A DNA stretch of 21,833 nt from Armatimonadota bacterium (GTDB lineage Bacteria; Sysuimicrobiota; Sysuimicrobiia; Sysuimicrobiales; Humicultoraceae): positions 1 through 21,833 of the forward strand of contig JBBIOM010000032.1 of NCBI GenBank assembly GCA_037443365.1, in the 5' to 3' direction. The notes under the pieces are model-generated. The model was not told the DNA's origin. It saw nothing but the letters and a program-made list of their open reading frames with translations, and ran no database searches. The number at the start of each line of letters is the position of its first letter. Positions within the stretch are counted from its first letter, which is position 1. A program made the position numbers and the translations under genes. Of the stretch, positions 1 through 21,833 are shown piece by piece.

Positions 1-17
1 CGGGCAAGGAGGATAGG

Positions 18-464
18 ATGAGCAGGCAGGTATCCGCCGGAAGGAGAACCACCTTCTACCTGGGCACCTTGATCATGGCCGTCGGGGGCCTGGTGTTTGC
101 GTCGCTCTTTGTGACGATGGCGTTGATTGCGGGGCGTGACTCAGACCCAGAGACGGTCATCCCGTCGTTCGTGTTTCGCATGATACTGGCGATGGTGCTG
201 CTTCTCGCCGGCGGGGCGCTGCGGGCGGTCGGGGCGCGCGGTCTGGCCGGCTCCGGCGTGGTCCTGGATCCACAGCGGGCGCGCCGCGACCTCGAGCCCT
301 ACGCCCGCATGGCAGGCGGCATGGTCAAGGACGCCCTGGATGAGGCGGAGCTCAAACCCGCGGCAGGTGGGCCCGAGCGGGTCGTGATGATCAGGTGCCC
401 TGCCTGCAACAGGCTGAACGAGGAGGACTCGAAGTTCTGCCAGGAGTGCGGCGGGAAACTGTGA
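18..464 (+). CDS. Membrane protein with C-terminal zinc-ribbon domain
   Basis: SD AAGGAGG at 6-12; two hydrophobic helices; C-terminal CPAC...CQEC zinc ribbon (RCPACNRLNEEDSKFCQECG). Confidence 0.75.
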   Translation: MSRQVSAGRRTTFYLGTLIMAVGGLVFASLFVTMALIAGRDSDPETVIPSFVFRMILAMVLLLAGGALRAVGARGLAGSGVVLDPQRARRDLEPYARMAGGMVKDALDEAELKPAAGGPERVVMIRCPACNRLNEEDSKFCQECGGKL

Positions 465-489
465 ACTCCTCTGTTGTTGTGAACCCCCT

Positions 490-1464
490 GTGAAGAAGCC
501 GCTCGTCGGCGTGCTCATGGGCGGCCCCTCGCCCGAGCGCGAGGTGTCGCTTGCCTCGGGCAGCCGCGTCCTTGCCGCGCTCGACCGCGCGCGCTACGAG
601 GTGCTGCCGCTGCCGGTGCCATCTGCCGGCGCATGGTTCCCGCCCGCGGACCTCGACGTCGCCTTCATCGCCATGCACGGACCGTTCGGCGAGGACGGAA
701 CGGTGCAGGGGATGCTGGAGTTCCTGGGCATTCCCTACACGGGCTCGGGCGTCCTGGCGAGCGCGCTCGCAATGGACAAGCGGCGTTCGCGGCAGCTGAT
801 GGCGCTAAACGGCGTGCCCGTGCCCGGATACCTGGCAGTGGACCGCGCCGGGCTGGGGGCCAGGTTGCCCTCGCTGGTGGATGAGGTCGCGCACACGCTG
901 GGCTTTCCCTGCATGGTCAAGCCCAATGCCCTGGGCAGCAGCATCGGGGTCAGCCTGGTGCGGCGGCCCGAGGGCCTGGAGGCCGCCCTCCTGGAGGCGC
1001 TGGGCCTCGATCGGGCCGCCCTCATCGAGGAGTACCTCACCGGCACCGAACTGACGTGCGCGATCATTGACGACCCTGAAGGCGCCGGCCCGGTGGCGCT
1101 GCCGCTCGTGGAGATCGTGCCCAAGCGGGAGTTCTTCACCTACGAAGCCAAGTACACTCCGGGAGCGGCCGATGAGATCTGCCCGGCCCGGCTGCCCGCA
1201 TCCGCGGTCTGGCGCGCGCAGTCGGCTGCGCTGCGCGCCTATCGCGCTCTTGGGTGCGCCGATTTCGCGCGCGTGGACCTCTTCGTCCGCGAGGCCGATG
1301 TGGCCGTGCTCGAGGTGAACACGATTCCCGGGCTGACCGACAGGAGCCTATTCCCGCAAGCCGCGCTGGCCGCCGGGCTGGAGTTTGCGGTCGTACTGGA
1401 CCGCCTGATCGCGTCGGCGCTGCGCCGCGCGCGGAAGCGGCACGAGGAGGTGGGGAACGAATGA
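490..1464 (+). CDS. ddl: D-alanine--D-alanine ligase
   Basis: GGxSxEREVSL, HGPFGEDGTVQG, PYTGSGVLASALAMDK, GSSIG, FFTYEAKY omega loop, EVNTIPG. GTG start without a clear SD. Confidence 0.95.
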   Translation: MKKPLVGVLMGGPSPEREVSLASGSRVLAALDRARYEVLPLPVPSAGAWFPPADLDVAFIAMHGPFGEDGTVQGMLEFLGIPYTGSGVLASALAMDKRRSRQLMALNGVPVPGYLAVDRAGLGARLPSLVDEVAHTLGFPCMVKPNALGSSIGVSLVRRPEGLEAALLEALGLDRAALIEEYLTGTELTCAIIDDPEGAGPVALPLVEIVPKREFFTYEAKYTPGAADEICPARLPASAVWRAQSAALRAYRALGCADFARVDLFVREADVAVLEVNTIPGLTDRSLFPQAALAAGLEFAVVLDRLIASALRRARKRHEEVGNE

Positions 1465-2342
1465 CGCCCCCAGCAGGGCAGAACTGGGTGGTGAAGTCGC
1501 ATGCGCTGGGCAACGACTACCTGGTGCTCGATCCGGCCGCCCTCACCTTCGAACTGACGCCCCGCGCGATACAGCGCATCTGCGACCGGCACACGGGTGT
1601 CGGCTCCGACGGCATCCTTGCGCTCGCGCCTTCGGCGCGGGCGGACTTCGGCCTGCTCATCTACAACCCCGACGGCAGCGAGGCCGAGAAGAGCGGCAAC
1701 GGCCTGCGCATCTTCGCCAAGTTCCTGTACGACCACGGCTACACCGACCGTGCTGCCTTCACCGTGGACACGCCCGGCGGGATCGCGGGCATGACGCTGC
1801 ACCTCGTGGATGGGCGCATTGACCAGATGACAGTGGACGTAGGGCGCGCGACCTTTCAGAGCACCGCGATCCCCGCTACGGGTCCAGCCCGCGAGGTGGT
1901 GGACGAGATCATCGAGGTCGGCGGCCAGCAGCTGGAGATCACGGCCGTGTCCGTGGGCAACCCGCACTGCGTCGTCTTCGTCCCCGACCTGGCGCTCGTT
2001 GACCTGCACCGTCTCGGTCCGCTGGTGGAGACCCATCCCCTGTTTCCCAGGCGCACGAACGTGCAGTTCGCGCAGGTCGCGGCGCGCGACAGCGTGCGGA
2101 TACTCATCTGGGAGCGCGGCGTGGGCGAGACGATGGCCTCTGGTACCAGCGCAGGCGCGGTGGCCGCGGCCGCTGTGCGCGAGGGCGCAACTGACCGCGC
2201 GATGACGGTCTCTGCTCCCGGGGGCGACCTGCGCGTGACCGTGGGTGAGGACTGGAGCATCAGCGTGACCGGGCCTGCGTCCGAGGTCTTTGCAGGAGTG
2301 CTCAGCGCGGACCTGGTGGCGGCAGTGGGAGGGCAGCCATGA
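1461..2342 (+). CDS. dapF: Diaminopimelate epimerase family protein, with both catalytic Cys replaced by Ser
   Basis: KSHALGNDY, ICDRHTGVGSDG, NPDGSEAEKSGNG, VGNPHCV, FPRRTNVQF, WERGVGETMASGTS. Start placed at ATG 1461 (ATGA overlap with the ddl stop, GGAGG upstream), not at ORF-track 1254. Confidence 0.85.
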   Translation: MTPPAGQNWVVKSHALGNDYLVLDPAALTFELTPRAIQRICDRHTGVGSDGILALAPSARADFGLLIYNPDGSEAEKSGNGLRIFAKFLYDHGYTDRAAFTVDTPGGIAGMTLHLVDGRIDQMTVDVGRATFQSTAIPATGPAREVVDEIIEVGGQQLEITAVSVGNPHCVVFVPDLALVDLHRLGPLVETHPLFPRRTNVQFAQVAARDSVRILIWERGVGETMASGTSAGAVAAAAVREGATDRAMTVSAPGGDLRVTVGEDWSISVTGPASEVFAGVLSADLVAAVGGQP

Positions 2343-3616
2343 ACCGCAAGATCCTCTACGTGATCCTGGACGGGGTCGGCGACCGGCCGATCGGGGCCCT
2401 GGGAGGCCGCACCCCGCTTGAGGCAGCGCACACACCGCATCTCGACCGCCTGGCAGAAGCGGGCCAGCAGGGGCTGGTCACAACAGTGGGGGAAGGCATC
2501 GCGCCCGAGTCGGACGTGGCGGTCGTGGCCATCCTCGGATACGATCCCCTGGTCTACCACGTGGGCCGGGGCCCGCTGGAGGCGCTGGGAGCCGGGCTGG
2601 ACTTCAGGGACGGCGACCTGGCGCTGCGCGGCAACTTCGCCACCGGCGGGGAGGGCGCGCTGATAGTTGACCGGCGCGTAGGACGCAACCTCTCCTCACA
2701 GGAGGCGCGTGTGCTGGCCGAGGCGGTCACCGCGCAGATCACGCTCGAGAGCGCGCCCGCCAGGGTCGTGGCGTCCGCCACGATCGGCCACCGCTGCGCG
2801 GTGGTCTTCTACCCGAGCGAGGGCCGCCTCAGCGCCCAGATCTCCAACACCGATCCGGCCTACGCGCGCGTAGGCGGCATGGGCGTCGCGCGCGCCACGT
2901 TCGGGAACCAGATCGAGGAGTGCGTGCCGCTCGATGGATCGGCGGAGGCGAGCACTGCCGCGGCGCTGGTGAACGAGTTCACCTGGAAGAGCCGCGCCGT
3001 CATGGACGCGCACCCGCTCAACGCCCGGCGGAGGGAAGCGGGCAGGCTGCCTGGCAACCTGATCCTGCTGCGCGACGGCGGCGACCACCTGCCCCAGGTT
3101 CCTTCCATAGAGGACCGCTTCGGCGTGCGGATGGGTTGCTTCGTGGAGATGCCGGTCGAGCGCGGGATCGCCCGGTACCTGGGGATGGGCGTGATCGAGA
3201 TCCCCCAGGGCGCATCGGCGAGCCGCGCCGAGGCGTACCGGGCCTGGGCCCGCCGGGCGCTCGAGGTGCTGCCCGAGTACGACGGCCTCTACATGCACCT
3301 CAAAGGGCCTGATGAGCCCGGGCACGACGGCGATTTCACAGCGAAGCAGCGCGTCATCGAGGAGATTGACGAGCACTTCTTCGGCGTGCTGCTCCCGGCG
3401 CTCGATCAGGACGGGGTTTTGATCGCGGTGACCGCGGACCACGCGACCCCCTGCGAGGTGCGAGGGCACTCACCCGATCCGGTTCCCCTGCTGGTCGGCG
3501 GCGGGGGCACGCGCCCGGACGGCGCCGGGCGATACACCGAGGCCGCGGCAGCCGGAGGCGCGCTGGGTCATGTCCGCGGCGTGGATATCATGCCGCTGCT
3601 GGTTGGCCGGAGATAG
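2339..3616 (+). CDS. apgM: 2,3-bisphosphoglycerate-independent phosphoglycerate mutase (archaeal/ApgM type)
   Basis: ILDGVGDRP, TPLEAAHTPHLD, PESDVA (phospho-Ser), GRGPLEALG, ALRGNF, HLKGPDEPGHDGD, TADHATP, HSPDPVP; ATGA overlap with dapF. Confidence 0.9.
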   Translation: MNRKILYVILDGVGDRPIGALGGRTPLEAAHTPHLDRLAEAGQQGLVTTVGEGIAPESDVAVVAILGYDPLVYHVGRGPLEALGAGLDFRDGDLALRGNFATGGEGALIVDRRVGRNLSSQEARVLAEAVTAQITLESAPARVVASATIGHRCAVVFYPSEGRLSAQISNTDPAYARVGGMGVARATFGNQIEECVPLDGSAEASTAAALVNEFTWKSRAVMDAHPLNARRREAGRLPGNLILLRDGGDHLPQVPSIEDRFGVRMGCFVEMPVERGIARYLGMGVIEIPQGASASRAEAYRAWARRALEVLPEYDGLYMHLKGPDEPGHDGDFTAKQRVIEEIDEHFFGVLLPALDQDGVLIAVTADHATPCEVRGHSPDPVPLLVGGGGTRPDGAGRYTEAAAAGGALGHVRGVDIMPLLVGRR

Positions 3617-3664
3617 GAGAGGCCTGCTGCCGCCTGCCTTCTGCGCGAAGCCCCGGGCCAGACG

Positions 3665-4903
3665 ATGAAGGCCCGGACACGCCTCGACCTCTGGCTGCCA
3701 GGGATCTGCGCCGCGCGGTTCTTCATGACCCTGTTCTTCATGTCCTACGCGGCGTGCCTTCCTGTGCTGCGCGCGCAGTGGGGCATGTCGGCGGCCCAGG
3801 CCGGGTTGGTGTCCACCGGGTTCCAGGCCGGCTACGCGATCTCCCTGCTGGGGTTCTCGTGGCTGGCCGACCGGGTCGGTTCCCGGCGGATCTTCCTTCT
3901 GTCGTCCGCGCTCAGCACCGTGACGGCGATAGCGTTCGCGCTGTTCGCGCGCTCGTACCTCTCCGGGCTGGCTCTGTTCACACTCGCCGCCCTTGCCCAG
4001 GGCGGCACTTACTCCACGGCCATCATGCTCGTTTCAGACCGCCACCGCTCGCACAGCCGGGGCGCGGCCGTCGGCTGGTTGATCGCCTCGTCATCGCTGA
4101 GCTACGGCGCCTCGCTGCTCCTGGCAGGCGCGGTGCTGTCGCGGGGCGGTTATGAGAAGGCGTTTCTGGTGACGGCCGCGGGGCCGCTCGTGGGCGCGCT
4201 GATCGCATGGCTGGTGCTGCGGGAGACCCCGAACGTGATCCACCCTCGCGTCGAAGGGTCGGGCGCCTCGGCCGAGTTGCTGCGCAACCCGCGCGCCGCG
4301 CGCCTGACCGTCGGGTACGTTGGGCACTCCTGGGAACTGCTCGGGATGTGGGCGTGGACGCCGGCCTTCGTGGCCTCCAGCCTGGCTGCCTCCGGCGCGG
4401 TGACGCTGCGTGCGGCGGAGCTCGGCGCCTACGTGGCGGCCTCATTTCACGTCATGGGCCTGGTGTCGTCGTCAGCCATGGGATACCTGTCAGACAGGCT
4501 GGGGCGCCGCACTGTCATGCTTGCGCTGGCCGCCGCGAGTGCCGCGTGCTCGTTTGCCTTCGGGTGGCTGGTGGGAGGGCCGCTCCTGGTGATCGCCCTC
4601 GTGGGCGCGGTCTACGGCTTCACCGCGCTGGGCGACTCCCCGGTGCTGTCGGCGGCCCTGACCGAGGCCGTGCGCCCCGCATACCTCGGCTCGGTCCTGG
4701 CCGTCCGGTCGCTCGCCGGATTCGGCGCCGGCGCGATCGCGCCGGCCGTCTTCGGCATGGTGCTGGACGCGGCCAACCCTGCTGGATCGCATGCCTCGGG
4801 CTGGGGCTGGGCCTTCGCGGTCCTCGGCGTGGGCGGGCTCGTCGCGGTGCTGTCTGCCTGGGGTCTGCCGCGCATGCGGCCGGCATCCCCTCGGGAGGTG
4901 TGA
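3665..4903 (+). CDS. MFS transporter
   Basis: About 12 hydrophobic segments; motif A in both halves (WLADRVGSRR, GYLSDRLGRR); GYVGHSWEL motif. Confidence 0.9.
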   Translation: MKARTRLDLWLPGICAARFFMTLFFMSYAACLPVLRAQWGMSAAQAGLVSTGFQAGYAISLLGFSWLADRVGSRRIFLLSSALSTVTAIAFALFARSYLSGLALFTLAALAQGGTYSTAIMLVSDRHRSHSRGAAVGWLIASSSLSYGASLLLAGAVLSRGGYEKAFLVTAAGPLVGALIAWLVLRETPNVIHPRVEGSGASAELLRNPRAARLTVGYVGHSWELLGMWAWTPAFVASSLAASGAVTLRAAELGAYVAASFHVMGLVSSSAMGYLSDRLGRRTVMLALAAASAACSFAFGWLVGGPLLVIALVGAVYGFTALGDSPVLSAALTEAVRPAYLGSVLAVRSLAGFGAGAIAPAVFGMVLDAANPAGSHASGWGWAFAVLGVGGLVAVLSAWGLPRMRPASPREV

Positions 4904-4908
4904 TCGGC

Positions 4909-5403
4909 GTGGATCAACCTGAGATACCCAACAGATGGCCAGGGCAATGCTACGGCTGCTCGCCGCGCAACCCGTTGGGGCTCCGATTGCGCTTCTGGCG
5001 CTCAGAGACAGGCTGCTTCACCCGGTACGTGATCCCCGAGCACCTCTGCGGCTTCGATGGGGTTGCCCACGGCGGCGTCATCGCGGCGATTCTGGACGAG
5101 GTGTCGGCCTGGACCGTCATCGCCTGCCTGGGCCGGCTCGCGATCACCCGCGAGATCTCGATCCGCTACCATCGGCCCGTGCCCACAGGCGTTGAGATCA
5201 GGGCGGAGGGGCAGATCGTAAGGCGCGACGACAGGAGCGCGGTCGTGCGCGCGCGCATGACGCTGTCGGGGGGCCCTGCGGACGAGGTGCTGGCCGTGAG
5301 CACGAGCGCCTGGGCCCTGCCGAAGCTCTCGAGCATCGCCAGGATGACGGGGCTGGATGAGCAGGCCCTGAGCGAGTACCTCGGGGCGATGGCTCCGAGC
5401 TAG
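4909..5403 (+). CDS. PaaI-family hotdog-fold thioesterase
   Basis: CYGCSPRNPLGLRL, GFDGVAHGGVIAAILDE, ISIRYHRPVP. Start GTG 4909 (GGAGGTG upstream) or GTG 4900 (overlaps the MFS stop); ORF-track 4207 is over-extended. Confidence 0.85.
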   Translation: MDQPEIPNRWPGQCYGCSPRNPLGLRLRFWRSETGCFTRYVIPEHLCGFDGVAHGGVIAAILDEVSAWTVIACLGRLAITREISIRYHRPVPTGVEIRAEGQIVRRDDRSAVVRARMTLSGGPADEVLAVSTSAWALPKLSSIARMTGLDEQALSEYLGAMAPS

Positions 5404-5417
5404 TCCGCTGGCCGCAG

Positions 5418-6074
5418 ATGCCGGATTCTCGTCCCTCTTCCACTTCGGATCCCGTGCGCCGCGCCAGCATCGCGTGGCCGCGCGAGACACGGCTGTTCCG
5501 GGCGACGTGGGTGGCCGTCAGGGCGCTTCTTCGGGTTCTCTTCTGCTTCCGGGTCGAAGGTCTCGAGCGGTTTCCCCCGGGTCCTGCCGTGGTCGTCGCC
5601 AACCACCCGAGCGCGCTGGATCCGCTGTTCCTGGCCGCGGCCTTGCCTGAGCGCCTGCTGTTCCTGGCCGCGGCCGAGTTCTTCACGCTGCCCCTGGTAG
5701 GATGGGCCATGCGCACCTACGGCTGCATCCCGGTGCGCCGCGGCGAGGCCGACTCCGCGGCCGTGCGGGGGGCGCTGCTCGCCCTGGGCGCCGGACGCAA
5801 GGTGGCGATCTTCCCCGAGGGACGCATAAGCCCGCAGCCCGCCCCAGGGCACCGCGGCGCTGCGCTGCTCGCCGCGCGCGCCGGCGTGCCGGTGGTGCCG
5901 GTGGCGATGGTCGGCACCGGGCGGGTCTTCCCGCTGGGCGCCTGGCTTCCCAGGCCGGGCCGCGTGAGCGTGCGGATCGGTCCGCCTATCCCGCCGCCAG
6001 GTGCCACGCGCTCGCCGCAGGAGGGGGCGATCGAGGCGGCGATGGCCTGGATTCGCGCGCACGTCGCGCGCTAG
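5418..6074 (+). CDS. plsC: 1-acyl-sn-glycerol-3-phosphate acyltransferase (PlsC/lysophospholipid acyltransferase family)
   Basis: ANHPSALD (HxxxxD), IPVRR, IFPEGRIS, VPVVPVA motifs; true start uncertain. Confidence 0.8.
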   Translation: MPDSRPSSTSDPVRRASIAWPRETRLFRATWVAVRALLRVLFCFRVEGLERFPPGPAVVVANHPSALDPLFLAAALPERLLFLAAAEFFTLPLVGWAMRTYGCIPVRRGEADSAAVRGALLALGAGRKVAIFPEGRISPQPAPGHRGAALLAARAGVPVVPVAMVGTGRVFPLGAWLPRPGRVSVRIGPPIPPPGATRSPQEGAIEAAMAWIRAHVAR

Positions 6075-7324
6075 CGCAGCCAGAAGATGTAGAGCAGCAC
6101 GTGGGCCGCGCCCACGGCCGCCACCGTGAAGGGTACGCTGATCTTCAGGTACTGCCCGAGATGCACCTTGTAGCCGTGCTTCTCCAGGAAGCCGCACGCG
6201 AAGACGTTGGCCGTGGCGCCGACAGGCGTGATGTTGCCGCCGCTCCCGGTGCCGATCAGCATCCCGAACAACAGCGGCCACGCGCTCGCCCCGAGCATGC
6301 CGGCCAGGTCCTGCGCCACCGGAATCATCAGCACGGTGAAGGGCACGTTGTCCACGAACGACGAGATGGCCACCGCTATCCAGATCAACGCGCCCATGGC
6401 GAGCGCGGGTGTCTGCAGCCGCGCCCCGTGCAGCAGGCCCGCGAACTCCCGCAGCAGCCCTGTTGACCGCAGCGAGTGCGCCACAACGAAGATACCCATG
6501 ATGAAGGCGAACGAGTTCCAGTCGAACTCGGCGAACATCGCGCGGAACCGCCGGCGGTTGAGCCACAGGGCGACGCAGCCGGCGACAGCGCCCACGATGC
6601 CCGGTGGAAGGCCGCGCTCGTGCCCGAAGCCCAGGATCGCGACCGAGACCACGAACAGGATCGTGGCCGCGTAGGTCACCGGCACCTCGTCTGTCGGCAG
6701 GTCAACCCGCTTCGTCATGCGGCGGAACTGAACTAGCAGCGCGAGCAGCGCCGCGATAACCGCGAAGACGGTCAGCGTCCCCAGGCCCGGCCTTCCCAGG
6801 AACCAGTAGAAGTCCTTGAACCTCATGCCCGTCTCGATGGCGAGAATGATTGACGGCGGGTCGGCCACCATGCTTACTGTCGTGACGACGTTGGACGCTA
6901 TGCCGATGACGACCATGTACGGGAAGAGGGAGGTGTTCAGGCGCCTGCTGATAGCCAGCGCGATCGGCGCCATCATCAGGACCACGCCCACGTTCTCCAT
7001 CCAGGCCGATAGGAACGCGGTCGAGGCGGCCAGATAGAGGATGGCGTGCTTCTCGGCGTGGGCGGCCTTGAGGATGCGCTCTGCCAGGAGCTTCGGCACC
7101 CCGCTGTCCATGAAGGCGATCGAGACCATCATGAAGCCCCAGTAGATGCCGAGCACGTCCCATTTCAGGGCCTGTGTCAGGACTTCGTGCGGGGTCAGGA
7201 TGCGCAGCGCGACGAGCAGGACCGCCGCGGTCAGCGAGACGTAGGCGATCTTGATGCGGCGCGTGAGGGCGAGGGCGTACGTTGCGACGAATACCGCCAG
7301 CGCAGTGATCTGCTCGAAGCCCAT
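6071..7324 (-). CDS. ArsB/NhaD/SLC13 (ion transporter superfamily) permease
   Basis: Polytopic; SAWMENV, IASNV...VADPPSI, SSFVDNVPF, GTGSGGNITPVGATANV. Start ATG 7324 (GGGGGTG SD) or GTG 7336. Shares CTAG stop overlap with plsC. Confidence 0.85.
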   Translation of the reverse strand: MGFEQITALAVFVATYALALTRRIKIAYVSLTAAVLLVALRILTPHEVLTQALKWDVLGIYWGFMMVSIAFMDSGVPKLLAERILKAAHAEKHAILYLAASTAFLSAWMENVGVVLMMAPIALAISRRLNTSLFPYMVVIGIASNVVTTVSMVADPPSIILAIETGMRFKDFYWFLGRPGLGTLTVFAVIAALLALLVQFRRMTKRVDLPTDEVPVTYAATILFVVSVAILGFGHERGLPPGIVGAVAGCVALWLNRRRFRAMFAEFDWNSFAFIMGIFVVAHSLRSTGLLREFAGLLHGARLQTPALAMGALIWIAVAISSFVDNVPFTVLMIPVAQDLAGMLGASAWPLLFGMLIGTGSGGNITPVGATANVFACGFLEKHGYKVHLGQYLKISVPFTVAAVGAAHVLLYIFWLR

Positions 7325-7356
7325 CAGGGACCGCACCCCCTGGACAACCAGCCCTC

Positions 7357-7386
7357 AACCTAGCAGGAGCACGCGCCGCCCGTCAA
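7357..7386 (-). promoter_or_regulatory. Putative sigmaA promoter of the permease
   Basis: Minus strand TTGACG (7386-7381) - 18 nt - TAGGTT (7362-7357) with extended TG. Confidence 0.55.
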
Positions 7387-7442
7387 TCCAGAGGGAACCC
7401 TGCCGTGGGCGGCTGTGACGAGTCTGGCGTCTGTCCCGTGGC

Positions 7443-7472
7443 TTGCCCGCTGTTTCGGTGCCGTGCTAGACT
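7443..7472 (+). promoter_or_regulatory. Putative sigmaA promoter of the T-box/proS leader
   Basis: TTGCCC (7443-7448) - 18 nt - TAGACT (7467-7472) with extended TG; places the start of transcription just before T-box stem I. Confidence 0.6.
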
Positions 7473-7483
7473 GCCCCTACATA

Positions 7484-7675
7484 CGGCGATGACGGGGCCG
7501 ACCCACCCCTAAGCCGCGGCCGAGAAGGCCGCCGGTTGCGCCCGATACGCGCGCAGAGCAGGCCGGATCCGGGAGGCGGGTCACCGCTGGTGGCCGTTGC
7601 CGGGCCGGAACAAGGGTGGTACCGCGGGAGCCTCCCGTCCCTTGGGGTGGGGGGCCATTTCGTTTCGGGGGGACG
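7484..7675 (+). ncRNA. T-box riboswitch (Pro), ultra-short stem I
   Basis: T-box AAGGG-TGGTACC-GCG (7612-7626) with 3' arm CGTCCCTT; GA motif GCGATGA; GGGG/CCCC stem closing loop CCGACCCA with Pro codon CCC; lies directly upstream of proS. Confidence 0.9.
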
Positions 7676-7676
7676 C

Positions 7677-9119
7677 ATGTCAATCGAGGGCCAGGAGTTC
7701 GTCAAGGAGATCCCGAGCAAGTCCGAGCAGTTCTCGGATTGGTACACGGCGGTTGTGCTCAAGGCCGAACTGGCCGACTACTCGCCCGTGCGCGGGTGCA
7801 TGGTCATCCGGCCCTACGGCTACGCGCTGTGGGAAGGAATACAGCGCTGGCTGGACGAGCGGTTCAAGGCCACCGGGCACGTCAACGCCTACTTCCCGCT
7901 GTTCGTCCCCGAGGCGTTCCTCAAGAAGGAAGCCGAGCACGTCGAGGGGTTCGCGCCCCAGGTCGCCTGGGTGACGCACGGCGGCGATGAGGAGCTGGCC
8001 GAGCGGTTGGCGGTACGCCCGACCTCCGAGGCGATAATCCTGCCGATGTACGCCAAGTGGATCCAGTCGTATCGCGATCTGCCGGTGCTGCTGCTGCAGT
8101 GGAACAGCGTAGTGCGCTGGGAGAAGTCAACCCGGCTGTTCCTGCGGACCAGCGAGTTCCTATGGCACGAGGGGCACACTGCCCACACCACCCTGGAGGA
8201 GGCCGACCAGGAGTGCCTGGTGATCCTCGAGATCTACCGGCAGCTGCTCGAGGACGTGCTGGCGATCCCGGTGCTGGCGGGCCGCAAGTCGCCGTCCGAG
8301 AAGTTCGCCGGCGCCGACTGGACCTACACGCTGGAGGCGCTGATGCCAGACTGCCAGGCCTTGCAGGCAGGCACCAGCCACTTCCTGGGGCAGAACTTCG
8401 CCAGGGCGTTCGGCGTGAAGTTCCTCGACCGCGACAACGCAGAGAAGTACGTCTGGTCCACCTCCTGGGCCGTCTCGACGCGCCTGATCGGCTCGCTTGT
8501 CATGGCGCACGGCGACGACCGCGGGCTGGCCCTGCCGCCGCGCATCGCGCCGGTCCAGGTCGTGATCGTGCCGATTCCCGGCAAGGACGGCGAGCGGGTG
8601 CTGGCAGCAGCGCGGGCGCTGGCCGAGCGCCTGAAGTCGGTCGCCCGGGTGCGGTTGGATGACCGCGACGAGTACACGCCCGGCTGGAAGTTCAACGACT
8701 GGGAGATGCGGGGTGTGCCGATCCGCCTGGAGATCGGACCGCGCGATCTGGCCGCCGACGCCGCCGTTCTGGTGAAGCGCACCGGCGGGGGCAAGACCAC
8801 CGTCACGCTGGACGGCATCGAGCAAGCGGTGCTCGCCGCCTTGGATGATGTGCAGGCGGAGTACTTCGGCAGGGCGAAGGCGTTCCTGGACGAGCACACG
8901 GTTGCCGTCGAGACGATTGAGCAGCTCGCGGAAGCCATCCGGGACCGGCGTGGATTCGTACGCACCGGATGGTGCCAGGAGCAGGCGTGCGAGGACACCA
9001 TCCGCGAACGGACCGGCGCCTCGCCGCGGGTCACACCGCTGAACGATGCTCCCGAGGGAACCTGCCTGGCATGCGGCAGGCCTTCGACCGCCACGGTCTA
9101 CTACGCGCGGGCGTACTGA
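7677..9119 (+). CDS. proS: Proline--tRNA ligase, archaeal/eukaryote-like type (no INS editing domain)
   Basis: FSDWYTAVVLKAELADY, RPTSEA, VVRWE..TRLFLRTSEFLWHEGHT, QAGTSHFLGQNF, C-terminal Zn-binding Cys and terminal ARAY. Start ATG 7677 after GGGGGGA. Confidence 0.97.
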   Translation: MSIEGQEFVKEIPSKSEQFSDWYTAVVLKAELADYSPVRGCMVIRPYGYALWEGIQRWLDERFKATGHVNAYFPLFVPEAFLKKEAEHVEGFAPQVAWVTHGGDEELAERLAVRPTSEAIILPMYAKWIQSYRDLPVLLLQWNSVVRWEKSTRLFLRTSEFLWHEGHTAHTTLEEADQECLVILEIYRQLLEDVLAIPVLAGRKSPSEKFAGADWTYTLEALMPDCQALQAGTSHFLGQNFARAFGVKFLDRDNAEKYVWSTSWAVSTRLIGSLVMAHGDDRGLALPPRIAPVQVVIVPIPGKDGERVLAAARALAERLKSVARVRLDDRDEYTPGWKFNDWEMRGVPIRLEIGPRDLAADAAVLVKRTGGGKTTVTLDGIEQAVLAALDDVQAEYFGRAKAFLDEHTVAVETIEQLAEAIRDRRGFVRTGWCQEQACEDTIRERTGASPRVTPLNDAPEGTCLACGRPSTATVYYARAY

Positions 9120-9126
9120 CCGCGTG

Positions 9127-9912
9127 ATGAAGCACCTGGCCCTGCGCCGCCCACTCGTGTTCCTCGACCTGGAGACCACGGGCGTCAACCCCGCTTCCGA
9201 CCGCATCATCGAGGTGGCGCTTGTCAAGGTCCGCCCCGACGGGGGGCTGGAGACGCTCGTGCACCGGGTGAATCCGGGGGTGCCGATTCCTCCGGCCTCA
9301 ACGCGCATACACGGGATCACCGACGCCGACATAGCGGATTCGCCGCGGTTCGCGCAGATCGCCCCAGGGGTGCTGGGGTTCATAGGAGACGCCGATCTGG
9401 CCGGGTTCAACGTCTCGAGGTTCGACATCCCGGTTCTCCACCGCGAGCTGGCCACATCCGGCCTGCGCCTGGAGATGGCGAACCGCGCGGTTGTGGACGC
9501 GCAGGTGATCTTCCACCGGAAGGAGCCGCGCGACCTGGCCGCCGCCTACCGCTACTACTGCGGCAAGGAGCTGGAGGGCGCCCACGCCGCGCAGGCAGAC
9601 GCCGAGGCGTGCCTGGAGATTCTCGACGCGCAGCTCGCGGTCTATCCCGACCTGCCGCGGTCCCCACAGGGGCTGGCCGACCTGTTCAACCCGCGCGATC
9701 CCAACGCGATAGATCCCGACGGCAAGATCGTGTGGGAGCGAGGAGAGGCGGTGCTGATGTTCGGGCCGGACGGCGTGCGCGGCCGGTCCCTGCGCGACCT
9801 GGCCGCCCGCGATCGCGGGTTTCTGGAATGGGTCCTGCGCAAGGACTTCGGCCCAGACGTCAAGGCGATCGTGCAGGACGCGCTGCTCGGCCGGTTTCCG
9901 TCAAGGGAGTAG
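9127..9912 (+). CDS. DEDDh 3'-5' exonuclease (DNA pol III epsilon-like)
   Basis: FLDLETTG, RIHGITD, GFNVSRFD, HAAQAD motifs; small C-terminal FG..G..L....FLEW domain. Start ATG 9127 or GTG 9124. Confidence 0.9.
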   Translation: MKHLALRRPLVFLDLETTGVNPASDRIIEVALVKVRPDGGLETLVHRVNPGVPIPPASTRIHGITDADIADSPRFAQIAPGVLGFIGDADLAGFNVSRFDIPVLHRELATSGLRLEMANRAVVDAQVIFHRKEPRDLAAAYRYYCGKELEGAHAAQADAEACLEILDAQLAVYPDLPRSPQGLADLFNPRDPNAIDPDGKIVWERGEAVLMFGPDGVRGRSLRDLAARDRGFLEWVLRKDFGPDVKAIVQDALLGRFPSRE

Positions 9913-9919
9913 GTGTCTC

Positions 9920-10393
9920 GTGTCCTCGGCCACCGATCGCGTGCAGCAGGCCCTCCTGGAACTGGGCCTGGCAGCGCAGGTACAAGAGTTCCCGCAGGGA
10001 ACTCGCACGGCGCAGGACGCGGCCGACGCGATCGGCACCACGCTCGGGCAGATCGTGAAATCCCTGGTGTTTCTGGCAGACGGGCGGCCGCTGCTCGTCC
10101 TGGCCTCGGGCAAGAACAGGGTGGACGTTGGACGGCTTGCCCGCGCCGCGGGCGCCGTGCGCATCGAGCGCGCCGGCGCCGACCGGGTGCGCGCGGTCAC
10201 CGGTTTTGCGATCGGCGGCGTCCCGCCCGTGGGGCACGCGACGCCGCTTGAGACCTACATAGACGAAGACCTGCTCTCGTACGATGTCGTCTACGCCGCG
10301 GCGGGTACGCCCACCGCGATCTTCCCGATTGCGCCGGGGGATCTCGTGCGCGCAACCGGGGGCCGGGTCAGAGAGCTGGCCCTGCCGCACTAG
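9920..10393 (+). CDS. YbaK/EbsC family aminoacyl-tRNA deacylase (trans-editing)
   Basis: TRTAQDAA, QIVKSLVF, TGFAIGGVPPVGH (GxxxP), YAAAGTP. Confidence 0.9.
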   Translation: MSSATDRVQQALLELGLAAQVQEFPQGTRTAQDAADAIGTTLGQIVKSLVFLADGRPLLVLASGKNRVDVGRLARAAGAVRIERAGADRVRAVTGFAIGGVPPVGHATPLETYIDEDLLSYDVVYAAAGTPTAIFPIAPGDLVRATGGRVRELALPH

Positions 10394-10415
10394 CCAGAAC
10401 AGGAGAGGTGGCGTG

Positions 10416-11756
10416 ATGCACTTCCCGTACCTTCGCATCGTCTCGATCCTGCTCTCGCTGGCCGTCTGCGCGCTTGCGCCTGCACCGGCCGGAGGGCAGC
10501 CGGCCCCCCCGGCGCCGTCGGGCGATGCCGCGTTTGCGCACGTGGCGCACCTGGCTGGTGTGATTGGTCCCAGGGTCGCGGGAACGCCGTCCGAGCGGCA
10601 GGCCGCGGAGTACCTGGCGGCGCAGTTCCGGCAGTTCGGGTATCAGGCCGACATCCACTCGTTCCGGTTCCCGTACTTCGAGGCGCGCCGTGTCGAGCTG
10701 CTGGCGCTGGGTGCGCCTCCACGCGCAGTGCCGGCCGCGATCTTCACCTACTCGGCGCCCACGGCTCCTGGCGGGGTAGAGGCCGACGTCGTGCACGCGG
10801 GGCTGGGCCGCCCAGGGGACTACGAGGGGCGGCAGATCTCCGGCGCGATCGCGCTCGTGGCGCGGGGATCAATTACGTTCACCGAGAAGGTGTCCAACGC
10901 GGCCGCGCGCGGCGCCGTGGCGGTCATCATCTTCAACAGCGCGCCCGAGGGGATCATGGCCGGCACGCTCGTGCAGCCGTCGCGCATTCCGGCCGTGGCG
11001 ATCTCCAACGAGGAAGGTGTGCGGCTGATAGAGGCGACGCAGCAGGGCCGCCTGCGCGTGCGCCTGCTCGTGGATGCTTTGACCGAGATGCGCACGACCG
11101 CGAACGTTGCGGCGACGAAGCGCGGCGCGACGCGGCCGGAGGAGATCGTGGTGGTGGGCGCCCACTACGATACGGTGCCCGGCAGTCCCGGCGCCAACGA
11201 CAACGCGTCAGGGGTTGCGGTCGTGCTCGAGGCGGCGCGCGTGCTGGCAGGTACGCCTACCCCGCGCACCGTCCAGTTCGTGCTGTTCTCGGCCGAGGAG
11301 CTGGGGCTGTTCGGATCGGTCGCGTTCGCGCAGGAGCGGCGCAGGGGCGTCGTCGCCATGATCAACATAGACATGGTGGGATGGGGCGAGGCGCTGACGG
11401 CGGGCAGCTCGCCAGGGCGCGACGAAACGATGGTGAACGCCGCGGTCGAGGTTGCCCGGACGCTCGGGATCCCGCTGACCCGGTTCCGGAGCGCGGGTAG
11501 CGACCACGCCAGCTTCGAGCAGGTGGGGATCCCCGCGGTCTTCCTGCACCGGGGGGTTGATCCGCACTACCACCGGCCAACCGACCTCCCGCCGGTAGTG
11601 GATCCGCGGAACCTGGAGGAAGCGACCCGCCTGGTGGTGGGGATGCTGCTACATCCAGCGATCCCGACCGCTGTAGTAGATCGCCGGCGCGTTGGGATGG
11701 CGGCGCCGGAACTCCCTGTACCTGCGCAGCAGACGCCGGTAGCGCGCATCGGATGA
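10416..11756 (+). CDS. Secreted M28 family aminopeptidase with PA domain
   Basis: Signal peptide; IGPRVAGT, PA domain (ALVARGSITFTEKV), GAHYDTV, PGANDNASG, FSAEELGLFGS, NIDMVG, SDHASF, YHRPTD. SD AGGAGAGG upstream of ATG 10416. Confidence 0.92.
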   Translation: MHFPYLRIVSILLSLAVCALAPAPAGGQPAPPAPSGDAAFAHVAHLAGVIGPRVAGTPSERQAAEYLAAQFRQFGYQADIHSFRFPYFEARRVELLALGAPPRAVPAAIFTYSAPTAPGGVEADVVHAGLGRPGDYEGRQISGAIALVARGSITFTEKVSNAAARGAVAVIIFNSAPEGIMAGTLVQPSRIPAVAISNEEGVRLIEATQQGRLRVRLLVDALTEMRTTANVAATKRGATRPEEIVVVGAHYDTVPGSPGANDNASGVAVVLEAARVLAGTPTPRTVQFVLFSAEELGLFGSVAFAQERRRGVVAMINIDMVGWGEALTAGSSPGRDETMVNAAVEVARTLGIPLTRFRSAGSDHASFEQVGIPAVFLHRGVDPHYHRPTDLPPVVDPRNLEEATRLVVGMLLHPAIPTAVVDRRRVGMAAPELPVPAQQTPVARIG

Positions 11757-12299
11757 GCACAGCGGCCTGTGGGGTACCTCGATCAGGTATCGCTCCAGCT
11801 TCCACATGCTGCGGCGGTTGAGCCGCCAGTCGTAGCCCCCGAGGTCGCGGAGATCCACCAGCGCGTAGCCGGTGATGCGCCCGGTGAAGTCCACGTAGGG
11901 GTCGAAGTAGCTCCAGACCATGTCCCGGATTGATCGGAAGACCGGCCGGCGCCCGTGCAGCCCGGCGTCCCGGGATCGAGCCACGGCCCCCCAACGCCCG
12001 CGCCGCCTGAAGACGAAGAGCACGTGATCCAGGCCGTCCTGCGACTCCAGGCTCACCACGAGCGGCGGGTAGCCGTGCTGCTCGAGGATGACCGCGGCGA
12101 CGAGCGCGGCCTCCATGCACATGACCTCGCCCGCCCGCACGACCTCCCGGAACGACGCCAGCGTGGTCCCCACGCGATGGTGGTTGTAGCGCAGCGCGTC
12201 CAGGAACCGCTGCACCTGCTGGGGCGTGCGGTGTGCCTCGATGATGGCTCTCTCGCGGGGCAAGAAGGCCTCCCGCGGCGGAGGGGATGCGCGCTTCAT
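11649..12299 (-). CDS. Vasohibin-like (transglutaminase-fold) putative cysteine protease
   Basis: VQRFLDALRYNH, MCMEAALVAAVIL, DHVLFVF, WGAVARSRDAGL...FRSIRDMVWSY. Start probably ATG 12299; the ORF-track extension to 12575 is only the antisense of the FMN riboswitch. Confidence 0.7.
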   Translation of the reverse strand: MKRASPPPREAFLPRERAIIEAHRTPQQVQRFLDALRYNHHRVGTTLASFREVVRAGEVMCMEAALVAAVILEQHGYPPLVVSLESQDGLDHVLFVFRRRGRWGAVARSRDAGLHGRRPVFRSIRDMVWSYFDPYVDFTGRITGYALVDLRDLGGYDWRLNRRSMWKLERYLIEVPHRPLCSSDARYRRLLRRYREFRRRHPNAPAIYYSGRDRWM

Positions 12300-12343
12300 G
12301 CCTCGTGTAGTTCGCACGGGGGGGTGCGGATGCCTGCCGTTCC

Positions 12344-12372
12344 TTGCCCCGAGGCCCGCCCGATGGTACACT
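12344..12372 (+). promoter_or_regulatory. Putative sigmaA promoter of the rib operon
   Basis: TTGCCC (12344-12349) - 17 nt - TACACT (12367-12372) with extended TG, about 25 nt upstream of the riboswitch. Confidence 0.65.
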
Positions 12373-12397
12373 TGTATTGTAGTCCAACTGAATAGTA

Positions 12398-12540
12398 GAC
12401 CTTCAGGGCAGGGTGAGCCGGCAGCGCGAGCGCCGGCAATTCCCGATCGGCGGTAGAGCCCGCGAGCCCGGCTGCGTGAGCAGCCAGGCAGATCCGGTGA
12501 GACTCCGGGGCCGACGGTATAGTCCGGATGGAAGAAGGTC
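12398..12540 (+). ncRNA. FMN riboswitch (RFN element)
   Basis: P1 GACCTTC/GAAGGTC; AGGGCAGGGTGA..AATTCCCGATCGGCGGT..AGCCCGCGAG..GCAGATCCGGTGAGACTCCGGGGCCGACGGTATAGTCCGGATGGAAGAAG; upstream of ribD. Confidence 0.97.
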
Positions 12541-12630
12541 AGGATTGGAGCCCGGGATTCGGTCGCCGGGACCAATGGCGCGCTTCGCCTGCGCCATGGC
12601 CTCCAGCCCGAACCCGCGTTCCGATGCGCC

Positions 12631-12669
12631 CGCGCCCGGAGGTCTACGGATTCCGGGCGTGATCATTTG
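12631..12669 (+). terminator. Candidate expression-platform hairpin of the FMN riboswitch
   Basis: CGCGCCCGGA (12631-12640) / TCCGGGCGTG (12652-12661) stem followed by a weak ATCATTTG tract, just before the ribD start. Confidence 0.45.
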
Positions 12670-13773
12670 CTCGTATCAGCGCACGACGATACCCAGATGA
12701 TGAGGCTGGCTCTGCGCCTCGCGCGGCGGGCCGAGGGTCGCACCAGCCCGAACCCGATGGTCGGGGCCGTCCTGGTGGCGGACGGCATCGTGGTCGGCCG
12801 CGGCTATCACGCCAGGGCCGGGACCGCTCACGCCGAGATCGTTGCCCTTCGCAAGGCAGGCGGCCGCGCCCGCGGAGCCACCCTTTACGTGAACCTCGAA
12901 CCGTGCGCTCACACCGGGCGCACAGGTCCCTGCACCGAGGCGCTGATTGCCGCGGGCGTCCGCCGCGTTGTGGCGGCGATGTGCGACCCTGACCCCAAGG
13001 TGAACGGCAGAGGCCTGGCGCGGCTGCAGGAAGCCGGCATCGAGGTGGAGGTCGGCTTGCTCGAGGGTCAGGCCCGGCGGGTCAACGAGTTTTACGTGAA
13101 GCACCGCCGGACCGGAATGCCCTTCGTGACGCTGAAGTGGGCCATGAGCGCCGACGGCAAGATCGCGGCGGACCGCGCCGGCGCGCTCGCACTCACAGGG
13201 GATCGGGCGCGACGGTACGCGCACGCGCTCCGCAACACCCACGACGCGGTCCTGGTCGGCGTGCAGACCGTGCTGGCCGACGATCCGCATCTGACCTGCC
13301 GCATACCCGGTGGGCGCAATCCGCTGCGCATCGTGGTGGACTCGCATCTGCGCACCCCGCCCGAGGCGCACGTGGTCGCATCCGCCGGGGAGGTGCTGAC
13401 GCTCCTAGCCACGACCGATGCGGCCCCCCCGGAGCGGGTCGAAGCCATGCGCCGGGCCGGGGTGGACGTGCTCGTGCTCGATCGAGGCCCGGGGGGAGTG
13501 GATCTGCGCGCCCTCATGCATGAACTTGCCCTCCGGGGAGTGCAAAGCGTGCTGGTCGAGGGCGGCGGCACCGTCAACGCCTCCGCCCTTGCCGCCGGGA
13601 TCGTGGACAGGGTCGTCGCGCTGGTGTCGCCCTGGCTGATCGGTGGAGAGCGGGCGCCTACTCCCGTGGACGGGACCGGGCTCGTGGGCGCGGCCGGGGC
13701 AGTGCGGCTGCAGGAGACGCGCATCAGGAGGCTAGGCGAGGACGTACTAATCGAGGGGAGGGTGGCGGTCTGA
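12667..13773 (+). CDS. ribD: Bifunctional diaminohydroxyphosphoribosylaminopyrimidine deaminase / 5-amino-6-(5-phosphoribosylamino)uracil reductase
   Basis: TSPNPMVGAV, HAE, LEPCAHTGRTGPC, KWAMSADGKIA, LVEGGG. Start TTG 12667 or ATG 12697. Confidence 0.96.
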   Translation: MLVSAHDDTQMMRLALRLARRAEGRTSPNPMVGAVLVADGIVVGRGYHARAGTAHAEIVALRKAGGRARGATLYVNLEPCAHTGRTGPCTEALIAAGVRRVVAAMCDPDPKVNGRGLARLQEAGIEVEVGLLEGQARRVNEFYVKHRRTGMPFVTLKWAMSADGKIAADRAGALALTGDRARRYAHALRNTHDAVLVGVQTVLADDPHLTCRIPGGRNPLRIVVDSHLRTPPEAHVVASAGEVLTLLATTDAAPPERVEAMRRAGVDVLVLDRGPGGVDLRALMHELALRGVQSVLVEGGGTVNASALAAGIVDRVVALVSPWLIGGERAPTPVDGTGLVGAAGAVRLQETRIRRLGEDVLIEGRVAV

Positions 13774-14371
13774 TGTTCACCGGAATAGTCGAGGAGCTGG
13801 GCGAGGTCACGGGGCTGACCGGCAACGCCGACGGCGTTCGCCTGACGGTGCGGGCCGGGGCCGTGCTCGACGGCGCCAAGGTGGGAGAGAGCATCGCTGT
13901 AAGCGGAGTGTGCCTGACGATCGTGGGCCTGGTTGGACAGGCGTTCGAATCCGACGTGGTGGCCGAGACGCTGCGGCGGACGACGCTGGGAAGGCTGCGC
14001 CAGGGGAGCCCTGTGAACCTGGAGCGGCCCCTCCGGTTCGATCAGCGCCTGGGCGGGCACATCGTGCAGGGGCACGTGGACGGCGTGGGCACCATCACCG
14101 CTATCAGGCAGGAAGGCGAGGGCATCTGGATGGAGATAGCGCCGTCCCCGGCCCTGATGCGCTACCTGGTGGAGAAGGGCTCTGTTGCGGTGGACGGCGT
14201 TAGCCTCACCGTGGCCGCGCTCACGGACGCTCCCGGATTCGCGATCGCGCTGATACCGCACACCCTGGCCGTGACCACGCTGGGGCGGTGGGGTGTGGGG
14301 GATGCCGTGAACATCGAGGTGGACATCCTGGCCAAGCACGTGGAGAAGTTGCTGGAAGGGGTGCAGGGACG

Positions 14372-14384
<13 letters not shown>
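13773..14384 (+). CDS. ribE: Riboflavin synthase (alpha chain)
   Basis: N-terminal MFTGIVEE, GESIAVSGVCLT, VNLERPL, GGHIVQGHVDG, KGSVAVDGVSLTV, VNIEVDILAK. Confidence 0.97.
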
Positions 14385-15610
<1,226 letters not shown>

Positions 15611-15641
15611 GGCGCGGCGCAGGCCTCGTGAAGGGGTGATG

Positions 15642-16148
15642 ATGCGGGTGGACACTGTCTTTCGTGGGAACGCCGACGCGGCCGGGAGAGCCTTTGCGAT
15701 CGTGGTCAGCCGCTACAACGAGGCGATCACGCAGCGCCTGCTCGATGGTGCGCTGGAGGTCTTGCGATCACAGGGCGCTGCGCGCGTTGACGTCGCCTGG
15801 GTGCCCGGCGCGCTCGAGATCCCCCTGGTCGCGCGGCGCATGGCCGAGGCCGCAGACGGGGAAGGGGCGGTGCCGCGCCGAGCGCGGTACGCCGCGGTGA
15901 TCTGCCTTGGGTGCGTCATAAAGGGGGAGACGCTGCACTTCGATCTTGTCGCGCAGCAGGCCGCGGCAGGAATGGCCCGGGTCGCGCTGGAGACCGGCGT
16001 TCCCGTGATCAACGAGGTGCTGGCCGTGTTCGATCCCGAGCAGGCAGCCGAGCGCGCCGGCGGCAGGGTGAACCGGGGGGCTGAGGCCGCCCGCGCCGCG
16101 ATCCAGATGGCGACGCTTCTGCGCGCGCTGGAGGCATCGGGACGATGA
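15642..16148 (+). CDS. ribH: 6,7-dimethyl-8-ribityllumazine synthase
   Basis: IVVSRYN, VPGALEIP, ICLGCVIKGETLHFD, QAAERAGG..NRGAEAA. SD AAGGGGTG; start 15639, 15642 or 15648. Confidence 0.93.
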   Translation: MRVDTVFRGNADAAGRAFAIVVSRYNEAITQRLLDGALEVLRSQGAARVDVAWVPGALEIPLVARRMAEAADGEGAVPRRARYAAVICLGCVIKGETLHFDLVAQQAAAGMARVALETGVPVINEVLAVFDPEQAAERAGGRVNRGAEAARAAIQMATLLRALEASGR

Positions 16149-17764
16149 GCGTCACGCTGTTCGCGCCCGCTGATCTGCGGCCCGACGCCGGACCGGCGTC
16201 GCAGGGCGGCGCGCTCGCCGTCTCCGGGGGACGCGTGCTGGCCCTGGGCGACGCGCGCGACCTGGTCGCCCGGTTCCCGGGCGCGCGCCGCGTGGACCTG
16301 CTGGGGCTTCCGGTCTTCCCAGGGCTGATTGACGCGCACATCCACCTCATCGGCTATGGATTGAGCCTGATGGGAGTGGAGCTGCGGGAAGCGGTCTCGC
16401 CGGCGGACGCGGCCCGGCGCGTCGCGGCTGCCCTGGCAGGCCTGCCGGCGAACGCGTGGGTGCAGGGACACGGGTGGGACAAGAACGCCTGGCCCGGGGG
16501 GCGATTCCCCGCGCGCCACGATCTCGACCCGGCCACGGGCGGCCGGCCGGCTGTGATGGCGAGCAAGGACGGGCACGTGCTCTGGGTCAACTCCGCGGCC
16601 CTGCGCGCGGCCGGGATCACGCGTGATACGCCTGATCCGCCCGGAGGCGCGATCAGCCGCGACGCCGTCGGCGAGCCCGACGGCATCCTGAAGGAGGAGG
16701 CCGCCGCCCTCATCCGGCGCGTCGTGCCGCCGCCGTCGCAGGAGATGCGCGAGCGCGCCGCGCTGGCCGCGATTGCCGGTCTTCATCCCCTGGGGTTGGT
16801 CGGCGCGCACACCTTCACGGGCACGACGGCAGAGGGCCCCGAGGACCTGGTCGCGCTTGAGCGCCTCAACGCCCGAGGCGATCTCTGGATGAGGATCGTG
16901 GCCGCGCTCCCAGACCGCTACCTGGAATCGGCCGCGCGCGCCGGCATGCGAACCGGTGGGGGCGACGAGATGCTGCGCGTGGGGCCGATCAAGATATTCG
17001 CCGACGGCGCCCTGGGGTCGCAGACCGCGCTCATGCTCGAGCCCTACAACGAGCAGCCCGACAACCTGGGGCTGCGGGTGCGGTCGCCCGAGGAGATGGA
17101 CCACCTCGTGGGAACAGCCACGAAGGCCGGGTTGTGGACCGCCATCCACGCCATAGGCGACCGCGCCAACCGGGACGTGCTCGACGTCTTCGAGCGCCAC
17201 CTGGACGCCTCGGCCAGGCAGGGAGCGCGCCACCGCATCGAGCACGTGCAGCTGCTGCATCCTGATGATCTGCCGCGCCTCGCACGGCTCGGCGTGGTCG
17301 CCTCGATGCAGCCGATCCACGCAACCGAGGATCGCGAGATCGCCGATCGCTACTGGGGAGCGCGCGCCAGATGGGGCTATGCCTGGCGCTCGCTCGCATC
17401 CAGCGGCGCCACGCTGGCGTTTGGATCGGATGCTCCGGTGGAGTCCCCGGATCCCTGGCGGGGAATGTACGCCGCGGTCACGCGACGACGCCCTGGCGAG
17501 GGGAACCGAGACGCCTGGTACCCCGAGGAGTGCCTCACACTACAGGAGGCCTTCCGCGCCTACACGGCAGGCCCGGCGTACGCCGGCGGGACCGAGTCCT
17601 GGCAGGGGACGCTGGCCCCTGGGAGCGTCGCGGACTTCATCGTGCTCGACCGCGATCCCTACGCCGGAGCACCCGAGGAGCTGGCGCGCGTCAGGGTGCT
17701 GGCGACCGTGGTGGCCGGGCGAATCGTACACTCCGCCGGCGCGCTTGCCGGCCTGATGGAATAG
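16145..17764 (+). CDS. Amidohydrolase 3 family (YtcJ-like) metal-dependent hydrolase
   Basis: PGLIDAHIH, DGHVLWVNSAAL, KIFADGALGSQTA, HAIGDRAN, RHRIEHVQ, SMQPIH, FGSDAPV, GTLAPGSVADFIVL. Confidence 0.93.
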   Translation: MSVTLFAPADLRPDAGPASQGGALAVSGGRVLALGDARDLVARFPGARRVDLLGLPVFPGLIDAHIHLIGYGLSLMGVELREAVSPADAARRVAAALAGLPANAWVQGHGWDKNAWPGGRFPARHDLDPATGGRPAVMASKDGHVLWVNSAALRAAGITRDTPDPPGGAISRDAVGEPDGILKEEAAALIRRVVPPPSQEMRERAALAAIAGLHPLGLVGAHTFTGTTAEGPEDLVALERLNARGDLWMRIVAALPDRYLESAARAGMRTGGGDEMLRVGPIKIFADGALGSQTALMLEPYNEQPDNLGLRVRSPEEMDHLVGTATKAGLWTAIHAIGDRANRDVLDVFERHLDASARQGARHRIEHVQLLHPDDLPRLARLGVVASMQPIHATEDREIADRYWGARARWGYAWRSLASSGATLAFGSDAPVESPDPWRGMYAAVTRRRPGEGNRDAWYPEECLTLQEAFRAYTAGPAYAGGTESWQGTLAPGSVADFIVLDRDPYAGAPEELARVRVLATVVAGRIVHSAGALAGLME

Positions 17765-17859
17765 CGGGCATAGGCAGGGGGGCGCCGGCGTTCTTGTGTA
17801 TGCGGGCACAGAGTGCCCCCGTCGCGCGCCGGTAGGGCGCGTCAGAAGGAGTGAATGAC

Positions 17860-18474
17860 ATGGCATATCCGAAGTACGAGCCAGTGAAGTTTCGCGCGTT
17901 TGACGTGGAGCTGGACGGCATCTCGAAGAAGACCATGGATGAGCACTACAAGCTCTACCTGGGCTACGTCAACAAGGCCAACGAGATACACGAGAAGCTG
18001 GCTGCCCTGGACCGTGACCCGGCCAAGGCCAACCCCACCTTCTCCGAGATCCGCGAGCTCAAGGTCGAGCTGTCGCGGGCGGTGGGCGGGGTGAAGAACC
18101 ACGAGATCTACTTCTCCCACCTGGGCGGGGGCGGTGGCAGGCCTTCGGGCGAGCTTCTGGCGCTGATCGAGCGGGACTTCGGGAGCTTCGAGGAGTGGCA
18201 GCGCGACCTCAAGGCCACGGCGATCGCGGCGCGCGGCTGGGCCTGGACCGCGTTTGACTGGGACACCGGGAAGCTCTTCAACTACATTGGGGACGAGCAG
18301 AACACGTTCCCGGTCTGGAACGCGACCGTGATCGTGGCCCTTGACGTGTTCGAGCACGCGTACTGGCTGGATTACCAGACGGGCAAGGCGGCCTACATAG
18401 ATGCGTTCTTCCGCAACCTGGACTGGGCGGCGGTCGCGGCCCGGGCCCAGGCGGTGCTGGGGGCGGTCGGGTAA
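17860..18474 (+). CDS. Fe/Mn superoxide dismutase
   Basis: Metal ligands in EHYKLY, KNHEIYF and DVFEHAY; GG before the second His and Gln in DEQN lean towards Mn type (inference). SD AAGGAG favours ATG 17860. Confidence 0.9.
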   Translation: MAYPKYEPVKFRAFDVELDGISKKTMDEHYKLYLGYVNKANEIHEKLAALDRDPAKANPTFSEIRELKVELSRAVGGVKNHEIYFSHLGGGGGRPSGELLALIERDFGSFEEWQRDLKATAIAARGWAWTAFDWDTGKLFNYIGDEQNTFPVWNATVIVALDVFEHAYWLDYQTGKAAYIDAFFRNLDWAAVAARAQAVLGAVG

Positions 18475-18524
18475 ACCCGGGACGCCCAACCGGCCGTCTC
18501 AATGTTGAAGACGAGGGGGCTGGC

Positions 18525-19079
18525 GTGGACGCTGAGGACCGGCAACTGATCCGGGCTTTCGCGCGCGGGGAGGAGAGCGCCTTCACCGCGCTCGTGATCA
18601 AGTACCGGGAGAGCGTCTACCGCGTGGCGCGCCGGATGCTCGGCAACCACGAGGACGCCGCGGACGTGACCCAGGAGGTATTCATCCGCGCGCACAGGGC
18701 GCTGCCGCGCTTCGACGGCCGCTCGCGGCTCTACACCTGGTTGTACCGCATCACCATCAACCTGTGCCTGGATATGCGCGGCCGGTCCGTGCGGCTGCCG
18801 CTGCTCGGCGAGGAGGCCGGCGCGCGCGACGCCAAGGGCTTCCCCGGTGCCGAGGATGAGGTCGAGGGCCGGGAGGTCGGGCGCCTGGTGGCGCTCGCCG
18901 TGTCCCAGTTGCCTCCGCGCCAGCGCGCGATGACCGTGCTGCGCCTCTACCAGGACCTTCCCTATCGTGAGATCGCCCGTATCATGGGCTGCTCAGAGGG
19001 TACGGTGAAGGCCACGATGTTCGCCGCGCTGCGCAAGTTGCGCCGCGCGCTGGCAGGGGAGGGCGTTCGCGCACCATGA
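18525..19079 (+). CDS. ECF RNA polymerase sigma-70 factor
   Basis: Region 2 (DAADVTQEVFIRA, TWLYRITINLCLD) and region 4 (LPPRQR...YREIARIMGCSEGTVK). Confidence 0.95.
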   Translation: MDAEDRQLIRAFARGEESAFTALVIKYRESVYRVARRMLGNHEDAADVTQEVFIRAHRALPRFDGRSRLYTWLYRITINLCLDMRGRSVRLPLLGEEAGARDAKGFPGAEDEVEGREVGRLVALAVSQLPPRQRAMTVLRLYQDLPYREIARIMGCSEGTVKATMFAALRKLRRALAGEGVRAP

Positions 19080-19591
19080 GGGACCGCTGCGAAGAGGTGC
19101 TGGAGCGCCTGGTCGAAGGGGTGACCGGCACGGTCCTGCCCGACGAGCGCGCCGCGCTCGCCCGGCACCTGGCCGTCTGCGAGCGCTGCCGCGATGAGGC
19201 GGCCTCGATTGAGGCCGCTGCCGTGCGCCTGCGCTCCGCGGGCAGGTTCGTGGCGCCGCCCGGATTCTGGGAGGAGTTCATGCGGCGGCTCGCCGCGCGC
19301 ATCGAGGAGGAGCGGGTGCCGGTGGGCGCCCGCCTCCGTCGGTGGCTGGCCTCCCCGCGCCACGCGTTGGGCACGGCGGTGGTTACCGCGGTCACGGTGC
19401 TGGCGGTCTTCGCCGCGGTGCGCACCGCGCCTCCTGCTCCTGACCCGGTGGCGGTGCGCGCGCGCGGGCTGGTCACCGCCACGATGACGTCGAGTCTCCC
19501 CTCGCTGGGAGCGACGCTCGACATCTGGCGTGCCGGGTTGTCGCAGGAGAGCGGCGAAGATGCGGACCGGCGGGAGAGGCAAGGCCGATGA
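19076..19591 (+). CDS. Zinc-binding (ZAS) membrane anti-sigma factor
   Basis: HLAVCERC (HxxxCxxC), one TM helix, ATGA overlap with the sigma gene. Confidence 0.85.
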   Translation: MRDRCEEVLERLVEGVTGTVLPDERAALARHLAVCERCRDEAASIEAAAVRLRSAGRFVAPPGFWEEFMRRLAARIEEERVPVGARLRRWLASPRHALGTAVVTAVTVLAVFAAVRTAPPAPDPVAVRARGLVTATMTSSLPSLGATLDIWRAGLSQESGEDADRRERQGR

Positions 19592-20082
19592 TCGCCCCCA
19601 GCCGCCTCGCCCCTGCCCTCCTGATCGCCGCGCTCGCCCTTGCCCTGCCCGCATCCGGGCAGGAGCCGCAGACGCATCAGGGCGAGCGCATCATCGAGGC
19701 GATCTTCATCTGGCGCCTGGTGGACGAACTCGACCTCTCGGAGGCGCAGATCGCCCAGGTCTTCCCCCGCGTCAAGGCCCTGAAGAACATTCGCCTCGAG
19801 ATGGGGCGGCGTGTGCCGCAACTGCTGCGCGAGATCCGGCAGTTGATGCGCTCGCCGTCGCGCGACGAGGAGACGCTGCGCGTCAAGGTGGCCGAGCTGA
19901 GCCAGGTGCGGGGCCAGATGGAGGCGCGCCGCCGCCAGCAGCTCCAGCTCATCGCGGCGGCCCTCACCCCGGAGCAGATGGCACGGTTCGCGCTGATCCA
20001 GGAGACGTTCGAGGTCGAGACCCTGCGGTTGATGCAGGAGATGCGCCGCATCGTCGAGGAGCAACCGCCCCCGCGGCGCTAG
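19588..20082 (+). CDS. Periplasmic Spy/CpxP/ZraP-like helical protein
   Basis: Signal peptide; LDLSEAQ and LTPEQ (LTxxQ-like) motifs; ATGA overlap with the anti-sigma gene. Confidence 0.7.
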   Translation: MIAPSRLAPALLIAALALALPASGQEPQTHQGERIIEAIFIWRLVDELDLSEAQIAQVFPRVKALKNIRLEMGRRVPQLLREIRQLMRSPSRDEETLRVKVAELSQVRGQMEARRRQQLQLIAAALTPEQMARFALIQETFEVETLRLMQEMRRIVEEQPPPRR

Positions 20083-20115
20083 GTCCCGCCTACATCCAGC
20101 GGTCGGAAGCCGGCG

Positions 20116-20274
20116 ATGCTGCACTACCTGGACGCCGCACAGGGCTGCGGCATCGGCATCACTTGCTCAAGACATCCCTTCCGCCACTCGTTTGCCACAT
20201 ACCTGCGCCCGATGGACAGGCTCCGCCGATCGGCAAGGAGGGGGCAAAGGACGGTCCCGGGGATGCTAGGCTGA
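20116..20274 (+). pseudogene. Degraded tyrosine recombinase (integron-integrase-like) C-terminal remnant
   Basis: Translates to MLHYLDAAQGCGIGITCSRHPFRHSFATYL...QRTVPGMLG*; matches the HxxRHSFATHL and RTVQELLGH boxes. Below the ORF-track length cut-off. Confidence 0.65.
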
Positions 20275-20374
20275 CCGGCGAAGCAGCAGAAAACCCCGCA
20301 AGGGGGGTGCGCGGGATGGCGAGGGTTCAGTCCAGGCGGGCGATTGCGGGGAAGGAGCTCCCGGTTCCCTAGCG

Positions 20375-20431
20375 TGCTAGACTGATACGGGCGGGATGTT
20401 AGACTGACCAGTCTAATCACGAGTTAGCCCG
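20375..20431 (+). mobile_element. attI-like integron recombination site
   Basis: Inverse core GTCTAAT (20411-17) + 5 nt CACGA + core GTTAGCC (20423-29); upstream direct repeats TGCTAGACTGA (20375-85) and TGTTAGACTGA (20397-407). Confidence 0.7.
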
Positions 20432-21770
20432 AGCTGGTGACATTGATGGGGGGATGGAAGTTGCCTGCATACTCGATAGACGATGCAGCGGTCTCGCGGT
20501 GGCTGCCCACAACGCTTCGATCCCAAGGAAAGGATGAGGCATACCTCGAGCGACTGATCGCTAGCGACCCTCTCGTTCTGGGCCTCGATCCCTACGTGAC
20601 CGGCATCGGCACCAGCTTCGCGGTGTTTCAGCAGAGCTGGCTGGATTCTCCGTCGACGCGCACGCTCAGGCCGGACGTGGTCCTACTGAGTGAGACCGGA
20701 CACATCGTCGTGGTCGAGGTCAAGCTCGACGACAATCCGGAGCTGCGAGATCGTCGCGTCATTTCGCAAATCGTTGACTACGCCGCAGCTGTAGCGAATC
20801 TCGATGAACATGCGTTGACCGCATGGCTTGGAGGATCGCAGGACACCTGCTGGCTGGACGTCGTAAGGCGCGTGTTCCCCGGCGCACACGACGTGGAGCG
20901 CCTAGCGGCTGCCCTAGCGGATCGGATTTCTCGAGCCGACATTCACCTCGTGGTTGCATGCGACGCAGCACCAGTCGGCCTACGCGACACGATTCAGCTC
21001 ATCTCAGCGCAGGCGGCGCTTGGCGAGTTCCAGTTGCACGTTGTTGAGCTCACCCCATACGTCAACACGAACGAACCTGGACGCATTCTCATCGTTCCGC
21101 GAGAGACGGCTCGAACTGAAATCGTCTCGCGAACCGCGGTGACGGTTCGACGCGAAGAGGGCGTCGGCGTGGGCGTTACGGTTGTGGCATCCTCGCCGAA
21201 GGAGGTTACTGAGGCCATCCAGCGGACAAAGCGCGGCCGCGAGATTCGACCGGAGTTTGAAACGCTACTTGATGCGTACGATCTCAGCGCGCCGGATGAC
21301 TTGCAGACGTCTGGTGGTGCCACCGGCTACCGTCAGATCAAGGTGCCCGGCTGGCCGGGTTTCATACACTACGAGCTCCTGGACCGGGGAGGCGACCCGG
21401 CGGTTGTCGGGGCAGAACTCCATTTGGAAGGCGGAGAACATCCAGACCTTCGCGGGTTCCTTGAGGATCTCGCAGCATCGCTGCAGCCGAGCTTCCCTGG
21501 CTTGCAGTACTCTCCGAAGTGGTTCAAAGGATGCCGGCTTGTGATTCCCGTTCCCATGGCAGACGTGAATGGCGCTGTGGACGCGATGACCGCGCTCATT
21601 GCTGCAACGCGAGAGCGCGTCGACCATGAGCTCAGAGAATCCGGCGTCTTGGAGGATGAAGGCGCATCTGAGCCGGGCTAACAATGGCATCGACGCCGAC
21701 AGACCGCGGCAGTGAGGTAGTCTGAGTCGCAAGCGTGGCGGGCCGCGGTCTGCGGGTCATGCCACAGACG
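20424..21770 (+). mobile_element. Integron gene cassette 1
   Basis: Bounded by G/TT crossover points at 20423/24 and 21770/71; 5' GTTAGCCCG is the exact reverse complement of the attC left end CGGGCTAAC; single ORF fills the unit; visibly lower GC than the backbone. Confidence 0.85.
20437..21681 (+). CDS. PD-(D/E)xK nuclease-domain protein (NucS/restriction-endonuclease-like) with unknown C-terminal domain
   Basis: E..LERLIASDP...RPDVVLL...IVVVEVK...VISQIVDYA (E, PD, ExK, QxxxY). Start could be GTG 20437, ATG 20446 or TTG 20461 (GGGGGA SD). Confidence 0.75.
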   Translation: MTLMGGWKLPAYSIDDAAVSRWLPTTLRSQGKDEAYLERLIASDPLVLGLDPYVTGIGTSFAVFQQSWLDSPSTRTLRPDVVLLSETGHIVVVEVKLDDNPELRDRRVISQIVDYAAAVANLDEHALTAWLGGSQDTCWLDVVRRVFPGAHDVERLAAALADRISRADIHLVVACDAAPVGLRDTIQLISAQAALGEFQLHVVELTPYVNTNEPGRILIVPRETARTEIVSRTAVTVRREEGVGVGVTVVASSPKEVTEAIQRTKRGREIRPEFETLLDAYDLSAPDDLQTSGGATGYRQIKVPGWPGFIHYELLDRGGDPAVVGAELHLEGGEHPDLRGFLEDLAASLQPSFPGLQYSPKWFKGCRLVIPVPMADVNGAVDAMTALIAATRERVDHELRESGVLEDEGASEPG

Positions 21771-21776
21771 TTCGGC
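21676..21776 (+). mobile_element. attC site (101 bp)
   Basis: R'' GGCTAAC overlaps the TAA stop; arms TGGCAT/ATGCCA, GAC/GTC, CCG/CGG, CAGACCGCGGC/GCCGCGGTCTG; R' GTTCGGC. Confidence 0.9.
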
Positions 21777-21788
21777 GCGAGAAGAGAG

Positions 21789-21833
21789 ATGCAAGATACC
21801 TGCCGGCTCTATACGGACTTGGCGTGGCTTTGG
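21789..21833 (+). CDS. Start of cassette 2 ORF (truncated by window end); possibly a SAM-dependent methyltransferase
   Basis: ATG 12 nt after the attC with purine-rich GAGAAGAGAG upstream; MQDTCRLYTDLAWLW. Product guess rests on only 15 residues. Confidence 0.45.
   Translation, partial: MQDTCRLYTDLAWLW

Follow-up and report, generated by a model that had tools for sequence, protein, structure and literature searches.

The gene at 11649..12299 on the minus strand of the analysed window (the whole stretch of 21,833 nucleotides that was examined) very probably codes for a cysteine peptidase that is soluble, very basic and not fused to other domains. The protein would belong to the CPR-C4 family, a bacterial sister group of the eukaryotic vasohibins with a transglutaminase-like fold, and by homology would act through a Cys61/His92/Leu114 mechanism. 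This assignment draws on the open reading frame, homology and a structural model. The gene is an ordinary member of a widespread and already known family of bacterial vasohibin-like cysteine peptidases. The activity of the 216-aa protein, a carboxypeptidase mode and any substrate are what we infer by analogy with its relatives.

The frame runs from the ATG at 12299 to the stop codon at 11649-11651 and is open across 216 codons. Both this ORF and the motifs listed for it in the first-pass annotation are real, as confirmed by translation and by a check of the residues: Y38 (ALRYNHH), C61 (EVMCMEA), H92 (GLDHVLF) and S109 (VARSRDA) were all found, together with R110 and L114. That the frame is a true coding sequence, and did not arise by chance, is shown by the GC content at its codon positions 1/2/3 (0.69/0.48/0.91), with a third-position value of 0.91 as against 0.50 in the overlapping shadow ORF at 11362-12387 (0.83/0.74/0.50), and by at least 7998 homologues at E ≤ 0.001 among 8000 scored candidates. 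A database version of the protein with 204 aa (P0002) begins at the TTG of codon 13. We prefer the ATG at 12299 as the predicted start, because the N-terminal PPPRxAF motif is conserved in homologues having the same start position. A sequence scan found neither a suitably spaced Shine-Dalgarno sequence nor a sigma-70-type promoter or an intrinsic terminator for the gene. The protein contains 38 Arg and has a pI of 10.9. An N-terminal signal peptide is absent from it, the only hydrophobic 19-mer being the active-site helix, and this is consistent with the cytoplasmic location that had been proposed earlier.

We found that the nearest relative of the protein is CPR-C4, not a vasohibin, because CPR-C4 was matched at E 4.8e-21 (residues 14-139) in a single-sequence phmmer search of PDB chains, at E 2.6e-58 over positions 7-199 with a 30-sequence family profile, and at Z 24.6 over 194 residues by structural alignment. 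CPR-C4 is a bacterial protein known from three crystal forms (PDB 7OB6, 7OB7 and 7PJO; Cornish et al., J Biol Chem 2022, PMC9108980), and it cleaves BODIPY-casein in vitro at nanomolar enzyme concentrations (PMC9108980). The first-pass annotation, which regarded the prokaryotic homologues as computational observations only, had overlooked this crystallised and assayed protein. The same phmmer search gave E 1.5e-3 for VASH2 and 0.07 for VASH1, and the family profile gave E 2.6e-9 for human VASH1 chains and 1e-7 for VASH2, its alignment bringing the VQxxxxLxYN, hCLEA, DH, GxWGAxxxSR and L motifs into register. The Pfam Vasohibin family (PF14822) scored 23.4 bits (E 4.2e-5), just below its gathering cut-off of 24, and is precomputed on many homologues among the matches listed. 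NCBIfam returned only a chance RapZ match (E 0.22), PADLOC and PHROGs gave no match to the protein, and the matches in the ESM Atlas were 'hypothetical protein' clusters only.

The AlphaFold2 model of the protein has a pLDDT of 93.5 and a pTM of 0.90. Foldseek placed this model closest to CPR-C4 (TM 0.75-0.77, rmsd 2.2-2.4 Å), with VASH at a TM of about 0.5, and VIA-align superposed it on 7OB6 with an rmsd of 2.3 Å over the 194 residues mentioned above. The crystal entries of VASH1/2 followed at Z 12.0-12.8, and the cryo-EM entry 7ZCW at Z 11.4. The link to the vasohibins made in the first-pass annotation is thereby borne out by the near-cut-off Pfam score, the profile E of 2.6e-9 and the superposition of the model; a match to the vasohibin/transglutaminase fold, which it had put forward as the test of its proposal, was obtained both by profile and by structure. 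From the superposition of the model on CPR-C4, we infer that Cys61, His92 and Leu114 would be juxtaposed. CPR-C4 is a homodimer (PMC9108980); a homodimer complex prediction for the present protein scored 0.00 against a mark of 0.42, which speaks neither for nor against a dimer.

Conservation was assessed in an alignment of 30 diverse full-length family members (A2), in 73 cluster representatives, and in the 120 closest homologues, 119 of which were parsed. In A2, C61, H92, G104 and W158 were invariant, and S109 and L114 were at least 90% conserved. The codon of Cys61, the predicted nucleophile, lies at 12117..12119 on the minus strand, as do all codons given here on that strand; the residue opens helix 61-73 in the model, is found in 64 of the 73 representatives, and aligns with the Cys of CPR-C4 and that of KCLEA in VASH1. 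His92 (12024..12026), the predicted general base, was found in 70/73 representatives and aligns with DHV in CPR-C4 and RHIV in VASH1. Leu114 (11958..11960), predicted to position His92 through its backbone carbonyl, is Leu in 63/73 representatives and in 119/119 close homologues, and the His-to-Leu spacing of 22 residues is the same here (H92-L114), in VASH1 (H204-L226) and in CPR-C4 (L115). The Ser109-Arg110 codons (11970..11975) align with S221-R222 of VASH1 in the profile alignment (akSr / GMSR); Ser is present in 67/73 and Arg in 51/73 of the representatives, and the pair is intact in all 119 close homologues. Tyr38 (12186..12188), which is Tyr in 55/73 representatives, aligns with Y134 of the VASH1 LQYNH motif (LeYN / LQYNH). 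Y131, within an SY motif, is common to CPR-C4 and occurs in 56/73. The residue preceding the nucleophile is Met60; Met occupies this place in 20 of the 119 close homologues and His in 98.

These alignments predict a catalytic triad of C61, H92 and the L114 backbone carbonyl, and not Cys-His-Ser. The triad of VASH1 is described as C169-H204-L226(carbonyl), with S221, R222 and K168 needed for activity (PMC6937246), and that of CPR-C4 as Cys61-His93-Leu115(carbonyl), in a positively charged pocket (PMC9108980). Because the crystal structures of both proteins show a Leu backbone carbonyl holding the His, S109 would not be a triad member. The Cys-His-Ser triad was a 2016 prediction (PMC4866520), and the claim in the first-pass annotation that such a triad is intact here is outdated, S109 being aligned with the specificity residue S221; the 17-residue His-to-Ser spacing that it pointed out is indeed that of H204-S221 in VASH1. 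S221, R222 and Y134 of VASH1 belong to a hydrogen-bond network in the active site (PMC6937246), and a review attributes the preference of the enzyme for a C-terminal Tyr to S221/R222 (PMC8358657). Within the 3DM subfamily CP01A, Cys61 and His93 are reported as nearly invariant (99.9%), and the Tyr that positions the Leu carbonyl as conserved in 92.5% of the subfamily (PMC9108980). As judged from sequence and model, the similarity, the predicted fold, the Cys and His residues and the Leu all place the protein within this CPR-C4 family.

CPR-C4 also has a tri-aspartate Zn site (D83, D92 and D182), which its authors consider stabilising and not catalytic (PMC9108980). The equivalent positions here are S83, D91 and I173/E174, of which D91 alone is Asp, so that the full site is absent. 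Among the sequences compared, the Asp at position 83 is the mark of a subgroup and not of the whole family, since only 26 of the 73 representatives have it. The very basic character noted earlier for this protein proved to be a family trait, the median core pI being 10.6 among the 41 representatives of SR type and 9.5 among the 11 of SN type, and it fits the positively charged pockets reported for CPR-C4 and VASH1. The acidic tail docks on a positive surface in VASH1 (PMC6937246).

The family comprises 1173 clusters at 50% identity, with titles from Armatimonadota, Dormiibacterota, Acidobacteriota, Chloroflexi, Obscuribacterales, Verrucomicrobiia and Actinomycetes, and it is also found in CPR bacteria (PMC9108980). 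Of 41 relatives, 31 keep the gene in single copy, as do 44 of 60 phylum-sample genomes; two unpublished genomes, G015 and G024, both of which have the gene, are part of each count. Full-length matches in the listed relatives show 67-89% identity (E ≤ 1e-93). Since the gene is absent from 16 of the 60 phylum-sample genomes, its role is dispensable. In the window, a spacer of 95 bp (12300..12394) separates the gene start from an FMN riboswitch on the plus strand (12395-12543), divergent from the gene, and must contain both promoters; a promoter scan found no consensus promoter in it. The riboflavin operon adjoins the gene divergently, across the riboswitch, and this adjacency is not conserved. 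Five DNA runs from subsurface metagenomes contain the stretch, whole or in part, and no RNA run containing it was found among the runs listed.

The neighbourhoods of the SR subgroup were compared in 80 loci from species-representative genomes, by clustering the ORFs within 6 kb. The neighbours were bound to lineages: PEPCK recurred in 31 loci, almost all of which carry the titles of Acidobacteriota (Pyrinomonadaceae and others), and an M28 peptidase in 8 loci, among the matches closest to the protein. An ABC ATPase, a DEAD helicase, a cupin, a methyltransferase and a periplasmic binding protein recurred as well, and no neighbour was coherent across phyla in the 80 loci. For the SN (CPR-C4-like) subgroup, sampled as the 41 of 80 metagenome loci with a length of at least 4.5 kb, each neighbour cluster was confined to at most 7 of these loci. 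A search of longer proteins for fusions gave 14 matches, 7 of which carried CusF and/or SCO1 Pfam domains. These were read, from the protein sequences only, as merged neighbouring genes of one lineage, since they either have a Met inside the chain where the protein usually begins or a truncated SCO1 domain. No neighbour or fusion partner pointing to a substrate was conserved across the lineages examined. The literature searched gave no assignment of a natural substrate for CPR-C4 or for bacterial vasohibin-like proteins; PMC11974145 does no more than cite CPR-C4.

In the mechanism expected from homology, the nucleophile would be Cys61, which opens a buried helix, and the general base would be His92 on a neighbouring strand; the backbone carbonyl of Leu114, not an acidic side chain, would orient His92. 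Ser109, Arg110 and Tyr38 would line the site at the places of S221, R222 and Y134 of VASH1. That the protein may act on an acidic tail, as a carboxypeptidase or an isopeptidase, is plausible. Because the Ser-Arg pair is kept, we prefer, tentatively, the reading that the enzyme may trim one or a few residues off acidic protein tails at their free C-terminal end. The next option, which we consider possible but doubtful, is a general or little-selective endopeptidase of the cytoplasm, whose breakdown of (acidic) peptides or proteins would serve turnover or nutrition, as the CPR-C4 authors suggested for CPR bacteria (PMC9108980). The cleavage of BODIPY-casein by nanomolar CPR-C4 speaks for it, casein being an unrelated substrate (PMC9108980), as does the lack of a dedicated partner gene in any lineage examined. 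The Ser-Arg pair and Tyr38 would be unnecessary for casein cleavage, since CPR-C4 has Thr-Asn and Asn at these places. The dequenching of heavily labelled casein, the sole assay performed in the family, reports internal cuts and not the loss of a single C-terminal residue, an observation against a strict carboxypeptidase. However, VASH1/2, the closest characterised relatives with known targets, are highly specific (PMC6937246, PMC8358657), and the Ser-Arg pair retained throughout the parsed close homologues (119/119) is the reader of the free C-terminus in VASH1. The CPR-C4 authors themselves anticipated a high specificity (PMC9108980), and a free, unregulated broad protease in the cytoplasm would harm the cell.

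Less likely still is that the protein acts as an isopeptidase, amidase, deamidase or acyl-transferase on a modified protein, on a poly-gamma-glutamyl tail of a cofactor or on a cell-envelope precursor. Such chemistry is carried out by other enzymes of the transglutaminase fold, and the fold search also retrieved transglutaminases, the pseudomurein endoisopeptidase PeiP, PNGase, arylamine N-acyltransferases and an amide synthase; an isopeptidase was, moreover, among the alternatives named in the first-pass annotation. These matches are far weaker (Z about 7, or a Foldseek E of 0.01-0.1) than those to CPR-C4 (Z 24.6) and VASH (12.8), and CPR-C4 and VASH1 both hydrolyse ordinary peptide bonds (PMC9108980, PMC6937246). 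A RimK-type glutamate ligase, a possible builder of such a tail, was not found by its Pfam family in the source genome, which is 97.7% complete, and the divergent, non-conserved adjacency to the riboflavin operon also counts against this reading. A search for TTL, as a ligase that would oppose the peptidase, gave no match in the source genome, but none in the control genomes either, and so carries no information.

A narrower form of the C-terminal trimming that we prefer is that the Ser-Arg subgroup consists of tail-trimming carboxypeptidases which would take a terminal aromatic or hydrophobic residue from acidic bacterial tails, as in the detyrosination of tubulin. We regard this as decidedly improbable; what speaks for it is the conserved Ser-Arg-Tyr site together with the basic surface. 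Acidic tails with such ends in the source genome are those of SSB (..EQEVPF), GroEL (..PDEDF) and RpoB (..LVEDY), and that of an oxidoreductase-like protein in a 303-codon stop-to-stop frame (..SVEEY). If the idea were true, clipping of the last Phe of SSB, for example, would turn off its partner-binding tail. Least likely is that the protein has become a pseudo-enzyme in this lineage, with weakened catalysis or with a binding role only. For it speaks Met60, which stands where most close homologues have His and VASH1 has K168, the mutation of which abolishes activity (PMC6937246). Against it, Cys61, His92, Leu114, Ser109 and Arg110 are all intact, the Met variant is retained alongside them in 20 proteins of the clade, and the gene has a strong coding signature and full-length counterparts with 67-89% identity in the listed relatives.

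A single member adds little to a family that is large and spread over many phyla. Most members outside the CPR bacteria retain the Ser-Arg pair of the vasohibins, which is missing from the crystallised CPR-C4, and the profile alone ties the family to the vasohibins (E about 1e-9); experiments could therefore target C-terminal processing, in a member closer to the vasohibins. Should a defined trimming of C-termini be found, it would add a so far undescribed class to the post-translational regulation of bacteria.

Compared with CPR-C4, the protein belongs to the same family and length class, with the Cys-His-Leu positions aligned, and both are basic, encoded by stand-alone genes and devoid of a signal peptide. 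The two differ in that their identity in the structural alignment is only 27-29%, that CPR-C4 has Thr-Asn at the place of Ser109-Arg110, Asn at that of Tyr38 and His, not Met, before the nucleophile, and that of its D83/D92/D182 Zn site just D91 (equivalent to D92) is kept here. The host in the present case is of a non-CPR lineage with 69% GC, the nearest named relatives being MAGs labelled Armatimonadota.

LapG/BTLCP (PDB 4FGO) is the next-best structural match after the vasohibins (Z 8.7-9.2), sharing the superfamily fold and Cys-His chemistry. It differs in its low identity (10-12%), without a match at the sequence level (Pfam, and phmmer against PDB), and in being periplasmic and calcium-dependent. 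The triad of LapG is Cys-His-Asp.

The vasohibins VASH1 and VASH2, which are tubulinyl-Tyr carboxypeptidases, differ from the protein in their sequence (identity about 17%, with the PF14822 gathering cut-off not reached) and in the residue before the nucleophile, K168 of VASH1 being replaced by Met60 here and by His in most of the bacterial family. Tubulin is absent from the source organism, and with it the VASH substrate. We know of no SVBP partner in bacteria. The N-terminal SVBP-binding helices have no counterpart here, because the SVBP contacts in VASH1 (W74-L101; PMC6937246) precede the aligned region, which covers VASH1 108-289, and the fold of the present protein starts at about residue 14. 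Common to both are a homologous core across about 155 residues (Z 12.0-12.8), an aligned Cys-His-Leu(carbonyl) arrangement in which the spacings from His to Leu (22) and from His to Ser (17) agree, the Ser-Arg pair, the YN motif, and a basic surface suited to an acidic tail.

The minus-strand frame opens at ATG 12299, closes with the stop at 11649-11651 and specifies a protein of 216 residues; we took it as the coding frame since the GC content of its third codon positions is 0.91, as compared with 0.50 in an overlapping shadow ORF. In the database, the protein (P0002, 204 aa) is given a TTG start at codon 13, twelve codons inside ATG 12299. We prefer ATG 12299, because homologues have their own starts there and carry the PPPRxAF stretch as well; the TTG start removes this conserved N-terminus (window 12264-12299 (-)). 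A GAGG precedes ATG 12299 by one base only, suggesting that the mRNA may have an unusual leader or none. The translated protein contains 38 arginines and has a computed pI of 10.9. A sequence scan with 19-residue hydrophobic windows revealed no N-terminal signal peptide, the sole such window being the helix that carries Cys61.

The first-pass annotation had described a vasohibin-like protease with motifs around Y38, C61, H92 and S109. We found these motifs at those positions, together with R110 and L114. The Pfam Vasohibin model matched residues 20-139 at E 4.2e-5, but its 23.4 bits sit just below the 24-bit cut-off. When the single sequence was searched against all PDB chains, the top match by far was the bacterial relative CPR-C4 (7OB6, 7OB7 and 7PJO; E 4.8e-21), ranking before human VASH2 (E 1.5e-3) and VASH1 (E 0.07). 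With a family profile of 30 diverse full-length members, the E-values improved to 2.6e-58 (CPR-C4), 2.6e-9 (VASH1) and 1e-7 (VASH2). In this profile alignment, the family VQxxxxLxYN was aligned opposite VASH1 VQRYIRELQYNH, hCLEA opposite KCLEA, DH opposite RHIV, and GxWGAxxxSR with the next Leu opposite GRYGALGMSR with its Leu. Since all motifs were thus paired with VASH1 counterparts, the alignment given in the first-pass annotation was correct.

An AlphaFold2 model, built on an alignment of 30 diverse full-length family members, was confident (mean pLDDT 93.5, pTM 0.90). Foldseek matched it to CPR-C4 at TM 0.75-0.77 and rmsd 2.2-2.4 Å, then to VASH1/2 at TM about 0.5, and then to LapG. In VIA-align, CPR-C4 scored Z 24.6 (194 residues aligned), the VASH1/2 crystal entries Z 12.0-12.8 (about 155 residues), the VASH cryo-EM entry 7ZCW Z 11.4, and LapG and transglutaminases Z of about 9 and 7, respectively. 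As judged from the superposition, Cys61, His92 and Leu114 would lie close together in the model. Motifs, profile and fold matches, including the anticipated match to vasohibin structures, thus confirmed that the gene is vasohibin-like.

A Cys-His-Ser triad was predicted for VASH1 (PMC4866520) and overturned by crystal structures, in which His204 is hydrogen-bonded to the Leu226 carbonyl; activity nonetheless requires S221, R222 and K168 (PMC6937246). CPR-C4, from a hot-spring CPR bacterium, was solved by Cornish et al. (J Biol Chem 2022; PMC9108980), who found its structural kinship to VASH1/2. That article describes a triad of Cys61, His93 and the Leu115 backbone carbonyl, a pocket with positive charge, a homodimeric assembly, a tri-aspartate zinc site with a stabilising role, and cleavage of BODIPY-casein by the protein. 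Of the earlier interpretation, therefore, vasohibin kinship and fold held, whereas the Cys-His-Ser triad did not, as a Leu carbonyl rather than Ser holds the His in both the VASH1 and CPR-C4 structures (PMC6937246, PMC9108980). By analogy, we consider it highly probable that the protein is a thiol peptidase with the mechanism of CPR-C4 and the vasohibins, in which Cys61 would serve as the nucleophile and His92 as the base, with the imidazole held by the Leu114 carbonyl.

The CPR-C4 paper reports no informative gene neighbours and leaves the natural substrate open (PMC9108980), and among the papers covered by our literature search none of later date gives the bacterial family a substrate. In VASH1, the acidic tubulin tail binds to a surface with positive charge (PMC6937246), and a review ascribes C-terminal tyrosine specificity to S221 and R222 (PMC8358657). 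The most attractive reading for the present protein, which we offer tentatively, is that it trims a free C-terminal tail of acidic character, because the Ser-Arg-Tyr site is retained and the surface is basic. Internal cuts would be possible too, as argued from the CPR-C4 casein assay. A crude scan of the protein's own genome found acidic tails ending in an aromatic residue in SSB, GroEL, RpoB, an -EEY oxidoreductase-like protein and one exported-looking protein, which we regard as candidates, not evidence. The oxidoreductase-like protein (G000:C2:18369-19280 (-)) is a 303-codon stop-to-stop frame ending in ..FFSVEEY; the C-terminus of alpha-tubulin is likewise -EEY. A RimK-type ligase, a possible builder of a removable tail, was not found in this genome.

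The window is ordinary chromosome, and the vasohibin-like protein matches no defence or phage family. It begins with ddl, dapF, phosphoglycerate mutase, an MFS transporter, a thioesterase and a CitMHS transporter, followed by proS (with a ProRS-C_1 domain), an RNase T-like exonuclease and a free-standing YbaK-type aminoacyl-tRNA editing protein (7536-10393 (+)), which look like a small translation-fidelity cluster. A secreted-type M28/PA-domain peptidase ORF (10284-11756 (+)) overlaps the 3' end of the convergent vasohibin-like gene (11649-12299 (-)) by 108 nt; because GC3 is 0.58 in this overlap versus 0.91 in the vasohibin-like gene, the last 36 residues of the M28 ORF look like an unconstrained read-on tail. 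The vasohibin-like gene, alone on the minus strand, is divergent from an FMN riboswitch (RF00050, 12395-12543 (+), 99.2 bits, E 3e-22) at a distance of 95 bp. Downstream of the riboswitch lies the ribD-ribE-ribBA-ribH operon (12667-16148), and an amidohydrolase, a superoxide dismutase and an ECF sigma/anti-sigma pair end the window.

Adjacency to neither the M28 peptidase nor the riboswitch is kept beyond close kin; the M28 neighbour recurs in 8/80 loci, among the matches closest to the window's protein. Recurrent neighbours are lineage-bound in 80 loci with Ser-Arg at positions 109-110 (SR type), and no neighbour recurs in more than 7 of 41 Ser-Asn (SN-type) metagenome loci. Homologues in the SN-type loci L101-L180 form a cluster of 65 ORFs in 41 loci. 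Of these ORFs, 8 are same-strand neighbours immediately up- or downstream, so that tandem paralogues of the SN-type gene are present in some genomes. Apparent CusF-SCO1 fusions of the peptidase seem to be artefacts of gene calling: in one lineage, the adjacent upstream gene, of the same orientation, encodes a CusF-SCO1 copper chaperone and is joined to the peptidase in the gene calls (P0272, P0276, P0277, P0279, P0242, P0281 and P0282), and P0272 has a full SCO1 domain and, after it, an internal Met where the peptidase usually starts.

Of the 8000 candidates scored in a word-index search, which is its upper limit, 7998 were homologues, and an exhaustive search gave 1173 clusters at E <= 0.001 (641 at <= 1e-10). 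In species-representative genomes, two peptide patterns had at least 577 matching places, of which the best 80 all lie in metagenome-assembled genomes; their titles are those of Armatimonadota (among them Candidatus Fervidifonticultor, Calidihabitans and CSP1-3), Dormiibacterota, Acidobacteriota (many Pyrinomonadaceae), Chloroflexi, Obscuribacterales, Verrucomicrobiia and Actinomycetes. The gene is single-copy in its own 2.2-Mb genome and was found in 31/41 relatives and in 44/60 genomes of a phylum sample in which whole genera lack it (both counts including the unpublished G015 and G024); it is common but dispensable. Fragments in G008 (C11:45337-45486, residues 6-55) and G060 (C18:5929-6036, residues about 9-44), and a gene that G026 carries as two pieces and with a TGA (C13:573-970), suggest decay in some lineages, or assembly breaks.

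The family that gains this member is known and structurally characterised. In a set of 73 near-full-length sequences, each representing a cluster at 50% identity and some of them visibly frame-shifted metagenome calls (63 keep both Cys and His), Ser occupies position 109 in 67; position 110 holds Arg in 51 and Asn in 13, and position 83 holds Ser in 37 and Asp in 26. These counts suggest two subgroups, SR with this protein and SN/TN with CPR-C4; core pI is high across the family (median 10.6 over the 41 SR sequences, 9.5 over the 11 SN sequences). The catalytic Cys, His and Leu are common to the protein, CPR-C4 and VASH1. In having Tyr38 and Ser109-Arg110, where CPR-C4 has Asn and Thr-Asn, the protein resembles VASH1, and of the CPR-C4 zinc aspartates it retains D91 alone, the other two places being S83 and I173/E174. 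The residue before the nucleophile is Met, in contrast to Lys168 in VASH1 and His in CPR-C4 and most of the family; the 119 parsed of the 120 closest homologues have His (98), Met (20) or Pro (1).

Follow-up and report, generated by a model that had tools for sequence, protein, structure and literature searches.

Reverse integrons, in which intI points towards attI and the cassettes, crossover occurs at GTT and the cassettes are bounded by attC, are described in Treponema denticola (PMC3607928, PMC4909258, PMC4889954), and the inverted-integrase group is reported to be paraphyletic (PMC4889954). The loci known as CALINs hold two or more attC sites without an intact intI nearby; intI pseudogenes are reported near 15 of 279 of them, with intI elsewhere in the genome (Cury et al. 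2016, PMC4889954). In integrons of classes 1 and 2, attI fragments are reported inside arrays as delta-attI cassettes (PMC12901181). Each ingredient of the locus described here has a precedent in these reverse integrons, CALINs with pseudogenes and delta-attI units. The papers searched, mostly outside subscription journals, included none on integrons in Sysuimicrobiota/CSP1-3, on an integron combined with a HARP domain, or on intI behind an unlinked 16S gene, nor any that joins these ingredients to a 16S-anchored, N-terminally extended IntI in this phylum.

The locus occupies the right-hand end of the window, by which we mean the whole stretch of 21,833 nucleotides that was analysed. It has the Treponema features just listed, and differs from the integrons that those sources describe in belonging to another phylum, in having its cassettes spread over several short arrays per genome where those form a single long one, and in having an N-terminally extended IntI, an intI anchored behind an unlinked 16S gene and a decayed local intI. 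It likewise has the features of a CALIN with an intI pseudogene, and differs from those covered in that report in that its attI has been retained and identified, and in that different first positions occur in the population. No delta-attI fragment is present in the window itself. We regard the integron anatomy as practically certain, and favour, with a probability of roughly 0.6, a reading of the window as a satellite reverse-integron platform that is still served in trans.

Genomes are labelled G000 (the source genome), G001 to G007 (same genus) and by other G numbers (the other relatives searched). An earlier, sequence-only reading had called the host apparently non-proteobacterial, and rightly so: the host probably belongs to Sysuimicrobiota (CSP1-3), and the IntI proteins of same-genus and same-family relatives group with the IntI of a Ca. 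Fervidifonticultor record. Housekeeping genes fill the window up to 20082 and end in an ECF sigma trio, whose accessory gene matches Pfam PF13801, with PF04542 and PF13490 upstream, and is present in 26 of 41 genomes searched. Further to the left an ordinary FMN riboswitch (12395-12543) lies ahead of a riboflavin operon.

Anatomy of the platform and its first cassette

Table 1. Features of the window, in order of position.
Feature	Position	Strand	Description
Window	entire contig C32 (JBBIOM010000032.1)		bin of 2.22 Mb, 97.7% complete
Last gene of ECF sigma / anti-sigma / accessory trio	19588..20082	+	left chromosomal neighbour, outside the element
Left copy of 43-bp direct repeat	20076..20118	-	3' end and stop codon of ChsH2-type OB-fold gene
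intI 3' remnant	20120..20230	+	towards attI; three pieces, frameshift, two internal deletions
Upstream box A and place of probable cassette promoter -10	20264..20292	+	box A is TGCTAGGCTG
Two attI direct-repeat boxes	20375..20406	+	TGCTAGACTG, TGTTAGACTG; 22 bp apart
attI simple site	20411..20429	+	L and R boxes around a 5-bp spacer; crossover point G20423/T20424
Cassette 1, complete	20424-21770		gene for predicted PD-(D/E)XK-type nuclease, with its own attC
Cassette 1 gene, 411-414 aa	20437..21681	+	predicted N-terminal PD-(D/E)XK nuclease domain, NucS/EndoMS-like fold; C-terminal type III chaperone/YbjN-like fold
attC of cassette 1	21676..21776	+	R'' 21676-82, L'' 21688-95, L' 21755-61, R' 21770-76
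Start of cassette 2, SAM-dependent methyltransferase	21771..21833	+	last 55 bp overlap contig C45

On re-reading the sequence we found every motif named in the sequence-only reading, each at the position given there. The simple site that it had proposed consists of GTCTAAT (20411-17), CACGA and GTTAGCCCG (20423-31), and CGGGCTAAC (21674-82) is the exact reverse complement of the latter. The 9-mer is not unique, having seven copies over both strands in 2.2 Mb; a junction complement recurs at the next cassettes, over 7 bp at cassette 2 (in the long allele described below) and over 11 bp at MazEF. While the simple site stands, the early description of attI omitted three further boxes upstream: those of the form TGYTAGRCTG at about -160, -51 and -29 of attI, accompanied in most of the platforms compared by a TATAAT at about -140. 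The direct-repeat boxes are kept in 22 related attI sites, across which conservation stops at GTT (mean 0.84 upstream of it against 0.41 from +8, over 23 rows with the window counted twice), and in relatives the site adjoins an intact intI. The metagenome loci L108/L117 and L113/L114 carry the same attI sequence before different first cassettes, and the exact 28-base attI had no match in the metagenome contigs searched. Class 1 attI1 (L217) has, as here, a simple site with a 5-bp spacer and two upstream ATGTTA-type repeats about 20 bp apart. The present site differs in that the nearer repeat is closer to the L box, another box accompanies the probable promoter some 160 bp upstream, and the integrase gene stands on the 5' side, co-oriented rather than divergent.

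The -10 place reads TATAAT in 13 of the 20 distinct platforms compared and a variant in three, with none found in another three; this hexamer is probably the -10 of a cassette promoter. In the window the same place holds a decayed hexamer, CAGAAA, and a consensus scan of 19900-21833 found no sigma-70-type promoter. Because the platform's own -10 is decayed, we propose that cassette 1 may be expressed by read-through from the ECF operon. The segment 20290-20350 was considered as an IntI C-terminus, which alignment ruled out; it is the spacer between the promoter region and attI.

The recombinase-box remnant retains the pieces HYxDRRTGxRHRHHL (the IntI-specific insert), HxFRHSFATxL and PMDxL (the C-terminus). 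In other IntIs, stacked histidines of the insert are reported to bind the extrahelical T (PMC3053210). No intact IntI stands in cis: about 110 bp are left, with the insert motif kept and the catalytic tyrosine region gone, spanned in the gapped alignment by the second deletion. An HMM alone does not establish the earlier assignment of this remnant to intI, since it does not separate it from XerD (E 0.036 against 0.063); the assignment stands because the remnant aligns, at the nucleotide level, to the intact intI of G020, G002 and G028, and peptide matches agree. The identical deletions occur in G002 and a shorter piece in G004. Just after the intact intI stop in G020, G028 and G002, the DNA has 66-73% identity to window 20260-20428. 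IntI scores over the TIGR02249 cut-off in 14 of 41 genomes searched. Because the remnant points to attI, as the intact gene does in relatives, the locus is a reverse integron, with intI co-oriented with and upstream of attI and the cassettes. In a quick tree of 56 rows (one locus excluded by the length filter, one label assigned by eye, no Treponema row), 21 of the 23 reverse-labelled rows fall on a single branch with an SH-aLRT of 93, and orientation changes number 3, against 16.4 with shuffled labels.

The imperfect palindrome at 21676-21776 does measure 101 bp, and it has the paired R and L boxes and, on the bottom strand, the extrahelical bases of an integron attC (21691, 21695 and 21699). 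The bottom strand folds at z = -3.85, one of 200 shuffles being equally good, and leaves G, C and T unpaired at positions 16, 20 and 24. This spacing is the same as in VCR2/1, for which G16, T20 and T24 are reported, two or three such bases being usual in general (Bouvier et al., PMC2727003). The site was thus rightly recognised, and one detail needed correction: its L'-R' spacer is 8 bp rather than the usual 6, a length also seen in 6 of the 23 sites behind our attC covariance model. Those sites came from other genomes and metagenome contigs and were picked through an arm-pairing score; because they were hand-chosen out of a longer list, pair counts on them are partly circular. In an unfiltered search over 52 kb of the source genome, the window's site was the best match to the model (33.3 bits, E 1.2e-5), followed within the window by one of 12.7 bits. 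The top five matches were this site, two on C45 and two on C50, all others falling below 15 bits. A genome-wide search that scored 150 of 3999 candidates had missed the window's site, which the unfiltered search recovered. A naive genome-wide scan for attC returned 647 matches, 91 of them strict, and was dropped as unspecific in this GC-rich genome.

Cassette 1 is lower in GC than the remainder of the window (61.5% against 69.9%), as had been noticed at first sight. Its product is predicted to belong to the PD-(D/E)XK nuclease superfamily by a conserved motif and a restriction-endonuclease-like fold: the PD...ExK residues are at least 90% conserved among 40 aligned sequences, and in the structure model (pLDDT 86) the N-terminal domain is nearest to NucS (2vld, Z 10.1, rmsd 2.5, 108 residues aligned). 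NucS/EndoMS-like nucleases have this N-domain fold and catalytic motif in common with cassette 1, which differs in its additional C-terminal chaperone/YbjN-like fold, matched at a middling Z of 8-8.8. A single-sequence model of the N-domain (pLDDT 45) was discarded, and a Foldseek search found nothing at E 0.001. Neither Pfam nor NCBIfam has a family that matched at threshold, and 42 homologues, none of them named, were found among 8000 candidates scored. The PADLOC candidate PDC-S11 matches weakly (E 4e-6) over about 80 of 358 profile positions, or about 100 residues, and the full-length profile match that marks its members is lacking. Defence cassettes in integrons have been reported. Given the fold, the weak PDC-S11 match and such defence cassettes, the protein may act against foreign DNA of phages or plasmids. 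Cassette 1 found no match in the viral contigs searched, and neither cassette 1 nor cassette 2 found one in 93 other genomes of the phylum. Three same-genus relatives have a bare site, and the nuclease gene is thus not in fixed synteny among the genomes compared.

Chance motifs or an assembly artefact, for instance a XerD fragment and a mis-joined repeat, would account for an HMM that does not separate the remnant from XerD and for 91 strict naive attC matches in a GC-rich genome. This is scarcely credible, and we consider it already refuted: the independent covariance model finds attC, the remnant has the IntI-specific insert, 23 of 94 genomes of the phylum have the attI motif while the reversed pattern matched nowhere, and both allele paths described below are also present in a separate assembly of the run.

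An integrase gene behind the 16S gene

Over the TIGR02249 cut-off, the 97.7%-complete assembly yields no complete intI, nor any 3' half besides the remnant. The array had been described as having lost its own integrase, which is true of the decayed local intI. A cognate 5' half-gene exists on contig C40, however, and the loss therefore does not mean that the platform is inert. The C40 gene runs for 200 codons, with 88% identity to G020's intact IntI, before it is cut off by the contig end, and it lies directly behind the 16S gene, the same place as in G020; the 23S gene stands on a different contig. Since G002 combines the remnant with an intact 16S-linked intI, we set aside a split of one gene into C40 and the remnant.

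Within the family, an intI or its remnant lies at most 3.5 kb downstream of 16S on the same strand in 10 of 11 informative genomes, among which kin are not independent; 13 genomes had a 16S match, two of them uninformative (5' part only; contig ending in the gene). The exception is G018, where intI follows a duplicated 16S 3' end and not the main gene. The link is also seen in G019, G022 and G044, genomes found by way of intI, but in none of the four informative genomes of other families. Part of the 16S-linked IntIs are of a second type that lacks the extension described below, and the extended type lies away from 16S in six genomes. At the loci examined (L010, at G000:C40:1-800; L084-L087, L099, L201-L203), 16S is separate from 23S in this family; about 11.6 kb, comprising the integron and other genes, stand between them in G011, where 23S has its own promoter-like site.

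The cognate IntI has about 100 extra N-terminal residues that include a domain of some 70 residues (L085:5171-5395; L010:378-602). This domain appears weakly HARP-like: matches to HARP (PF07443) are found in 10 of 15 extended sequences scanned, with E 0.0005-0.19 and all under the 25-bit cut-off, and the sole match of its profile to the PDB is SMARCAL1 (4o66, E 0.1). An Atlas search with the extension gave only unnamed matches, under 0.9. The extension was found in 17 of 94 genomes and is followed by an integrase domain in all 20 proteins of one set; among the best 150 representatives this holds for 47, and many of the remainder are short fragments. It also occurs on XerD-like integrases, and is therefore not special to integrons, and in two to four copies in unrelated long proteins.

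Several observations were made beside these genes. Group I introns lie near the 16S 3' end of relatives (L084:4716-4976, L111:175-442, L085 about 4665-4925; RF00028 over the cut-off in L084 and L111) and are absent there from the 16S gene of the source genome. Duplicated 16S 3' ends that start at the intron insertion point, and an open frame that we take to be LAGLIDADG-like, were seen across L205 (G018:C204), L214 (G018:C261), L099 (G023:C7) and L087:786-1589. The frame separates the two copies in G018 and follows 16S in G011; the duplicated ends and this frame are perhaps a free-standing homing endonuclease element. In the near-complete genome G014, a transposase-like frame interrupts what remains of the 16S-linked intI on C1 (L203:1045-2354). 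Its attI survives, another attI is present elsewhere, and a full IntI was looked for without success. The source genome also has a second decayed reverse integron with a different IntI type (G000:C50:8552-11228, L009), which runs off its contig and whose cassettes encode a trypsin-like protease and a Tri1-like ADP-ribosylhydrolase. The corresponding chromosomal place in G002 carries an attI of the first type.

The array, its flanking repeats and its two alleles

The suggestion that the window ends in the head of a chromosomal cassette array proved correct: further cassettes and two attC sites lie on the adjoining contig C45. Its order is methyltransferase, attC, MazEF, attC, a small gene with a decayed RelE-like piece, and the right repeat, the labels antitoxin (for the small gene) and RelE-like being read off the translation. 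The array thus has only about four units, closed by the ChsH2-type OB-fold gene on the opposite strand, and the insert measures about 3.6 kb including cassette 1. Three attC sites over C32 and C45, with no intI over the cut-off and none intact nearby, agree with the earlier label of a CALIN-like array that has retained attI, which was incomplete in that it lacked the reverse orientation, the approximately four units and the two alleles.

The left and right copies of the repeat are identical at 38 of 44 positions, the right copy being the last 43 bp of the intact OB-fold gene on C45. The OB-fold gene abuts the ECF trio without an insert in G001, G005 and G006, as well as in G011 and G020. Among the seven same-genus genomes, those three have the empty site and two (G002, G004) have other contents, while the anchor gene found no match in G003 and G007. 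In G002 the same repeat brackets a 2.2-kb array with other cassettes and an intI remnant without attI, and the platform is therefore not always retained. In G004 the window's site (C99, L039:1040-2495) holds a shorter intI piece, an IS110 remnant (labelled by reading the sequence) and the terminal part of a second-type intI together with its platform; two integron types have thus come to this site.

A repeat of a gene 3' end resembles those of integrative elements, and here it is exactly the gene 3' end with its stop. A separate integrative element, with the 43-bp repeats as attL and attR and variation caused by island replacement, would fit this and the differing contents in G002 and G004, including the IS110 remnant and second integron type of the latter. 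It is quite improbable as an account of the whole locus, for no other recombinase gene lies between the repeats here or in G002, and a comparable repeat was found at one of 12 integron loci searched, which also leaves a bracketing repeat unsupported as a general feature. The two alleles, moreover, share both ends and differ only at attI, so that such an element may explain arrival but not variation. A general link to tRNA genes was likewise unsupported, tRNAs being found at one of 26 loci, 4 kb from intI.

Read in reverse, C45 has window 20373-20427 (55 bp of attI) leading directly into cassette 2; of the two alleles only one has cassette 1, and it is their coexistence that ends contig C32. 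In run X1, the probable source sample, depths are 35.3 for the upstream contig, 8.9 for the cassette-1 path, 21.3 for the joint of 20427 to 21779 and 39.5 for the downstream contig, depth not being a share of cells; this joint was seen in one of four runs, all from one study. At its junction the short allele has GTTAGGCAT, against the GTTCGGCGC that is expected from clean excision and that cassette 2 shows in the long allele. The two differ at three of nine bases, and the short allele carries GCAT between its two sides, which a single clean excision would not give. Only the long allele (GTTCGGCGC) matches the R'' of cassette 2 over 7 bases. Run X2 has a copy of cassette 1 in a 3280-base contig, 93.6% identical with 81 differences in 1263 bp; among the 37 differences listed, from 40 of 113 rows, 30 are at third codon positions. 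In runs X2-X4, copies of 21678-21772, the attC, and of the start of cassette 2 occur between different flanks.

Two strains of earlier divergence would give the same two-allele picture, and this weighs against service in trans. Both alleles might then be old, made by an earlier or passing integrase and now borne by coexisting strains, the short allele having perhaps arisen by microhomology deletion between similar R' regions. We think such a fossil somewhat unlikely. It would sit well with the non-canonical short junction, the decayed -10, the decayed last cassette and the lack of any assembled complete intI, but leaves attI intact and near consensus while everything upstream decayed, and places the left edge of the allele difference within the R box. 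Nor does it suit the perfect junction complements of 9 bp at cassette 1 and 11 bp at MazEF, or the one unbranched 5963-bp contig that leads into both alleles in X1, in which small differences may be collapsed.

A platform probably served in trans

Under the favoured reading of a satellite platform, a unit of intI, attI and cassette, belonging to the integron type resident in the family, would have inserted at the 3' end of the OB-fold gene with a 43-bp duplication, an origin of the repeats that we infer, before this species diverged from G002 and G004. The intI gene would then have been deleted to about 110 bp, leaving attI intact, and cassette 1 would have entered by attI x attC recombination at G/TT, which would have left parts of the divided attC core at 20423 and 21676. 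Variation at the first position would persist in the population, its likeliest agent being the cognate integrase directly behind the 16S gene on C40, presumably complete and active, which would act in trans and have made both alleles. Recognition of attI is said to be confined to its cognate integrase (PMC2095811), which fits an enzyme of the same type acting in trans, and cassette clusters are reported to be able to stay linked to an integrase elsewhere (Cury et al., PMC4889954). Against this reading stand the missing complete intI in the assembly, the three differing bases at the short junction, the remnant without attI in G002 and the negative promoter scan.

Platforms with attI and little or no intI also occur in G002, G005, G014, G017, G020, G024, G033, G042 and others. 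In G020 an intI-less platform is 97.6% identical over 165 bp, starting at box A, to the 16S-linked platform; conversion is as likely an origin as direct seeding because the flank resembles older platforms. In G058 (twice) and G061, attI fragments in arrays have their first bases precisely at a box GTT, that of the -51 or the -29 box, and are fused to attC (L221:400-445 and 3417-3462, G058:C28; L222:1631-1659, G061:C133). Because they begin at a box GTT, these fragments suggest that the upstream boxes can be crossover points. The delta-attI cassettes resemble them in lying inside arrays, but as reported there the fragment replaces attC (PMC12901181), whereas in G058 and G061 it follows a complete attC and starts from an upstream-box GTT. 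A more speculative and rather doubtful extension is a one-enzyme, many-platform integron, in which an IntI fused to a HARP-like ssDNA-binding domain, a helper in folding attC hairpins, and encoded behind an unlinked 16S gene would serve scattered attI platforms and help to seed them through GTT-box crossovers that lift attI, with or without its promoter, alongside a cassette; the window would be a platform caught exchanging a defence nuclease.

Besides a full attI model for the reverse integron of an uncultured phylum, the locus offers a fixed link of intI to a lone 16S gene, and an IntI that carries an additional N-terminal domain. Clusters of cassettes that lack an integrase are common, and whether they remain active in trans is a question raised in that context (PMC4889954). 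With a defined attI, an enzyme intact in relatives and two alleles, this question therefore becomes directly testable here.
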